From Candidatus Magasanikbacteria bacterium GW2011_GWA2_56_11 (GTDB taxonomy: Bacteria > Patescibacteriota > Patescibacteriia > Magasanikbacterales > UBA922): DNA of 64,000 nucleotides. The stretch spans positions 1,650 through 65,649 of the forward strand of contig LCRX01000003.1 of the NCBI GenBank assembly GCA_001004885.1, given 5' to 3'. The notes under the pieces were generated by a model. The model searched no databases, had not been told where the DNA came from, and saw only the letters and a program-made list of their open reading frames with translations. Shown piece by piece: positions 1 to 64,000 of the stretch (within the stretch, counting starts at the first letter, position 1; each line of letters opens with the position of its first letter). The position numbers and the translations under genes are program-made.

Positions 1-1095
1 GAAAGTGGTATCCCGAAGGACCCAACTTTCATCCAGTGCTCTACCACCGGAGGGATCATACGCAGCTAGCCCAAAAGCTATTTCGAGGAGAACCAGCTAT
101 TACCGAGTTCGATTAGAATTTCTCTCCTATCCACAGCTCATCCCCTTGTGTTGCACAGCAAGTGGGTTCGGACCTCCCCCTGTATCTCTACAGGGCTCAT
201 CCTGGCCATGGATTGCGCACCCGGTTTCGGGTCTACTCATTGCGACTAAACGCCCTTTCAGACTTGGTTTCCCTTCGGCTCCGTCCCAGAAGGACTTAAC
301 CTTGCCGCACCGAGTAACTCGTAGGCTCATTCTTCAATAGGAACACCGTCACCCTTGCAGGCTCCGGCTCATTGTAAGCGCACGGTTTCAGGATCTATTT
401 CACCGCCCTCGCCGGGCTGCTTTTCACCTTTCCCTCGCGGTACTGGTTCACTATCGATCACTGTGAGTATTTAGCCTTAGACCATAGTCGGCCTTGCTTC
501 CGACGAGATTTCTCGTGTCTCGCCGTACTCAAGAACAAGAACGATACTGGGTCTATGTATTTCGTCTACAGGATTATCACCTTCTAAGATGCTCCGTTCC
601 AGGAGTCTTCGACTATACATGGACACGCAATATTCAGTTTTATCAGGAAACTGAAGTTCTTATCTTTCTACACCTGTACTGCAACGGCCTGCCCTTTAAG
701 GCACCGCGTCGAAAAAAGTCAAAGACTCCTTTTTTCGCGATGCCAACACAGTATAGGTTTAGGCTCTTCCCCTTTCGCTCGCCACTACTAAGGGAATCAT
801 GCTCTCACAAATTCCTAATATCTAACTCCAACCCTTGCGGATTGGAAATTAGAAATTAGGAATTGAAAGTGAGGCTTGTCGTATTTTCTTTTCCTCTGGC
901 TACTGAGATGTTTCACTTCACCAGGTTGTCTCCGTATGCCTATGGATTCAGCATACAGTGTTCAATAAAATTGAACGGGTTCCCCCATTGGGAAATCTCC
1001 GGATCAAAGGTTGCTTGCCACCTCCCCGAAGCTTATCGCAGGCTGCTACGTCCTTCTTCGTCTCACAGTGTCAAGGCATCCACCGCGCGCTCTTA
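1..1095 (-). rRNA. rrl: 23S rRNA, 5' portion (partial; continues beyond the window start)
   Basis: Minus-strand sequence matches universally conserved 23S blocks: GGTAATAGCTGGTTCTCCTCGAAATAGCTTT, GGTGGTAGAGCACTGG, GATTCCCTTAGTAGTGGCGAGCGAAAGGGG, GAAGTGAAACATCTCAGTA. The 5' end lies near GGATGCCTTGAC around 1060-1095. Confidence 0.85.
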
Positions 1096-1263
1096 ACACA
1101 CTACAGAAGCACACAATGGTGCTTCCTGAACCTAATTATTGGTTTGGTAAATTGTAATGATCAGTCAGCACGCTCGCTTTGCAGGATTCCTGTCACAGAC
1201 CGAATACCTATTCCTGCTTACGCATCCGGTCTGTAATAAGAACTTTGTCCGCCGCCCCGATTC

Positions 1264-1297
1264 CCGAAAAAAAAGACCGCAGTCAAGCGGTCAAGCA
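1264..1297 (-). terminator. Rho-independent terminator, minus strand: gaccgc-ttgact-gcggtc followed by T8
   Basis: A hairpin followed by 8 T residues on the minus strand. Confidence 0.45.
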
Positions 1298-1437
1298 ACG
1301 TCATCGTTGAGTCTTAACAGCTTGGAGATTCTGAGTATGTCGGAAATTGAAGCATGCGGTTAAATGGTTCAATTAGCGTACCCAGAGGTCCGAAGCTTTG
1401 GACATGGTCCCGACCAAATCGGGATTTAGACGTGTGG

Positions 1438-1468
1438 CCATTGTATATTATGACCAAAAGGTTGTCAA
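1438..1468 (-). promoter_or_regulatory. Sigma70-like promoter, minus strand (TTGACA-17 bp-TACAAT), upstream of the 23S 5' end
   Basis: The minus strand reads TTGACAaccttttggtcataataTACAAT. A hairpin plus T8 terminator (1264-1297, minus strand) lies between this promoter and the 23S start, so the promoter's target is uncertain. Confidence 0.35.
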
Positions 1469-1530
1469 GAGGGGTTACAGGGAGTAAAATGTGGATAAGT
1501 TTTAAGCCAAATTTTGCCCAACCAAGCGGT

Positions 1531-2001
1531 ATGCTGAACCTACGGTTAATCGTGATCGGCAAATACAAAGAAACCTACTGGAAGCAGGCAGAGGCAGAGT
1601 ACCTCAAGCGCCTCAAACCCTATGCCCGGCTCGTTATTCATGAGATCGCCGAAGAGCCGTTTCGAAACGCGGCTGAACGAGAACGCATACAAATAAAAGA
1701 AGCCGAAAAAATCCAAAAACTGGTGCCGGACGGCAGCTTTACCATCGCGCTTCATGAACGCGGCCGTGGGTATACCTCGCGTGAACTGGCGGACTTTTTG
1801 TCCTCACTGAGTTTGCGTGGAGAGACGCTCACATTCATCATCGGCGGACCTCTTGGTCTGCACGAAAACCTGCTTAAAACAGCCGGCTGCCAGCTGTCGC
1901 TCTCGCCCTTGACTTTCCCCCACCAAATGGCGCGGGTAGCGCTCCTTGAACAGCTGTACCGGGCTGCCACGATCTTGAACGGCAAGACATACCACTATTA
2001 A
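1531..2001 (+). CDS. rlmH: 23S rRNA (pseudouridine1915-N3)-methyltransferase RlmH (SPOUT family)
   Basis: The protein MLNLRLIVIGK...FIIGGPLGL...LSLSPLTFPHQMARVALLEQLYRA follows the RlmH/YbeA pattern. The internal ATG at 1531 was chosen as the start. Confidence 0.8.
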   Translation: MLNLRLIVIGKYKETYWKQAEAEYLKRLKPYARLVIHEIAEEPFRNAAERERIQIKEAEKIQKLVPDGSFTIALHERGRGYTSRELADFLSSLSLRGETLTFIIGGPLGLHENLLKTAGCQLSLSPLTFPHQMARVALLEQLYRAATILNGKTYHY

Positions 2002-2061
2002 TTATTGACATCCCTGGGCCGCCGGCGTAGGGTAAACAAGCTTCAATCTTTTTTTCTTTTT

Positions 2062-2883
2062 ATGTCCGCGTTTACCGATGCCCAAACTCGCGATTATTAC
2101 GAATCCTACAGCGATGTTTATGCTTTGATCTGGAGCCAACAGATGCATACCGGCTATTTCGACCGGCCAAAAAACCTTGAAACTGCTTGCGCCGACATGA
2201 ATCATTACCTGGCAGCGGTTGCCGAAATAACCGCCGGTTCATCCGTTTTGAACGTCGGCTGCGGGCGCGGCGGTACCGACCGTTTTCTGGCCCGCCAGTT
2301 CGACGCCTCGGTTACCGGCATTGATATTAGCCAGCGGCAACTGGAAGAAGCGAGCCGTGAGGCCAAGCAAGCCGGCCTAGATAAAGCAATCAGGTACGAG
2401 TACGGCCTCATGACAGCGCTGCCCGCGGCCGACGCTTCGTTTGATTACGTCTGGGTGCAGGAGGCCCTCTTCCATTGCCACGACAAAAATCAGGCCGTGC
2501 GCGAATTCCACCGCGTGCTTAAACCCGGCGGGCGGGCGATTATTGAGGATACTGTGCTCCTCCACCCCGCCGCCAAGGCCGAGGTGATGGCCGCTTTCGG
2601 CGAACGCGTTTTTATCAACAGCCTTTCAACCAGCGCAGAGTATGAAGAGGCTTTCCTGGCTGCCGGTTTCCGGCTGGTTACAAAAAACGACTTGACCGAC
2701 CATTTAGCTTCTACCTACCGCGCCATCGCGGATTATATCGCGGCCAATATCCAGGAGTTAAAACAAAAAATCGACCAGAAATACTGGCCGACCCTGGAGA
2801 ATGACGGCGGCCGCGAGCGCACTCTGAAATTGGTCGAGGAGGACAAACTCGGCTGTGTCTGTCTGGTGTTCGAAAAAAGTTAG
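2062..2883 (+). CDS. Class I SAM-dependent methyltransferase
   Basis: SAM-binding motif VLNVGCGRGG, acidic loop VTGIDIS and motif LKPGGRAII are present. Confidence 0.7.
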   Translation: MSAFTDAQTRDYYESYSDVYALIWSQQMHTGYFDRPKNLETACADMNHYLAAVAEITAGSSVLNVGCGRGGTDRFLARQFDASVTGIDISQRQLEEASREAKQAGLDKAIRYEYGLMTALPAADASFDYVWVQEALFHCHDKNQAVREFHRVLKPGGRAIIEDTVLLHPAAKAEVMAAFGERVFINSLSTSAEYEEAFLAAGFRLVTKNDLTDHLASTYRAIADYIAANIQELKQKIDQKYWPTLENDGGRERTLKLVEEDKLGCVCLVFEKS

Positions 2884-4490
2884 CGGGCCGACAACTTCCG
2901 GTCAAGCCCCAAAACCCGGAGAATCCTCTCCGGCGAGAGAGCCTGAAACTCGGCTCGTCTGTCCGGCGAGGAATACAATACGTTATAGATATCCGGCAGC
3001 AGCGGACTCATCGCCTCGGACAAGGTGATTTTTTTTGCCAATTCCACAAAATGACCGTAACGTCCGGCGGACTGTTCGATTAGCATGTCGATGCCTGTGG
3101 CCGGCGACAGCCCCTGTTCGGCATCTCCCATGTAAGCGAGCACCATGCCGTCGCCTCCCAGCTCCTTAGTCTGGACCGGCAAGACAGCCGCCGCTTCGGT
3201 TTCTTCACCGACCGCGGCCAAAAAACCGCGCCAGGCTTCTTTGAGCATGGTCAGATCATTTACCTGGCTAAATCCTCCCAGGCACTTTACGCCGTAATAT
3301 AACGAAACCACCAGGTAGCACAGAGCCATACTCGGAAAAATTTGTTTGCGCGCCAGCGCTTCCTGAATCGCCTCCGGCGTCAGGGCGATCACGTGTTCGC
3401 CGCTATCGGAGCGCAGTTCGCCGTCTTTGAGAATCAGCCGAACGCGGTGCAATCGTTGATCCACCGCCCAAAAAAAATAGGTGCCCCAGCCGTTCTCAAG
3501 CGAGAAGCCGCCCGGCAGGTTATTAAAAAACCGCTGGGCCAAATTCTGGTGCCCGGGGTCAAAAAAGAGACGATACAAAAGCGACTCGGAATTTGTGAGG
3601 TGAAAACGCAGCAGGAGTTCATTCACCAGGGTTTCGATTTCGAGATAAATCAAATCCGGAATCCTCCCGGAGGGCCGGACGGGAGTCGCCGCCTCCGGCT
3701 GGTGGTGAAAAATAGCCGGCCACAGGTCGTAATTGATCTTCGTTACTTGAGCGGCAAAATCTGGCGCGGCCAAAACCGAAGGCAGAGAAAAATAACGATC
3801 GAGGACCTCCCCGATGCGCTGCGCGCGCCGGGCGGCAATCTCGCCGCTTTTTTGCTTCAGAGCGAGCTGCGCTTTGGCTTTGGCTATCTCTTTGTCGGCA
3901 AAAGCCGGCGCGCCATAGACCACCGACATCTTGAGCCGGTCGGGCAGGATGGGCAAACGGACAAGCACTCCGGCGCCATTGTCCTGGCTGTGAAAAACCA
4001 GACCGCGGGGGAATGAAGTATTGTTTACCGAAATGCTCGCGAAAGAAAAACTGACCAAATATGGAAGGTCGGGGCCGGACTGGTCAAAGTACGGCAAAGC
4101 TGAAATGATGTTTGAATTGACGAAAAACGGGTGGGTGATGGGGCCGTGATGGTCGGCAGTCGACACCAAGGGAAGACGCCCAAGCTGTCGGGCCACTGCG
4201 TCGCCGACATCCGCGCCGAGACGCGCGGTAACAAGTTCTCTGGCGACAGTAACCAAATCCTGTTTGCGGGTGTCTAAATGCGGAGTTTTGTTAACATCGG
4301 TAAAATCTTTCGCGTAGTCGTAAAGAGTTTTGCCGGCGTGCTTGCGCATGATCTCGCCGAGAATCGGCCGCCGCTGCCAGATATGCGTTTTCATCTCTTC
4401 GAAAACGGATAGCAGGTCAGTGCCAGTCTGTGCCGGTGATAAGCTCTCTGTGAGAGGATTAATGTCGAGGTTGGCCTCGCTAAGGGGCAT
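2880..4490 (-). CDS. Hypothetical protein (536 aa), no recognisable motif
   Basis: A long uninterrupted ORF with coding-like composition. No family was recognised. Confidence 0.5.
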   Translation of the reverse strand: MPLSEANLDINPLTESLSPAQTGTDLLSVFEEMKTHIWQRRPILGEIMRKHAGKTLYDYAKDFTDVNKTPHLDTRKQDLVTVARELVTARLGADVGDAVARQLGRLPLVSTADHHGPITHPFFVNSNIISALPYFDQSGPDLPYLVSFSFASISVNNTSFPRGLVFHSQDNGAGVLVRLPILPDRLKMSVVYGAPAFADKEIAKAKAQLALKQKSGEIAARRAQRIGEVLDRYFSLPSVLAAPDFAAQVTKINYDLWPAIFHHQPEAATPVRPSGRIPDLIYLEIETLVNELLLRFHLTNSESLLYRLFFDPGHQNLAQRFFNNLPGGFSLENGWGTYFFWAVDQRLHRVRLILKDGELRSDSGEHVIALTPEAIQEALARKQIFPSMALCYLVVSLYYGVKCLGGFSQVNDLTMLKEAWRGFLAAVGEETEAAAVLPVQTKELGGDGMVLAYMGDAEQGLSPATGIDMLIEQSAGRYGHFVELAKKITLSEAMSPLLPDIYNVLYSSPDRRAEFQALSPERILRVLGLDRKLSAR

Positions 4491-4605
4491 AGGGGGGATT
4501 TTGAAACCAAGCCAGTATAAGAGAAAAACCTAAATCCGTCAAGGGATAGGCAAATTTTAATTTTAAAATTAGCCCTGTAGGGGCTAATTCTGCTCGGGCC
4601 TAGGG

Positions 4606-4914
4606 CTAATAAACAGCTCTTTCCAAAGCCACAAGACAGGCGGCGCCGTCTTCGCACTCCCAAACTTTTACCAGCGTATGGCCCGGCAACACCCGGTGCG
4701 CTGCCGCGGCGAGCGCGCCGGTGCCGATGCCGTGGACGACCCGGCAATACAGTTTTCCTTCTTTATAAAGCAAAAACAACTCGCGTTCGAGCTGTTCTAT
4801 GGCGGCGGGGATAGTGCCGGCCTGGTGCAGATCAATAACCGCTATATTCGGGTCAAGACGGGCGGCGAGGAGACGGAAATAATTGTCATTCTGAGAATTC
4901 TTCGCTGCGCTCAT
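4606..4914 (-). CDS. Smr-domain protein
   Basis: IDLHQAGT...VVHGIGTGAL resembles the Smr signature IDLHG...IIHGKGTG. Confidence 0.55.
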   Translation of the reverse strand: MSAAKNSQNDNYFRLLAARLDPNIAVIDLHQAGTIPAAIEQLERELFLLYKEGKLYCRVVHGIGTGALAAAAHRVLPGHTLVKVWECEDGAACLVALERAVY

Positions 4915-4980
4915 AGCTTGCCGGGTAGGCGGAGTACAAATTAATTATAATCGGCTCTGCCAGGCTGTCGGCCGGCCATG

Positions 4981-5061
4981 TGCCGCGGGAGAGACTCGAA
5001 CTCTCATAGGTTGCCCTGCTTGCTCCTAAAGCAAGTGCGTCTACCATTTCGCCACCGCGGC
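4981..5061 (-). tRNA. tRNA-Leu (anticodon UAG)
   Basis: The minus strand reads GCCGCGGTGGCGAAATGGTAGACGCACTTGCTTTAGGAGCAAGCAGGGCAACCTATGAGAGTTCGAGTCTCTCCCGCGGCA. A 7-bp acceptor stem, a TTCGAGT T-loop, anticodon loop TTTAGGA and a long variable arm are all present. Confidence 0.8.
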
Positions 5062-5117
5062 CTGGGAGCGATTAAACCATACCGAAGCGATAAAATCAAG
5101 ACTGCTCGGCCAGCATA

Positions 5118-5150
5118 CTACCTGACACTGCGAAAATAAAGACCCCGAAA
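5118..5150 (-). terminator. Hairpin plus T-tract terminator following the minus-strand ORF that ends at 5172
   Basis: ggcccc-tttt-cggggtc followed by tttattttcg on the minus strand. Confidence 0.4.
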
Positions 5151-5171
5151 AGGGGCCTTTTAGCTTGGCTG

Positions 5172-6212
5172 TCATGTCTTGGCTGGAGTTCGAGGCGGCT
5201 TTTTCCCCCTGGCTCGAGCCAATCTCTTTATCTCCGCGTCGTACACAAATCTTAATTCATGAGGAGGGACATTACCAATAATCGCCCCCATCTGCCGCAT
5301 GGAAGCAGCATCTATCTCTTGGTCCCTTTTTTGTATTTCCGCCTTTATCGTGTCTTCTTCTTTTCTCTTTCTGGCCATAAATTCGTTGTACACCCGCTCT
5401 CGCGCGGCAGATTTTTTCGCCCTTAATTCTAGCTCCGCGCGTAACCTTTTTGATTTGCCGGATTGTTTAACCCCTTCCCTGCGACCACGGTCTTTATAAC
5501 CGCCAAATTCCATGACCACCTCTTTGCCCATACCCACCGTAGGTACGTTGTAGGGCGAAGAGTCGTCATTATGCTCGGAGTGGATCCAGCCTGATTCTAG
5601 TAGTGATTCGCTTCGGGCCGCCCGGTCCCCTCCCGTTACCGCTCCATGATCCTTCCCTGGTTCTATAGCCGCCGGCTTGATTTCTTGTTCTCCCCTTAGT
5701 CCATCCCCAGATGGTTTAGCCTCAGGAAGAGAATGAACTCCGGGTCGGCGGCCTTCTTCTGGGACAGAATCAACCGGAACTTGAGGATAATCCGAAATGT
5801 AGTCATCGCCTTCGCCGTTGTCTGCCCCCATCTCTTCGCGGTACAATAGTTCCTCTTCAGGGGTCCTTCCGCCATCAGGTAATTGTTCTACCGGCACAAA
5901 ATCGCCGCCGACGCGAGGCTGAAAACTGGCTGCGGCTGTCCGGCCATGCCTGCGGTGTGTTTTTAGCCCTGGCGGATCCCCAATCTTGGGGTTGTCGCTC
6001 GTACCCTTAGGTTCGGCATCACCCCAACTTTCCGCCGGTATATAGCGGCCCGAATCTGCGCGGGCAATTTCGCCAAAAGCATCCTGGCTAGGGTGTATTC
6101 CCAAAGTATCCCGGGAAGGATCCTCGCTCGGAGCTTTTTCAGGCCTGGATCTTTTAGGTGGCTTCCACCCGAACAACCCCCAGGGATTTTCACCTGCCGG
6201 TATACGTCGCAT
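5172..6212 (-). CDS. Hypothetical low-complexity, acidic/charged (likely disordered) protein
   Basis: A 346-aa ORF rich in E/D/G/P/R with a basic C-terminus. No domain was recognised. Confidence 0.4.
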   Translation of the reverse strand: MRRIPAGENPWGLFGWKPPKRSRPEKAPSEDPSRDTLGIHPSQDAFGEIARADSGRYIPAESWGDAEPKGTSDNPKIGDPPGLKTHRRHGRTAAASFQPRVGGDFVPVEQLPDGGRTPEEELLYREEMGADNGEGDDYISDYPQVPVDSVPEEGRRPGVHSLPEAKPSGDGLRGEQEIKPAAIEPGKDHGAVTGGDRAARSESLLESGWIHSEHNDDSSPYNVPTVGMGKEVVMEFGGYKDRGRREGVKQSGKSKRLRAELELRAKKSAARERVYNEFMARKRKEEDTIKAEIQKRDQEIDAASMRQMGAIIGNVPPHELRFVYDAEIKRLARARGKKPPRTPAKT

Positions 6213-6265
6213 ATGTCTTAATATTAATAAGCAGTACGATAAAAGTATAACAAATATTTAAATGA

Positions 6266-6294
6266 CCAACAAAAAAGGACCCATCATGGGTCCT
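6266..6294. terminator. Bidirectional hairpin terminator (aaaaaaggaccc-atcat-gggtcctttttt) downstream of pnp
   Basis: A perfect hairpin flanked by an A-run on one side and a T-run on the other. Confidence 0.6.
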
Positions 6295-6300
6295 TTTTTG

Positions 6301-8520
6301 CTACCGATCCCGAAACGGCCGACGCGGGCCGCCGAACGGCTTGCCGCCGCCCGGGCGCGGGCCGCGGTCAAACGTCGGCGGGGTCCAGCCTTCCGGTTTG
6401 GGCTTGAGTTCTTTCATGGTGAGATTGACGCGGCCGAGGTTGTCTATTTCCCTGACCTTGACCTGCACCTTGTCGCCCATCTTGAGCACATCCGACGGAC
6501 GACCGACGCGCTCCCAGGAAATTTCGCTTACATGAACGAGTCCATCCTTGTTGGGAAGAATCTGCACAAAGGCGCCAAAATCCTCAAGGCGCACCACGGT
6601 GCCGTCGTAAATCTCGCCCGGAGCCACCTCTTTGGTCAGGTCCTGCACCATCTTGATGGCGCGCTTCATGCCCTCGCTGTCGTTTGAAGTAATCATCACG
6701 CGGCCGTCCTGCTCGATGTCTATCTGGACGCCAGTCTCGTCAATAATCTTGTTAATAATCTTGCCTCCCGGACCGATCACGTCGCGAATCTTTTCCGGAT
6801 CAATCATAATGGTCTCAATGCGCGGGGCATACGGCGAAAGATCCGGCCGCGGCGCCGGGATAACCTTGGCCATGGCGTCGAGAATTTCGAGGCGGGCGCG
6901 GTAGGCCTGCTCGATAGTCTGCTTCACGATATCCCACGACAGACCCAGGGTCTTGGTGTCCATCTGAACAGCGGTAACGCCGTCGCGCGTGCCGGTGATC
7001 TTGAAGTCCATGCCGCCCGGACCGTCCTCCACGTCCTGCAGGTCGGTCAAAACTTTCCAATTGCCGGCCGTATCCGAGGCCAACCCCATGGCAATGCCGC
7101 CGACCGGTTTTTTGATCGGCACGCCGGCCGCCATCAGGGACAGGGTAGAACCGCAAGTAGAGGCCATCGAACTCGAACCGTTCGAGCCGAGCACCTCGGA
7201 GACGACGCGGATAGCGTACGGAAAATCTATTTCCGGCGGCAAGACCGGTTCCAAAGCGCGCTCGGCAAGCGCGCCGTGGCCGATAGCCCGGCGGCCCGGA
7301 CCGCGCAGCGGCCCGGTTTCGCCGTAGGTGAACGGCGCGTCGTTGTAGTGGTGCATGTAGCGCTTCTTGCCTTCTTCTTCCATCGTGTCAAGCGTCTGCA
7401 CGTCGCCCGGAGCGCCGAGCGTGGTCAGCGAGAGCACTTGCGTGTCGCCGCGCATAAACATAGCCGAGCCGTGCACGCGCGGCGGCAGGGCGTCAACTTC
7501 GATGTTAAGTTCGCGAATCTGCTCCAGGGCGCGGCCGTCCAGGCGCTGCCCGGTCTGCAAAATCCTCTTGGTCACTTCGCGCTGGACATAAAGCTTCACG
7601 TTCTTTAGAACCGGCTTGTAGTTGTCTTCTTCTATGCCCTCTGCGATCAAATGCGTTTTGAGCGCGGCGCTGATTTTCTCGATCATGCCGTAGCGGTCTT
7701 TGCGGTTGATCTTGGGCGAGTCAAAAATCATGGAATCGGCGACACTCGAAACGAACGCGGCGCCGAGTCCGTCTACGCGGCGGGCAAGCTCTTCTTCGTC
7801 CGACTGAGGACCAGCGGGTACGGCATCTTTGACCGTGCCCAAATCGGACTGGATAGTTTTAATGAGGTCAATCACCGGCTGAAGCTGGCTGCAGCCCCAC
7901 TTCATGGCTTCGTACATATCGGTCTCGGCCACTTCGCGCGCGCCGGCCTCGGTCATGATAAGCTTGTCCGGCGTACCGGCCACGACCAGATCCAAGTCCC
8001 CGGTCTGTACCTCTTCGATAGTAGCGTTCAGGATAAACTGGCCGTCTTTGCGGCCGACCCGGGCCGCGGCGATCGGGCCGTTCCAGGGCACCGGAGAAAT
8101 GGCCGCGGCGCAGGAGGCGGCAATAAGAGCCACGATAGCGGCGTCATTCACCCCGTCAACCGACAACGCCGTCAACACCACCTGCACGTCGTTGCGAACA
8201 CGGTCGTCGAACAGCGGACGGATAGCGCGGTCAATCAGGCGCCCGGTAAGGATCGCCTCGTCGCTCGGACGGCCTTCGCGCTTGATAAAACGCGAGCCTT
8301 TGATTTTACCCGCGGCGTAGAGCTTCTCCTCGAAGTCCACCATGAGCGGAAAATAGTCTATCCCGTCGCGGATATTGCCGCTTTTGACGATAGTGGCCAG
8401 AATCACGGTGTCCCCATAGCGGACAGTGCATGATCCTTGCGCCTGAAGCGCGAGCTTGCCTACCTCGATTTCGAGTTTACGGCCGGCCCAATCCACCGAC
8501 CACTGACGAATGTTCAACAT
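6301..8520 (-). CDS. pnp: Polynucleotide phosphorylase (PNPase), with a C-terminal S1 domain and a Gly/Arg-rich tail
   Basis: The N-terminus MLNIRQWSVDWAGRKLEIEVGKLALQAQGS and the domain order (two RNase PH-like domains, KH, S1) are typical of PNPase. Confidence 0.9.
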   Translation of the reverse strand: MLNIRQWSVDWAGRKLEIEVGKLALQAQGSCTVRYGDTVILATIVKSGNIRDGIDYFPLMVDFEEKLYAAGKIKGSRFIKREGRPSDEAILTGRLIDRAIRPLFDDRVRNDVQVVLTALSVDGVNDAAIVALIAASCAAAISPVPWNGPIAAARVGRKDGQFILNATIEEVQTGDLDLVVAGTPDKLIMTEAGAREVAETDMYEAMKWGCSQLQPVIDLIKTIQSDLGTVKDAVPAGPQSDEEELARRVDGLGAAFVSSVADSMIFDSPKINRKDRYGMIEKISAALKTHLIAEGIEEDNYKPVLKNVKLYVQREVTKRILQTGQRLDGRALEQIRELNIEVDALPPRVHGSAMFMRGDTQVLSLTTLGAPGDVQTLDTMEEEGKKRYMHHYNDAPFTYGETGPLRGPGRRAIGHGALAERALEPVLPPEIDFPYAIRVVSEVLGSNGSSSMASTCGSTLSLMAAGVPIKKPVGGIAMGLASDTAGNWKVLTDLQDVEDGPGGMDFKITGTRDGVTAVQMDTKTLGLSWDIVKQTIEQAYRARLEILDAMAKVIPAPRPDLSPYAPRIETIMIDPEKIRDVIGPGGKIINKIIDETGVQIDIEQDGRVMITSNDSEGMKRAIKMVQDLTKEVAPGEIYDGTVVRLEDFGAFVQILPNKDGLVHVSEISWERVGRPSDVLKMGDKVQVKVREIDNLGRVNLTMKELKPKPEGWTPPTFDRGPRPGGGKPFGGPRRPFRDR

Positions 8521-8639
8521 AATTGTACTCCTCGCGCTGATCAAGAAGCGATAGATCCCCAAGGGACCTAGATGTCTCCCGACCAGCGAATTAATAAATT
8601 TAATTAGTTTAAGTTAGAAACTTAATAAGATTTTACCCC

Positions 8640-8751
8640 TAGTAGCGGCGGGGATAAGCCGTTTTCATTCCGCCAGCTGTCTGAGCTGTAAAGCAAGCGA
8701 GTTCTGCCGGAATTAAAACGGGTTATCCCCGCCGCTACGCCCCGGCCGGAG
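8640..8751. repeat. About 110-nt structured inverted-repeat element, copy 1 (long hairpin with a conserved 28-nt loop)
   Basis: tagtaGCGGCGGGGataaGCCGttttcattccgccagCTGTCTGAGCTGTAAAGCAAGCGAGTTctgccggaattaaaaCGGGttatCCCCGCCGCtacgcc. A second copy lies at 12066-12169. Confidence 0.6.
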
Positions 8752-8801
8752 CACTCCAGCTATCATCAAAACGCAAACTATAGACGATAGCGCAAAAACT
8801 C

Positions 8802-9371
8802 CTACTGCGAAGCAGCTCCCCGCTTCAATTCCCGCCTCCGGTCAACAATCAAAAATTTCTCTTTGTCCCGGCCCAGATCAAGAAAATCGTCCGCGGCCTC
8901 GATAAGCCGGCCGGAAGTAGTGCCGCCGAAAGCGGCCACCTCGACCTGTTTGCCCATGCTCTGAAGATAATCCACCAGCGGCAGATAGTCGCCGTCGCCC
9001 GAGACAATCACGATGGCGTCTAGGCTGGGCGCGAGCCGGATAGCGTCAACCGCGAGCCCCACGTCCCAGTCGGCCTTTTTAAGGCCCGTGGAAAAAATCT
9101 GCAAATCCTTTTCGCGCGTTTCAATGCCAAGATTATACAGCGCCTCGAAAAAAGGCTGCTCTTCTTTGGACTCGGTCCGGACCACGTAGGCTATAGAGCG
9201 AATCAGCTTGCGGTTCAAAACCGACTCTTTAACGATGTTGCCAAAATTCACTTTCATGCCGAAAAGATTTTTGGCCGAATAGTAGAGATTCTGTACATCA
9301 ATAAACACCCCAACACGTTGGTCGGGGTGCTTGAGCGGATGTCTGGTACTATCTTTCAGGTTCGGGCTCAT
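8802..9371 (-). CDS. NYN-domain (LabA/DUF88-like) protein, predicted ribonuclease
   Basis: VGVFIDVQNLYYS...IVIVSGDGDYLPLV matches the NYN fold signature. Confidence 0.65.
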   Translation of the reverse strand: MSPNLKDSTRHPLKHPDQRVGVFIDVQNLYYSAKNLFGMKVNFGNIVKESVLNRKLIRSIAYVVRTESKEEQPFFEALYNLGIETREKDLQIFSTGLKKADWDVGLAVDAIRLAPSLDAIVIVSGDGDYLPLVDYLQSMGKQVEVAAFGGTTSGRLIEAADDFLDLGRDKEKFLIVDRRRELKRGAASQ

Positions 9372-9696
9372 GAGATTCCTCGATTAGATCGGCGTCATCT
9401 TCTTTTTCTGCCGCGGTCTCGAACTGCTTGGCCTGCTTAAGTTTGAGTTTCTTGACCAGATCCTCGTACGAGGCGGCGTTCTCGCGCTGCAGATAGCGCA
9501 GCAGGCGGCGGCGTTCGCCGACCTTGCGCAACAGACCGCGGCGGGAAGAGTGATCCTTGGCGTGAGCCTTGAGGTGGCCCACCAACTCGTCAATTTCCGC
9601 GGTCAGAATAGCGATCTGGACCTCGGTCGACCCAGTGTCGCCTTTGTGGGTCTGGTACTTCTTGATGACGTTCAACTTTTTTTGCTTGGTCAGCAT
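9349..9696 (-). CDS. rpsO: 30S ribosomal protein S15, with an acidic C-terminal extension of about 25 aa
   Basis: GDTGSTEVQIAILTAEI...HSSRRGLLRKVGERRRLLRYL is the S15 signature. Confidence 0.85.
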   Translation of the reverse strand: MLTKQKKLNVIKKYQTHKGDTGSTEVQIAILTAEIDELVGHLKAHAKDHSSRRGLLRKVGERRRLLRYLQRENAASYEDLVKKLKLKQAKQFETAAEKEDDADLIEESHEPEPER

Positions 9697-9836
9697 ACAT
9701 GCATGGTATTATCGAGCGGGGGCGGGGCATGTCCCGCGGCCGTCCGGACCCGACCGAGTCGGGATTAGTAGATGGGATGATTATACCAGGAGAGGCCGAT
9801 TATGTCAAGGTATCACCGAGGAATCGAGGCTGAATC

Positions 9837-10370
9837 TCAACCCGACCTTGGACTACGCCGGGATCGTTTCAGAGCCTGGGTAAAAGGCAAATTGGCTCCG
9901 GCGGCCAGGGCCACGGCGAGAGCGTCGGCCGCGTCGTCTTGCAGCCGCCCGGGCTTGAGGCCCAGGATAACTTTGACCATGTACTGCAGCTGGCTCTTTT
10001 CGGCGCGGCCATAGCCGGTCAGCGACTTTTTTATCTCAAGCGGCGTAAATTCCTCAATCGGCAGCCCGGCTTCGGAGAGCGTCAGGAGCACGACGCCGCG
10101 CGCCTGGCCGACCTCAATGGCGGTGGTAACATTTTTGTAAAAAAATAACTCCTCCACGGACGCCGACGCCGGCCGGTATTTCTGGATAATTTTAACTAAA
10201 TCGTCGCGGATCTCGCACAGACGCTCCGCAAAAGAAAGCTCGGCCGACGTTTCTATCAGCCCGTATACCACCGCCCGCCAGGCGCCGTTTCTTTGTTCGA
10301 TTATCCCATAGCCCAGCCGGCCGAAGCCGGGGTCAATTCCCAATATCCGCTGAGTTTTATTTCTTTTCAT
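9837..10370 (-). CDS. ruvC: Holliday junction resolvase RuvC
   Basis: ILGIDPGFGRLGYGI...DAADALAVAL matches the RuvC catalytic motifs. Confidence 0.85.
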   Translation of the reverse strand: MKRNKTQRILGIDPGFGRLGYGIIEQRNGAWRAVVYGLIETSAELSFAERLCEIRDDLVKIIQKYRPASASVEELFFYKNVTTAIEVGQARGVVLLTLSEAGLPIEEFTPLEIKKSLTGYGRAEKSQLQYMVKVILGLKPGRLQDDAADALAVALAAGANLPFTQALKRSRRSPRSG

Positions 10371-10384
10371 ACGAATACCAGACG

Positions 10385-11119
10385 TTAGACTTCATTCGTG
10401 TACACCGCCCGCACGTCGTCGTGGTCTTCGAGCGCGCCGTAAAGCCCCGCCGCCTGCTCGCTCCCGGCCTCGTCTGCCGAAACCCTGTCTTTGGGTAGCC
10501 ATTCCAATCCCGACTCTTCCGGCTCGATGCCGAACCGCTCCACGGTATGCAAAACCGGCTGGAACTTATCCACGGCGCAAATAATCTCCCACCCGAGCTC
10601 GCTCACAACGATATCCTCAGCGCCCGCGTCAATCACCGCGAGTTCAAACTCCGGCTCTCGGTCTTTGATTTTAGGCCTCTGGCTCTCGCCGACCCGCACC
10701 ACCGCGCGCCGTTCGAATTGCCACTGCACGCTGCCCGGACCGGCGACGCTGCCGCCATGCTTGGTAAAAATATTTTTTACCTCGCCGGCCGAACGATTGC
10801 GGTTGTCGGTCACGACTTCAACCAAAAAAGCGATGCCGCCCGGGCCGAAACCCTCATACAAAAGCTCCTCCAGCGCGGCCTCGTCTCCAAGCTCGCCAGT
10901 ACCTCGTTTTATAGCCCGATCTATATTATCTTTGGGTAAATTGGCGGCCTTGGCTTTTTCGATCGCGAGGCGCAGGGAAAAATTCATTTCCGGGTTGCCG
11001 CCGCCTTCTTTGGCGGCGATGGTAATCAAACGCGCCAGCTTGGTAAAAGCGCTGCCTTTTAGTTTGTCCTGCTTGCCCTTGCGGACCTGGATATTGTGCC
11101 ATTTCGAGTGCCGGGCCAT
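10385..11119 (-). CDS. yebC: YebC/PmpR-family transcriptional regulator
   Basis: MARHSKWHNIQVRKGKQDKLKGSAFTKLARLI is the YebC N-terminal signature. Confidence 0.85.
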   Translation of the reverse strand: MARHSKWHNIQVRKGKQDKLKGSAFTKLARLITIAAKEGGGNPEMNFSLRLAIEKAKAANLPKDNIDRAIKRGTGELGDEAALEELLYEGFGPGGIAFLVEVVTDNRNRSAGEVKNIFTKHGGSVAGPGSVQWQFERRAVVRVGESQRPKIKDREPEFELAVIDAGAEDIVVSELGWEIICAVDKFQPVLHTVERFGIEPEESGLEWLPKDRVSADEAGSEQAAGLYGALEDHDDVRAVYTNEV

Positions 11120-11262
11120 ATAGTTAAGAGCCGTGAAAAAGACTGTAAAAACTCAGGAAATGAGCGGCTCAACCGGCAAATCCGGTAAGCCACCGACGAC
11201 CTCACAGCCCTACATTATAGTATTTATTGCCAAAAATCAACGCTGCGGCACCTTATTTGCCG

Positions 11263-11913
11263 CTACTCGGACAACGGCCGGCTTATCTGCTCGATAGTTT
11301 TCGCTTCCGATAATCTGTACGGTCCGATTCTGGTGCGAACCAAAGCCGCCGCGTACGCCCCCGCACCCAAATCCTGCCCGATATCGTGAACCAAACTTCT
11401 AATATACGTCCCGGAGCTGCAAACCACCCGCAGGCGGGCCGAATCAGGAGCGCACTCCAAAATTTCCAGCTCAAAAATCGTCACCGTCTGCGGCCGGCGC
11501 TCGATTTCTGCTCCCTGCCGCGCCAGTTCGTATAATTTTTTCCCGCCTACCTTTTTGGCCGAAAACATCGGCGGAACTTGTTCAATGACACCGCGATATT
11601 TTGGTAAAATTTTTTCCAGTTCTTCCTTGGCCACCGGCCGCGCCAAGGGATGGGGAGCGATGACGCCATCGCAATCGTAGGAGTCGCTCACAAAGCCGAA
11701 CTTCATCGCCACCTCGTATTCCTTTTCCAGCCGTTTGAATTCATCCAACCGTTTCGTCGCCTCGCGGCCCACGCCCACGATTAGCAACCCCATGGCAAAC
11801 GGATCAAGCGTGCCCGCGTGGCCAATCTTTTTTTCGCGCAAAATACCGCGGAGTTTGGCCACCACGTCATGCGAGGTCCAGCCGACCGGCTTATTCACCA
11901 AAAGAAAAGGCAT
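11263..11913 (-). CDS. truB: tRNA pseudouridine(55) synthase TruB
   Basis: [46 protein letters not shown] is the TruB signature. The internal Met MPFLLVNKP was chosen as the start. Confidence 0.8.
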
Positions 11914-12002
11914 ACAAAAAGTAAAACTTAGCCCACGGCCGGCCGCTAACTCCGGCCGAAGGAAAGGAGATCCAAGCAAGAACAGTCTGTAATACAGCAA
12001 AG

Positions 12003-12040
12003 CTCCCCCGCTTGGGCGGGGGAGCTGGCAATACGCCTAA
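12003..12040 (-). terminator. GC-rich hairpin (gctcccccgc-ttgg-gcgggggagc) downstream of rpoC on the minus strand
   Basis: A perfect 10-bp stem, followed on the minus strand by ttgctgtatt. Confidence 0.4.
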
Positions 12041-12065
12041 AAGCCAACAAACACTGTTGAACTCA

Positions 12066-12169
12066 TAGTAACCGGGCGGTATAACTCATTTTAATTCCGC
12101 CAGCTGTCTGAGCTGCGTAGCAAGCGAGTTCTGCCGGAATTAAAATGAGTTATACCGCCCGGTTACGCC
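12066..12169. repeat. Structured inverted-repeat element, copy 2 (same conserved core as 8640-8751, different but self-complementary outer stem)
   Basis: tagtaACCGGGCGGtataaCTCAttttaattccgccagCTGTCTGAGCTGCGTAGCAAGCGAGTTctgccggaattaaaaTGAGttataCCGCCCGGTtacgcc. Confidence 0.6.
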
Positions 12170-12183
12170 TTTGCCGTAGCAGA

Positions 12184-15100
12184 CTATTCCTGTGCCGGAG
12201 CCCCCTCAGTATCAACTTCAGCTTCAGACACAAACCCCGTCCCCGCCGGAATCAAACGGCCGATGATAACGTTCTCTTTGAGACCTTCCAAGTAGTCCAC
12301 CTTGCCGGTGATAGCGGCGCTGACCAAAACCCGCGAGGTTTCCTGGAACGAAGCGGCCGAAAGGAAACTCTGCGTGGTCAAAGCGACCTTGCTGATGCCC
12401 AAAAGAAGTTCGCGCCCTTTTGCCGGCTTACGGCCGGCACTTTGGGCCTGGGCATTGGCCACCATCAACTGCGCTTTTTCAATAATTTCTCCGGGCAACA
12501 GGTCCGAGTCGCCCGATTCTTCCACGTAAACGCGGCTAAACATCTGCTTGATAATGATCTCGACGTGCTTGTCGTTCAGGCGCTGCCCTTGGGCGGCGTA
12601 AATTTCCTGTATTTCGGTCAAAATATAGCGCTGCACCGCATCCCGGCCCCTGAGCTCGTAGAGCTCGTTGAGGTCAATGCTGCCTTCCGTCAGCTGGTCG
12701 CCGCGCTCTACCTCGTCGCCGTCTTTCACCCAGAGCTTGTAGCCGATCGGGATGATATACTCTTTTACGCTCTTGCCTTCATAGACCAGAATCACCTTGT
12801 CGCCTTCGTGCCTAATAGTGCCATTGTACTTGGCCAGGACCTCTTCACCCGAAGAACCGCGGATCAGAAGACAATCGTCTTTTTTTACTTTGTCTCCGTC
12901 ATGGGCTTTGATCTCGTCCTCTCCGCTCACTTCAAAAGTCATTTCCTCTTGGCCTTCATGGTGTACCTGGATAATCTTCTGGCCGCGGCGGCCTTCAAAA
13001 ATCTTACGTCCGGTAGGACTCGTGATAACCTTGCCGTCCGCGTCCTCGATCTCCACCTTGCCGGAAACTTCGGACAAGACAGCTTTGCGTTTCGGCAGTC
13101 GCGATTCGAACAGCTCCTCCACGCGCGGCAGACCCTGGGTAATGTCGCCGCCGGCCACGCCGCCTAAGTGGAAAGTACGCATTGTCAACTGCGTGCCCGG
13201 CTCACCGATGGATTGCGCCGCGATAACTCCGGCGGCCACCCCAGGCTTGATTACTTCATTGTGCGCCAGGTCGTAACCGTAACATTTAACGCACACGCCC
13301 TTGGGCAACAGACACTGAAGAACGGACCGGACATGAACCGTATCAATGCCGGCCTGTTCAATCTGGCGGACGGCTTCGGCCGTTACCACGCCGCCTTCTT
13401 TGACGATAGTCTTGCGACCGTCCTTTACGGCCGAGATGACAAAACGTCCCAAAACTCTGTCCGTCAGTTTCTCACCCATCTGTTCCGATTCGTCCTTAGT
13501 GAAAATTTCACCCGTCGTGTCGCCGCAATCCTCAAACTTGACAATGACATCCTGCGCCACATCCACCAAGCGGCGGGTGAGGTAACCGGCGTTAGCCGTG
13601 CGCAGAGCCGTGTCCGAGAGACCCTTACGGGTGCCGTGCGAGGAAATAAAGAACTCGATGACGTCAAAGCCTTCTTTGAAGTTGCCCTTCACCGGCAGCT
13701 CGATAATCTCACCGCTCGGCGAGGCCACGAGGCCCTTCATGGCGATTACCTGCCCGAGTTGCGCCCAGCTGCCGCGGGCGCCGGAATCGATCATGGCAAA
13801 CACCGAGTCATTCTTATCCAGGGCGTCCTTGGTGTGCGCCAGCATGCGTTCTTTGACTTCGGTCCAAATCTCCAGCACTTTGGCGTGCCGTTCGGCATCC
13901 GTCAAAAGGCCCTGCTGGTACTGGTCCTCCACGATTTCGACGCGCTTAGCGCCCTCGTCGAGCAAAACCGGCTTGTCGGGAATTTCCGGAAACTGGTTCT
14001 TACCCAGCGAATAACCGGACTTGGTCACGTATTTGTACCCTAGATTTTTTATCTCATCGAGCATCTTGGCGGTCGTCTCTTGGCCGTAAAATTCCAATAA
14101 AAGCTGAATAATGGCCGACAGGTGCTTTTTGGTAATGGTCTCATTGTAGTACGGAATCCGGACCGGAAGAATTTCATTGAAGAAAACGCGGCCGATAGAC
14201 GTTTCGATAATTGTGCCCGTACCTTCGGGGAATTTGGACAAATCAGTGAAGCGGACTTTGATGCGCTCTTTGAGGCTGATTACCCGCGTCTTGTACGCGT
14301 ACTTGGCTTCGGTGATATTGGCGAAAAACCTCTTCACCTCGCCGGTGTCGCGGTCGTCGTATTTAGTCAGGTAATAACAGCCGAGGGCGATGTCTTGCTG
14401 CGGCGTAATTACCGGAGCGCCGGTGGCCGGCTTGAGCAAGTTTTTCTCCGACGCCATCAAATGCTCGGCCTCCCACTTGGCCTGTTCCGACAGTGGCAGG
14501 TGGACCGCCATTTGGTCGCCGTCAAAGTCAGCGTTAAAAGCGGCGCAGACGAGCGGGTGAAGACGGATGGCTTTGCCCTCTACCAGCCGCGGCCGAAAAG
14601 CCTGGATACCGAGCCGGTGCAGGGTGGGCGCGCGATTGAGCAGGACACGCGTGCTTTTGGTCAAATTTTCCAAGATATCCCACACCTCCGGAGCATTGCT
14701 TTCGATAAACCGCGAAGCGCTGCGGACATTGTGGGCCAGTTCACGCTTGATAATCTCGGCCATGACGAACGGTTTAAAAAGTTCGAGCGCCATAATTTTG
14801 GGCAAGCCGCACTCGTCGATATTGAGCTTGGGGCCTACCACGATAACCGACCGGCCGGAGTAGTCTACCCGCTTGCCCAGCAGATTCTGGCGGAAACGCC
14901 CCTGTTTGCCTTTGAGGATGTCGGCGAGAGAGCGCAGCTGACGTTTTTGTCCGGTCGAGGCGCGCACAGTCTTGGTGGCGCGGGCATTATTGTCGATAAG
15001 AGCGTCGACTGCTTCCTGCAGCATGCGTTTTTCATTGCGGCAGATCACCTCCGGCGCGTTAAGCTCCAACAGGCGCCGCAGACGGTTGTTGCGGTTGATC

Positions 15101-16089
15101 ACCCGGCGGTACAGGTCATTCAGGTCGGAAGTCGCGAACCGTCCGCCGTCTAGAGCCACCATCGGACGCAGGTCCGGCGGCACGACCGGAATCACGGTCA
15201 TAACCATCCATTCCGGACGGATTTCATTTTTGGCCAGGCTCGTCAAAAGCTTAACGCGGCGGATGAGCCGGCCGCGCTTGGCGCCTTTGCTCTTTTGAAT
15301 TTCCCTCTCCAAATTGACGATGGTGTCCTCCAAGTTAAGCCGGACCAAAAGTTCGCGGATCGCGCCCGCGCCGATGCCGGCCTCGAACAAATGGCCGTAA
15401 CGGATAGAGAGTTCCTGGTAGCGGGCTTCCGAAAGGATATTAAGCATCGTAATTTCCTTGAGCTCGGACTCGGCCTGATGAAAGTCTTCATCGAGCGCCG
15501 CGAGCTTCTCATCCCGTTCCCGGACAATCGCTTTGGCGTCTTTTGAATCGGCGCCGATGGCTTCGATTTTTTTGCCGAAATCGCCCTCGATCTGTTTGCG
15601 TTTGCTCTTGTATTCTTTCTTCAGCGAGTCTTCGGTGGACGCACGTTCCGCCTCGTCAACTTGCGTGATGATAAATGAAGCAAAATAGATGACCTTTTCG
15701 AGCGCCTGAATGGATAAATCGAGCACCAAACCCAGACGCGAAGGAATAGTACGCAAAAACCAGATGTGCGAAACCGGCGTAGACAGTTCAATGTGCCCCA
15801 TGCGTTCGCGCCGCACCAAAGAATGCGTAACCTCGACGCCGCACTTATCGCAGACAATTCCTTTGTAACGTATTTTTTTGTACTTGCCGCAGTAGCATTC
15901 CCAATCCTTGGTCGGGCCGAAAACTTCTTCGGCAAAAAGACCGCCCTTTTCCGGCTTTTGCGTGCGGTAATTTATCGTCTCCGGCTTGTAGACCTCGCCG
16001 TACGACCATTTTTTTATTACCTCTGGCGACGCCACTTTAAGGCGCAAGGCGTCAAACTGCAGGACGGTAAGTGAGTTGCGGGGTGTCAT
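12184..16089 (-). CDS. rpoC: DNA-directed RNA polymerase subunit beta'
   Basis: 1301 aa; NADFDGDQMAVH, the Zn-finger CGKYKKIRYKGIVCDKCG and the overall architecture fit rpoC. Confidence 0.95.
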   Translation of the reverse strand: MTPRNSLTVLQFDALRLKVASPEVIKKWSYGEVYKPETINYRTQKPEKGGLFAEEVFGPTKDWECYCGKYKKIRYKGIVCDKCGVEVTHSLVRRERMGHIELSTPVSHIWFLRTIPSRLGLVLDLSIQALEKVIYFASFIITQVDEAERASTEDSLKKEYKSKRKQIEGDFGKKIEAIGADSKDAKAIVRERDEKLAALDEDFHQAESELKEITMLNILSEARYQELSIRYGHLFEAGIGAGAIRELLVRLNLEDTIVNLEREIQKSKGAKRGRLIRRVKLLTSLAKNEIRPEWMVMTVIPVVPPDLRPMVALDGGRFATSDLNDLYRRVINRNNRLRRLLELNAPEVICRNEKRMLQEAVDALIDNNARATKTVRASTGQKRQLRSLADILKGKQGRFRQNLLGKRVDYSGRSVIVVGPKLNIDECGLPKIMALELFKPFVMAEIIKRELAHNVRSASRFIESNAPEVWDILENLTKSTRVLLNRAPTLHRLGIQAFRPRLVEGKAIRLHPLVCAAFNADFDGDQMAVHLPLSEQAKWEAEHLMASEKNLLKPATGAPVITPQQDIALGCYYLTKYDDRDTGEVKRFFANITEAKYAYKTRVISLKERIKVRFTDLSKFPEGTGTIIETSIGRVFFNEILPVRIPYYNETITKKHLSAIIQLLLEFYGQETTAKMLDEIKNLGYKYVTKSGYSLGKNQFPEIPDKPVLLDEGAKRVEIVEDQYQQGLLTDAERHAKVLEIWTEVKERMLAHTKDALDKNDSVFAMIDSGARGSWAQLGQVIAMKGLVASPSGEIIELPVKGNFKEGFDVIEFFISSHGTRKGLSDTALRTANAGYLTRRLVDVAQDVIVKFEDCGDTTGEIFTKDESEQMGEKLTDRVLGRFVISAVKDGRKTIVKEGGVVTAEAVRQIEQAGIDTVHVRSVLQCLLPKGVCVKCYGYDLAHNEVIKPGVAAGVIAAQSIGEPGTQLTMRTFHLGGVAGGDITQGLPRVEELFESRLPKRKAVLSEVSGKVEIEDADGKVITSPTGRKIFEGRRGQKIIQVHHEGQEEMTFEVSGEDEIKAHDGDKVKKDDCLLIRGSSGEEVLAKYNGTIRHEGDKVILVYEGKSVKEYIIPIGYKLWVKDGDEVERGDQLTEGSIDLNELYELRGRDAVQRYILTEIQEIYAAQGQRLNDKHVEIIIKQMFSRVYVEESGDSDLLPGEIIEKAQLMVANAQAQSAGRKPAKGRELLLGISKVALTTQSFLSAASFQETSRVLVSAAITGKVDYLEGLKENVIIGRLIPAGTGFVSEAEVDTEGAPAQE

Positions 16090-16127
16090 AGACAGAAAAT
16101 TTCAAATTCCTAATATCTAAGCTGTCC

Positions 16128-19100
16128 CTATTGGTTGGGCACTTCGGCCGCGGCCGGCTCATCCGCCGCTTTTTCAGACGCAATGGCCGTTTCATCGACC
16201 GAGGCGAAGCCCTCGCCCTCAACCCTTTTCTGAAGTTCGACATCCAGGGCCAGACCCTTAAGTTCGCGGACCAAAACATTAAACGACTCCGGCAGATTAA
16301 TCTTCGTTATCGATTCGCCCTTGATAATCGCCTCGTAAGCCTTGGCGCGCCCGGGCACGTCATCGGATTTAATCGTCAGCATTTCCTGAAGCGTGTGCGC
16401 CGCGCCATAGGCCTCGAGCGCCCAGACTTCCATTTCGCCAAAGCGCTGGCCGCCGAATTGCGCCTTGCCGCCGAGAGGCTGCTGGGTAATCAGGCTGTAA
16501 GGCCCGATAGAACGCTGGTGAATCTTGTCCTCGACCATGTGGTTTAGCTTCAGCATGTAGCTGTAACCCACCGTGGTTTTGTAGTCGTACGGTTCGCCGG
16601 TCCGGCCGTCGTAAAGCTGCAGTTGGCCGTTGTCCGGGAAACCGGCCTTCTCGAGCTCGGCCGCAATCTGCTCCTCGGTAATACCGTTCAAAACCGGAGT
16701 AGCCGCGCGGTAGCCGAGCGCGTTGGCGGCCAATCCCAAGTGATTCTCCAGGAGCTGGCCCAAATTCATACGCGAAATAACGCCGAGCGGCGAAAGAATG
16801 ATGTCAATAGGCGTTCCATCCTCCAAGAAAGGCATGTCGCCGACCGGGACCACGCGGGAAATAACGCCTTTATTCCCGTGGCGTCCGGCCATCTTGTCGC
16901 CCACCTGCACCTTCCGCAAATCGGCCACCGTAACCTGCACCTGTTTTATTACTCCGGGCTGGAGTTTGTCGCCTTGTTCGGCCGAAAAAACTTTCACGTC
17001 GATCACCTTGCCGTGCTCGCCGTGTTCCAAATACAGCGACGAGTCGCGCACATCTCGGGCCTTCTCGCCGAAAATAGCGCGCAGCAGCCTTTCTTCCGGC
17101 GTGAGTTCGGTCTCGCCTTTGGGCGTGATCTTGCCGACCAGGATATCGCCGGAATGAACTTCGGCGCCAATACGGACAATGCCTTCCGAATCCAGATTCT
17201 TGAGCTTTTCCTCGCTGACATTCGGGATGTCGCTTGTTACCACTTCGGGCCCAAGCTTGGTTTCGCGCACGTCGGTCGTATAATGCTCAATCTGGATGGA
17301 AGTGTAGCGATCGTCGCGCACCAGCCGCTCCGAGATAATGACGGCGTCCTCGTAGTTAAAGCCGTCCCACACCATGTAAGCCACGAGCACGTTCTGGCCC
17401 AGAGCCAGCTCGCCGTCCTTGATAGACGGACCATCGCACAAAGGTTGGCCCTTTTTTACCTTTTGGCCAAGCGTCACGATGGGAGACTGGTTAATGCAAC
17501 TCGAGGCGTTCGAGCGGACAAATTTATGAAGGCGGTAAGTGTACACTTTGCCTTTCTTGCCGGTAAGCTCGATACGGGCGCCGTCGACGGCCGTAATCTC
17601 GCCGTCGTCAGGAGCCGTAAAGACGTACCCCGAAGACATGGCCGCGGCCCGCTCCACGCCGGTACCGACGAGCGGCGGGTCAGCTTTGATGCACGGCACG
17701 CTTTGGCGCTGCATGTTCGTGCCCATGAGGGCGCGCGTAGCGTCGTCATGTTCCAAAAAGGGAATCAGGCTCGTCGCCACGCTCAAAATCTGGTTCGAAG
17801 CCACGTCCAGGTAATCTATGACAGACACATCGGCGACGGCCGGCTGGCCATGAACGCGGGCCGCCACTTTTTCTTCTTGAAAATAGCCTTTCTCGTCAAT
17901 CTCCACGGTAGCACTGGTTGTGCTTACGCGCTCTTCCTCGAAAGAATTGAGGTAGACAATCTCGTGAGTAACGCGGGGTTTTACCGGAATTTCCGTCCAG
18001 TCTTTTAGACCGGCGATCTTTTTGGCTTTCTCCGCCGTAATCACCTCGCCGGCGGCCGCCGCACTGCCGATATCCTCCCGGGCGATTTCCCCTTCCGTGA
18101 ATTTGGGATCATTAGGCACTGTTCGCAAAACTTTTCTGTACGGGGTCTCCAAAAAACCGAACCCGTTCATGCGCGCGAAAGCCGACAGATGGCCGACCAG
18201 TCCGATGTTGGGGCCTTCAGGAGTGGCAATGGGGCAGATGCGGCCATAGTGGGTACTGTGCACGTCGCGTACTTCAAAGCCGGCGCGGTCCCGCGACAAC
18301 CCTCCCGGACCAAGCGCCGAGACGCGGCGCTTGTGCTCCAACTCGGCCAGCGGGTTAACCTGGTCCATGAACTGAGAAAGCTGCGAACTCATGAAGAACT
18401 CGCGCACTACGCTGATAACCGGCCGGGCATTGATGAGCTTGTTGGGCACTATACTGTCGATTTCCATGGTGCTCATCCGGTCTTTGATGATGCGCTCCAT
18501 GCGCGCCAACCCGATCCGAAAGCGATTCTGCACGAGTTCGCCCACGGCGCGCACTCGACGGTTGCCCAGGTGGTCAATATCGTCCGGTATGTCCTGGGTA
18601 ACATTGAGGCGGACAACTTCTTTGATCACTAGGATGAGTTTTTCGAGAGAAAGCACGCGATGCTCTTTGGTGTCGAAATCTTTTTCACCCAAGTTGAGGT
18701 TGAACTTGGTGCTGAATTTATAAACGCCGACCTTGCCGAGATCGTAGCGATCAAAATTGAAAAACATCGAATGTATCAGGCTTCTGGCGTTGTCAGCCGT
18801 CGCCAAGTCGCCCGGCCGGATCCGGCGGTAAACTTCTATGAGGCCTTCTTCCTCGGAGCTGGCAGCGTCTTTCTTGAGTGTTTCTTCGATGTAATCAATG
18901 TTCGGATGGGCGTTAACATCTTTGAAAGTCTCACGGATACCGTCATCATTGGAGAGTCCAAAAGCGCGCAAAAGCGAAGTGGCGGCCACCTTGCGTTTGC
19001 GGTCCACTTTTACCCAAATTACGTTGTTTTGGTCGGTTTCCACTTCTATCCAGGCGCCGCGGTTCGGGATTATTTTGGCGCCGTAAAAACGGCGGCCGCG

Positions 19101-19559
19101 CGCCTGGTCGGCGGTAAAGAAAGCGCCCGGACTGCGGATAAGCTGGGACACGACGACGCGTTCAATACCGTTTATCATGAAAGTACCGCGGTCGGTCATG
19201 AGCGGGATATCACCCAAATAGATTTCCTGTTTATTGGATTTGCCGGTGCGCTTGTTTACCAGCTTGACCTGAACGCGCAACGGGGCTTCGTAGGTGATAT
19301 TCTTTTCGCGGCAGTGTATTTCGTCAAATTTGGCTTCATCGAGGTAGTAATCTTCAAAGTACAGTTCAAGATCGCGGCCGGTAAAATCTCCGATCGGAGA
19401 AATCTCGTCAAACAGTTCGCGAATACCCTCCTTGAGAAACCACTCATACGAGGTCTTCTGCACCTCGATCAGGTCCGGCGTCTCGATAGCGTCGCGGAGC
19501 TTCGTAAAGTAGACGCGCTCCAAATGCTGGAGGGGCTGGCGCTTATAGACTGGCGTCAT
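16128..19559 (-). CDS. rpoB: DNA-directed RNA polymerase subunit beta
   Basis: About 1140 aa, with conserved rpoB blocks throughout. The Met MTPVYKRQ was chosen as the start. Confidence 0.95.
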   Translation of the reverse strand: MTPVYKRQPLQHLERVYFTKLRDAIETPDLIEVQKTSYEWFLKEGIRELFDEISPIGDFTGRDLELYFEDYYLDEAKFDEIHCREKNITYEAPLRVQVKLVNKRTGKSNKQEIYLGDIPLMTDRGTFMINGIERVVVSQLIRSPGAFFTADQARGRRFYGAKIIPNRGAWIEVETDQNNVIWVKVDRKRKVAATSLLRAFGLSNDDGIRETFKDVNAHPNIDYIEETLKKDAASSEEEGLIEVYRRIRPGDLATADNARSLIHSMFFNFDRYDLGKVGVYKFSTKFNLNLGEKDFDTKEHRVLSLEKLILVIKEVVRLNVTQDIPDDIDHLGNRRVRAVGELVQNRFRIGLARMERIIKDRMSTMEIDSIVPNKLINARPVISVVREFFMSSQLSQFMDQVNPLAELEHKRRVSALGPGGLSRDRAGFEVRDVHSTHYGRICPIATPEGPNIGLVGHLSAFARMNGFGFLETPYRKVLRTVPNDPKFTEGEIAREDIGSAAAAGEVITAEKAKKIAGLKDWTEIPVKPRVTHEIVYLNSFEEERVSTTSATVEIDEKGYFQEEKVAARVHGQPAVADVSVIDYLDVASNQILSVATSLIPFLEHDDATRALMGTNMQRQSVPCIKADPPLVGTGVERAAAMSSGYVFTAPDDGEITAVDGARIELTGKKGKVYTYRLHKFVRSNASSCINQSPIVTLGQKVKKGQPLCDGPSIKDGELALGQNVLVAYMVWDGFNYEDAVIISERLVRDDRYTSIQIEHYTTDVRETKLGPEVVTSDIPNVSEEKLKNLDSEGIVRIGAEVHSGDILVGKITPKGETELTPEERLLRAIFGEKARDVRDSSLYLEHGEHGKVIDVKVFSAEQGDKLQPGVIKQVQVTVADLRKVQVGDKMAGRHGNKGVISRVVPVGDMPFLEDGTPIDIILSPLGVISRMNLGQLLENHLGLAANALGYRAATPVLNGITEEQIAAELEKAGFPDNGQLQLYDGRTGEPYDYKTTVGYSYMLKLNHMVEDKIHQRSIGPYSLITQQPLGGKAQFGGQRFGEMEVWALEAYGAAHTLQEMLTIKSDDVPGRAKAYEAIIKGESITKINLPESFNVLVRELKGLALDVELQKRVEGEGFASVDETAIASEKAADEPAAAEVPNQ

Positions 19560-19776
19560 AGGGGGACAAAAAAACAAAAAATTCCTTGGATGAAGGGAAT
19601 TATGTTGTCAGAGTTAGAAGTTAAGCTGTTCGGACATGGAGGTGAACCTGCTACCGGACAAGGGCCTGTCCGACAATAGCTAGCGCGTAGCCGGACCCCG
19701 TTGCCCCGTATGGTTTAGTAAAGCGGATTTTTCCGCCTGTGCCTCTAGTATCGCGAAGTATTCTGTAAGCTCCATC

Positions 19777-19805
19777 ACTATACCTTAGTCGGGAGGGGCT
19801 GTCAA
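19777..19805 (-). promoter_or_regulatory. Candidate sigma70 promoter for rpoBC (TTGACA-17 bp-TATAGT), leaving a leader of about 210 nt
   Basis: The minus strand reads cTTGACAgcccctcccgactaaggTATAGTg. Confidence 0.4.
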
Positions 19806-20128
19806 GGAGAACCATATCGTTGATTTTTGTCAAGAATCCATGATATTTTACTTTATTTTAGCCTTTTTTCTCAATTGTATCCGCCTCTTAAGGTTTTAAG
19901 CCCGGAGTTATCCCCACTTAGCGGGCCGTTTCGACCCCAAAAGCCGAACCAGCTTACCCCGGCATAACTGCACGAGACTGGCCCCAGCCGGATTGAAAAG
20001 CCGGGAACCTTCCGGCCGTCATCCATTTGGTAGCTTAGAGCAAATTAACGCCCTCGCCACTGTACGGCGCTGCCCAGCGGCAAGCTGGAGTCAGAAATAT
20101 TCATTCCTTTCCTACCTCGTGGTATACT

Positions 20129-22435
20129 ATGAGGTACTATTCGCGCTTCTACCCCCTATTTATGCCCCGTCGCCGCGAGTCTGCCCTCGATCCCACCCTT
20201 TCGCGTGGTATTATTGTCATTATTCTTGTCATCAGCGCGCTCATTATCGGCTTGAGCTTCTTCCACCGGGCCGGCGCTGTCGGCATCGCGCTTGATGAGT
20301 ATGTCTTGAGTTTCCTCTTTGGCGTCATGCGCTACGCCTCCCCCTTTGTCATCCTGCTCATTGCCTGGTTCCTCGTCAAAGACGTCGAGTACAACTATCG
20401 CCCCACCCACGGCCTGGGGGCGTTTCTCTTCTTTGTCTCGCTTTCCAGCCTTTTCCACCTAAAATTCGACCCTGCTCTCATGTGGAGAGAGGCTCTCTCC
20501 GGACATGGCGGCGGGATTTTCGGCCTGTTCGCCTGGGTTCTAAAAACTTATTTAGGGTCCATAGGCGGCATTATCGTCCTCGTCGGCCTGGCTTTGGTTT
20601 CGGTGATTCTCATGTTCAACACCTCAGTAACCGCGTTTATTCTGTTGCACCGAAAACTTTTCACTGGCCTCGGCGCGGGCGGCGTCGCCCTTGTTAACGG
20701 CGTAAAAAAACTCTTTGTCAAAAACCCGGGGCAGGTACAATTCCGTATCCGGGGAGATTATGCTGTAGCGGCCGAAGAGGAGCAAGATTCGGCCGAGGAA
20801 ACGCCAACGGCCACGGAGCGCGCTTTCCAGAAGAAATCCCTGGCTCCTGAGCGCGCGGAGAATGAAGATGACGACGGAGAAATGGACGAACAAACTGATA
20901 GCGAAGACACCAAACGGCCAAACCGGCCGGATGTATGGGCCAAGAAAGTCGTCATCCGCCAGCTTCCGCCGCTCGATCTCCTGTCGGACAAACGCAGCAA
21001 ACCCACGAGCGGCGACATCGAGGCCAACGCCGAGATCATCAAGGATACGTTCGAACAATTCGGCATCGATGTCGAAATGGGCGAAGTCCGCGTCGGCCCG
21101 ACAGTAACGCAGTACACGCTCAAGCCGGCCAAAGGCGTAAAGCTCTCGCGCATCACCGGTCTGAGCAACGACCTAGCGCTCTCTCTGGCGGCCCACCCGA
21201 TACGAATAGAGGCGCCGATTCCGGGAAAATCGCTGGTCGGCGTCGAGGTGCCCAACCAGCGCACGGCTCTAGTGAGCCTCAAAGAACTCCTCGAAGACAA
21301 AAACTTCAAACTGCGGCCCCACAACCTGATGCTGGCCCTGGGCAAAGACGTAGCCGGCAAAGTCTGGTTCGCGGATCTGCCCAAGATGCCCCACCTGCTG
21401 GTTGCCGGCGCGACCGGATCGGGGAAAACTGTCTGCGTGAACGCGGTGATTATGGGGCTTTTGTACCAAAATACGGCGGAGACGCTGCGTCTGATTATGG
21501 TGGACCCCAAACGAGTCGAGCTAACGCTGTACAACGGCATCCCCCATCTTCTGACGCCTGTCATCACCAACGTGCAAAAAACCGTTAACGCGCTCAAGTG
21601 GACGATTGGCGAAATGGAACGCCGGTTCGAGGTGCTGGCCACGGCCGGCAGCCGCGATATCACCTCGTACAACCAAAAAAATCCGGAAAACAAACTCCCC
21701 CATATTGTATTTATCATCGACGAGCTGGCCGACCTCATGGCTTCGGCCGCCAACGAGGTTGAGGCCGGCATCATCCGCCTGGCGCAAATGGCGCGCGCGG
21801 TCGGCATCCATCTGGTTCTCGCCACCCAGCGCCCCAGCGTGGATGTTATCACCGGCCTCATGAAAGCCAACATCCCGGCGCGGATCGCTTTCTCGGTGGC
21901 CTCGATAATCGATTCGCGCACGATTCTTGACTGTCCCGGCGCCGAAAAACTCCTGGGACGCGGCGACATGCTCTTCTCGTCGGCCGAGCTTTCCAAACCG
22001 GTGCGTATCCAGGGTGCCTATGTGTCCGAAGAAGAACTGAAACGCCTGTCCGAATACCTAAAAGGCGACGAGGAACCGGAATACGACGAATCCATCGTCG
22101 GACAAGCCGGCAACAACGGCACCATGAGCCTGTTTGGCGGCCCGAGCGATGATCAAGACCCGCTCTTTAACGAAACAAAAAATTACGTCATTCAGGCCGG
22201 CAAGGCGAGCGCCTCATTGATGCAGCGCCGTTTTAAGATCGGCTATGCCCGGGCCGCCAGAATTCTCGACGAACTTGAGGCCGCCGGTATTGTCGGCCCG
22301 GCTGACGGGGCCAAGCCTCGCGAAATTCTCGTGACAATCGGTGCTGGCAATGATACAATGGACTCTGGGCAAGAGTTGAACGTGTTCACCGACGCCGACA
22401 GCGAGTCCCAGGAAGAAAAACCCGGCCAGTTATAG
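20129..22435 (+). CDS. ftsK: DNA translocase FtsK/SpoIIIE (membrane N-terminus, acidic linker, ATPase, gamma domain)
   Basis: Walker A GATGSGKT, VMGLLYQ...LIMVDPK, IFIIDELADLM, plus the C-terminal winged-helix gamma domain. Confidence 0.85.
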   Translation: MRYYSRFYPLFMPRRRESALDPTLSRGIIVIILVISALIIGLSFFHRAGAVGIALDEYVLSFLFGVMRYASPFVILLIAWFLVKDVEYNYRPTHGLGAFLFFVSLSSLFHLKFDPALMWREALSGHGGGIFGLFAWVLKTYLGSIGGIIVLVGLALVSVILMFNTSVTAFILLHRKLFTGLGAGGVALVNGVKKLFVKNPGQVQFRIRGDYAVAAEEEQDSAEETPTATERAFQKKSLAPERAENEDDDGEMDEQTDSEDTKRPNRPDVWAKKVVIRQLPPLDLLSDKRSKPTSGDIEANAEIIKDTFEQFGIDVEMGEVRVGPTVTQYTLKPAKGVKLSRITGLSNDLALSLAAHPIRIEAPIPGKSLVGVEVPNQRTALVSLKELLEDKNFKLRPHNLMLALGKDVAGKVWFADLPKMPHLLVAGATGSGKTVCVNAVIMGLLYQNTAETLRLIMVDPKRVELTLYNGIPHLLTPVITNVQKTVNALKWTIGEMERRFEVLATAGSRDITSYNQKNPENKLPHIVFIIDELADLMASAANEVEAGIIRLAQMARAVGIHLVLATQRPSVDVITGLMKANIPARIAFSVASIIDSRTILDCPGAEKLLGRGDMLFSSAELSKPVRIQGAYVSEEELKRLSEYLKGDEEPEYDESIVGQAGNNGTMSLFGGPSDDQDPLFNETKNYVIQAGKASASLMQRRFKIGYARAARILDELEAAGIVGPADGAKPREILVTIGAGNDTMDSGQELNVFTDADSESQEEKPGQL

Positions 22436-22488
22436 ACAAAAGCACGGATCAAAAAAGACTTTGTTAATCCGCTGCCCGTTTCGCGATT

Positions 22489-23196
22489 ATGCCGCCTTTC
22501 ACCAAAAAATCCCTCACCTCTCCTTACCGGGTCTGCTTGCGTCTCAAGCAGGCGCGCGAAGAAAGAGGGGTATCCCTGGAGGCGATTGCGGAAAAGACGA
22601 AAATAAACAAGTGTTACCTGGCGGCGCTAGAAGAGTGCCGTTTCGACGATCTCAAACTGCCCCCGCTCTATCAGAAAAATTTTGTCAAAAAATACGTCTC
22701 CGCCCTGGGGCTGGATCCGGAGCCGTACGTAACCCAGTTTTTTATTGAGGAACTCGACCTGTCCGACCGCAGCGACTGTCACCCCAAAAAAACGCCGCGC
22801 TTGTCCAGCTTGAGCAACCTGCCCCGCCTGCTGCGGGCCGGCGCCGTGGGCCTCATTACGCTCGTCCTCGTTCTTTACCTGGGCCTCCAGGTAAAGAATA
22901 CCCTCGAACCGCCGCGCCTGGCGCTCTCCTCGCCCTTGAACGGATTCATCGCCCACAAAAATTCGATCGCCATCATCGGCGCCACCGATCCGGAAGTAAA
23001 GGTATCAATCAACGGCCAGCAGATAAAAAGCGATGAAACCGGACGCTTCAACGAGTCGGTTACCCTCAACCCCGGCATTAACACGATAGTTGTTTCAGCC
23101 GAAAAAAAACACGGCCAAATAACGGAGGAAACACGCCATATTATATACAAACAGACAGACCGGTTTAGCCTCACGGACAGCCCGGAAGATGGTTGA
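22489..23196 (+). CDS. RodZ-like protein: N-terminal HTH, one TM segment, C-terminal domain
   Basis: An XRE-type HTH (LRLKQAREERGVSLEAIAEKTKINKCYLAALE) followed by a hydrophobic segment. Confidence 0.5.
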   Translation: MPPFTKKSLTSPYRVCLRLKQAREERGVSLEAIAEKTKINKCYLAALEECRFDDLKLPPLYQKNFVKKYVSALGLDPEPYVTQFFIEELDLSDRSDCHPKKTPRLSSLSNLPRLLRAGAVGLITLVLVLYLGLQVKNTLEPPRLALSSPLNGFIAHKNSIAIIGATDPEVKVSINGQQIKSDETGRFNESVTLNPGINTIVVSAEKKHGQITEETRHIIYKQTDRFSLTDSPEDG

Positions 23197-23221
23197 CGGC
23201 CAGCCCCGGGCAGAGTATTAT
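23193..23221 (+). promoter_or_regulatory. Candidate recA promoter (TTGACG-17 bp-TATTAT)
   Basis: TTGACGgccagccccgggcagagTATTAT lies about 115 nt upstream of the recA ATG. Confidence 0.45.
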
Positions 23222-23234
23222 AGAGGTGTAATAT

Positions 23235-23256
23235 ACAGAGAGTAACTACTCTCTGT
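23235..23256. promoter_or_regulatory. Palindrome acagagag-taacta-ctctctgt just downstream of the -10; candidate repressor (SOS-type) operator
   Basis: A perfect 8-bp inverted repeat at about +6 to +27 relative to the predicted start site. Confidence 0.3.
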
Positions 23257-23335
23257 TTTAAATCGCGGAGAAGGCTGCCGAGCCAACCTTGAAACGTCTT
23301 CTCCAGAAAAAGAGCGCCTTAATTTTTCATGAAAT

Positions 23336-24418
23336 ATGGCAAAAATTTCCGAAGAACAAAATCTGAAACTGAAAGCCGCCGCTTCGGCCATTGACCAAAT
23401 AAAAGAAAAATACGGCGAAAACGCGATCATGCGCTTCGGCGAGGCTGAGCGGAGCAACGTGGACTCCATCTCTACCGGTTCGCTCTCCCTGGATATCGCG
23501 CTCGGGGTCAAGGGCGTACCGCGCGGCCGGGTGATCGAAATTTTCGGACCGGAGGCCAGCGGCAAAACCACCCTAGCCCAGCATATTATCGCCGAGGTGC
23601 AGAAAAAAGGCGGCATCGCCGCGTTTGTGGACGCCGAGCACGCCCTAGACCCGGACTACGCGCGCAAAATCGGCGTGGACGTGGATAATCTGCTTATCTC
23701 GCAGCCCGACACGGGCGAACAAGCGCTCGAGATCGTCGAAACGCTGGTGCGCTCGAACGCCGTCGACGTCATTGTCGTGGACTCGGTCGCCGCGCTCGTG
23801 CCCAAAGCCGAAATCGAAGGCGAAATGGGCGAGTCCCACATGGGGCTCCAGGCCCGGCTCATGAGCCAGGCTCTGCGCAAGCTCACCGGCGTCGTGAGCA
23901 AAACCAAAACAGTCGTGATATTCATCAACCAAATCCGCCATAAGATCGGCGTCTTTTTCGGCAACCCCGAAACGACGACCGGCGGTACGGCGCTTAAATT
24001 CTACTCCTCGGTGCGCATCGAGGTGCGCCGGGCCGCTCAGATCAAGCAGGGCGACAAGATTATCGGCAACCGCGTCAAAGCGAAGGTAGTAAAAAATAAA
24101 GTGGCCGCGCCGTTCCGCACCACTGAATTCGACATCATGTACAACGAAGGTATTTCCACCTCGGGCGATACCCTCGACACGGCCGTTCTCCACCGGATAA
24201 TCGCCAAAACCGGCAACAGCTACAGCTTCGGCGAGGAAAAGCTCGGCGTCGGCCGGGAAAAAGCCAAGCAGTACCTGCGTGAAAATCCGGCGCTCTTGAA
24301 GGCTATCTCTGACAAAGTTTGGGAGGCCGTCGAACGCGGCGAGGCGCCGGAAGAGGAGAAAGGACGCCCCGGAGTCGCCGAAGAAATTGGCGACGAGGCG
24401 CCGGCTCCGCTCGAGTAA
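23336..24418 (+). CDS. recA: Recombinase RecA
   Basis: [11 protein letters not shown] (Walker A), [26 protein letters not shown] are all present. Confidence 0.95.
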
Positions 24419-24422
24419 TGAA

Positions 24423-24449
24423 AATCACCGGCTTGAGCCGGTGATTTTG
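24423..24449 (+). terminator. Rho-independent terminator downstream of recA (atcaccggc-ttga-gccggtgat then TTTTG)
   Basis: A perfect 9-bp hairpin followed by a T-tract. Confidence 0.7.
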
Positions 24450-24461
24450 TTCTTCGCTTTG

Positions 24462-26372
24462 TTAAGAAAAAATCTTAGCTACCTCCACGCCGGAATAGTA
24501 GTACTTAATCAAAGCCACCCAATCCAGTCCCTCCTCTTCTGCCCGGATAGCCGCATCCCGCTGGCTCATGCCCACCCCGTGGCCGTAAAGGCGTTTGCCG
24601 TCACGCTTGTCGTAGGTAGCCGGCACGGAAACCAACCAGGGTTTATGGCTGCCGCCCCAGACTTCGGTCCAACTCAAAGTCCGTCCGCCGGTGTTGCCGA
24701 AATAAGGCGTGATGACGATGTCGTTGTCATAAGTTACCATGTAGCCGCGGGTAGCCTTGGCAGACTCGACGAAACGCGGCATAATCCGCTCGCTTTCGTA
24801 ACCTAGGTAGAGCTGATCGCCCGTAGTAGCGACCACATCGAAATTACGCGTGTCGTGTTTTGAACTCTGCTCCTTGATGTAGTAGGCATAGGTCCGCTGG
24901 GCCACTGCCTGAGACTTGAGGTACTCCAAGGGAGAACTATTGGCATTCTCGCCAATGCCGTTTACATAGTCCTCCAAAAGCAGATCGTTGATAACATAAA
25001 GAGTGCTGCCGTCTTTGGTCAGCCGGTACTCGATCGCTCCGCGATAGGCGTTAAAATTGCGGCTGCCTTTCCAGGAAACCTCCCGGCTGTAATTCAAAAG
25101 CGTAAACACGGCCCGGGCGTCCGCGGCCGGTTCGAGGCGAATGTAGCGCCCAGTGGCAAATTCCATCCCGCCGCCTTTGAATGAATACTGCCCGTCCGCG
25201 AAGCTCAAAAAGCCTACTTTATTTTTTTCTAATACGCCGACCAAATCCGTGCCGTCGTACACATTGTAATCATCATCATAGGAGACAAACTGCACCGTAG
25301 CATCGGGTTTGTAGAGTCCGACCCTAATACGCGGCTCCGCGGACAAGCGCGGCGTCTCTGCCGGCGGCTCGACGGCGTCCTCCCCGGGAAAAATCGGATC
25401 GGCATAATGCGTCGGGGCGTCTTCGGTGACTGTTACCGGAATACTGAAAGCCCCGCCTTCCACCGGCGCATCATTTGCCTTTAGTTCAAAACTGGCGGTA
25501 TACGAGCCCCGAACGCGCGGCGCGCGGAATAAAAATGTCTCACGCAAAATACTGCCCGGACCGATATTCCCTTCGCGGGCAAGCACCAAAGACCGACCCT
25601 GCCAGGCAGAGTCGGCAAACGACGGCGAAACCGAGGCCAAGGCAGTGGCTCCGCCCGGGACCAGAGTGTATTTTGGCCAGGCCGCCGTGCCGGTGTTTTG
25701 AAAACCGACTACTATCTTGACCTGTTCCCCGCCGACTGCCGTTACTGCTTTGCGACTCAGGATAAAACGGCTGGCGCGGTAGGCTGTCTGCGGACTCGAA
25801 ACACTGTCAGCCGGAACATTGGCCGGCAAATCCGACGGCAGCGGTGGCGCCGGTTTTGCGGTTGCCGCGGTTACTTTAATCTGTAAATAGAAATAACCGC
25901 CCTTAACCCAAGTATGGTTCTCGGCGGCCAGATAAAATCGCTCGGTGTAATCGCCCGGCTTGGACGGCGCGACCAAATCAATAATTAATTCTCCGGTCTG
26001 GCCAGGATTGGTAATGCCGGCTAACTTTCCGGTCTGCCCGGCAGAGAGCCAGGATCTCCCCCTAAACTCGGACGCGCGGTAGCGTGGCTCCATGGTATAG
26101 GCGGAAATAAAGCGGCTGCCCGAGGAGTTCCAAACGGTCGTACCGGTATTTTTAAACTTAATGGCCACGCTTTTCGTCTCGCCGGCGGCCAGGACAATCG
26201 GATCGGGCACAGACTGAGACACGTACTTGGCCGCGTAGCCAGTGTCTTTGACCGCAACCTCCGGCTCGGCGGCCATGGCTGGCAGACTCAGCAGGATCAG
26301 GACTAGGCTAACCAAAGTCAAATAAATCCACCGCAGTGGACTTAAGGGGCTTTTTTTGCTAAGATAACGCAT
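24462..26372 (-). CDS. Secreted SpoIID/LytB-domain protein with N-terminal Ig-like repeats
   Basis: Signal peptide MRYLSKKSPLSPLRWIYLTLVSLVLILLSLPAMA. The C-terminal SpoIID domain carries YVNGIGENANSSPLEYLKSQAVAQRTYAYY and GHGVGMSQ. Confidence 0.7.
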   Translation of the reverse strand: MRYLSKKSPLSPLRWIYLTLVSLVLILLSLPAMAAEPEVAVKDTGYAAKYVSQSVPDPIVLAAGETKSVAIKFKNTGTTVWNSSGSRFISAYTMEPRYRASEFRGRSWLSAGQTGKLAGITNPGQTGELIIDLVAPSKPGDYTERFYLAAENHTWVKGGYFYLQIKVTAATAKPAPPLPSDLPANVPADSVSSPQTAYRASRFILSRKAVTAVGGEQVKIVVGFQNTGTAAWPKYTLVPGGATALASVSPSFADSAWQGRSLVLAREGNIGPGSILRETFLFRAPRVRGSYTASFELKANDAPVEGGAFSIPVTVTEDAPTHYADPIFPGEDAVEPPAETPRLSAEPRIRVGLYKPDATVQFVSYDDDYNVYDGTDLVGVLEKNKVGFLSFADGQYSFKGGGMEFATGRYIRLEPAADARAVFTLLNYSREVSWKGSRNFNAYRGAIEYRLTKDGSTLYVINDLLLEDYVNGIGENANSSPLEYLKSQAVAQRTYAYYIKEQSSKHDTRNFDVVATTGDQLYLGYESERIMPRFVESAKATRGYMVTYDNDIVITPYFGNTGGRTLSWTEVWGGSHKPWLVSVPATYDKRDGKRLYGHGVGMSQRDAAIRAEEEGLDWVALIKYYYSGVEVAKIFS

Positions 26373-26458
26373 AACAAGCGTATCATCAATACCTTTGTAG
26401 TATAGCAAAATTTGGGCCGCTCGGCAATTGTTTTTTATTGATGAGGTAGCGTAAACCT

Positions 26459-27886
26459 ATGTCTCTCAGCCGCCAAATCGCCTGGAATACACTCGTCCAA
26501 ATCATTGGCAAGATAGCCTCCACTGGCCTCGGGCTCGTGGCTCTGGGCATGATGACCCGCTATTTAGGCACCGAACAGTTCGGCTGGTATACGACCGTAA
26601 TCAGTTTTTTGGGATTTGCCGGCATTGTGATTGATTTGGGTTTAATCCCGGTCAGCGCGCAGATGTTTGGCGAGGCCAAATACGGCCAAACAACACTGCT
26701 CCAGAACCTCATTGCTTTTCGCCTTGTCACCGCCGTCATCTTCTTTGGACTCGCCCCTGGGCTGGCCTGGTTTATGCCGTATCCGGAAGAAGTTAAAATC
26801 GCTATCAGTTTTACCACTATTTCTTTTCTGGCAATAGCGGTAAACCAGGTCCTGACCGGTTTCTACCAAAACGAACTGAAAATGCACCTGCCGGTGATCG
26901 GCGAGAATATCGGCCGGGTGGTGCTCGTGGCCGGACTGTGGCTGCTCATGCGCGAAGGCGCCTCGTTTTTGCCCCTCATGGCCGTCATTTCACTCTCCAG
27001 CGTCGCCTACACCGCTTTCCTGTGGATCGCGGCAGCCAGAATCCGGCCGGCCAGCCTGGCCTACGATCCTGTAATCTGGAAAGACATTCTTAAAAAAAGC
27101 TGGCCCATAGCCGTTTCCATTATATTCAATGTCATCTATCTCAAGGGCGACATTCTGCTTTTGAGCCTTTACCGGCCGCAAGCCGAGGTTGGGGTCTATG
27201 GCGCCGCCTACCGCGTGCTCGACATTCTTTCCCAGACCGCGATGATGATCATGGGCGTGATGCTGCCACTTTTGGCCGCGGCCTGGACGCAGGGCAAAAA
27301 AGAAGATTTTCGCGCCCGCTATCAAACCTCGTTCAACGTGATGATGCTCTTGGCCGTGCCGGCGCTGGTCGGGATCATGGTGCTCTCCGTCCCGATCATG
27401 CGCCTGGTTGCCGGCGCCGAGTTCGAATACGCGCTTTCCGGCCGCGTACTCGCCATCCTGGCCCTGGCTGTTTTTGGGCTTTACCTTGGCGCCGTGTTCG
27501 GGCATGCCGCCGTGGCTATAAACAAACAGAAGGCGACTATGTGGATATATATTTCCGATGCCCTGATTACGCTTTGCGGTTATCTTATCGTCATCCCGCG
27601 CTACGGCCTGTGGGGCGCCGCCTGGATGACAGTCTTCTCCGAAGTCTACGCCGGCCTCCTATTGGCGTACGTGGTCGGCCGCCATGTAAAACACAAACTG
27701 CGCCTCATAACTTTGGGCAAGATTATCCTGGGGAGCGGCCTCATGGGCCTATGCCTTTTGGCGGTCCGCGACTGGCCGGTGCTCGGAGCCGTGGCTCTGG
27801 GTATCGCCATCTATACCGGCGCGATCTACCTGCTCAGAGCCGTGCCTCGTGAAACCCTGCGCGAGGTATTTTCGCGCGCCCCTTAA
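26459..27886 (+). CDS. MOP-superfamily polysaccharide/oligosaccharide flippase (Wzx-like), about 14 TM
   Basis: Polytopic membrane protein with the typical flippase N-terminus QIAWNTLVQIIGKIASTGLGLVALGMMTRYLG. Confidence 0.65.
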   Translation: MSLSRQIAWNTLVQIIGKIASTGLGLVALGMMTRYLGTEQFGWYTTVISFLGFAGIVIDLGLIPVSAQMFGEAKYGQTTLLQNLIAFRLVTAVIFFGLAPGLAWFMPYPEEVKIAISFTTISFLAIAVNQVLTGFYQNELKMHLPVIGENIGRVVLVAGLWLLMREGASFLPLMAVISLSSVAYTAFLWIAAARIRPASLAYDPVIWKDILKKSWPIAVSIIFNVIYLKGDILLLSLYRPQAEVGVYGAAYRVLDILSQTAMMIMGVMLPLLAAAWTQGKKEDFRARYQTSFNVMMLLAVPALVGIMVLSVPIMRLVAGAEFEYALSGRVLAILALAVFGLYLGAVFGHAAVAINKQKATMWIYISDALITLCGYLIVIPRYGLWGAAWMTVFSEVYAGLLLAYVVGRHVKHKLRLITLGKIILGSGLMGLCLLAVRDWPVLGAVALGIAIYTGAIYLLRAVPRETLREVFSRAP

Positions 27887-28007
27887 AACTACCGCGACTG
27901 GCTTTTGATCTGATATTGTATGCGGGCAGACGCGAGTTCCTGGCCCAGATAGCCGGGTTTGCCCGCGAGGAGATTGATTTTGAGTAACTGCTCCGGCCTT
28001 CGAACTT

Positions 28008-28052
28008 GGGATTATAAATGAGCCGGCTATTAGCTGGCTCATTTATAATCCC
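28008..28052 (+). promoter_or_regulatory. 20-bp-stem hairpin in the rpsD 5' leader (candidate S4 autoregulatory structure, or flippase terminator)
   Basis: gggattataaatgagccggc-tatta-gctggctcatttataatccc, about 100 nt upstream of the rpsD ATG, with no T-tract. Confidence 0.3.
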
Positions 28053-28152
28053 AACGGCTGGATCTTGCCAGCCGGAGGGCAAACTACGCCCCAGATTGAA
28101 ATCCGGTGCCGCCAAACCGTATACTGGATATATACCTTCATTACTTGTCATT

Positions 28153-28707
28153 ATGGCCAAAGGACTCCGACACAAACTCGGCCAGCATTGGCCGACCAAA
28201 CCGCTCGACCGGAACAAAACCGCCCGCAAACCGGTGCGGGAAAAATTGGACATGGAAAAATGCCAACAGGAAAAGGACAAACTCAGGACCCTGTACGACA
28301 TCGGGGAAAACGAACTCAAACGTTACGTAAAAAAAGCCATCCTCTCGCCCGAAGATGACGCCGAACATTTGCTGCGCAAACTGGAGCTGCGCCTCGACAC
28401 CGTCGTCTACCGCCTGGGCTTCGCCGCCACCCACGCCGGCGCCTGCGAACTCATCAAAAGCGGACACGTATCGGTAAACAACGTTATTTTGGACACCCCG
28501 TCATTCCCGGTGGCGCATCACGACCAGGTGGCGTGCAAACAAACGTCGCTCCAGCAAGCGCTCGTCAAGGCCGGAGCGCCGCCCTTGCCGCCCTGGCTCA
28601 CGCGCGAGGGACTGGCCGGCTCGGTGCGGCATCTGCCGTCGCTGCACGAGCTGCGGCGGCGTGATGTAGATATTAACTGCGTACTGGAATACTACGCCGT
28701 CATTTGA
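28153..28707 (+). CDS. rpsD: 30S ribosomal protein S4 (divergent N-terminus lacking the usual Zn-finger cysteines)
   Basis: S4 domain LELRLDTVVYRLGFAATHAGACELIKSGHVSVNN and the S4-like C-terminal end DVDINCVLEYYAV. Confidence 0.75.
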   Translation: MAKGLRHKLGQHWPTKPLDRNKTARKPVREKLDMEKCQQEKDKLRTLYDIGENELKRYVKKAILSPEDDAEHLLRKLELRLDTVVYRLGFAATHAGACELIKSGHVSVNNVILDTPSFPVAHHDQVACKQTSLQQALVKAGAPPLPPWLTREGLAGSVRHLPSLHELRRRDVDINCVLEYYAVI

Positions 28708-29131
28708 GCGCCGCCGCCAAAGCCTGCTCTATCGAGAGCATCTCCGGCGAAGCGGGCGCGAGAATGTAACTCTTTTCCGAACCATTTTTTTCGAGCTCGA
28801 TAAGACCAGAAGTCAGCCTCCTGTTATCTATATGCGCCGCGGTATTTTGGACGCCGCTCTCGAGACGCGACACAATATCCGCGTACTCAGTCTCAGCGAT
28901 GGCCTTCCGGACCGGCTCCCCGCCGCTGTAAACGCCGCTCGAACTCTGGGACGATTTCACCGGCACATATTCCAACTGTTTCTGTTTTCCGCCGGTAATA
29001 ACATAAGTGTTGCCGCTGCCGTCGGAGTAGCGGTAGACGGGAGCGGAGGCGCGGAGACAGCCGGAAAGAAAGACGAGACTTAGACCGATAAAAAATAAAG
29101 TGGACAAACTCCTCAAGGTCGAACTGGCCAT
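28700..29131 (-). CDS. Hypothetical lipoprotein (lipobox LSGC)
   Basis: Signal peptide plus Cys: FFIGLSLVFLSGC. Confidence 0.45.
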   Translation of the reverse strand: MASSTLRSLSTLFFIGLSLVFLSGCLRASAPVYRYSDGSGNTYVITGGKQKQLEYVPVKSSQSSSGVYSGGEPVRKAIAETEYADIVSRLESGVQNTAAHIDNRRLTSGLIELEKNGSEKSYILAPASPEMLSIEQALAAALK

Positions 29132-29162
29132 ATTTTCTAGAATAGATTATCTAATGCCGCCT

Positions 29163-29729
29163 CTACTCGGTCTGCAAATACCGGCGGTTTTTGTACAACC
29201 TAAAGCTGTAGGCCGTCCCAAGCAAAGAAACAATAAACATAGCCGCAAACACCGCCCGAAAATCGTAAATGTTGGCCAGATAGCCGCCGGCCAGAGCGGC
29301 CGCGGCAGTTACGATGTAGCTCATGGCCTCCCAAGCGCCCCAGTTCGAGGCCTCGTGTTTGGCTTTCACATAGTGGGAGTAGACGGCGTCAAAGGCCGGA
29401 TCGAGCAGCGCGACCGACAGGCCGAGCACGGCCTGGGTGGCCATGAGAGTGGCCTGATTAAATACAAATATGTACATGAGGCAGCCCAGACTGGTGATGG
29501 CGTAACCGATGACCACGAACTTCTCCTTATGTTTGGAACGGTCTTCCCAGCGGCTCAAGAGATACATAACGGCGCCGGCGGTGATCATGTAGACAAAGTA
29601 GGCCCAACTCGCGTCTAATATGTCGCCGCCGATTTCTTCGACGAAGATAGCGTAAATAGGACCGATCATGCCCAGGGAGAAGTCAATCAAAGCGTCGGCG
29701 AGAAGAAGAACTTTGAGGCCGTTTTTCAT
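29163..29729 (-). CDS. Small 6-TM membrane protein (MFS-like half transporter)
   Basis: Hydrophobicity pattern only. Confidence 0.4.
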   Translation of the reverse strand: MKNGLKVLLLADALIDFSLGMIGPIYAIFVEEIGGDILDASWAYFVYMITAGAVMYLLSRWEDRSKHKEKFVVIGYAITSLGCLMYIFVFNQATLMATQAVLGLSVALLDPAFDAVYSHYVKAKHEASNWGAWEAMSYIVTAAAALAGGYLANIYDFRAVFAAMFIVSLLGTAYSFRLYKNRRYLQTE

Positions 29730-29795
29730 AGCGGCGGCGCGGTTCTAGATAAATATCCTACAGTATACTACAATAAAGCCGGTTAGCGGTACTCT

Positions 29796-31136
29796 ATGTT
29801 AGAGACAATACTTATTACTTTCTTCGTCTTCGCTTACGCCGCCCTCGCCTGGCGCCGCTTTAATATCGCCCTTAGCCTGCTGTTCCTGCTGCTGCCCGCC
29901 TATCTTATCCGCTTTGAGATCGGCCCGCTGCCGACAACGCTTCTTGAGGCCATGATCTGGGTTATTATTCTGGTCTGGCTGGTTAAAAATTGGCGGCAGC
30001 TACCCCATAGCATCTTCGCCTGGCTCCTTTCCCGGCAAAACCGCTCCCTGGTCATAGCCGTCGCGCTTTTCCTTCTGGGGGCCACGCTGGCCGTTTTCAC
30101 ATCTGCGCACACCCGCGCCGCGCTTGGCGAGTGGAAGGCTTTCTACATCGAGCCGGTACTCCTGTTTTTGGTCCTCACGACAGTGTTTATCAAAAAGGGC
30201 TCCTCAGGAGATTCTCAGGAACGGCTGGCCAGCAACCCTCCCGATCTTATTCTTTTGTCACTGATTGCCGGCGCCCTCGCCACGAGCGCGCTCGCCATTT
30301 ACCAGCACTACACCGGCTGGCTCGTGCCGCATGCTTTTTGGGCCAACCGGAATACCTACCGCGTGACTGCCTGGTACGGTTTTCCGAACGCGGTGGGACT
30401 ATTTCTGGCGCCCGTCATGCCGCTCTCCGCGTACCTGGTACGACAGAGCTGGACGCGGCTAAAAAAAGAATCCGCCGGCGCGCGGTTCAAACACTGGGCA
30501 GCCCTCGCAACCTCCCTCATTTTTATTCCGGCCTCTCTACTGGCTATTTTGTTTGCCAGATCCACGGGCGGACTCGTAGGTATCACGGCCGGAGCCGGCG
30601 TGCTGCTCCTTATCTGCCGAAAAACCCGCTACTGGGCGGCGGCGCTCGGCGTTATCGGGCTTATAGGTATTATCCTTACTCCGGGCATTAACCCGATTAA
30701 ACAGGAGCTCCTTATGCAGGACCGCTCCGGAAAACTTCGTCTGGATATGTGGGCCGAAACGTCGTCATTCCTGATGGAGCGGCCGCTCGCCGGCGCCGGC
30801 CTGGCTTCCTATTCGACCCTCATTTACCCTTATCGGATAGACAAATGGATAGAAGTATTCCACCATCCGCATAATATATTCCTCACGATGTGGGTGAATA
30901 TCGGCCTTATCGGACTCGCCGGATTCGTATGGATTGTAGTCTGGTTTTACCGGGTAGGGTTTGGGGGTCTAAAGGCCGGAAAAACCAACCTGCTGCCGTT
31001 TGTTATCAGCGCCATGACAGTTTGGCTCACAACCGGCCTGGTAGATTCTCCGTATATCAAAAACGACCTGTCCGTGTTATTTTGGCTCCTGCCGGCGCTC
31101 CTGGTATACGCCGGGCAAAAAAACTCCGGGGGGTAA
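29796..31136 (+). CDS. O-antigen ligase/polymerase-family (Wzy_C-like) membrane protein
   Basis: Polytopic membrane protein with a periplasmic-loop motif HHPHNIFLTMWVNIGLIGL, typical of the WaaL/Wzy family. Confidence 0.6.
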   Translation: MLETILITFFVFAYAALAWRRFNIALSLLFLLLPAYLIRFEIGPLPTTLLEAMIWVIILVWLVKNWRQLPHSIFAWLLSRQNRSLVIAVALFLLGATLAVFTSAHTRAALGEWKAFYIEPVLLFLVLTTVFIKKGSSGDSQERLASNPPDLILLSLIAGALATSALAIYQHYTGWLVPHAFWANRNTYRVTAWYGFPNAVGLFLAPVMPLSAYLVRQSWTRLKKESAGARFKHWAALATSLIFIPASLLAILFARSTGGLVGITAGAGVLLLICRKTRYWAAALGVIGLIGIILTPGINPIKQELLMQDRSGKLRLDMWAETSSFLMERPLAGAGLASYSTLIYPYRIDKWIEVFHHPHNIFLTMWVNIGLIGLAGFVWIVVWFYRVGFGGLKAGKTNLLPFVISAMTVWLTTGLVDSPYIKNDLSVLFWLLPALLVYAGQKNSGG

Positions 31137-31351
31137 ACCATCCACATCCGGCAGGCGCGCCAACCGCTTCTCCGTTCTCGCTGACTCTGTCTCGGATCAT
31201 CTGTCTCTGGAGATGGACTTCAGAGCCCGGAAATAATTTTCCCGGCCGCCAACCTCGGCCGTAAGCCGGTCAGACGAGTTTGTACCGCTACCCCGCGATA
31301 CTTTTTTTTTAATTTTGCCTGTGCTACTCTACTTTCACTAACAGATCTGCC

Positions 31352-31981
31352 ATGTCCCCCACTGCCTTCCTGGTAACTTTTATCACCAATGCCATAGCCG
31401 CTGGCGGTTATCCGGCGCTCCTGCTTTTAACCATGCTCGACAGTACGGTGCTGCCGGTGCCGAACGAGGCGATTATGCCCTTTGCCGGTTTTCTCATCTC
31501 GGGCGGACGGTTCGGCTTTGGCGAAGTGGTCGGCGTAAGCGTGATTGGAGGGGTGGCCGGTTCGCTCACTTCGTACGCTATCGGCTACTACGGAGCGGAG
31601 CGGTTCGTAGAGCGGTTCGGCAAGTACGTCCGCCTCTCTCCGGACGACCTGAAAAAAACCCACGTTTTTTTTGAAAAATACGGCCACAAGGTGATCCTCG
31701 TCAGCCGCTTCATCCCGCTCGTCCGCCAGTTCATCTCCATCCCGGCCGGCGCCGGCAAAATGCACTTGGGCAAATTCGTCCTTTACACCGCCGTTGGCGC
31801 CGCGCTCTGGAACAGCGCGATTACCTATGTGGGCTACGTGCTCGGAAACAACTGGCAGACGATCGGGCGGTATACGAAAGTGTTTGACGTACTTATTCTC
31901 GCCAGCGCGGTGATTGCCGGGTATGCGGTATACCGGAAGTTGAGGAAACGCCAAAAACCTGACTTCAACACGCATGCATAA
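31352..31981 (+). CDS. DedA-family (VTT/SNARE-associated domain) membrane protein
   Basis: LLTMLDSTVLPVPNEAIMPFAGFLIS...KYGHKVILVSRFIPLVRQFISIPAGAGKM. Confidence 0.75.
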   Translation: MSPTAFLVTFITNAIAAGGYPALLLLTMLDSTVLPVPNEAIMPFAGFLISGGRFGFGEVVGVSVIGGVAGSLTSYAIGYYGAERFVERFGKYVRLSPDDLKKTHVFFEKYGHKVILVSRFIPLVRQFISIPAGAGKMHLGKFVLYTAVGAALWNSAITYVGYVLGNNWQTIGRYTKVFDVLILASAVIAGYAVYRKLRKRQKPDFNTHA

Positions 31982-32069
31982 CTAGCTGGCAGTCTGTTTT
32001 AGATGGCAAATTCTTTTAATACTGACAAAATCTGCTGTCTCAAGCAGTTTTTTGTTTTAGGGCGCAAAA

Positions 32070-32684
32070 ATGACCATTTCTTCAAGTTACCCCCACGCAA
32101 ATTCGACATTGACCATCTTTACTTTTTATGATATGAAACATCCGCAACCGAAGGGGGATGCCATGACACGTTTCAAATTGCCAAGATGGCTTCTGCAAAG
32201 GGTGAAAATGGTCACCTATGACCAAGGGCGGGGGTACGTCTCGTTCGCCATCTCCGATGAGGCCCCAAACGGTCCCAGCCAATGCATCGGCTGGGAGGAG
32301 GGGGCGAACGGACACGAGTTCCCTTGCGGGGATCCCGCCTCGTTCCGGACCATACTCGAAATCGTGGAGGGCGTAACCGGCCACGACTTCGAGGCCATCC
32401 GGACCGGGGTCTATGTGCGCGACGACCATCCCCTCTACCCGCATTGTGTGCAGGAAGGGGGCTTCCGTATCCACGTCAAGACCGGGCCTCCGATCGTCGT
32501 GGTATTCGAAGACCACGGGCCGCTGCCAATGCTGCCTAGGCACGGAGTGTACCGAAGCCTGGACGAAATCACACGAGAGGCCGTCATCGGTTTGCTCCGC
32601 CACCGCTCAGACGATCTCGTTCGCTGTCTGTCGGATGCGGCGGTGCGTCTAGCCAGGCGCGTCAAGTCATCCTCCGGTTCGTAG
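32070..32684 (+). CDS. Hypothetical protein (GC-rich; start uncertain)
   Basis: ORF only. GC is locally elevated (about 63%). Confidence 0.35.
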   Translation: MTISSSYPHANSTLTIFTFYDMKHPQPKGDAMTRFKLPRWLLQRVKMVTYDQGRGYVSFAISDEAPNGPSQCIGWEEGANGHEFPCGDPASFRTILEIVEGVTGHDFEAIRTGVYVRDDHPLYPHCVQEGGFRIHVKTGPPIVVVFEDHGPLPMLPRHGVYRSLDEITREAVIGLLRHRSDDLVRCLSDAAVRLARRVKSSSGS

Positions 32685-32689
32685 CGCCC

Positions 32690-32760
32690 GTCCGTCCATG
32701 TCTGCCCTACGCGGCGCGCTGGACGGACGGGAAACAACACCATACCGGTGTTTTTTTGTT
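32690..32760 (+). terminator. Double-hairpin terminator (gcccgtccgtcca...tggacggacggg, then acacc-atac-cggtgt followed by T7)
   Basis: Two consecutive hairpins, the second followed by 7 T residues. Confidence 0.6.
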
Positions 32761-33686
32761 TAGTGCTGTTTAAAACTCTGCAGCCCCTGGTGCTGCCGAA
32801 GCCAACGCGAGTGCAGCGGCACTTCCGAGGCGATAAGTCCGGCCACCATAATGGCCCCGCCCGCGAGCTCGGCGAGGCCGACCGCTTCACGCAGGAAGAT
32901 AAAAGCGATAAGCGTGGCAAATACCGGGTAAAGGGCGTCAAAAAAGCCTGCTTCGCTCGATTTAATCTTCTCGAGCGAGCTGTACCACAAGGTTTGCGCG
33001 AGAATAATCGGAACAACGACAATGAGGGCAATGCCGGCCAGAGAGGCCGGATCGAATGACACGCGCACCGTCTCTTCGGCGGAGAAAAAAATGAGCCCGG
33101 CAAAAATTACCAGCGCGCCCAAAAGATTGCGGTTAATAAGTATCAGTTCATGCGCGATGTGGCTGAGCTTTCGCTTGTAGATAATATTGGAAACGCCAAA
33201 AGATACGGCCGCGAGTACGAAATAAATGTCGTTCGGAGTAAACTGGGGCGTGAGGCGCAAAAGATCGGTGCTATAGAGCACGAGGCCGAAAGCCAAAAGG
33301 CCCATGCCTGCCAGATGGGCTGCGCGCACCCGTTCACGCAGGAAGATATAGGCCAGGGCGAGCACCAGTGGCGTCTGCAGGGAAATCAAGAGAACGCCGT
33401 TAAGCACGCTCGAATGTCTAAAGCCCATGAGGCTAAACAGCGGCCCGGCTACGCCGGCCAGGAGGCCCATGATAAAAAGGGGACCCAATCCTTCCCGGTG
33501 CCGCAGGGCCAAAATTTTTTTAAACTCCGGAAAAATGCCGAAGACGAGCAGCAGAACCGCTACGGATAATATCTCAGTCAAAAACGTTACCACGGCCGGG
33601 CTGTTATTCTCGAGCACCAATTTCGCCAGCGCCGGGTAGGCGGCGAACAGGGCGACCGAGGCCAAACACTTGATTTTATCCGCCAT
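32760..33686 (-). CDS. EamA/DMT-superfamily transporter (10 TM)
   Basis: Duplicated EamA-like halves and the typical hydrophobic pattern. Confidence 0.7.
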   Translation of the reverse strand: MADKIKCLASVALFAAYPALAKLVLENNSPAVVTFLTEILSVAVLLLVFGIFPEFKKILALRHREGLGPLFIMGLLAGVAGPLFSLMGFRHSSVLNGVLLISLQTPLVLALAYIFLRERVRAAHLAGMGLLAFGLVLYSTDLLRLTPQFTPNDIYFVLAAVSFGVSNIIYKRKLSHIAHELILINRNLLGALVIFAGLIFFSAEETVRVSFDPASLAGIALIVVVPIILAQTLWYSSLEKIKSSEAGFFDALYPVFATLIAFIFLREAVGLAELAGGAIMVAGLIASEVPLHSRWLRQHQGLQSFKQH

Positions 33687-33811
33687 ATCGTGTAATCTAA
33701 TGGAACAAATCGCTCATAGTATACCGCAAATTTATTAAAGCTCCCAACCTAGTAGTAGAGGGACGCCAGAGCTGTTGAGTTAAAAATTGTAAGCGGTATA
33801 CTAGTCGGGCT

Positions 33812-34834
33812 ATGCCCAGAATAAAGTTCGTTAAAATTCAACCCTGGGACTTCTTTCTCAAAGTCAAAAAAGCCAGCGGCCTTTCGTTCAAAGAAATGGC
33901 CCAGCTATGCGCCACGCACCGGCGCACGCTTTCCGACTGGAAAAGAGGCCGGTACCTAATGCCATTGTCGGCCTATGAGGCTTTATTTAAGCTAGGCGGA
34001 AATGAAGAGGTGATTTCAATCATTCCAGATTATAGCCACGCCTCGGCAGCCGGCAAGAAAGGAGCGGCGCGACGTTACCAAATCCATGGGAATCCCGGCA
34101 CGGATGAAGGCCGGAAACGCGGTGGATTGGCCGCGGTAAGAAAACTTACCGCAATTTACCCCCATGCCATAATCACTAAATTCCAAAGGAGACGGCCGAT
34201 TGCCTTGCCGGAACTTTCCTGCAATCTGGCGGAAATGATCGGAATTATTCTGGGAGATGGGCACGTTAGCGCTTACCAGACTACTGTTACACTGCACTCA
34301 CTGGACGACCGGTTATACTCTGGATACGTAGCCAAGCAATTTGAATCCCTCTTCCAAATTAAACCGGCCATATACGAGCGGCAATCCACACTGGTGATTA
34401 CCGTTGCCCGCGTGGCTTTATCCGAATACCTGCACTGCCAACACGGACTTTCAAGCAATAAAGTGAAGACACAGGTGTCAGTGCCGTCGTGGATAGTACG
34501 CCATGATAAATTTGCCCAAGCGTGCGTACGGGGGTTAATTGACACTGATGGCTGTTTCTATGTCGACCGGCACCAATATCTGAATAAACGATATCTTAAT
34601 TGCGCCCTGAACTTTACCAATCGTTCCTTGCCGATACTAAAGTTCGTGAAAGACACCCTGAGCAGCCTGGACTTGCATCCGACACAAAAGACGCCGTACA
34701 GTATTTTTCTGCGGCGGGAAAGGGAAATCGAGCGCTACTTCAAGGAAATCGGATCTAACAATCCCAAACATACAGATAAATTTAAGAAGTTCATCGCCAA
34801 CAAAACACACGGAGGAGTACCGAAGCGGTCATAA
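33812..34834 (+). CDS. Free-standing double-motif LAGLIDADG homing endonuclease with an N-terminal HTH-like region
   Basis: Two LAGLIDADG motifs: LAEMIGIILGDGHVS and VRGLIDTDGCFYVD. The last 8 codons overlap the 5' end of tRNA-Ser(CGA). Confidence 0.8.
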   Translation: MPRIKFVKIQPWDFFLKVKKASGLSFKEMAQLCATHRRTLSDWKRGRYLMPLSAYEALFKLGGNEEVISIIPDYSHASAAGKKGAARRYQIHGNPGTDEGRKRGGLAAVRKLTAIYPHAIITKFQRRRPIALPELSCNLAEMIGIILGDGHVSAYQTTVTLHSLDDRLYSGYVAKQFESLFQIKPAIYERQSTLVITVARVALSEYLHCQHGLSSNKVKTQVSVPSWIVRHDKFAQACVRGLIDTDGCFYVDRHQYLNKRYLNCALNFTNRSLPILKFVKDTLSSLDLHPTQKTPYSIFLRREREIERYFKEIGSNNPKHTDKFKKFIANKTHGGVPKRS

Positions 34835-34902
34835 CGGGACGGTCTCGAAAACCGTTTGCCCTCAAAAGGGGCACGAGGGTTCGAATCCCTCCTCCTCCGC
34901 CA
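34811..34902 (+). tRNA. tRNA-Ser (anticodon CGA), CCA encoded
   Basis: GGAGGAG ta CCGAagcggtcataaCGGG aCGGTCTCGAAAACCGt long variable arm GAGGGTTCGAATCCCTC CTCCTCC g CCA. Confidence 0.8.
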
Positions 34903-34921
34903 AATTATTCATACACCCAAT

Positions 34922-35008
34922 GGAGAGATGGCTGAGCGGTTGAAGGCGGCGGTCTTGAAAACCGTTGAGGATGAAAGTCCTCCGTGGGTTCGAATCCCAC
35001 TCTCTCCG
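34922..35008 (+). tRNA. tRNA-Ser (anticodon UGA)
   Basis: GGAGAGA tg GCTGagcggttgaaGGCG gCGGTCTTGAAAACCGt variable arm CGTGGGTTCGAATCCCAC TCTCTCC g. Confidence 0.8.
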
Positions 35009-35032
35009 CTTCCCGGGATGATCCCCCAAGGA

Positions 35033-35057
35033 GCCGTACGAATCGTACGGCTTTTTT
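35033..35057 (+). terminator. Rho-independent terminator after the tRNA-Ser pair (gccgtacg-aatc-gtacggc then T6)
   Basis: A perfect hairpin followed by T6. Confidence 0.65.
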
Positions 35058-35059
35058 GC

Positions 35060-35500
35060 TGAGATGAGCAGCGTTCCGTCTTTGAGTACGAGGTTCGAAC
35101 TGAGATTTCGGATTATGACGCGGCGTTCTTCGGGCGTCCCGTTCACGAACAGTTCCGGGGCCTTGCTTAGCCAAGAAACGCGGGAGGCCAAGGGTTCGAA
35201 CTGCTCTGGTCGCTCGGTCCGCGCGAGCTCCTGAGAGAGCCGCTCGCGCTCGAGCGTGTAGCGGCGCGAGTCGAGCTCGAACGCCTGGTCGTCGAAGCGG
35301 CCGTCAAGCCAGCCTTCGCGCAGGCTCGCGAGGCGCGGCGCGGGTAGAAGAGGCCGGCGTCGGTCCCGCGCGTGTTCATATTCTCGAAGAGCTTCCCGAT
35401 GATGTCGAGCTCGGTCATCGTGATCATGGGTTCGTGGTTGCCCGAAGCCGTTTGTCCGCCGAGCACCATGACCCCGGCGCAGAACTGGTCGCGAAGCATA
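35060..35500 (-). pseudogene. Degraded high-GC segment with a metallophosphoesterase-like fragment (GNHE) and a recombinase-like C-terminal fragment abutting the tRNA-Ser 3' end
   Basis: Minus-strand fragments VMVLGGQTASGNHEPMITMTELDIIGKLF and, in another frame, ...YTLERERLSQELARTERPEQFEPLASRVSWLSKAPELFVNGTPEERRVIIRNLSSNLVLKDGTLLISAKK. The frames are broken and GC is about 68%, against about 57% nearby. Confidence 0.3.
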
Positions 35501-35634
35501 CGGCAGTTGGCTGCCCGTTCAGCGATGGTATATACTGAAATTCTACACCTGGGAAGGGCGGCGGATTGCTGCCTTCCGGCTACCGATCGCAGACGGAGCT
35601 GCTGTGGTCGGTTTTGAAAGACAGGAGGAATCCA

Positions 35635-35751
35635 TGAGGAGGACAGAGAGCTGGTTTGCGCGGTGGCATGAGCTTCTGATGGTGCTCGCCCTCATCGCCA
35701 TGGTGGGCCTCGTTGCTCTGGCGGTTTGGGCCTTCGTAGCAGCCACATGAG
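35635..35751 (+). CDS. Candidate 38-aa single-TM peptide (MRRTESWFARWHELLMVLALIAMVGLVALAVWAFVAAT) with an AGGAGG RBS
   Basis: A strong Shine-Dalgarno (gacAGGAGGaatcc ATG), and an 11-bp-stem hairpin immediately downstream (ggacagcgtgt...acacgctgtcc). Confidence 0.25.
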
Positions 35752-36102
35752 ACAGGGACAGCGTGTTGTTGCTCGGCGACACACGCTGTCCACATCCACG
35801 AAAGCCCCACACTTGTGTGCTCGTGGCGCGCAGTACCCGTGGGCCACACGCACGGCTCGCCGGCTGCTTGGGAGAGTAGTGTGGGCTGATTCTGTGTGAA
35901 GTTAGCTAAATCTAGCTTCTTGGATGAACGGCTGAGACGGTCCAACCGGGCCCAGATACGCCGTCTTCCGGCGCGCGCTTCACCTTCTGGTCGGCGTCCC
36001 TACCGAGATCGCTCCGGCCCGCCCCTTTTACCGCGCCGAAGATTACCACCAGCGCTATCTGGAAAAAAGCGGCCGCGGTTCCTGCCGCATCTAATATTGC
36101 TT

Positions 36103-36942
36103 ATGATCGGTTCTACTTTTAGCCTGAACGGACAACTCCGGCCAATTACTGAAGCCTGCCTGCCGGTAGACCATACCGAGCTCGCCTACGGTTTCGGCGT
36201 CTACGAGTCGCTGCGGCTGCGGCGCGGATGCGTGTATTTTCTCGGCGAGCACATCGAACGCCTGCTCTGCTCGGCGCAAGTCGTCGAACTGGAACACCTC
36301 TTTACGAAAGAAAAAATCAAAAAATGGACCGAGGCGCTTGTCGCCGTTAATCCGGCCACGGCGGCCAACGTCAAAATGCTCCTCATAGGCAGCCAAACCC
36401 CGGCCGGCGCGCTCCTGTATATCTTTCTCCTGTCGCCGTTTTTTTTGGAAAAAAAAGACTACCGCGGCGGGGTCAAAGTAACCACCTTCCGCCACGAACG
36501 TTTTCTCCCCGAAGCCAAGACGCTCAATATGCTTCCGAGCTATCTCGCGTATCGCGAGGCCAGACGCGCCGGCGCTTTTGACGCCCTCCTTGTGGCGCGC
36601 GACGGCACTATCCGCGAGGGTACGCGGACCAATTTTTTTGCCGTCAAGGGCCGGACGCTCATTACTCCGCCGGTTAAGCTGGTGTTGGACGGCATCACCC
36701 GGCGCACGGTCATCGCCTGCGCCCGCCAACATGGCTACGGGATAATCGAGGACTCAATCCGCCTTAAGGAGATCTCTGCCTACGGGGGTGCTTTTGTTAC
36801 TAATACCTCAGGCGGCATCGTCCCTGTTAAGCAAATTGATAATTTCGTCTTCCCGGACGTGGCGGTAGAAATTTCCGACCTTAGGAAATGCTATTCGGCC
36901 CATCTTGACGCGCTTTTCGCGCCCACTGTTTCCTGTCCCTGA
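36103..36942 (+). CDS. Class IV aminotransferase (branched-chain amino acid / D-amino acid aminotransferase family)
   Basis: GFGVYESLR, NFFAVKGRTLITPP, LDGITRRTVI, EAFVTNTSGGIVPV. Confidence 0.7.
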   Translation: MIGSTFSLNGQLRPITEACLPVDHTELAYGFGVYESLRLRRGCVYFLGEHIERLLCSAQVVELEHLFTKEKIKKWTEALVAVNPATAANVKMLLIGSQTPAGALLYIFLLSPFFLEKKDYRGGVKVTTFRHERFLPEAKTLNMLPSYLAYREARRAGAFDALLVARDGTIREGTRTNFFAVKGRTLITPPVKLVLDGITRRTVIACARQHGYGIIEDSIRLKEISAYGGAFVTNTSGGIVPVKQIDNFVFPDVAVEISDLRKCYSAHLDALFAPTVSCP

Positions 36943-38038
36943 CTACCGAACGACTCTCCCCGAACCGTCCATACATGGCGCCGCGGTGCGGCGGTGCCAT
37001 GGACTGGCCGGCGGCCCGGCGCAGCGCCTCGGCGTAGGCGAGTTCATACCCGTCCGCCATGCGGACCGCGGTAAATCGCTCCAACACCCGCGCCCGGCAG
37101 ACCCGGCGGCTTATCCGGTCTATATTCCGAACCGCCGTTATCATCTCAGGCACACTGGCCACCACGTAACCGGTACGGCCGTGTTCAATCACTTCGGGAA
37201 TGGCTCCGCGGTTGAAAGCCACCACCGGACACCCGCAAGCGCCGGCCTCGATAAGAGCCAAACCGAACGGCTCCGGCCAGTTGGTCGGATGCAGAAAACA
37301 CAGCGCCCGGCTCATGAGACGGTTCCGCTCGCTTTCGTCTACCTCTCCTATCCAGCGAACGCGCTTACTCAAGCGCGGCTTAATATGTTCCCGAAAGTAG
37401 GCCATGTCAACAAAATCCAGCTTCGCGGCAATAATGAGCGGCAGATCCAAGGCCTCGGCCACATCGATGGCGTAGTGTACCCCCTTGTCCTTCGAGATGC
37501 GGCCCACAAAAAGCAAGTATTCGCCATAATCGGCCGCAAACGGGTAATGCTCCATAGGCAACCCGTTATATACGGTGGCCAGATGATTAAGTTCGGGCGC
37601 CAGCGCGGCCTGCGCGCGCGAAATCGTGACTACGTAAGGACGCCGTAGCGCCATAAACATATTCCGGCGCACGTCATCGAACAGGCCATGCATGGTCATA
37701 ATGACGGGCGTCGGACAGATGTTGCCGGTTGACAAGCCAAAAAAAGCCGTATGATCATGAATTACGTCAAACTCTTTGAACCGGCTGTAAGCCAACCCGA
37801 TGTTAAGGAGCGTCCAGGTAGCTACATTGCCCAGGCTTCTCTGTTGCGCTTCGCGCAACCCCGAAGGAAAAACTGAGGCCAACCGGGCGCTGGTTACGGA
37901 ATCTCCGCTGGCAAACAGCGTTACCTCGTGACCGCGCCGGACAAGCTCTTCGGTCAAGGCTGACACTACTCTTTCGGTCCCGCCGTACTTTTTCGGCGGT
38001 ACGCGCTCTATTAACGGTGAAATTTGGGCTATTTTCAT
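36881..38038 (-). CDS. GT4-family glycosyltransferase (GT-B fold)
   Basis: N-terminus MKIAQISPLIERVPPKKYGGTERVVSALTEELVRRGHEVTLFA, with C-terminal EX7E-like motifs. Confidence 0.8.
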   Translation of the reverse strand: MKIAQISPLIERVPPKKYGGTERVVSALTEELVRRGHEVTLFASGDSVTSARLASVFPSGLREAQQRSLGNVATWTLLNIGLAYSRFKEFDVIHDHTAFFGLSTGNICPTPVIMTMHGLFDDVRRNMFMALRRPYVVTISRAQAALAPELNHLATVYNGLPMEHYPFAADYGEYLLFVGRISKDKGVHYAIDVAEALDLPLIIAAKLDFVDMAYFREHIKPRLSKRVRWIGEVDESERNRLMSRALCFLHPTNWPEPFGLALIEAGACGCPVVAFNRGAIPEVIEHGRTGYVVASVPEMITAVRNIDRISRRVCRARVLERFTAVRMADGYELAYAEALRRAAGQSMAPPHRGAMYGRFGESRSVVRDRKQWARKARQDGPNSIS

Positions 38039-38345
38039 AGAACTATAGGTATGTCATAGCAGACCCCCACCTGGTACGTTACCAGTTAGCCGCCAACCCG
38101 CCAAGCAAAAGTAAAGTGTCGGTACCGCCGAACCTTCCGTCCCCAGCTCTTGACCCTGCCGCCGGGCGCCGGTTACGGTACCGTATGGAGCGCGAATGCC
38201 TGCCCAGGATCCTGAACGTACTTCTACAAGAGCACTTATCACTCAGCCGGAGCATTTTCTCGCAGCCGTAAGAGGGTGGAAGCGCCGGGCGTCAAATAGT
38301 ATAAGGCGCGTGAGAGCAGAATATTGTCCTTAGGGTTATGGGCGT

Positions 38346-38678
38346 ATGCCGACCACAGTGGAAAAAATTTTGGTTGAGCAGGCTTTCTACGCTCTTGACC
38401 GCAAGGTACTGCAAATCCGAGGCCTGGCCGACAGCGGCGGACTTGGCTTTTGGTTTAAGTTCGCCCCCGCTGTGGTGGACCTGGACAGGGAAAAGGGGGC
38501 CACCCGGCTATGGCTCCACCGGGTGGAGCGAGCAGCCCGCAAGGCTGAAAGCGATGAAGAAAAAACTAAGGTAGAGGCGGAATGGGCCGAACTTAAAAGC
38601 ACCATCGCCCGTCTCTCCCAAACGGCTGATGAACTGATGGAAAAAATCAGATCGGCCCGACAAGAAGAAAGAAGGTGA
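38346..38678 (+). CDS. Hypothetical protein (110 aa)
   Basis: ORF only. Confidence 0.35.
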   Translation: MPTTVEKILVEQAFYALDRKVLQIRGLADSGGLGFWFKFAPAVVDLDREKGATRLWLHRVERAARKAESDEEKTKVEAEWAELKSTIARLSQTADELMEKIRSARQEERR

Positions 38679-38696
38679 TTTTACTTAAGAAGGGAG

Positions 38697-38981
38697 GTGA
38701 ACTATATGGAATTCCTGTGGTTTATCCTTATCGGACTTATTGCCGGGTGGATAGCCGGCGTTATCATGAAAGGACGAGGATTCGGCGTTCTGGGTGACAT
38801 CATAGTCGGCATCGTGGGCGCCCTGATCGGCGGTTATATTTTTGGCCTGTTCGGCTTTACTCCCGACAACCTCTTGGGCTCTCTCCTGACCGCGGTCATC
38901 GGCGCGATTATCCTTTTGGCCCTGGTAGCCCTTATCCGAAGCCCCGGCGGAGGCGGCCGGCCGTATTTCCATCCCCGCTAA
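38697..38981 (+). CDS. GlsB/YeaQ/YmgE-family (transglycosylase-associated) small membrane protein
   Basis: FLWFILIGLIAGWIAGVIMKGRGFGVLGDIIVGIVGALIGGYIF. Confidence 0.7.
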   Translation: MNYMEFLWFILIGLIAGWIAGVIMKGRGFGVLGDIIVGIVGALIGGYIFGLFGFTPDNLLGSLLTAVIGAIILLALVALIRSPGGGGRPYFHPR

Positions 38982-39035
38982 AAGACTCGTTTCCATTCAT
39001 GAATGGGAAGCCGTTACTACTCGCAGAAGCTAAAT

Positions 39036-39085
39036 ACTAACACCGCCCGGCCGGGCGGTGTTAGTATTTAGCTTCCTCCCTTGCC
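39036..39085. repeat. Perfect 50-bp palindrome (25+25, no spacer), preceded by a perfect 14-bp palindrome ccattcatgaatgg at 39002-39015
   Basis: gaagctaaatactaacaccgcccgg|ccgggcggtgttagtatttagcttc, with no T-tract on either side. Confidence 0.7.
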
Positions 39086-39172
39086 ACCATCCACCTGCCC
39101 CTATAAACTACAAGAACAGCCCGGGCAATCCGGCGCGGAAGTAAGAAAACCCGGCTGTTTCCGTCATCCTAT

Positions 39173-39685
39173 ATGCATTCCAAGCAGGTGGAAACACAAT
39201 TCATCACGGCCTACGAAGCGCATTCAGACGCTATTTTTCGATATTGTTATTACCGGGTATTCAACCGCGAACTGGCCCGGGATCTAACCCAAGAAGCGTT
39301 TATGAAAACCTGGAAAAGCCTGGCTGCGGGCAGCGAAGTGAGAAATATCCGGGCTTACCTCTACCGGGTGGCCAAACACTTGGTAATAGACCACTCGCGC
39401 AAGCGCCGCGAGGCCTCGCTTGACGAGATGAGCGAACAAGGTTTCGAGCCGGAAATCGAAGAGCGAGAGGCGATCGAGATTGGGATAGACGCCCGTTCAG
39501 CCATTGTCCATATCCGGCGTCTCAACGACATTTACCGCGAAGTCATGCTCCTGCGCTTCGTAGACGGATTTTCGCCCAAAGAGATATCGGCCTTAATTGG
39601 AGAAACCCAAAACGTTGTCTCGGTCCGTATCAACCGCGGCTTAAAGCAATTGAGGTCGTCTCTGGAATCAGAAAAATCCGTATGA
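39173..39685 (+). CDS. RNA polymerase sigma-70 factor, ECF subfamily
   Basis: Region 2 (AIFRYCYYRVFNRELARDLTQEAFMKTWK) and a region 4 HTH (EVMLLRFVDGFSPKEISALIGETQNVVSVRINRGLKQLR). Confidence 0.8.
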   Translation: MHSKQVETQFITAYEAHSDAIFRYCYYRVFNRELARDLTQEAFMKTWKSLAAGSEVRNIRAYLYRVAKHLVIDHSRKRREASLDEMSEQGFEPEIEEREAIEIGIDARSAIVHIRRLNDIYREVMLLRFVDGFSPKEISALIGETQNVVSVRINRGLKQLRSSLESEKSV

Positions 39686-40326
39686 AAAAAATCTTCCGTC
39701 TCCTGAAACGCGTCCGGCTGTCGGAGGGCGAACGCGCCCACATGAGGCAGGCGCTGCGCGAGTACATGGCCGAATACCCGGCACGTGTGGCCGACCATCC
39801 GGCCGGACAAAACCGTATGCCACTGTACCGGCCCGCTTTTTTCTTGGGCGTAACCGCGCTTCTCGTCTCTTTCGTCGGCGCTGCCTACGCCGCCGAGGGA
39901 ACGGTACCCGGCGATTGGCTCTATCCGATTAAAATCCGCCTGTCTGAAAACGCCGAACGTATATTTTTGTTTTCCGACGAAAGCCAGACCGAGTGGGAGG
40001 CCGTGCGGGCGGCCAGACGGCTCAAAGAGGCGGAGGCGCTGGCAAAGCGCGGCGAACTAAATGCGCCTGCCCGCGCTAAACTGGAACAACAATTCGAGCG
40101 CCACATCAGACGCGTGCAATCCGGACTAGCCGAATTGGCCGCCGCCGGACGCCAAGACAAAGCGGCCGCCCTAGGCCGAAAATTTGCCGCCTCGCTGCGC
40201 GCCCACGAGCTGATTCTCGAACGTCTGGAGAGCGGCGAAATCGCTGAATCTTTTGCTTTTGAGACAATAAACGCCGAGCCGACCAGCTCGACCAGAACAG
40301 AGCCCATCCGGCTCTTCGGCCGCTAA
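39682..40326 (+). CDS. Putative anti-sigma / DUF5667-like membrane protein co-encoded with the ECF sigma (4-nt overlap)
   Basis: Translational coupling to the sigma gene, one TM segment, and the motif DWLYPIKIRLSE. Confidence 0.45.
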   Translation: MKKIFRLLKRVRLSEGERAHMRQALREYMAEYPARVADHPAGQNRMPLYRPAFFLGVTALLVSFVGAAYAAEGTVPGDWLYPIKIRLSENAERIFLFSDESQTEWEAVRAARRLKEAEALAKRGELNAPARAKLEQQFERHIRRVQSGLAELAAAGRQDKAAALGRKFAASLRAHELILERLESGEIAESFAFETINAEPTSSTRTEPIRLFGR

Positions 40327-40425
40327 TCCGATTCAGACTGCCCCAGAGGGCGGTCTTTTATCGCGCGTGTAAAATGCTTACTCGGCCAAACTACGAAAAA
40401 AAATCTTGCCGTCTGGTAACCAAAG

Positions 40426-41379
40426 GTGTACACTCGTGTAAATTACGATTCCTCTATGCCGTGGATTAGCATCATTATTATCGTCGGTCTTATCGTCTTT
40501 GAGACCGTAAGCAGCGTTGACAACGCCATAGTCAACGCCCATATGCTGCGCACCATGAGCGAACGGGCGCGGCGCTGGTTCCTGCTTTGGGGTCTATTCT
40601 TTGCCGTTTTTCTGGCCCGGGGCATCCTACCGCTCCTGATCGTCTGGCTTACGGCTCCGAACGTAACTCTGCTCGGGGCCCTGCGGGCCACCTTTGGGGG
40701 CGACGATTTGGCCCGGCAGGCCATAGAGCAGAGCTCGTTCATCCTCTTGATCGGCGGCGGGATGTTCCTGCTCCTACTCTATCTCCACTGGCTATTTCTC
40801 GAAAAAAAAGAACCGTACTTCGTGCCGGATAAATGGGTAAAAGAACACCACGGAGTTTGGTTCTTCGCCTTGTCCGCGATTCTATTGGTTACTATTCTCT
40901 ACCTCACGCGCCACTCTCCCCTGGCTATGATTGCGGCGGCCACCGGAAACGCGGTCTTTTTTATTCTCTACGGCTTCCGCGAACTGGCGGAAAAAGAAGA
41001 GGCCAAACTGGAGCGTACCGGGCGATCGGATATTTCAAAATTCTTATACCTGGAGGTACTTGATCTGTCGTTTAGCATCGACGGCATCTTTGGCGCCTTT
41101 GCCTTTACGACCAATATTCTTCTCATTTTTATCGGCAATGGCATTGGAGCGTTTGTGGTACGCGAACTCACCATCAGGGGCATAAACCAAGTGGCCAAAT
41201 ACCGCTGGCTAAAAAACGGCGCCATGACTTCGATCGGTTTCTTGGGAGTCTTTATGATACTGGAATCACTCGGCGCGCACATACCGGAGTGGCTGCCCAC
41301 TGTTATTACCTGCGGATTGGTCGGCATTACCTTCTGGTCTTCGCACCGGCATCTGAAAAAAGCCTCTGACAGCGACTAA
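40426..41379 (+). CDS. TerC/DUF475-family integral membrane protein
   Basis: SSVDNAIVNA motif, polytopic membrane protein. Confidence 0.6.
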   Translation: MYTRVNYDSSMPWISIIIIVGLIVFETVSSVDNAIVNAHMLRTMSERARRWFLLWGLFFAVFLARGILPLLIVWLTAPNVTLLGALRATFGGDDLARQAIEQSSFILLIGGGMFLLLLYLHWLFLEKKEPYFVPDKWVKEHHGVWFFALSAILLVTILYLTRHSPLAMIAAATGNAVFFILYGFRELAEKEEAKLERTGRSDISKFLYLEVLDLSFSIDGIFGAFAFTTNILLIFIGNGIGAFVVRELTIRGINQVAKYRWLKNGAMTSIGFLGVFMILESLGAHIPEWLPTVITCGLVGITFWSSHRHLKKASDSD

Positions 41380-41405
41380 AAAAGAGGCTTACCGCCTCTT
41401 TTTTA
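41378..41405. terminator. Bidirectional terminator (aaaaaa-gaggc-ttacc-gcctc-ttttt)
   Basis: A hairpin flanked by an A-run and a T-run. Confidence 0.65.
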
Positions 41406-41416
41406 GTCGCCAATTT

Positions 41417-42691
41417 CTAAATTAGATACCGCAGGTAGACGTATATCGTGCACACGATCAAACCGACAATAGTTATGGGAACTGCTACTTTCATATACTC
41501 GCCAAATCCGATTTTGTGCCCCTCACGTCCGGCAATGCCGCTCACGACCACATTGGCCGAGGCGCCGACAATCGTCGCGTTGCCGCCGATATCCGCGCCC
41601 AAAGCCAGCGCCCACCAGAGCGGCAGAAGCGGCAATCCCGAAATCGCTCCGACATCCTTTATGAGCGGGATCATGGTAGCGACAAAGGGAATATTATCTA
41701 CCACGGCCGAAAAGATAGCCGAACCCCACAGAACAGAGAGGGTCGTGGCCGTCATATTGCCGCCGGTAACCTCAAGCAGCTTCTCGGCGAGCATCCGAAT
41801 CGCGCCGACCTCTTCGAGACCGGTAACAAGAATGAACAGCCCGATAAAAAAGAAAATCGTGCTCCACTCCACCTCGCGCAAATGATCATCCGGCTCACGC
41901 ACGGTCAAAAGCATGAGAAGCGCCGCTCCGGCCATGGCAATAGTGGCGCCCTCGAGGTGCGTAACGCTATGCGTGAAAAAACCCACCAGCACCAGGCCAA
42001 GCACGATAAGCGACTTGACGAGGACAGACCGGCTGCTAATCGCCTCTTTCGGGTCAAATTTCATGATAGCTGCCTGCGATTCGGGAGCGGCGACTAGCTG
42101 CTTGCGGTACCAAAAGTAAAGCAACCCCAAGGTTACTCCCGTAACAAGCAAAGACGCCGGCGCCAGATTGACCAAAAACTGGTTAAAGGTCAAACCGGCC
42201 GCGCTGCCGATGAGAATATTAGGCGGGTCGCCGATAAGCGTGGCCGTACCGCCGATATTGGACAAAAGAATGGTGCCGATCAAAAACGGCTTCGGGTTGA
42301 CTTTAAGGTTGTTTGTTACGACGAATGTTACCGGCACCATAAGGAGCACCGTGGTAACGTTATCAAGAAAAGCGGAAAAGACGGCGACGATACCGCCCAA
42401 AATCAGAAAAATGGGAATAGGTTTGCCCCGGCCCATCTTCGCCGCCCAGATGGCGACGTATTGGAACATGCCGCTTTGCTTGGCAATGCCCACGACGATC
42501 ATCATGCCGATAAGCAGGCCGAGCGTATTAAAGTCTATGCCCTCGATAGCTTTCTCCTGGTGAAGAATGCCCAGGAGTATCATGAGGGAGGCTCCTAACA
42601 GGGCGACAATCGTCCGATGAATTTTTTCCGATATAATGACTGCGTAAGTAAAGACAAACAACACGATCGCGATATAGAACATTGCCGGCAT
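41417..42691 (-). CDS. ArsB/NhaD-superfamily (YbiR/CitMHS-like) anion permease
   Basis: A 424-aa polytopic membrane protein with the typical N-terminus and internal repeat. Confidence 0.65.
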   Translation of the reverse strand: MPAMFYIAIVLFVFTYAVIISEKIHRTIVALLGASLMILLGILHQEKAIEGIDFNTLGLLIGMMIVVGIAKQSGMFQYVAIWAAKMGRGKPIPIFLILGGIVAVFSAFLDNVTTVLLMVPVTFVVTNNLKVNPKPFLIGTILLSNIGGTATLIGDPPNILIGSAAGLTFNQFLVNLAPASLLVTGVTLGLLYFWYRKQLVAAPESQAAIMKFDPKEAISSRSVLVKSLIVLGLVLVGFFTHSVTHLEGATIAMAGAALLMLLTVREPDDHLREVEWSTIFFFIGLFILVTGLEEVGAIRMLAEKLLEVTGGNMTATTLSVLWGSAIFSAVVDNIPFVATMIPLIKDVGAISGLPLLPLWWALALGADIGGNATIVGASANVVVSGIAGREGHKIGFGEYMKVAVPITIVGLIVCTIYVYLRYLI

Positions 42692-42721
42692 AAAAACGGG
42701 GGGATAACAACTAAAGAACAG

Positions 42722-43192
42722 CTAGGCGGAAAGACCGAGGACGTCGGCTATCGCCTTTTTGATATCAGTCCGGTTGAGATATCCAACAAGCACGCCGTCG
42801 TCATCCACTACCGGCAGCTGACGAATACGGAATTCCGAAAGAAGTGTGGCCGCCTCCATTAGCGAATGGTTGGCCTTGCACGTATGCACCTTGGCGGACA
42901 TGAACTTGGCTATAGGGTCGTCCTTGAGTTCTTTCACCCTCTCGGCGAAAACGTCGCCGGATTCGAACGCGGCCAAGTGCTTGTCCTCTTCGAGATAATC
43001 CGGCACGATATGCTGGATAAAATCCCAGCTCGACAGGATTCCCGCTACCCGGCGGTTTTCATCCACGACAACCACGCCGTTGGTCTTCGCGCTAAGCATG
43101 GTCGCAACCGCCTCGCTCAGGGTAGCCGTCGGCGCGATAGTTACCACCTCGCTGCGCATGTAGTCGGCCACTGTGTACTTTTTGTCCGGCAT
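42722..43192 (-). CDS. CBS-pair domain protein
   Basis: Two CBS motifs: VVTIAPTATLSEA...VVVVDENRRVAGILS...IRQLPVVDDDGVLVGYLNRTDI. Confidence 0.7.
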   Translation of the reverse strand: MPDKKYTVADYMRSEVVTIAPTATLSEAVATMLSAKTNGVVVVDENRRVAGILSSWDFIQHIVPDYLEEDKHLAAFESGDVFAERVKELKDDPIAKFMSAKVHTCKANHSLMEAATLLSEFRIRQLPVVDDDGVLVGYLNRTDIKKAIADVLGLSA

Positions 43193-43333
43193 ACGGATAA
43201 ATTAAGGTTAAACGGTCTGTTTAGACCGGCGCTAGTATAATCTATATACCGCCGTTGGTCAAGGATCAGTTCGCTCCAACGCCACGGCCGTGATTGACAA
43301 AATAGCTCCCAGAGGTATAATGATAACTGAAAT

Positions 43334-43768
43334 ATGAAGCAAACGCGGCTACACAGTCTCTACCGCCTGACAGCTTTTCTTCTGAGCATTATTTTTGCCT
43401 TTGTCTACTTCTCATCTCTGGTCGCCATGCATCCGGATCATGGCTTGGGTATGACGCCGACGACCGGCGGTTGCGCTTTGGCGCTGGCAGAAGGCGTCCC
43501 GTGCTTCATGAGCATCAATGAGCATATCAACAGTTGGCACAGCACTTTCCTCGGCATTGTGGCAGCGGGCGCGGCCCTAGCGCTTATCGTCATTATCAGC
43601 GCCTGGCTCATTCTGCCCCGGCCTCCTTTCTCTGACCAAAACACCCAAATGCGCGGCTCCGTACGGGAAAAAATCCGTTACCGGCGGCGCAACCCTCTTG
43701 ACCAAACTTACACCTACCTCCGACAAATTTTTGCCCAAGGCATCCTGCAGTCCCGGCTCTACGCCTAA
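43334..43768 (+). CDS. Hypothetical membrane protein
   Basis: ORF with two hydrophobic segments. Confidence 0.35.
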   Translation: MKQTRLHSLYRLTAFLLSIIFAFVYFSSLVAMHPDHGLGMTPTTGGCALALAEGVPCFMSINEHINSWHSTFLGIVAAGAALALIVIISAWLILPRPPFSDQNTQMRGSVREKIRYRRRNPLDQTYTYLRQIFAQGILQSRLYA

Positions 43769-43830
43769 TACCTCTCTCGTCCGTTTTGCTTCGAGAGTCA
43801 ATTTGGTATTAGGTTTTTATTATTTTCAGT

Positions 43831-45321
43831 ATGCCGGAAACACATGTCTACAAATTCTCGGCGCCGGGCATTAGCGACGCTGCCCGGGCCAGTGAGCTAA
43901 AAAAATTCTGCCGTAATTACCCCGGCGTTGTGCAGGTGGATGACAACCGCGACAAAGAGCTCCTGCGCCTCATCAGCCAAGAACCGCTCAATCTAAATTC
44001 GTTCCTAAACGAAGCCAAAACCGCCGGCTTTGAGCTCTCCGCTCTCAGCGAACCGCCGGCACCGCAAAAAACCCCGCCGCCATCTTCTGTCATGCGCGTC
44101 TCGATCGAGGGCATGACCTGCCGCAGCTGCGAACTGACTATCGAACGGGCCTGCGTCGGCCCCACAGAGGTGGTCCGTTCCAAACAGTTGGCCAAGGAGC
44201 GCCCCTCTTTCATAAGATTAATAGGCCTATTCGGACTAGTTTTCATGCTGGGGCTCATACTCTCCAATCTTGGACTCTTCCAAACCAGCTTCACGCCCGG
44301 CGCCGCCATGAGTTTCGGCGCCATCTTCGTCGTCGGACTCATTGCGGCGAGCTCTTCGTGTATCGCGGTTACCGGCGGACTCCTGCTCTCCTCGGCCGCG
44401 CGTTTCAACGAACGCTACGCCTCGGCCACACGGGCGCAAAAAATCCGGCCGGTCCTTATCTTCGTGCTTGGCCGGATTGCAAGCTACGCCGTCTTGGGCG
44501 GACTGCTCGGAGTGGTGGGAAGCGCGCTCTCGCCCTCGCCCGCCGTTACGGCCGTCATCACGATCGTGGCCGCTCTCTATATGCTGATTATGGGGCTCGA
44601 CATGCTCGGCCTCGCCCCGGTCTGGCTCAAGCGGTTCCTGCCCCGCCTGCCCAAATCCCTCTCGCACCGAGTGCTTGATGCCGACGACAAATCCCACCCG
44701 GCCATGCCGTTTTTCCTCGGCGCCGGCACGTTCTTCCTGCCATGCGGCTTTACCCAGGCGCTTCAGCTCTATGCGCTCACTACCGGCAGCTTCGCTGTCG
44801 GAGCCACGAGCCTCCTGGCCTTTGCCCTGGGTACCGCGCCGGCGCTCATCGGCCTGGGAGTGGCCTCGGCCTCGCTCAAAGGAAAAACCGGCAAATTCTT
44901 CTTTCAGTTCAGCGGGGCGCTAGTGGTGGTCCTGGGTCTGTGGAATATCCAGAATGGGCTGGCTATCGCCGGTTATTCAGGGCCAGACCAAACGGACAAC
45001 TTGCCGGGTCCGGCCGCGGCGGCCGACCCCGGCGTTGTCATAAAAAACGGCGTGCAAGTAGTAAAAATGAAGGTCAACTCCTATGGCTACTCTCCAGAGC
45101 GCTTCACGATCCAAGCCGGCGTGCCGGTCCGCTGGGAGGTGGACGGCACCCAAGCCGGCGGTTGCGCCGGAGTCATCATCTCCCGCCAGCTCGGCATCCA
45201 GAAGCTTCTCGAAAGCGGAATTAATGTCTTCGAGTTCACGCCGGACAAACCGGGAGAAATTAAATTCAGTTGTTCTATGGGCATGTACCGCGGCAGTTTC
45301 ACGGTCGTGCCCCAATCTTAA
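43831..45321 (+). CDS. Heavy-metal-associated (HMA, GMTCxxC) domain, polytopic DsbD/TauE-like membrane domain and C-terminal cupredoxin-like domain protein
   Basis: SIEGMTCRSCE is the HMA motif, a membrane core follows, and the C-terminal beta-rich domain carries YSPERFTIQAGVPVRWEVDG...FSCSMGMYRGSFTVV. Confidence 0.6.
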   Translation: MPETHVYKFSAPGISDAARASELKKFCRNYPGVVQVDDNRDKELLRLISQEPLNLNSFLNEAKTAGFELSALSEPPAPQKTPPPSSVMRVSIEGMTCRSCELTIERACVGPTEVVRSKQLAKERPSFIRLIGLFGLVFMLGLILSNLGLFQTSFTPGAAMSFGAIFVVGLIAASSSCIAVTGGLLLSSAARFNERYASATRAQKIRPVLIFVLGRIASYAVLGGLLGVVGSALSPSPAVTAVITIVAALYMLIMGLDMLGLAPVWLKRFLPRLPKSLSHRVLDADDKSHPAMPFFLGAGTFFLPCGFTQALQLYALTTGSFAVGATSLLAFALGTAPALIGLGVASASLKGKTGKFFFQFSGALVVVLGLWNIQNGLAIAGYSGPDQTDNLPGPAAAADPGVVIKNGVQVVKMKVNSYGYSPERFTIQAGVPVRWEVDGTQAGGCAGVIISRQLGIQKLLESGINVFEFTPDKPGEIKFSCSMGMYRGSFTVVPQS

Positions 45322-45334
45322 ACCCTTGCCCATT

Positions 45335-45547
45335 ATGAAAACCGCCATCAAAGTTACAGGCATGCACTGCGCCTCGTGCAAAGTTCTTATCGAAGATATC
45401 GCCGGAGATATCCCCGGCGTGCAGGCGGCCGAAATCGACTTCCGCACCGGGGAGGGCGTTATCGAGCACGATGAATCATTCGACCTAAACGCCCTCAAGC
45501 GCGAGGTCGCAGGCGCCGGCGATTATTCAATCGAGACAACCAAGTAA
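45335..45547 (+). CDS. copZ: Copper chaperone CopZ-like HMA-domain protein
   Basis: MKTAIKVTGMHCASCKVLIEDIAGDIPGVQAAEID. Confidence 0.75.
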   Translation: MKTAIKVTGMHCASCKVLIEDIAGDIPGVQAAEIDFRTGEGVIEHDESFDLNALKREVAGAGDYSIETTK

Positions 45548-45734
45548 CTCGCTCCCCCTATGTCGCCCATCAATCTTCACGATCCGGATTTCGACTCCCC
45601 CAGCCATACCATGGGTAAAAGCCCGGCCGGTCTTCCGGCCCGGTTCCTGTTCGCCGCCGGCATCGTGGCTGGTTTTCTCTCGGTGTGCACGGTTGGTTTC
45701 TTCATCCTTTTGGCAGTACTGATCAAAAACTAAT

Positions 45735-46373
45735 ATGGTCTGGCGCGACCGACAACAGGCCGGACAGAAGCTGGCCGAACGCCTGGAAAAATACCGCGGC
45801 AAACAAAAAGCGGTAGTTCTTGGCTTGCCCCGCGGCGGCGTAGTTACGGCGTATCAAGTGGCGCGTTACCTTGATTTGCCGCTCGACATTATTGTTACCC
45901 GAAAAATCGGCGCGCCGGACAATGAAGAATACGCCATCGGCGCCATAGATGAAACCGGCGCCGGTTTCTTCAACGACACGGCTGTCCAGGCGCTCGGAGC
46001 CGGCCCCGGCTACCTCAAGGAAACCGTGCGAAAAGAAAAAAAAGAAGCCGAGCGGCGGCTCCGGGCTTATCGTGCCGGCCGGCCGCCGCTTGATCTAACC
46101 GGCGCCACTGCTATTATCGTGGACGATGGCGTTGCCACCGGGTACACTATGCGCGCCGCGCTGCACTCGTGCCGGAAAAAAAACGCCGGCCGCGTCATCG
46201 CGGCGGCCCCGGTGATCGCGCCGGATACTATCCCCGGCCTCAAGGCGCTCGCCGACGAGGTCGTATGTCTTGAAACGCCCGAAAATTTCGGCGGGGTCGG
46301 ACAATTTTACGCCGACTTCTCGCCAACGACCGACGAGAAAGTCCTGTCATTGTTATCCCAAAAAAAGCAATAG
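45735..46373 (+). CDS. Phosphoribosyltransferase-family protein
   Basis: PRPP-binding motif IIVDDGVATGYTMRAA. Confidence 0.65.
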   Translation: MVWRDRQQAGQKLAERLEKYRGKQKAVVLGLPRGGVVTAYQVARYLDLPLDIIVTRKIGAPDNEEYAIGAIDETGAGFFNDTAVQALGAGPGYLKETVRKEKKEAERRLRAYRAGRPPLDLTGATAIIVDDGVATGYTMRAALHSCRKKNAGRVIAAAPVIAPDTIPGLKALADEVVCLETPENFGGVGQFYADFSPTTDEKVLSLLSQKKQ

Positions 46374-46433
46374 AAAATGCGGGGGGCGCGGTCAGTTGCT
46401 CCCGGGCGAATAATCAGCTATCATCCAGATACT

Positions 46434-47750
46434 ATGCCGACAGTTCGAATTGAAAAACTAGTCTTCGGCGGCCAGGGTCTCGCCCGTGTCAGCGCCCAAA
46501 AAGCGTCGGTACCGGACAAAAGCGGCCAAGTGGTTTTTGTCTGGAACGCGCTCCCCGGAGAAGAGGTTGAAATCGAATACCTGAGCAACAAAAAAGATTA
46601 CGCCGAGGCCGTAGCCACGCGCGTGATTATTTCTTCGCCAGACCGCATCCAGCCGCGCGAAGGCCACTTCCTCTCTTCGAGCCCCTGGCAGATGATGACG
46701 TGGGAAGCGGAAAATTCCTGGAAGCAAAAAATCGCGGCCGAAACGTACGGCCGCCAGGGCGGTCTGATTCTTGACCCCGGAGAGCCGGCGATAGAGTTCG
46801 ACAGCGCCGGCCAGTACGGTTACCGCAATAAACTTGAATACAGTTTTACGGCGCTCGCCGACGGTACTATCTCATTGGCCTTTTTTGAGCGCGGACAAAA
46901 ACAGCGGACTCCGGTTACCGAGTCATTATTGGCCGAGCCGGTCATCAACGAAGTTTCCGCGGCCATTTTGGCCTGGATCAACCGCCAGCAAATTCCGCTG
47001 CGCAGCCTAAAAAGCCTGATCGTGCGCAGCAATCACCGCGGCCAGGCGATCGCGGCGCTGTTTATCAAAGACCAACTGGTCTTCCCCGACTACCCCGCTC
47101 CAAACGAAAAACTAGTCGGCTTCCAGCTCTACTACTCTACCCACAAAAGTCCGGCCTCGGTGCCGACCAAAATACTGCAGAGCGCCGGAGAGAACCATCT
47201 GGTTACCGAGCTGCTCGGAACCAAACTCAAGTTCGGTCTCACTAGTTTCTTCCAAGTCAACATCCCGGTATTCGAAAACGCGCTCCGGGATATGGCCGCG
47301 TTTATCGGACCGCACGAGCCGCTTATCGACTACTACTCCGGCGTTGGCGCTATCAGCCTGCCGCTCGCCCGCAACCGGGCGGATACCAAACTGATAGACA
47401 ATAATGAAGAGGCTATCCAGTACGCAAAGGAGAATATTACGCTTAACCGTCTGCCCCACTGCCAGGCCCGCTGCCTGCCGGCGGAAAAAATACCCGAACT
47501 CATATCCTCCGACGGCGTCGTCGTCCTCGATCCGCCGCGAGCCGGGTTGCACGAAAAAATTATCCGCCGGCTGGCGGCGGTGCGGCCGCCGCGTTTGGTG
47601 TACCTGTCGTGTAATCTAAGCACCCAGGCGCGCGACATCAACCTCTTGAGCGACAGCTACAAAGTAGTCCACCTGAAACTCTACAACTTCTTCCCCCGCA
47701 CGCCGCATATAGAGGGATTGTGCGTCTTAGACCGGTTACGCAGTGATTGA
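46434..47750 (+). CDS. RNA (uracil-5-)-methyltransferase, RlmD/TrmA family (TRAM domain plus class I methyltransferase)
   Basis: N-terminal TRAM (VRIEKLVFGGQGLARV) and C-terminal VVLDPPRAGL...LVYLSCN. Confidence 0.75.
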   Translation: MPTVRIEKLVFGGQGLARVSAQKASVPDKSGQVVFVWNALPGEEVEIEYLSNKKDYAEAVATRVIISSPDRIQPREGHFLSSSPWQMMTWEAENSWKQKIAAETYGRQGGLILDPGEPAIEFDSAGQYGYRNKLEYSFTALADGTISLAFFERGQKQRTPVTESLLAEPVINEVSAAILAWINRQQIPLRSLKSLIVRSNHRGQAIAALFIKDQLVFPDYPAPNEKLVGFQLYYSTHKSPASVPTKILQSAGENHLVTELLGTKLKFGLTSFFQVNIPVFENALRDMAAFIGPHEPLIDYYSGVGAISLPLARNRADTKLIDNNEEAIQYAKENITLNRLPHCQARCLPAEKIPELISSDGVVVLDPPRAGLHEKIIRRLAAVRPPRLVYLSCNLSTQARDINLLSDSYKVVHLKLYNFFPRTPHIEGLCVLDRLRSD

Positions 47751-47811
47751 ACTCTTCCCAAGCGCGTGCTATAGTAAGCCAATTATTTTAGCAGTTTATC
47801 CGTCTCAACTT

Positions 47812-48468
47812 ATGAACCCAAACACCCGTCGTATTCTTATCTGGTCAGCTTTTACACTGGGACTAGTCGGGCTGCTGTTCGGCTTGGCGAAGCTTGGCAC
47901 CTCAGGCCAGGGAGCCAGCCCGGCGGCCGGTCTTGCGCTAGCTGTCCCGGTGACGGACGAGGATTGGAGCAAAGGAAACAAGGACGCCCCGGTAACCGTC
48001 GTCGAATACAGCGACTTCCAGTGTCCGGCCTGCCAACTGTACTATAAAATAGTCAAACAAATCAGCGAGGATATGCCGGACAAGGTGCGTTTTGTTTACC
48101 GCCACTATCCGTTGCGCCAGACCCACCCCAATGCCGAAGCAGCGTCCCTGGCCTCTGAGGCGGCAGGCATGCAGGGCAAATTTTGGCAGCTGCACGACGC
48201 CCTGTTTGAAACCCAGGACTCCTGGGCCAGGGATACCAACCCCGCTATTTATTTCGAAGACCTCGCCAGCTCCCTAGGACTGGACGTGAAAAAATTCAAA
48301 GAAGATATGAAAAGCCCGGCTGCTAAAAATAAAGTTGACCGCGACTACCGTTCCGGCGCCGGTATCGAGGGCACGCCCACTTTCTTTGTTAATGGCCGGC
48401 TGGTAAACTCTCCCCGCTCGTATGAGGAATTTAAGACTCTTGTTGAACAGGCGGCACAACCTTCCTAA
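47812..48468 (+). CDS. DsbA-family thiol:disulfide oxidoreductase
   Basis: Signal/TM segment plus VVEYSDFQCPACQ (CPAC active site). Confidence 0.75.
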   Translation: MNPNTRRILIWSAFTLGLVGLLFGLAKLGTSGQGASPAAGLALAVPVTDEDWSKGNKDAPVTVVEYSDFQCPACQLYYKIVKQISEDMPDKVRFVYRHYPLRQTHPNAEAASLASEAAGMQGKFWQLHDALFETQDSWARDTNPAIYFEDLASSLGLDVKKFKEDMKSPAAKNKVDRDYRSGAGIEGTPTFFVNGRLVNSPRSYEEFKTLVEQAAQPS

Positions 48469-48895
48469 GTGGCTCAGCGCGAGCTTCTTAGCCGTCGCGC
48501 TCATCGGCTTTGCCGACGCCACTTACCTGGCTGTCAACCACTACCGCGGCAATGTCCCGCCGTGCGCCATCCTTAGGGGCTGCGAAACCGTAACTAGCAG
48601 CTCCTATTCCATGCTGTTCTCGACTGTGCCGGTTGCCCTTCTGGGCGCGTTGTATTATCTTACTCTCCTGGTCCTGATTGTGGGCTATCTTGACACCAAG
48701 CGCCTAGGCCTGGCTCTGGCCGCTTTCTTTCTCACCCCCCTTGGCTTTATAGCCTCTCTTTATTTTTTCCACCTGCAACTGAACGTCATCGGGGCTTGGT
48801 GCGTCTATTGCCTGGGCTCTATCGCCAGTTCGACTCTCTTGTTCGCGCTCGGAGGCGCCGGAGCGAAATACAAAAAATTGCTCCTAGACAACTGA
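48422..48895 (+). CDS. Vitamin K epoxide reductase (VKOR)-family protein; start uncertain, overlaps the dsbA gene
   Basis: 4-TM protein with a Cys pair (PPCAILRGC) and a CxxC motif (CVYC). Confidence 0.65.
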   Translation: MRNLRLLLNRRHNLPKWLSASFLAVALIGFADATYLAVNHYRGNVPPCAILRGCETVTSSSYSMLFSTVPVALLGALYYLTLLVLIVGYLDTKRLGLALAAFFLTPLGFIASLYFFHLQLNVIGAWCVYCLGSIASSTLLFALGGAGAKYKKLLLDN

Positions 48896-48935
48896 CCGCG
48901 GCCGGCCAGTAAAAATTATTTTTCTTACCCGATAT

Positions 48936-49880
48936 ATGCCCGTCCTCATTTCCGGTTCCCTCGCCTACGACTACATCATGGATTTCCCGGATTCTTTCAA
49001 GAACCACATTCTCCCGGACCACATCCATATTCTGAACGTCTGCTTCGTCGTAGACCAGCTGAGCAAAAATCTTGGCGGCTGCGCGGGCAACATCGCCTAT
49101 ACCATGAAACTCCTGGGCGGCGAACCGCTGGTGATAGCGCCTCTCGGCAGCGACGCCGGCGAGTATCTGGCGCATTTTCAGAAACACGGCATTAACACCA
49201 AATACGTGCCGCTAACGCCGGACAAGCTGTCCTCCTCGGCGCACATTACCACGGACAAGGACGACAACCAAATAATCGCTTACTACAACGGCGCCGGAGA
49301 CGCGGCGGCGGATCTTAGCGTATCGCAGGTAACAGAACCGATCGACCTGGCTATCATCGCGCCCACCAAAAAGGACGCCATGATCCGCCACGCCAAAGAA
49401 TGCTACGAGAAAAAAATCCCTTTTGTCTTTGACCCCAGCCATCAGCTGACAGCCTTTGATCCGCGCGAGCTTAGTATGCTTATCGGCCAGGCGAAATTTT
49501 ACATCGCCAATGACTACGAAATGAAACTGACGGAAGAAAAAACCGGCTGGGACACGCTAGAGATGCTCAATCACGTGGAAGTGATCATCATGACACTCGG
49601 CGAACGCGGTTCGGTCGTTATTACCGGCAATGAACGCTTCGAGATCCCGTCGTGCACAGCGCTCTCGGTAGACGATCCGACCGGCGCCGGCGACGCCTAC
49701 CGGGCCGGTTTTTTTACGGCCTACTCCCAGGGTTTTGACCTCGAGACCTGCGGCCAGGTCGGGAGCCTGGCCGCCACCTATGCGGTCGAACACTACGGCA
49801 CGCAAAACCACTTCTTTACCCGCGCCAGCTTTGAGGAGCGTTTCCAGACAGCCTTCCGGAAAACCCTGGCCCTGGCCTAA
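48936..49880 (+). CDS. PfkB-family carbohydrate/nucleoside kinase (ribokinase-like)
   Basis: LGGCAGN and DPTGAGDAYRAGF motifs. Confidence 0.75.
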   Translation: MPVLISGSLAYDYIMDFPDSFKNHILPDHIHILNVCFVVDQLSKNLGGCAGNIAYTMKLLGGEPLVIAPLGSDAGEYLAHFQKHGINTKYVPLTPDKLSSSAHITTDKDDNQIIAYYNGAGDAAADLSVSQVTEPIDLAIIAPTKKDAMIRHAKECYEKKIPFVFDPSHQLTAFDPRELSMLIGQAKFYIANDYEMKLTEEKTGWDTLEMLNHVEVIIMTLGERGSVVITGNERFEIPSCTALSVDDPTGAGDAYRAGFFTAYSQGFDLETCGQVGSLAATYAVEHYGTQNHFFTRASFEERFQTAFRKTLALA

Positions 49881-49943
49881 CCCATTGTCGGGACAAAATA
49901 AAGCAGCTATACTACCGCTGCTTTATTTTTCTTCGCGTTTTTT

Positions 49944-50900
49944 ATGTGGCTTGCCCTCTTTCTCATTCTCATTGGCCTGGGCATATTGATTGCCGGCGGC
50001 GACGCGCTTGTACGCGGCGCTGCCTCGCTGGCCAAACGCCTGGGAGTGGCGCCGATAGTTATCGGGCTCACCATTGTCGCTTTCGGCACTTCGGCGCCGG
50101 AGCTTATCGTAAATATCTTCTCCGCCATCAGGGGAACCACCGACATTGCCATCGGCAACGTGGTCGGCAGCAATATCGCCAATATCCTCCTCATCCTAGG
50201 TGTGAGCGCTGTAATTTTCCCGCTGCGCGTCGGCAAAGGCACAGTGTGGAAAGAAATTCCGCTGGCGCTTCTCTCGGCTATCATGGTGTTAGTCTTGGCC
50301 AATGACGCCCGTCTGGACGGGCTAGATACATCGGCCCTTACCCGCACCGACGGACTGGCGCTAATCGCTTTTTTTGCTATCTTCATCTATTATACTTTCG
50401 GTGTTGCCAAGGCCGAAAACGGCGGCGACAGCCAGGTAAAAACATACAGCCACGCGTTTTCCCTGCTGTTTATTGTCGGCGGACTGGTTGCTTTATTTTT
50501 CGGAGGCAAACTTCTGGTCGATAATGCCATTATCCTCGCGCGGATGGCCGGCCTGTCCGAACTCCTTATCGGCACCACCATAGTCGCGGTCGGCACCTCG
50601 CTGCCGGAACTTGTTACCTCGGTAATAGCAGCCCTAAAAAGGCACGACGACATCGCTATCGGCAATGTGGTCGGCTCGAACATTTTTAACGTGTTCTGGA
50701 TTCTCGGCCTGACCTCCATCATGAAACCGCTGCCGGTTTTGCCCAGCATGAACGCGGACATCTTGGTCAACGTGGTCGCCACGCTGCTCCTGTTCAGCTT
50801 TATGTTCATTCACACCAAACACCGCCTGAACCGCTGGCAGGGCGTTATGTTTATAGGTTTGTATATCGCTTACACCACGGCCGTGATTATACGCGGTTAG
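49944..50900 (+). CDS. CaCA-family Na+/Ca2+ antiporter (YrbG-like)
   Basis: Two alpha-repeats: GTSAPEL...GNVVGSNIANILLILG and GTSLPEL...GNVVGSNIFNVFWILG. Confidence 0.8.
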   Translation: MWLALFLILIGLGILIAGGDALVRGAASLAKRLGVAPIVIGLTIVAFGTSAPELIVNIFSAIRGTTDIAIGNVVGSNIANILLILGVSAVIFPLRVGKGTVWKEIPLALLSAIMVLVLANDARLDGLDTSALTRTDGLALIAFFAIFIYYTFGVAKAENGGDSQVKTYSHAFSLLFIVGGLVALFFGGKLLVDNAIILARMAGLSELLIGTTIVAVGTSLPELVTSVIAALKRHDDIAIGNVVGSNIFNVFWILGLTSIMKPLPVLPSMNADILVNVVATLLLFSFMFIHTKHRLNRWQGVMFIGLYIAYTTAVIIRG

Positions 50901-50903
50901 GCT

Positions 50904-51473
50904 ATGCCAGGCTCTTTCAAAGATTATCGGTACACAATCGCTTTTGGCGTTTCTATCCTGCTGGCAGCGGCCGCCTACGCCTGGGGCTGGTTTGACAAGG
51001 TCGCCGATATACCCGGTTCATTCGGCTACGTTACCAGCTTTATTGCCGGTCTCATGTTCTCCTCCACATTCACCGCCGCGCCGGCGGCGTTTTTGTTTGT
51101 CGAATTTGGCAGCCATCTATCGCCGCTCTCTGTGGCCCTTGTGGGCGGGCTCGGCGCCATGGCCGGCGATCTCATTATGTACCGGTTTATCAAAAACAAT
51201 TTATTGAAAGAATTAAAAACTTTGGGCGCTCTGCTATTTTCGACCCGCAGCCGCGTCTACCTCGAAAGAATCTCCCGGCATCGGGTTTTTCTTTGGACCA
51301 CGCCGTTTATCGCGAGTCTGCTCATCGCCTCGCCTCTGCCGGATGAACTCGGCGTGGCGCTGTTCAGCCTCGTAAATTTTCAGCCCAAGTACCTCTCCCT
51401 AATTACTTTCCTGCTTAATGCCGCCGGCATATTTGCGCTGGTATTTTTCGGCCACACGCTCAGCCGGCCATAA
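50904..51473 (+). CDS. Hypothetical membrane protein
   Basis: ORF and hydrophobicity only. Confidence 0.4.
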   Translation: MPGSFKDYRYTIAFGVSILLAAAAYAWGWFDKVADIPGSFGYVTSFIAGLMFSSTFTAAPAAFLFVEFGSHLSPLSVALVGGLGAMAGDLIMYRFIKNNLLKELKTLGALLFSTRSRVYLERISRHRVFLWTTPFIASLLIASPLPDELGVALFSLVNFQPKYLSLITFLLNAAGIFALVFFGHTLSRP

Positions 51474-51569
51474 ACGCAAAACCACCCGCCTCCGGCCCCA
51501 ATATTCCGAACACTCGGAACATAGGGCTGAATCGGGTGGTTCTACGAAGGGGCGGGTATGAAGGGGGGG

Positions 51570-51758
51570 TCAAGCGGCCATCTCACCCGGCGTGGGCGAG
51601 TCGTCCGTCATCTCCCCGGACCAACCGGGCGGAACATCAAGCCCGATGTGGTCCAAGAGTACTACCACGGGGTAGTACGGCAGGAGTGCGAGCCATACAG
51701 CCCGCACGACCAGGGCCTGGGCGGCCTTTTTCATCACCCTCAAAACCCACATTGTCAT
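51570..51758 (-). CDS. Candidate small protein (about 62 aa) with a GGAGG RBS, in a GC-rich intergenic region
   Basis: The minus strand reads cGGAGGtgctccATGacaATGtgg. Several ORFs overlap here, so this call is tentative. Confidence 0.2.
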   Translation of the reverse strand: MTMWVLRVMKKAAQALVVRAVWLALLPYYPVVVLLDHIGLDVPPGWSGEMTDDSPTPGEMAA

Positions 51759-51839
51759 GGAGCACCTCCGTATTGAGCTTACCACCTTTTCCAGAATATA
51801 CAAGATGATTGGGTCCGGCGGCGACGGAACCGCGCACGC

Positions 51840-51868
51840 TTGCCAGCCGGCGCCAAATCGGCTATAAT
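51840..51868 (+). promoter_or_regulatory. Sigma70 promoter of ahcY (TTGCCA-17 bp-TATAAT)
   Basis: TTGCCAgccggcgccaaatcggcTATAAT, 29 nt upstream of the ahcY ATG. Confidence 0.55.
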
Positions 51869-51896
51869 CAGACTGTTTTTCTATTTTTATTAACTT

Positions 51897-53336
51897 ATGC
51901 CCGACTATAAAATAGCCGACATCAAACTTGCCGACTGGGGGCGCAAGGAGATGGACATCGCCGAACAGGAGATGCCAGGTCTCATGTCTATCCGAAAAAA
52001 ATACGCCCAGAGCAAACCCCTAAAAGGCGTCAAAATCACCGGAGCGCTCCACATGACCATCCAGACCGCGGTCTTGATCGAAACCCTCCGCGCGCTGGGC
52101 GCCAAAGTCCGCTGGGCGAGCTGCAACATTTTCTCGACCCAGGACCACGCCGCGGCCGCGATTGCCAAGGCCGGGATACCGGTCTTTGCCTGGAAAGGCG
52201 AAACGCTCGAGGAGTACTGGTGGTGCACCGAACAGGCCCTAAACTTCGGCCACGGAACCGGTCCGGATCTGATTGTAGACGACGGCGGCGACGCGACGCT
52301 TATGATCCACCAGGGCGCGGAAGTAGAGGCCAAACCGGCGCTGCTTGGCAAGAGCTACAAGCAAGAAGGCCCGGACGCGCAGGAACTGATGAAACTCCTT
52401 AAAAAGGAATACGCCAAAAACCCGACGCGCTGGACCAAGGTCGCCAAAAATGTCCGCGGCGTCTCCGAAGAGACGACGACCGGCGTCCACCGACTCTACC
52501 AGATGATGAAAACCGGCCGGCTTCTTTTCCCGGCCGTGAACGTCAACGACTCGGTAACCAAAAGCAAGTTCGACAATATCTACGGCTGCCGTCACTCGAT
52601 AGTGGACGGCCTAAACCGCGCCATGGACGTCATGCTCGGAGCCAAAACCGCGGTCGTGTGCGGCTTTGGCGAGGTGGGCAAGGGCTGCGCCCAGGCTCTG
52701 CGGGGCCAAGGAGCCCGCGTGATCGTAACCGAAATCGATCCCATCTGCGCGCTCCAGGCGGCGATGGAAGGTTACGAGGTAACGACACTTGAGGACACGC
52801 TCGGACGGGCCGACATATATGTTACCACTACCGGCAACAAGGACGTGATTACGCTTGAACACCTGAAACAGATGAAAGACCAGGCGATCGTGTGCAATAT
52901 CGGGCACTTCGACAACGAAATCCAGGTCGAGAAGCTTAACCGGGCCAAGGGAGTGAAACGGGTCAACATCAAGCCGCAGGTAGACAAATATATCTTTCCG
53001 GCCGCCTCCGTCAGTGCTTCGGGGAGCCGAAGCAAAAAAGAAATCTACCTTCTCGCCGAAGGCCGGCTGGTGAACCTGGGTTGCGCCACCGGACACCCGA
53101 GCTTTGTCATGAGCAACTCATTCAGCAACCAGGTACTGGCCCAAATCGACTTGTGGGCCAACCGGGACCGCTATGAGATCGGGGTCTACCGCTTGCCCAA
53201 ACACCTGGATGAAGAGGTAGCCCGGCTCCACCTGGAAAAGATCGGGGTCAAGCTCACGAAACTTACAAAAGATCAGGCGAATTATCTCGGGGTCGAGCAA
53301 AACGGACCGTACAAGCCGGAGCACTACCGCTATTAG
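51897..53336 (+). CDS. ahcY: Adenosylhomocysteinase
   Basis: N-terminus [27 protein letters not shown] and the NAD-binding [10 protein letters not shown]. Confidence 0.9.
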
Positions 53337-53353
53337 ACGGCTTACCCATCGTC

Positions 53354-53380
53354 AAAGCCCCGACCTGGTCGGGGCTTTTG
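53354..53380 (+). terminator. Rho-independent terminator after ahcY (aaagccccgacc-tggtc-ggggctttt)
   Basis: A hairpin followed by T4. Confidence 0.6.
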
Positions 53381-53451
53381 CATGCCGGGTGGAGGGGAAT
53401 TGAAAAAATATCTAAAATAAGGTTAAATAAGGGATATTAATTACTCGTTTT

Positions 53452-54144
53452 ATGCCTATAAAAAGCTACCGCTATCTGGACATCATTACCATCGCCTTTG
53501 TAACCGTTCTCTTGCTCTCGAACATCATCGCCGTCAAAATAGTCTCGCTCGGGGCGCTCGCTCTTCCGGCGGCTGTTTTTCTCTTTCCGCTCTCCTATAT
53601 TTTCGGCGATATCCTGACCGAGGTCTACGGCTACGCCAAGGCGCGCCGGGTGATCTGGACCGGGTTGGCGGCCAATGTTTTTATGGCGCTCGTCTTTATG
53701 GCAGCCAGCGCCTTGCCGCCCGCCGCGCCCTGGCCGCTCCAGGAGGCGTTTGCGAGCATCCTCGGCCAGACGCCGCGGATAGTGGCCGCGAGCGTTATCG
53801 CCTATTGGGCCGGCGAATTTCTGAACTCGTACGTACTGGCCAAAATTAAAGTAAAAATGCAGGGCCGCCGGCTGTGGATTCGCACTATTGGTTCAACCGT
53901 CGTCGGCGAGGCGATAGATACCGCCCTGTTTATTTCCCTCGCTTTCGGCGGCGTTTTGCCCGGCAGTCTGGTTATTACGATTATGATCTCGAGTTATCTC
54001 GCCAAGGTAGCGCTCGAAATTATACTCACGCCGGCGACTTACGCCGTGGTACGGACTCTCAAGCGCGCCGAAGGCGAAGACTACTATGACACGGCGACTA
54101 ACTTTAACCCTTTTCACCTGCGTGATCGGTCGGCCGCATCCTGA
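53452..54144 (+). CDS. yhhQ: Queuosine-precursor transporter YhhQ/QueT-like (DUF165/VUT family)
   Basis: 6-TM protein with FPLSYIFGDILTEVYGY. Confidence 0.7.
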   Translation: MPIKSYRYLDIITIAFVTVLLLSNIIAVKIVSLGALALPAAVFLFPLSYIFGDILTEVYGYAKARRVIWTGLAANVFMALVFMAASALPPAAPWPLQEAFASILGQTPRIVAASVIAYWAGEFLNSYVLAKIKVKMQGRRLWIRTIGSTVVGEAIDTALFISLAFGGVLPGSLVITIMISSYLAKVALEIILTPATYAVVRTLKRAEGEDYYDTATNFNPFHLRDRSAAS

Positions 54145-54149
54145 TAATT

Positions 54150-55379
54150 ATGTTCCTGGACGCCTCCATTCTGATTCTTCTGATTGCTGCCTCAGCTTTT
54201 TTTTCGGCGTCGGAGATAGCCTTTGTCTCGCTGTCGAACGCCAAAGTGGATGACATGGTACGCCGCTCTGTCCCGCGATCCCGGCTTATCCAGAAACTTA
54301 AAAGCGAGCCGCGCCGGCTGCTTATTACCGTCCTTATCGGCAATAACCTCGTCAACATCGGCGCTTCTTCGCTCGCGACCGTGCTTTTTGCCCGGCTTTT
54401 CCAATCGACGGCCGTGGGTATAACGACCGGCATCATGACGCTCGCTATCCTAATCTTCGGGGAGATTGTGCCCAAGGCCTACGCCACAAACCACAACAAA
54501 AAAATCGCCGCTCTGGCGGCGCCGATTCTGCGCGCGCTCGCCTGGATGTTTCATCCGCTGGTGGTGATATTCGGGTATCTTACGACCGCTCTCGCCGGCG
54601 CCCCCAAAGAGGAGAGCATCACCGAAAATGAAGTCCGCGCGCTGGTATTGGCCGGGAGCCGGCAAGGAACAATTGAAAAAGAGGAACAAGCCATTATCGA
54701 GCGCCTGTTCGCTTTCAACGACATTACCGCCGAAGACATCATGACCCCGCGCGTCAATGTGGCCTATATCGAGGACGCATCCACCATCGCCCAGGCGGCC
54801 GCCGTGATCGCCCGCAATCCGCACACCCGCTTCCCGGTGGTGCACGAAACCCCGGACGATATTATCGGCTTCGTGCACTCGCGCGACGTTCTTTTGGCGC
54901 TTAACCAGGACCGGGACGCCGATCCGGTAACCAAAATTGTCCGGCCGATCATCGCCATCCCCAAGCAAATGCGCCTCGACGACCTAATGCGCGAATTCCA
55001 AAAGAAAAAAACCCACCTGGCGGTCGTGCTCGACGAGTTCGGCGGCACCGAGGGCATTGCCACGCTTGAGGACGTTATCGAGGAGCTGGTCGGTGAAATC
55101 ACCGACGAGTACGACGTGGACAAGCATTTTATCCAACGGCTCGACAAGAACACCATCATGGTTTCAGGCGACACTCTTATCCGCGATATCAACCACTTCT
55201 TCAATATTGCCATCCCGGGTGATCCGCTCGACACCATCGCGGAAGTTCTGCTCGACAAACTGCAGGTCGTGCCCCGTCCGGGGATGTCGGTCTCCTTTAC
55301 CGAGGTTACTGCCGCCATACACGAAGTGCGGCGGCGGACTATCGGCCTGGTGAAAATAATCAAGTCCAGTTCGGTCTAA
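54150..55379 (+). CDS. HlyC/CorC-family transporter (CNNM/DUF21 TM domain, CBS pair, CorC_HlyC)
   Basis: The domain order and the transporter-associated C-terminal domain. Confidence 0.8.
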   Translation: MFLDASILILLIAASAFFSASEIAFVSLSNAKVDDMVRRSVPRSRLIQKLKSEPRRLLITVLIGNNLVNIGASSLATVLFARLFQSTAVGITTGIMTLAILIFGEIVPKAYATNHNKKIAALAAPILRALAWMFHPLVVIFGYLTTALAGAPKEESITENEVRALVLAGSRQGTIEKEEQAIIERLFAFNDITAEDIMTPRVNVAYIEDASTIAQAAAVIARNPHTRFPVVHETPDDIIGFVHSRDVLLALNQDRDADPVTKIVRPIIAIPKQMRLDDLMREFQKKKTHLAVVLDEFGGTEGIATLEDVIEELVGEITDEYDVDKHFIQRLDKNTIMVSGDTLIRDINHFFNIAIPGDPLDTIAEVLLDKLQVVPRPGMSVSFTEVTAAIHEVRRRTIGLVKIIKSSSV

Positions 55380-55408
55380 AGCAAACTTCGGCCGCCAGGG
55401 CCAGGTAA

Positions 55409-56212
55409 ATGTCGGTTATGTCCAGAAAATATCTGGTGGCCTACGCCAACGGCCTGTCTAGCGCTTTTCAATACCGGCTCAACCTGGGGCTGTTGTTTGT
55501 CAGCCATCTGGTTAGCCTTTCGGGCCTGGTCTATCTTTGGCTAGCCGTTTACGCCGCCGGCGAGAGCCTGCCCGGCTACTCTTTGCCGGAAATAATTACC
55601 TACTACCTGGTGCTCACGGCTCTGCGCATTACCATAGCCGACGGGATCGGAATGGGGTTCAAAGTATCCGAAGATATTCGGGAAGGCCTGATTACCCATT
55701 ACCTCTTGAAGCCTTTCAGCTATTCTCTGGAACAAGGTCTGCTGCTCGCCGCCCAGGCCAGCATCAACCTGGTCTTTGCCTTGCCCCCGTTCATTATTTT
55801 GGGATTATTCATAAACCGGTTTATCGAGCTGCCCGACCTTGGCGATATCGCGGCTTTTGCGCTGCTGACGTTAATCGGCCTGATCTTTTATTACCTAGTT
55901 TATTTATTATCAGCTTTCTCGTCTTTTTGGATCGAAAAAGGCAGCACCGCTATCTATGCCATGATTGTCGTCAGCCTGCTCCTCAGCGGTTCGCTCCTGC
56001 CTTTGGATCTTTTTCCGGACTGGTTCCAAACCGCGAGCCGGTACGCGCCCTTTCAGTATCTCATGTACGTGCCGATCCAGGGATTCTTAGGCCAGATCAC
56101 CGACTGGAGCCGGACGCTGGCGGTTGCCGCAGTCTGGATAGTCCTTTTGGCGGCGGCAGCCCGGACCGTCTGGCTCCGGGGCCTCAAAAAATACGAAGCT
56201 GCCGGCCGGTAA
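55409..56212 (+). CDS. ABC-2-type-permease-like 6-TM protein, paralog 1 (type A, ends ...KKYEAAGR)
   Basis: About 260 aa. It is homologous to the next five ORFs, with N-terminus ...AFQYRLNLGLLFVSHL and C-terminus W...LRGLKKYE. Confidence 0.6.
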   Translation: MSVMSRKYLVAYANGLSSAFQYRLNLGLLFVSHLVSLSGLVYLWLAVYAAGESLPGYSLPEIITYYLVLTALRITIADGIGMGFKVSEDIREGLITHYLLKPFSYSLEQGLLLAAQASINLVFALPPFIILGLFINRFIELPDLGDIAAFALLTLIGLIFYYLVYLLSAFSSFWIEKGSTAIYAMIVVSLLLSGSLLPLDLFPDWFQTASRYAPFQYLMYVPIQGFLGQITDWSRTLAVAAVWIVLLAAAARTVWLRGLKKYEAAGR

Positions 56213-56215
56213 ATT

Positions 56216-57001
56216 ATGAAATACTTTTCTCTCTATCTCGCGTTCTTCCGGGCGAACTTGATGAAAGACATGGCCTACCGGGGCAACTTTCTTTTAGGCT
56301 CCTTGACTACGGCCCTGGAGTCGCTCATGGTCTATTTCGGCGTGGCGGTTCTTTTCCGCCACGTTACGACCATCGCGCAGTGGACCTATGAAGAGATGCT
56401 CATTCTCCTCGGGGTCTACATGATCAGCAACAGCGCGGCCTGGCTGCTCTTCCGGGCGGGCGTGTCCGATCTGGACCGGACAATTAACCGGGGCGACCTC
56501 GATTGGTACCTGGTCAAGCCGATCGATGCCCAATTCCTCTCCACCGTTACCCGCATAGATATAGAAGACGCGGCGCGCTCGCTGGTCGGATTGGTGCTGG
56601 TCGGTTTGGGCCTCTATCGAGGCACGGCCGAGGTAAGTTTCTGGAGACTTTTAGCCTTTGTCATCACTTTTCTGGCCGGCCAGGCGATCCTCTATAGCAT
56701 CCAGCTCGCTCTCAAAACCGTCAGCTTCAAATCGCTCCAGGGCTGGGCCACCAACAGCATCGCTTTCCGCTTTCACGATCTGGCGCAATACCCGACGGAT
56801 ATTTACCGCGGCCTCATGCGCGTCGTCTACACGTTCGTTTTGCCGCTCGCCTTCATCGCCACCGTGCCGGCCAAGGCGCTGATCGGCGAGATCACCGCCG
56901 GACTTTTCGCCCTCTCGCTCCTCATCGCCGCGGCCGCTCTGGCCATCACCCGCCTGATCTGGAAACGGGCGCTGCGGACTTATACGAGCGCGTCGAGTTA
57001 G
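56216..57001 (+). CDS. ABC-2-type-permease-like protein, paralog 2 (type B, ends ...RTYTSASS)
   Basis: Starts 3 nt after paralog 1, and carries the B-type C-terminus YTSASS. Confidence 0.6.
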   Translation: MKYFSLYLAFFRANLMKDMAYRGNFLLGSLTTALESLMVYFGVAVLFRHVTTIAQWTYEEMLILLGVYMISNSAAWLLFRAGVSDLDRTINRGDLDWYLVKPIDAQFLSTVTRIDIEDAARSLVGLVLVGLGLYRGTAEVSFWRLLAFVITFLAGQAILYSIQLALKTVSFKSLQGWATNSIAFRFHDLAQYPTDIYRGLMRVVYTFVLPLAFIATVPAKALIGEITAGLFALSLLIAAAALAITRLIWKRALRTYTSASS

Positions 57002-57150
57002 AGCCCACTCCAAAAATAATTCGGAGCCGGTTTTGAGCGAAAAATGTCCGGGTTGAAGTAGGCATAATGGTATTATGGCGACGAAACCCCGGAAATTTTT
57101 CGCTCAAAACCGGCTCGAAAATGAGCCAGAATTATTTTTGGGAGTGGGCT
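57002..57150. repeat. About 150-bp imperfect inverted repeat (45-57-nt arms flanking a 48-nt centre with a nested palindrome cataat-ggt-attatg), filling the gap between permease pairs 1-2 and 3-4
   Basis: agcccactccaaaaataattcggagccggttttgagcgaaaaat ... atttttcgctcaaaaccggctc[gaaaatgagccag]aattatttttgggagtgggct. Confidence 0.6.
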
Positions 57151-57157
57151 AAATAGT

Positions 57158-57949
57158 ATGAAACACAGAATTTTATTCAAAAACTACCTCAGCCATTTTC
57201 TCGCCTACCGTGCCCGGGTCGGTATCTGGGCCGTAACCGACGTCGCCGAGTTTCTCGTCTTCCCGTTTATCTGGCTAGCTGTCATAACCGATAATATCGG
57301 CATCGAGGGGTACGGCCGCGCCGACATTATAACTTACTATTTGATAGCCGCCTTCGTCAGCCTGGTCTTCACCTCGCACCCGGCGCGCAAAGTCAAAGAA
57401 GACATTATGCAAGGCGGCCTCAACGCCTTCCTGGTCAAACCCCTGGGGCATTTTAGCCGGCACCTAATTGAACAGGCTACATACAAAATTTTATCCTTAG
57501 GCATAGGATTGGGCCTCATGCTGCCGCTCGTCTACTTTCTGCCGGAATATACGTATCTGCCGCTATCCTGGACAACTTGGGTGTTTTTTACTCTGTCCCT
57601 CTTGATTGCGTTTTTTGTCTCCCACCTGTTGGAGTATACCCTCGGCCTCGCCTCGTTCTGGTTCGGCGAAATCCGGGCGCTCCAACACGTGCTTGAGATT
57701 GCCTCGATTTTGTTCTCCGGCCGACTGGCGCCCCTGGTGTTCTTCCCTCCGCTGTTCGCGAGCCTAGCCGAATGGCTGCCGTTTGCCGCTTTGGCGTCTA
57801 TTCCGGCGGACATTTACCTTGAACGGATGACCGCTGCCGAGTCAGTCGGTCAGTTGTCCATCTCCGCCCTTTGGCTATTCGTCTTGTCTGGCCTGGCCAT
57901 CCTCGCATGGAAAAGGGGCTTACGGCGTTATGAAGGTATTGGCATATGA
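57158..57949 (+). CDS. ABC-2-type-permease-like protein, paralog 3 (type A, ends ...RRYEGIGI)
   Basis: Homology to paralogs 1 and 5. Confidence 0.6.
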   Translation: MKHRILFKNYLSHFLAYRARVGIWAVTDVAEFLVFPFIWLAVITDNIGIEGYGRADIITYYLIAAFVSLVFTSHPARKVKEDIMQGGLNAFLVKPLGHFSRHLIEQATYKILSLGIGLGLMLPLVYFLPEYTYLPLSWTTWVFFTLSLLIAFFVSHLLEYTLGLASFWFGEIRALQHVLEIASILFSGRLAPLVFFPPLFASLAEWLPFAALASIPADIYLERMTAAESVGQLSISALWLFVLSGLAILAWKRGLRRYEGIGI

Positions 57950-58734
57950 GAAAATACCTCTTTATTTATCTAACTCTTTTAAAAAATGCCTTCTCGTACG
58001 AAGCACAGTACCGGCGTGACACTTGGCTGCATTTAGCCTCCAACTTTCTCTACCTTGGCCTGCTGTCCGCCACAATTGAAGTGGTTTTCCGGCATACGCC
58101 GGAACTTAACGGCTGGAGCCGGGAAGAGACTTACCTTTTAATGCTTCTTTGGATTATCGCCGACGAACTGTTTACCATGGTCTCCAAGCATAATCTCTGG
58201 AACCTGCCTGGCCTCGTTACCGACGGCGCGCTGGACGCCTATCTCACCAAGCCGGCAAATACCTTGTTCCTAGTCAGCACCAAGATATTTCTCATGCGCG
58301 CGGGATACCGCCTATTTATACAAATTGGATTCCTCGTTTGGCTGGTCTGGAGTTTTGATTTTGCTCCTTCCCTCTGGCACGGTGCTATGGCCATAGTTTT
58401 AGTGATAGGCGGCGCCTTGGTTCACTATTCTTTCTCGCTCATTCTCAATACTCTCAGTTTCTGGTGGCTCAGAATAGACAACATCAACGATGCCTGGGAG
58501 AGTCTGAGCAATATGGGCCGCTACCCACTCGGAATTTTTCCCAAATTTGTTCGCGTGCTTTGCCTCACTTTCCTGCCGATCGCGTTCATCGGCTATATCC
58601 CGGCTGCCGCCATGACCGGCCGGGCCGGGTGGTGGCTGATACTGTATGCGTTTGCCTTTACCGCGCTCATATTCTATTTCGCGGTCAGTTTCTGGAAGTA
58701 CGCCCTCCGGCGCTACACCAGCGCCTCGAGCTAA
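57946..58734 (+). CDS. ABC-2-type-permease-like protein, paralog 4 (type B, ends ...RRYTSASS)
   Basis: ATGA overlap with paralog 3, and the B-type C-terminus. Confidence 0.6.
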   Translation: MRKYLFIYLTLLKNAFSYEAQYRRDTWLHLASNFLYLGLLSATIEVVFRHTPELNGWSREETYLLMLLWIIADELFTMVSKHNLWNLPGLVTDGALDAYLTKPANTLFLVSTKIFLMRAGYRLFIQIGFLVWLVWSFDFAPSLWHGAMAIVLVIGGALVHYSFSLILNTLSFWWLRIDNINDAWESLSNMGRYPLGIFPKFVRVLCLTFLPIAFIGYIPAAAMTGRAGWWLILYAFAFTALIFYFAVSFWKYALRRYTSASS

Positions 58735-58896
58735 AACTTACTTCAAAATGAGGTCATCTCTGGCAAGCGGGGCCGGCAGATTAAATTTTGAGCTCCGAGG
58801 ACGAGTGCGAGAGCGAAGCGGGTATCCCTCCGCAGGAGCTCGTCCCGCGAGCTCACCTACCGGCTCGATTTCGCGCTCGGGCGCCTGCGCCACCTG

Positions 58897-59598
58897 GTGG
58901 TGCTGCTTTTGCTCTATTACGTTTGGCGCACGCTCACCTCCGGCACAGGCGCTTTTGCCCTCTACAGCGATGAGCAGCTCATGACTTATCTATTCGGCGG
59001 CAATATTCTGCGCGCTTTTGTCTTCGGCACCCAGTCGCGCCGCGTCGCTCTCGAAATAAACGACGGCGCCTTCTCTCAGTACCTGGTTAAACCGGCCAAT
59101 CATTTCTGGTACTGTTACGCCCGCGAGCTGGCCGGAAGAATTTTGGCGACCATAAGCGCGGCAGTTGAAGCGGCCGGCATTTCTTTGCTGCTCGACATAA
59201 ATTTTTTCTGGCAAACAGATCCAGTTCTCTTGTCCTGGTTCGCGCTCGCCGTCCTCCTGGCTCACATTCTCTACTATTTCCTCAGCTACGGCATGAGCCT
59301 CATCGCTTTTTGGTCGCGCGAGGCCATGGGACCGCGTTTTTTGTTTGAGTGGCTCCTGGAGTTTGCCTCGGGCGCGTATTTCCCTTTGGATATACTCAAA
59401 GCCGCCTTTGCGCGCATCTTCATTTTTCTGCCTTTTGCCTATCTCATTTTCTCTCCTCTAAGCCTGTACTTGGGCGGCAGCGGACCACCGGGCTGGATTG
59501 TCGCCGCCTGGCAGCTCCTCTGGATAGCTATCGCTGCCCTGTCGGTATTTTTCTTGTGGCGCCGGGGACTCCGGCGCTACTCCGGGGAGGGAATTTAG
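58897..59598 (+). CDS. ABC-2-type-permease-like protein, paralog 5 (type A, ends ...RRYSGEGI); N-terminus apparently disrupted
   Basis: The homologous N-terminal residues (RVSLRRSSRELTYRLDFALGRLRHL) are encoded in-frame upstream but without an ATG, and a stop lies at 58789. The nearest ATG (58748) is in another frame. This may be a pseudogene, a sequence error, or a GTG/CTG start. Confidence 0.45.
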   Translation: MVLLLLYYVWRTLTSGTGAFALYSDEQLMTYLFGGNILRAFVFGTQSRRVALEINDGAFSQYLVKPANHFWYCYARELAGRILATISAAVEAAGISLLLDINFFWQTDPVLLSWFALAVLLAHILYYFLSYGMSLIAFWSREAMGPRFLFEWLLEFASGAYFPLDILKAAFARIFIFLPFAYLIFSPLSLYLGGSGPPGWIVAAWQLLWIAIAALSVFFLWRRGLRRYSGEGI

Positions 59599-59599
59599 T

Positions 59600-60382
59600 A
59601 TGCGCTACGCCCGCGTCTGGAAACAACTGACCGTGTGTTCATTCTCCACCTGGTCGTCCAACCGTCTGGACGCCGTTACCTATTGGCTGGGCAAACTTAT
59701 CCGCTTCGGCTTTTTTTGGCTGTTCGTCGCCTCGGTCTTTGAATTCACGCCGGCTTTTGCCGGCTACGGAAAATACGAGGTCCTGCTTTTCTTTTTGACC
59801 TTCAATCTGGTGGACGTGGTTACCCAGGCGTTTTTCCGCGGCATTTACCTGTTCAGCGACGATATCAACAAAGGCAACTTCGACTTTGTGCTCACCAAGC
59901 CGGTAAACCCGCTGTTCTATTCTCTGGCTCGCCTGACCGACCTGCTGGATTTTATTTTTCTTATCCCCCTCGTCGGCTTTCTCGCCTACGTAATCGCCAA
60001 GCTCGGGCTCGACCTCACTCTGGCCTCTTACCTGCTTTATCTGGCATTCGTCGGCGTCGGCATCATTTTGGCGCTCGCCATACATATTCTCTCGGCCGCG
60101 GCCACTATGTGGACCATGGAGAGCGATCACATTATCTGGCTCTACCGCGAAACCATGACCGTCGGCCGTTTCCCGCCGGAGGTTCTATCGCCCGCGCTGC
60201 AATTTGTCTTTACCTATCTTATGCCGGTTATTCTCATCGTGGCCTATCCGGCGAAAATCATACTGGGTCTGATCGGCCCGGGAGATATTGCCCGCCTCGG
60301 CGCGGTGACGGTCATATTCACGACCGTGGCTCTCGGGCTCTGGCGGGTGAGCCTGCGGCACTACGCGAGCGCTTCGAGCTGA
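59600..60382 (+). CDS. ABC-2-type-permease-like protein, paralog 6 (type B, ends ...RHYASASS)
   Basis: Starts 1 nt after paralog 5, and carries the B-type C-terminus. Confidence 0.6.
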   Translation: MRYARVWKQLTVCSFSTWSSNRLDAVTYWLGKLIRFGFFWLFVASVFEFTPAFAGYGKYEVLLFFLTFNLVDVVTQAFFRGIYLFSDDINKGNFDFVLTKPVNPLFYSLARLTDLLDFIFLIPLVGFLAYVIAKLGLDLTLASYLLYLAFVGVGIILALAIHILSAAATMWTMESDHIIWLYRETMTVGRFPPEVLSPALQFVFTYLMPVILIVAYPAKIILGLIGPGDIARLGAVTVIFTTVALGLWRVSLRHYASASS

Positions 60383-60418
60383 ACAAAAAAACGACGCCGG
60401 TCGGCTCCTCTGAGCTTT

Positions 60419-61313
60419 TTAGTGGGCCTTGTTTATCCATACCTCATTTTTCAATTCCTCTTCTATTTTATAACCCTGGCAATGGCCTAGAATACCCAGG
60501 TAAGATTGTACGGTCTGGTCCAGCCGGTAATCATCGCCAATGCCCCGGTTAAACTCATCTGTCTTCCGGCGCACCTTGGCGAACATCCGGTGTTTGGTTT
60601 TGGCGCGGATTACCCGGTAGCGCGGCAAAAGAACATCCCCGAGCCAGTCTAAAATCATCGGCGTAGCGAAAATAATAATGTTCCCGTAAATGATGTTTGA
60701 CGAAATAATCGAGCTCGGAAAGGTAGACATTGGCGAAAATCTGACTCGTCAAATTGCCGATTGGCATCCCCTTTCCCGACATCCCGGGCGTAGAAAAACT
60801 TCGTATCACTTTTTCTACAAGCCACATAACTTCGGTGTCCCCTAGTTTATTTATAAGCAACTGCAGCAAAATCTCATGGTCAACCGACGCAAAGAATTTT
60901 TTAATGTCCATCTTGAGAGACCACACCGTTTGGTTATGATTCTTACTGGCTTTCCTTAATGCCCTATCTACCGCGCCAACCGCCACATGAACCCCTTTGC
61001 CCCTCTGACACGAATACGAATGATGAATAAACGTCGGCTGGAGTATTGGTTCCAAAAACCGGAACAGAAGGTGATGCACAATACGATCCCGTACCGTTGC
61101 CTTGTTAATGATCCGAAATTTGGGGTCATAAATGTGGAAGGTCTCATACCCTTGATGTTGGTATGTTTTTGTGCTAAGCTCGTCCTGTAATTGAAAGAGA
61201 TTATCCTCTAAATATCTCTCAAAGAGGAGGACATCGGCTTTATTCTGTTTACCTTTTCTAAATTCGTACCAGGCATCGAGTATATTTTCGAGCCTAATCA
61301 GTTTTGAGTACAT
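60419..61313 (-). CDS. Diversity-generating retroelement (DGR) reverse transcriptase; the reading frame is interrupted (frameshift plus an apparent ~40-aa deletion between the YADD motif and the GxDFLGY-like motif)
   Basis: MYSKLIRLENILDAWYEFRKGKQNKADVLLFERYLEDNLFQLQDELSTKTYQHQGYETFHIYDPKFRIINKATVRDRIVHHLL...SYSCQRGKGVHVA...MPIGNLTSQIFANVYLSELD...YFRYADDF runs in one frame (61313-60651). The C-terminal ...PMILDWLGDVLLPRYRVIRAKTKHRMFAKVRRKTDEF...QSYLGILGHCQGYKI is in another frame (to 60419). The pattern matches DGR RTs such as Bordetella phage Brt. Confidence 0.8.
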
Positions 61314-61346
61314 AGTTTTTATGATCACCAATACCACCAAGGAAAG

Positions 61347-61356
61347 CCCCCCCCCC
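61347..61356. repeat. C10 (G10 on the other strand) homopolymer tract in the 83-bp divergent RT/avd intergenic region
   Basis: ggaaagCCCCCCCCCCtcagc. Confidence 0.8.
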
Positions 61357-61396
61357 TCAGCAATTTTTACGAACAGGTTCTTCTCAGGTAGATGAA

Positions 61397-61726
61397 GTGC
61401 CAATCTTAAAGAAAACAATTGATTTGTATAAAACGTACTATGTATACGCGCAGCTCTTCCCGAAGAAAGATAAGTATACACTCGGTGCAACGTGTGAGCG
61501 TTACCTAATTTCGGTTATTGAACTATTACTTGAAGCAACCTACCTGCCCAAAGAAACGAAACGGGCTAGGCTTATGCTTGCCAACAGTAAATTTGAAGTC
61601 CTGAAAGTATTTATACGACTTCTCAAAGAGCTGAACGTTATTGACCAGAAAAAATATATCATCCTCCAAACCATGATCCAGGATATTGGGAGGATGTTTG
61701 GCGGGTGGATGAGATCGCTCACCTAA
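61397..61726 (+). CDS. avd: DGR accessory variability determinant (Avd; four-helix-bundle protein)
   Basis: A 109-aa basic protein with FPKKDKYTLGATCERYLISVIELLLEA...IGRMFGGWMRS, matching the Avd/TIGR02436 pattern (compare BPP-1 bAvd ...VGRILGSWIARV). Confidence 0.7.
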   Translation: MPILKKTIDLYKTYYVYAQLFPKKDKYTLGATCERYLISVIELLLEATYLPKETKRARLMLANSKFEVLKVFIRLLKELNVIDQKKYIILQTMIQDIGRMFGGWMRSLT

Positions 61727-61741
61727 ATGACCGAATACAGC

Positions 61742-61772
61742 GAAGCCTCGACGTATGTGTCGAGGCTTCTTT
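61742..61772 (+). terminator. Perfect 11-bp-stem hairpin (gaagcctcgac-gtatgt-gtcgaggcttc) between avd and the TR; a weak avd terminator and/or the 3' flank of the TR on the other strand
   Basis: A perfect inverted repeat, with only 3 T residues after it on the + strand. Confidence 0.4.
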
Positions 61773-61787
61773 AGGCTATAGGCACTT

Positions 61788-61901
61788 CCAGAGCACGACC
61801 ACCCCGCCGGAGTAGTTCTCGTTCGCGTCGAGGTTCCTGTTGTCGAAGTCGAGCTTCGCGTCGTTCGGGTTGAAGTACAGCGAGTTCTCGGGGTCCTGCC
61901 A
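61788..61901 (-). repeat. DGR template repeat (TR), read on the minus strand
   Basis: 114 bp identical to 62322-62435 except at about 20 positions. Every one of those is an adenine in the minus-strand TR (T on +). The TR carries multiple AAC codons (NSLYFNPNDAKLDFDNRNLDANENYSGGVVVLW). Confidence 0.85.
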
Positions 61902-62187
61902 AAATGCGCTCTTTTCCGTCCGTAATCACCGAAGACAGAGCTTCTCCACTACAAGCCGCTCCATCTCCTGAATTTTATGCGGTTCCAGGATGAACCAAAG
62001 AAAAAAACACGCAGTGCCTATATCTTTCGTATACCCTCCGGCGATGTGAGAAAAGCAACCATTCACCTCCAGACTCCGATACGTTTCCAAAGATATATAA
62101 TTTCGGCGACGATAATCCTTATTCAGAACTATCGTGCATGAGCCTACTTTCGGTTGAGAAGTATACCAGTTTTGTATAAAAACACGA

Positions 62188-62236
62188 AGGCGGGCCATGG
62201 CTCGAAGCGTCGAAACGCTGCGCCGATGGCCCGCCT
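62188..62236 (-). terminator. GC-rich hairpin (ggcgggccat...atggcccgcc with an inner palindrome), followed on the minus strand by a T-run; terminator of the DGR target gene and/or a DGR cruciform element
   Basis: aggcgggccatggctcgaagcgtcgaaacgctgcgccgatggcccgcct. The minus strand continues tcgtgtttttatac. Confidence 0.5.
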
Positions 62237-62312
62237 GAAATGGTGGGTGTCCAAGGGACCAAGTGACCAAGGGTCCTTGATCCAAGGGACAAGTGAGACA
62301 AGAGAACGAGGG

Positions 62313-63242
62313 CTAGGACTGCCAGAGCACGACCACCCCGCCGGAGCAGAGCCCGTGCGCGACGAGGTTCCCGATGCCGAAGCCGAGCTTCGCGTCGCCC
62401 GGGCAGAAGAACAGCGAGCGCCCGGGGCCCCGCCACAGGTTCGCGGGGCAGTCGAGGGCGGGCGTCATGCCGTCGCGGCCGAGGACCTCGGAGTAGCCGA
62501 TGAAGCCCATGGCCGGCTCGAAGGCACCGGTCAGGAGGACGTCGTTCGGGAACTGCTGGACCATCGTGCGGTCCGCGAGAATGCCGAAGCCCTGGAGGCA
62601 GGTGGGGAAGTAGACACCGACCGTCGGGCCCTGCCGCATCGCCTCGATGAGGCACTCGTGCCGGGTGCCGGAGACGACCGTGACCTGCCCCGCGAGCGTG
62701 CCCCGGCGCCAGTTCTCGAAGGTGCGCTCGGGGAACGCCTCGGCGTAGGCCAGGCCGACGGCCGCGAGGAACATGTCCTCGAGGACGGCGCCGTAGTCCA
62801 CGACCTCGCAGTGCGGGAAGCAGACCGGGAGGTAGGTGCCCTGGAGGAGGTTCGCGATCTGCCGGTCGCTCTTCACCCGCTCGATGACCGCGAGGCCCCG
62901 CTCACGGAACTGGTCGGCCGTGACGAAGGTCTGTCCGGGCATGTGCCGCGTGAACCGGGCGTGCACCGCCGCGTAGTCGACCGTGGGCTGCGCGAGGTGG
63001 TAGCCCCGGTCGGCGTCGACGATCTCCTCGGTCATGCCGGGCAGCGGGATCCAGCGGCCGTTCCGGTCGACGAGCTTGACCGTGGTGTCCTGGACGACGA
63101 TCTTGAGCTCTCCGGAGAGCACGCCCTGGAGGATCGTCTCCACCTGGGACTCATCGCCGGTGAGACCGCGGGCCACCTTGCGGATGATCGCGGACTTCTG
63201 ACCGTCGCTGAGACCGGACACCACCTCTTCAAACGTCTTCAT
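62313..63242 (-). CDS. DGR variable (target) protein; the C-terminal domain carries the VR (C-type-lectin/FGE-like fold inferred)
   Basis: A 309-aa ORF with about 65% GC. The VR falls in its last ~40 codons, and an AAGGAG RBS lies 7 nt upstream of the ATG. Confidence 0.75.
   Translation of the reverse strand: MKTFEEVVSGLSDGQKSAIIRKVARGLTGDESQVETILQGVLSGELKIVVQDTTVKLVDRNGRWIPLPGMTEEIVDADRGYHLAQPTVDYAAVHARFTRHMPGQTFVTADQFRERGLAVIERVKSDRQIANLLQGTYLPVCFPHCEVVDYGAVLEDMFLAAVGLAYAEAFPERTFENWRRGTLAGQVTVVSGTRHECLIEAMRQGPTVGVYFPTCLQGFGILADRTMVQQFPNDVLLTGAFEPAMGFIGYSEVLGRDGMTPALDCPANLWRGPGRSLFFCPGDAKLGFGIGNLVAHGLCSGGVVVLWQS
62322..62435 (-). repeat. DGR variable repeat (VR) within the 3' end of the target gene
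   Basis: See the TR entry. The VR encodes ...RSLFFCPGDAKLGFGIGNLVAHGLCSGGVVVLWQS, and the stop codon lies 7 nt after the VR. Confidence 0.85.
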
Positions 63243-63317
63243 GGGACTCCTTTCAGGCTTGTTATCACCCGAAGAGCTGCCCTTACCCGGGGCCCAGGGC
63301 CTCCTCTATCCCTCGAT

Positions 63318-63366
63318 GAGGAAAGCTTTCGCCTTATTACTAGCTAGTACGGCTAAAGCTTTCCTC
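63318..63366 (-). promoter_or_regulatory. 19-bp-stem inverted repeat (gatgaggaaagctttcgcc...ggctaaagctttcctcatc, loop containing ctagctag) in the 5' leader of the DGR target gene
   Basis: Located between the predicted promoter and the target-gene start. Confidence 0.4.
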
Positions 63367-63414
63367 ATCTTTTTCTCTTGTTTTAGCCTAATTTGTGCAA
63401 AGAACGAATATAAA

Positions 63415-63443
63415 ACTATAGCATATTTTAGCGATTTTGTCAA
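63415..63443 (-). promoter_or_regulatory. Sigma70 promoter for the DGR target gene (TTGACA-17 bp-TATAGT), giving a leader of about 165 nt
   Basis: The minus strand reads TTGACAaaatcgctaaaatatgcTATAGT. Confidence 0.5.
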
Positions 63444-63551
63444 GGGTATAAATTCAGAAACAGTACCACCCCACGGTTGGTACCACTCCAATTCCGGCGC
63501 TACCGTTAGCGAAAAATCCAAAAATTTACCGCCTTCAGATAGCAAATCAGC

Positions 63552-63582
63552 CCGGCTTTGGCCGGGCTGATCGCATAGAAAT
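63552..63582 (-). terminator. Hairpin terminator (atcagcccggc-tttg-gccgggctgat) following the upstream minus-strand gene
   Basis: A perfect 11-bp stem, followed on the minus strand by a T-rich stretch (tttgctat). Confidence 0.55.
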
Positions 63583-63601
63583 CTAATTTAACGCGCCAGA
63601 A

Positions 63602-64000
63602 CTATTCAATTCGCACCTCATCCAAGTAGAACGTCCCCTCGTTCGCCCCGGTATTACCCTGGATGGCAAACCCGGTAATCGTACCCCCGGCCGCGCCGAT
63701 ATCCGCGAGCGGAATAGAGACCGTCTGCCACTGACCGGCCTTCAATACGCCGTCCGGCAGATACGGGGCCAGCTTGTAGTGATTCGGCCCGGCGCCGGTT
63801 GCGTCGAACGGCACAATCTGGAGCTGCTGCCCGGCGGGCACGGTGCCGTAGAGGGTCATGGTAAGCGTCGTCCGGCCGGTGGTGTCGAGCCCTGGATGAT
63901 GGAGGAAATAACCGGCCCAGGGGCTTAGAAACTCGACCGCCAGAGCTTGCGTGCCCTGGTACACCGGGGTAGTCGTCGCGGACGCGTTTATCTCCCACGA
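63602..64000 (-). CDS. C-terminal part of a protein continuing beyond the window (beta-rich, possibly a surface or binding domain)
   Basis: The ORF is open to the window edge and ends ...GNTGANEGTFYLDEVRIE. Confidence 0.4.
   Translation of the reverse strand, partial: SWEINASATTTPVYQGTQALAVEFLSPWAGYFLHHPGLDTTGRTTLTMTLYGTVPAGQQLQIVPFDATGAGPNHYKLAPYLPDGVLKAGQWQTVSIPLADIGAAGGTITGFAIQGNTGANEGTFYLDEVRIE

Follow-up and report, generated by a model that had tools for sequence, protein, structure and literature searches.

The 64,000-nucleotide stretch of DNA analysed here (the window) holds a chromosomal DGR of the CPR type (Architecture B3; DGR clade 2), and its host is Ca. Magasanikbacteria GW2011_GWA2_56_11, to whose database entries housekeeping proteins encoded in the window are identical. 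Taken as a whole, the locus is probably best explained as a CPR-type B3 DGR with a separate TR RNA and a history of past activity, in which the RT is now dead and a C10 tract belongs to a recurrent class of repeats.

Locus layout and classification

The DGR in the window has avd on the plus strand and the RT, TR, VR and target all on the minus strand, with the following coordinates:

62313..63242, minus strand: DGR target gene (309 aa, stop included; ~70% GC)
62316..62437, minus strand: VR, occupying the 3′ end of the target up to the stop codon of its 309-aa ORF
61782..61903, minus strand: TR, 55 nt past the avd stop
61397..61726, plus strand: avd (109 aa, GTG start, stop included), divergent from the RT and convergent with the TR
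61314..61396, no strand assigned: divergent avd/RT spacer of 83 bp, identical in all 11 contigs of the locus
60419..61313, minus strand: DGR RT, a pseudogene here (RVT_1, E 8e-16; starts MYSKLIRLEN...)

Read along the minus strand, the target with its C-terminal VR is followed by a terminator-like hairpin, an extended −10 promoter, a 5′ RNA element, a linker of ~185 nt, the TR, a second hairpin, avd (plus strand, converging on the TR), the 83-bp spacer and the RT. The strands of these components, the divergent spacer and the position of the TR beyond avd are all seen in the sequence as the original prediction had described them. The strand of avd was also checked by profile matching: its product matches the Pfam family bAvd (PF22296) over residues 3–107 on the plus strand (E 4.1e-18; 66 bits against a cut-off of 40), and an antisense ORF inside avd (61540–61722, minus strand) has no Pfam match. 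The product weakly matches the Avd protein of the Bordetella phage as well (4DWL, Bbp7).

The arrangement is common to 11 distinct contigs of the locus population, which come from several samples and whose naming styles suggest several assemblers; the Avd protein is identical in all of them. That the inverted avd is a local inversion made during assembly is barely conceivable, given that the junction sequences and the arrangement are identical across these contigs, and that avd is likewise inverted in 67 of 80 loci of RT relatives from unrelated studies, among them L036 (894 kb) and L068 (560 kb, “chromosome: 1”). No point in support of such an artefact was found.

Among the relatives with an inverted avd, the TR lies on the RT-sense strand, 2–70 nt past the avd stop, in 46 of 67, so that the order TR-(avd)-RT is present in 46 to 67 of the 80; the RT relatives are almost all Patescibacteria MAGs. 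[quoted passage not shown] The window shares with these groups the order and orientation of target/VR, TR, avd on the opposite strand and RT, a host that is a groundwater CPR bacterium, a target without a recognizable domain, and the A-to-N signature at codon positions 1 and 2; it differs in that its RT is a pseudogene. An inverted avd is therefore the normal CPR gene order. The layout had been called non-canonical, which is true relative to the Bordetella-phage prototype but not overall, and a headline of a new layout would be without importance because this is already the textbook CPR arrangement. Neither PMC5758913 nor PMC8144416 mentions the repeats in the avd-RT module, the TR promoter with its 5′ RNA hairpin, or the hairpin between TR and avd that are described below.

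The prototype, BPP-1 (mtd-avd-TR-brt), has in common with the window an RT, Avd, a TR/VR pair with a GC-rich 3′ end, and adenine-specific mutagenesis. In BPP-1, however, avd has the same orientation as the other parts and sits between VR and TR, with avd-TR-brt as one unit, whereas the avd of the window is inverted and sits between TR and RT. The VR-TR interval here (median 372 nt in relatives) is, unlike that of BPP-1, geneless, and a promoter and a structured RNA are found in it instead. An ancestral avd or other gene was sought in this interval and rejected: the ORF at 61926–62285 (minus strand) has no Pfam match, gene callers call none, and stop-free stretches are short in the corresponding spacers of relatives.

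Past mutagenesis and the lesions of the reverse transcriptase

The alignment of TR with VR covers 122 nt and contains 23 mismatches, of which 21 are changes from a TR adenine to any base and two are at the ends of the alignment; every internal mismatch (21/21) is thus at a TR adenine. In the target frame, all 29 TR adenines occupy the first or second codon position. The target itself has no Pfam domain and no PDB sequence match, and belongs to a family of ~455 representative clusters; an AlphaFold model (pLDDT 65.5, with the VR disordered) gave no identification of its fold.

Two VR haplotypes occur among the 11 contigs, and all 14 differences between them (14/14) are at TR-adenine sites, while the rest of the contigs (~3 kb) differs only by a single SNP and by the RT lesions. 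Because the haplotypes differ only at TR-adenine sites, their sequences indicate that the element was active and that mutagenic retrohoming occurred in the population; this activity is past and not current in the window's lineage.

The closest homologues of the RT are CPR DGR-type RTs with IGNLTSQ and YADDF motifs. Its N-terminal part is in frame to ~60651 and its C-terminal part continues in another frame to a stop at 60419. Relative to an intact allele of 340 aa (P0001), which is otherwise identical, the window's RT carries a 128-bp frameshifting deletion after YADDF (junction ~60650/60651), which takes out ~41 residues between YADDF and D(F/W)LGY, and the substitution Y269D at 60637, within the invariant D(F/W)LGY motif. 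The original prediction does not record this interruption. With Y269D and the frameshifting deletion together, the RT of the window is, as encoded, dead.

One further contig, L007, has an RT deletion of 11 bp that is nested with the 128-bp deletion of the window; the right boundary and the Y269D SNP are common to both. Since two assemblies hold nested deletions with the same right boundary and the same substitution, one RT lineage appears to have decayed stepwise. We regard it as very unlikely that the lesion is instead an assembly error, or is bypassed, and that the DGR is still active in the window's genome. Intact 340-aa alleles do occur in the same population, and two contigs (L009 and L010) end at the deletion site, so assemblers met heterogeneity there. 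The nested deletions point the other way, as do the ~41 residues missing between two motifs and the association of haplotype with RT state, haplotype A being found in all RT-intact contigs and haplotype B in all RT-defective ones. With the RT inactivated in this lineage, its VR would now be frozen.

Transcription of the TR RNA

Four elements lie in the DNA flanking the TR:

62176..62236, minus strand: GC-rich inverted repeat I2 (arms 62226–62236 and 62188–62198), then TCGTGTTTTTAT
62160..62168, minus strand: extended −10 promoter-like motif TGGTATACT for the TR RNA, 7 nt upstream of the RNA element
62088..62152, minus strand: conserved structured 5′ RNA element (hairpin, TAGGYT...CRCCGAA), covariance model R1
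61742..61769, no strand assigned: perfect 11-bp hairpin I1, an inverted repeat separating the 3′ end of the TR from the avd stop

I2 may be either the terminator-like end of the target transcript or the counterpart of the post-IMH hairpin; relatives have a comparable hairpin and T-run upstream of the promoter motif. The motif itself, as TGnTAnnnT, precedes the conserved RNA element by 4–6 nt in ~20 of 32 relatives. The RNA element scores 63.4 bits in the window (E 5e-16), and R1 gives a single match at each locus in 39 sources, in every case RT-sense and on the upstream side of the TR, with no match elsewhere in 779 kb; the distance from its start to the TR start is ~215–310 nt (25 matches with a mapped TR). 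Covariation was counted on an alignment fitted to the model: 96% of its cells are paired and 10 of 12 pairs show compensatory changes, a result matched by none of 500 shuffles. No Rfam family corresponds to the element, and relaxing the Rfam threshold to E 1 brought up nothing relevant in the DGR region.

At the other end of the TR, I1 could be either a bidirectional terminator-like element or a 3′ structure of the TR RNA. Hairpins equivalent to it are present in 38 of 48 loci, with stems of 7–17 bp and often as an A-run, stem and T-run; the hairpin of the window is without a good U-run after it. A promoter and terminator scan of 61200–62500 made a single terminator call, within the TR. Long-range pairing within the TR RNA was rejected as a conserved feature: the pairing of a 5′ UAGGCU with AGCCUA after the TR, seen in the minimum-free-energy fold of the window, is unconserved in 26 loci (mean complement length 3.8, versus 4.1 in shuffles).

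Because a conserved promoter and a covarying 5′ RNA lie upstream of the TR and a hairpin lies between the TR and avd, the TR RNA looks like a separate transcription unit, with RT-Avd acting in trans. The TR would be transcribed alone as an RNA of ~410 nt ending at or near I1, avd and the RT would be expressed divergently from the spacer, and the RT-Avd complex would work in trans on the TR RNA to yield adenine-mutagenized cDNA that replaces the VR. By likeness to BPP-1, the TR RNA of the window would presumably also need flanking RNA on both sides.

According to the original prediction, a TR-RT co-transcript would run antisense through avd; taken as the functional template, it would entail a regulatory conflict and a new DGR layout. 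TR and RT are indeed on the same strand with avd in between, the post-TR hairpin of the window, lacking a strong U-run, may permit some read-through, and the RT frame stays open upstream across the spacer. The promoter and RNA element ~250 nt upstream of the TR, which the window shares with at least 39 relatives, and the conserved hairpin before avd nevertheless leave the co-transcript unsupported, and the layout it would make new is the catalogued B3 and the norm among relatives. The start codons of avd and the RT are, moreover, almost back to back in most relatives, so the RT must have its own promoter. In the Bordetella system, RT-Avd can reportedly use TR-containing RNA that is supplied separately, which also counts against a co-transcript. 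We therefore consider the co-transcript unlikely and retain the separate TR RNA as the reading of the locus.

Simple repeats in the avd-RT module

The avd/RT spacer contains a single long homopolymer, present as the original prediction had placed it:

61347..61356, plus strand: C10 homopolymer (G10 on the RT-sense strand), in the avd/RT spacer

Its distance to the start codon is 33 nt on the RT side (ATG) and 40 nt on the avd side (GTG), and the 64 kb of the window contain no other homopolymer of at least 10 bases and no other non-A/T simple repeat. A coding role for the tract was rejected on both sides: the RT frame is open through it, but homologues start at the conserved M1, and upstream of 61397 there is no start codon in frame with avd. 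A scan of 61200–62500 detected no sigma-70 consensus promoter in the spacer. Hexamers resembling a −10 element can be picked by hand, for example TATGAT at 61320–61325, as speculation only.

Repeats of this kind recur among relatives of the locus. Non-A/T simple repeats are present in the avd-RT module of 24 of 80 loci, compared with 6 in the remaining 597 kb (P ~3e-23), an enrichment of ~20-fold over the surrounding DNA; in the avd/RT spacers alone (2.9 kb) there are 12, against 0.5 expected (P 3e-13). In the RT clade of the window, all five members (5/5) have a poly-G tract at the same place, ranging from G7 to G12, and another clade has (GT)6–10 in the spacer, with the flank TAGGCA(GT)n conserved. 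Sister lineages carry differing repeat types at the same site (G-run, GT, CT and CCTGT). Within the gene itself, six loci have (GA)8–10 or G12 in frame within one RT loop, and in L072 the RT is out of frame through a G10 tract; no repeat-encoded peptides occur among 222 close RT homologues, whose clades have spacer repeats instead. This recurrence indicates that the C10 tract is no accident of the window locus and is one of the G/C-containing repeats that arise repeatedly in CPR avd-RT modules.

Whether these repeats are slippage-driven contingency switches, acting on avd/RT transcription from the spacer or on the RT frame from within the gene, is a question on which we would put the chances at even or slightly below. 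The turnover of unrelated repeat types at one place and the presence of (GA)n or G12 inside the RT ORF, with one allele out of frame, would be unexpected of a fixed motif, and so would the local enrichment. Lengths also vary between species (G7 to G12, GT6 to GT10) and twice between contigs with identical RT, namely G11 versus G12 and (GT)8 versus (GT)7, all of them consensus assemblies in which a one-base difference in a G run of 11–12 nt can be a sequencing or assembly error.

The competing account, to which we give appreciable but less than even weight, is that C10 and the repeats of relatives are not switches but a fixed promoter or spacer element (for example a G/C block, or a motif for protein binding or DNA structure), or a mutational by-product without a role. 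Tract length is invariant in four of six sets with multiple contigs, and in a seventh set (P0085) too; the invariant tracts outside the window's own set are G10, G11, (GT)6 and (GT)9. The conserved TAGGCA(GT)n flank could mark a sequence-specific element, and no promoter geometry can be derived. In the window's set, length heterogeneity was looked for in the assemblies and the tract is C10 in 11 of 11 contigs (consensus assemblies), in RT-intact and RT-dead lineages alike. A scan of JGI metagenomes, with a gapped pattern and then with the exact flank, found no further C-tract alleles.

The proposal that the C10 tract could toggle RT and/or avd expression by slippage thus gains comparative support: simple repeats recur and turn over in relatives, with some length polymorphism, but C10 is invariant here and no sigma-70 consensus promoter was found beside it. 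Because the RT is dead, a switch at this tract is moot in this genome. Beyond this locus, we tentatively suggest that CPR bacteria may gate their DGRs by hypermutable repeats, the C10 of the window included, with the structured 5′ TR RNA as a second novelty. Such gating would act through poly-G/C, (GT)n, (CT)n or (CCTGT)n tracts in the divergent avd/RT spacer or through (GA)n or poly-G tracts within the RT, so that targeted hypermutation would itself be turned on and off stochastically within a population.

Known examples of simple-repeat phase variation include the TA repeats between the divergent hifA and hifB promoters of Haemophilus influenzae and the poly-G/C tracts of Neisseria, Campylobacter and the Bordetella fim genes. 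The CPR repeats are like them in being G/C homopolymers or dinucleotide repeats between divergent genes or within an ORF, in their strong local enrichment, in the turnover of repeat type at a fixed site, and in some length polymorphism with one out-of-frame allele. They differ in that the putative controlled function is a targeted mutator, not a surface antigen, and in that the hosts are CPR bacteria. No report of simple-repeat phase variation in CPR bacteria was found in the searchable literature.

Should the repeats prove to be genuine switches, phase variation would govern DGR hypermutation in the very abundant CPR bacteria, one mutator being toggled by another mutational mechanism, which would help to explain the inactive look of many DGR loci in metagenomes. 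To our knowledge, no CPR DGR has been reconstituted so far; the conserved promoter and 5′ RNA hairpin mark the likely ends of the CPR TR RNA and so offer a concrete construct for reconstitution. Intact and decayed RT or avd alleles beside distinct VR haplotypes offer a natural experiment on how DGR activity is lost.

The DGR locus and its architectural class

The original prediction placed here a diversity-generating retroelement (DGR) whose reverse transcriptase (RT), template repeat (TR) and variable repeat (VR) lie on the minus strand, with the accessory gene avd on the plus strand and a C10 run in an 83-bp spacer between avd and RT. All of these parts are present.

Parts of the DGR in the window
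60419-61313, minus: RT, start at 61313, RVT_1 match
61314-61396: avd/RT spacer, 83 bp
61347-61356: C10 run, in the avd/RT spacer
61397-61726, plus: avd, GTG start
61903..61782, minus: TR, aligned to VR over 122 nt
62437..62316, minus: VR, aligned to TR over 122 nt
62313-63242, minus: target gene

The avd gene matches Pfam bAvd over nearly its full length on the plus strand (E 4.1e-18, above the curated cut-off), and the ORF antisense within it has no Pfam match. The start positions of RT (61313) and avd (61397) thus leave the 83-bp spacer between them, and the TR lies beyond avd as claimed, 55 nt past its stop codon. Each of the 21 internal mismatches in the 122-nt TR/VR alignment is TR-A to N, and 29 of 29 TR adenines fall at the first or second codon position in the target frame, which is the textbook DGR signature. 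The target protein, which has no PDB sequence match and a predicted structure of pLDDT 65.5, is one member of an uncharacterised family that comprises about 455 representative clusters. Its gene has a GC content of 70%, compared with 55–56% for the genome and about 40% for RT and avd; across 48 related loci, target genes, even upstream of the VR, average 11 points above their flanks and RT and avd 3 points below, a contrast for which no explanation was found.

An inversion introduced during assembly would produce the same gene order. Exact-protein look-ups recovered the locus in 11 distinct contigs of Rifle groundwater metagenomes, spanning several samples and several contig-naming conventions, and order, junctions and the 83-bp spacer are alike in all 11; the inverted-avd arrangement is not a mis-assembly. 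The window's housekeeping proteins have identical counterparts among the entries of Candidatus Magasanikbacteria bacterium GW2011_GWA2_56_11 (CPR/Patescibacteria). Adjoining the RT are six paralogous ABC-2 type permease genes in tandem (55409-60382, plus; PF06182 ABC2_membrane_6), whose number and lengths vary among population contigs (233 vs. 263 aa; split in L004 and L007). The target's neighbor encodes a large surface protein with PKD, PA14 and GSDH domains; its 3′ end (63602-64000, minus) falls within the window and the rest beyond it, and the protein measures 1085 aa in contig L002 and 1078 or 1046 aa in others. The window begins within a 23S rRNA gene, of which it contains the 5′ part (1-1106, minus; Rfam LSU_rRNA_bacteria, 742 bits); it also has three tRNA genes, at 4981-5061, 34811-34899 and 34922-35008.

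The layout had been regarded as non-canonical, a description that holds only against the Bordetella phage prototype. Compared with that BPP-1 cassette, the orientation of avd is reversed, and the stretch between VR and TR contains a promoter-like motif and an RNA element where BPP-1 has avd. Architecture B3, however, is already defined as "TR-(avd)-RT", with parentheses denoting the reverse strand (Wu et al., 2018, PMC5758913). Among 80 genome loci with RT relatives (35–68% identity, nearly all Patescibacteria MAGs), avd is directly upstream of RT and divergent in 67, and a TR with A-biased mismatches on the RT-sense strand lies 2–70 nt past the avd stop in 46 of these 67, the VR usually being ~370 nt further upstream. 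A canonical co-oriented avd, 350–420 bp upstream, occurs in four loci, the most distant (e.g., Bacillota); avd was not found in nine, in six of which RT is at a contig end. Since divergent avd with TR beyond it is the rule among relatives, the window's DGR is a typical B3 element: it shows every testable defining feature of this known CPR class, and novelty of the layout is not supported.

Transcription of the template repeat

With the TR beyond avd, a TR-RT co-transcript had been expected to run antisense through avd. This expectation is not supported: a promoter-like motif and an RNA element lie upstream of the TR, and a hairpin lies between the TR and avd.

Features flanking the TR in the window
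62236-62188, minus: GC hairpin plus T-run
62168-62160, minus: extended −10-like motif TGGTATACT
62152-62088, minus: 5′ RNA element, covariance model 63 bits, E 5e-16
61742-61769: TR/avd hairpin, perfect 11-bp stem, poor U-run

In relatives the VR-TR interval has a conserved length (median 372 nt), contains no gene and is conserved in nucleotide sequence across distant loci. It holds a conserved RNA element with a hairpin core, TAGGYT...stem-loop...CRCCGAA. With a covariance model made from 17 sequences, each of 39 sources (the window and 38 related loci) gives a single hit per locus, always RT-sense and upstream of the TR (about 215–310 nt from the TR start where the TR was mapped), with no match elsewhere in 779 kb on both strands; the element corresponds to no Rfam family. 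In the 39-sequence alignment fitted to the model, pairing extends to 96% of cells, and compensatory changes occur in 10 of the 12 pairs; none of 500 shuffles and no slid register come close. A long-range pairing in the window's MFE fold was rejected, as it is not conserved.

An extended −10-like motif (TGnTAnnnT, often TGATATAAT) occurs 4–6 nt upstream of the RNA element in ~20 of 32 loci, and in several it is directly preceded by a GC hairpin and T-run that looks like the terminator of the target gene. At the other end, 38 of 48 loci have a strong hairpin between the TR and the convergent avd stop, often with the A-run/stem/T-run shape typical of bidirectional terminators. The −10-like motif and RNA hairpin likely mark where a separate TR transcript starts; the TR would then be produced as its own RNA, about 410 nt long, on which RT and Avd would act in trans.

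Decay of the RT and past activity of the element

The window RT equals the intact 340-aa allele P0001 save for a 41-residue gap after YADDF, caused by a frameshifting 128-bp deletion (junction GATGATTTT/AGACTGG, about 60650/60651). L007, a 97.8-kb contig, has an 11-bp RT deletion with the same right boundary and shares with the window a T-to-G change by which the invariant Tyr in D(F/W)LGY becomes Asp (Y269D); two other contigs end at the deletion site. These lesions look like stepwise decay in one lineage, and the window RT is a pseudogene that coexists with intact 340-aa alleles in the same population. In contig L012 (scaffold_113804), avd, spacer and the RT 5′ part are identical and the RT 3′ part is strongly divergent (window about 60420-60650), as expected of a recombinant allele or of a chimeric contig.

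Two VR haplotypes occur among the contigs, and all 14 positions at which they differ are TR-adenine sites; the remaining ~3 kb is identical except for one SNP and the RT lesions. Haplotype A (12 A-to-N differences from TR) is found in RT-intact contigs, and haplotype B (21 differences) in both demonstrably RT-defective contigs, the window and L007, as well as in L009, L010, L012 and L013, whose RT is cut by the contig end or diverges. Because the differences are confined to TR adenines, mutagenic retrohoming has operated with the inverted-avd layout; in the window's lineage the VR should now be frozen. At the locus of Magasanikbacteria GW2011_GWA2_37_8, L100 lacks 110 bp within avd, L101 begins exactly at that junction, and the L098 and L099 copies are intact, which makes this another population where DGR alleles of both kinds, decayed and intact, occur together.

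Simple repeats in the avd-RT module

Within the 64 kb of the window, the C10 run is the sole homopolymer of at least 10 bases and the sole non-A/T simple repeat. It had been proposed as a phase-variation substrate, an idea that fares differently in the window and in its relatives. The tract is C10 in 11 of 11 contigs, in RT-intact and RT-dead lineages alike, a promoter scan placed no consensus promoter around it, and metagenome scans found no further C-tract alleles. Among relatives, repeats recur, their type turns over and some vary in length. All members of the clade to which the window RT belongs carry a poly-G of 7 to 12 (RT-sense) 22–33 nt upstream of the RT start, between flanks that are otherwise unalignable; a second clade has (GT)6-10 at the corresponding site (about ten loci), single loci have (CT)6 or (CCTGT)9, and sister loci can differ in type at the same site (G11 vs. 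(CT)6; (AG)10 vs. G12). In 2.9 kb of avd/RT spacers there are 12 repeats where 0.5 would be expected (P 3e-13), and the avd-RT module of 24 of 80 loci contains a non-A/T repeat, against 6 in the other 597 kb (P 3e-23).

Repeats also lie within the RT ORF. Six relatives (L045, L051, L058, L061, L071, L074) carry an in-frame repeat, either (GA)8-10, encoding RERERE, or G12, in the RT loop before G-x-PIGNLTSQ, and in L072 a G10 tract leaves the conserved C-terminal part of RT in the +1 frame. Others are found in the last codons of avd (G10-11; L024 4614-4624, L055 4615-4624) and just past the RT stop ((TGGA)8 and (GGAT)11; L060 6024-6055, L067 6087-6130).

Length was compared among contigs encoding an identical RT protein. 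It is polymorphic in two of the six sets first compared, with G11 vs. G12 in Magasanikbacteria GW2011_GWA2_37_8 and (GT)8 vs. (GT)7 in a Levybacteria locus, the latter unlikely to be a sequencing error; a seventh set, that of RT protein P0085, is invariant.

The repeats recur, change type at a fixed site, sit in both promoter regions and ORFs, and vary somewhat in length, all of which are hallmarks of contingency loci. On these patterns we propose, with slightly less than even confidence, that the repeats of CPR DGRs may be slippage-driven contingency switches. Full-text literature searches, beyond whose reach Paul et al. (2017) lay, returned no paper that connects DGRs to simple repeats or to phase variation, and the homopolymer idea, which is supported in part, is the only piece of the original prediction with real potential for novelty.
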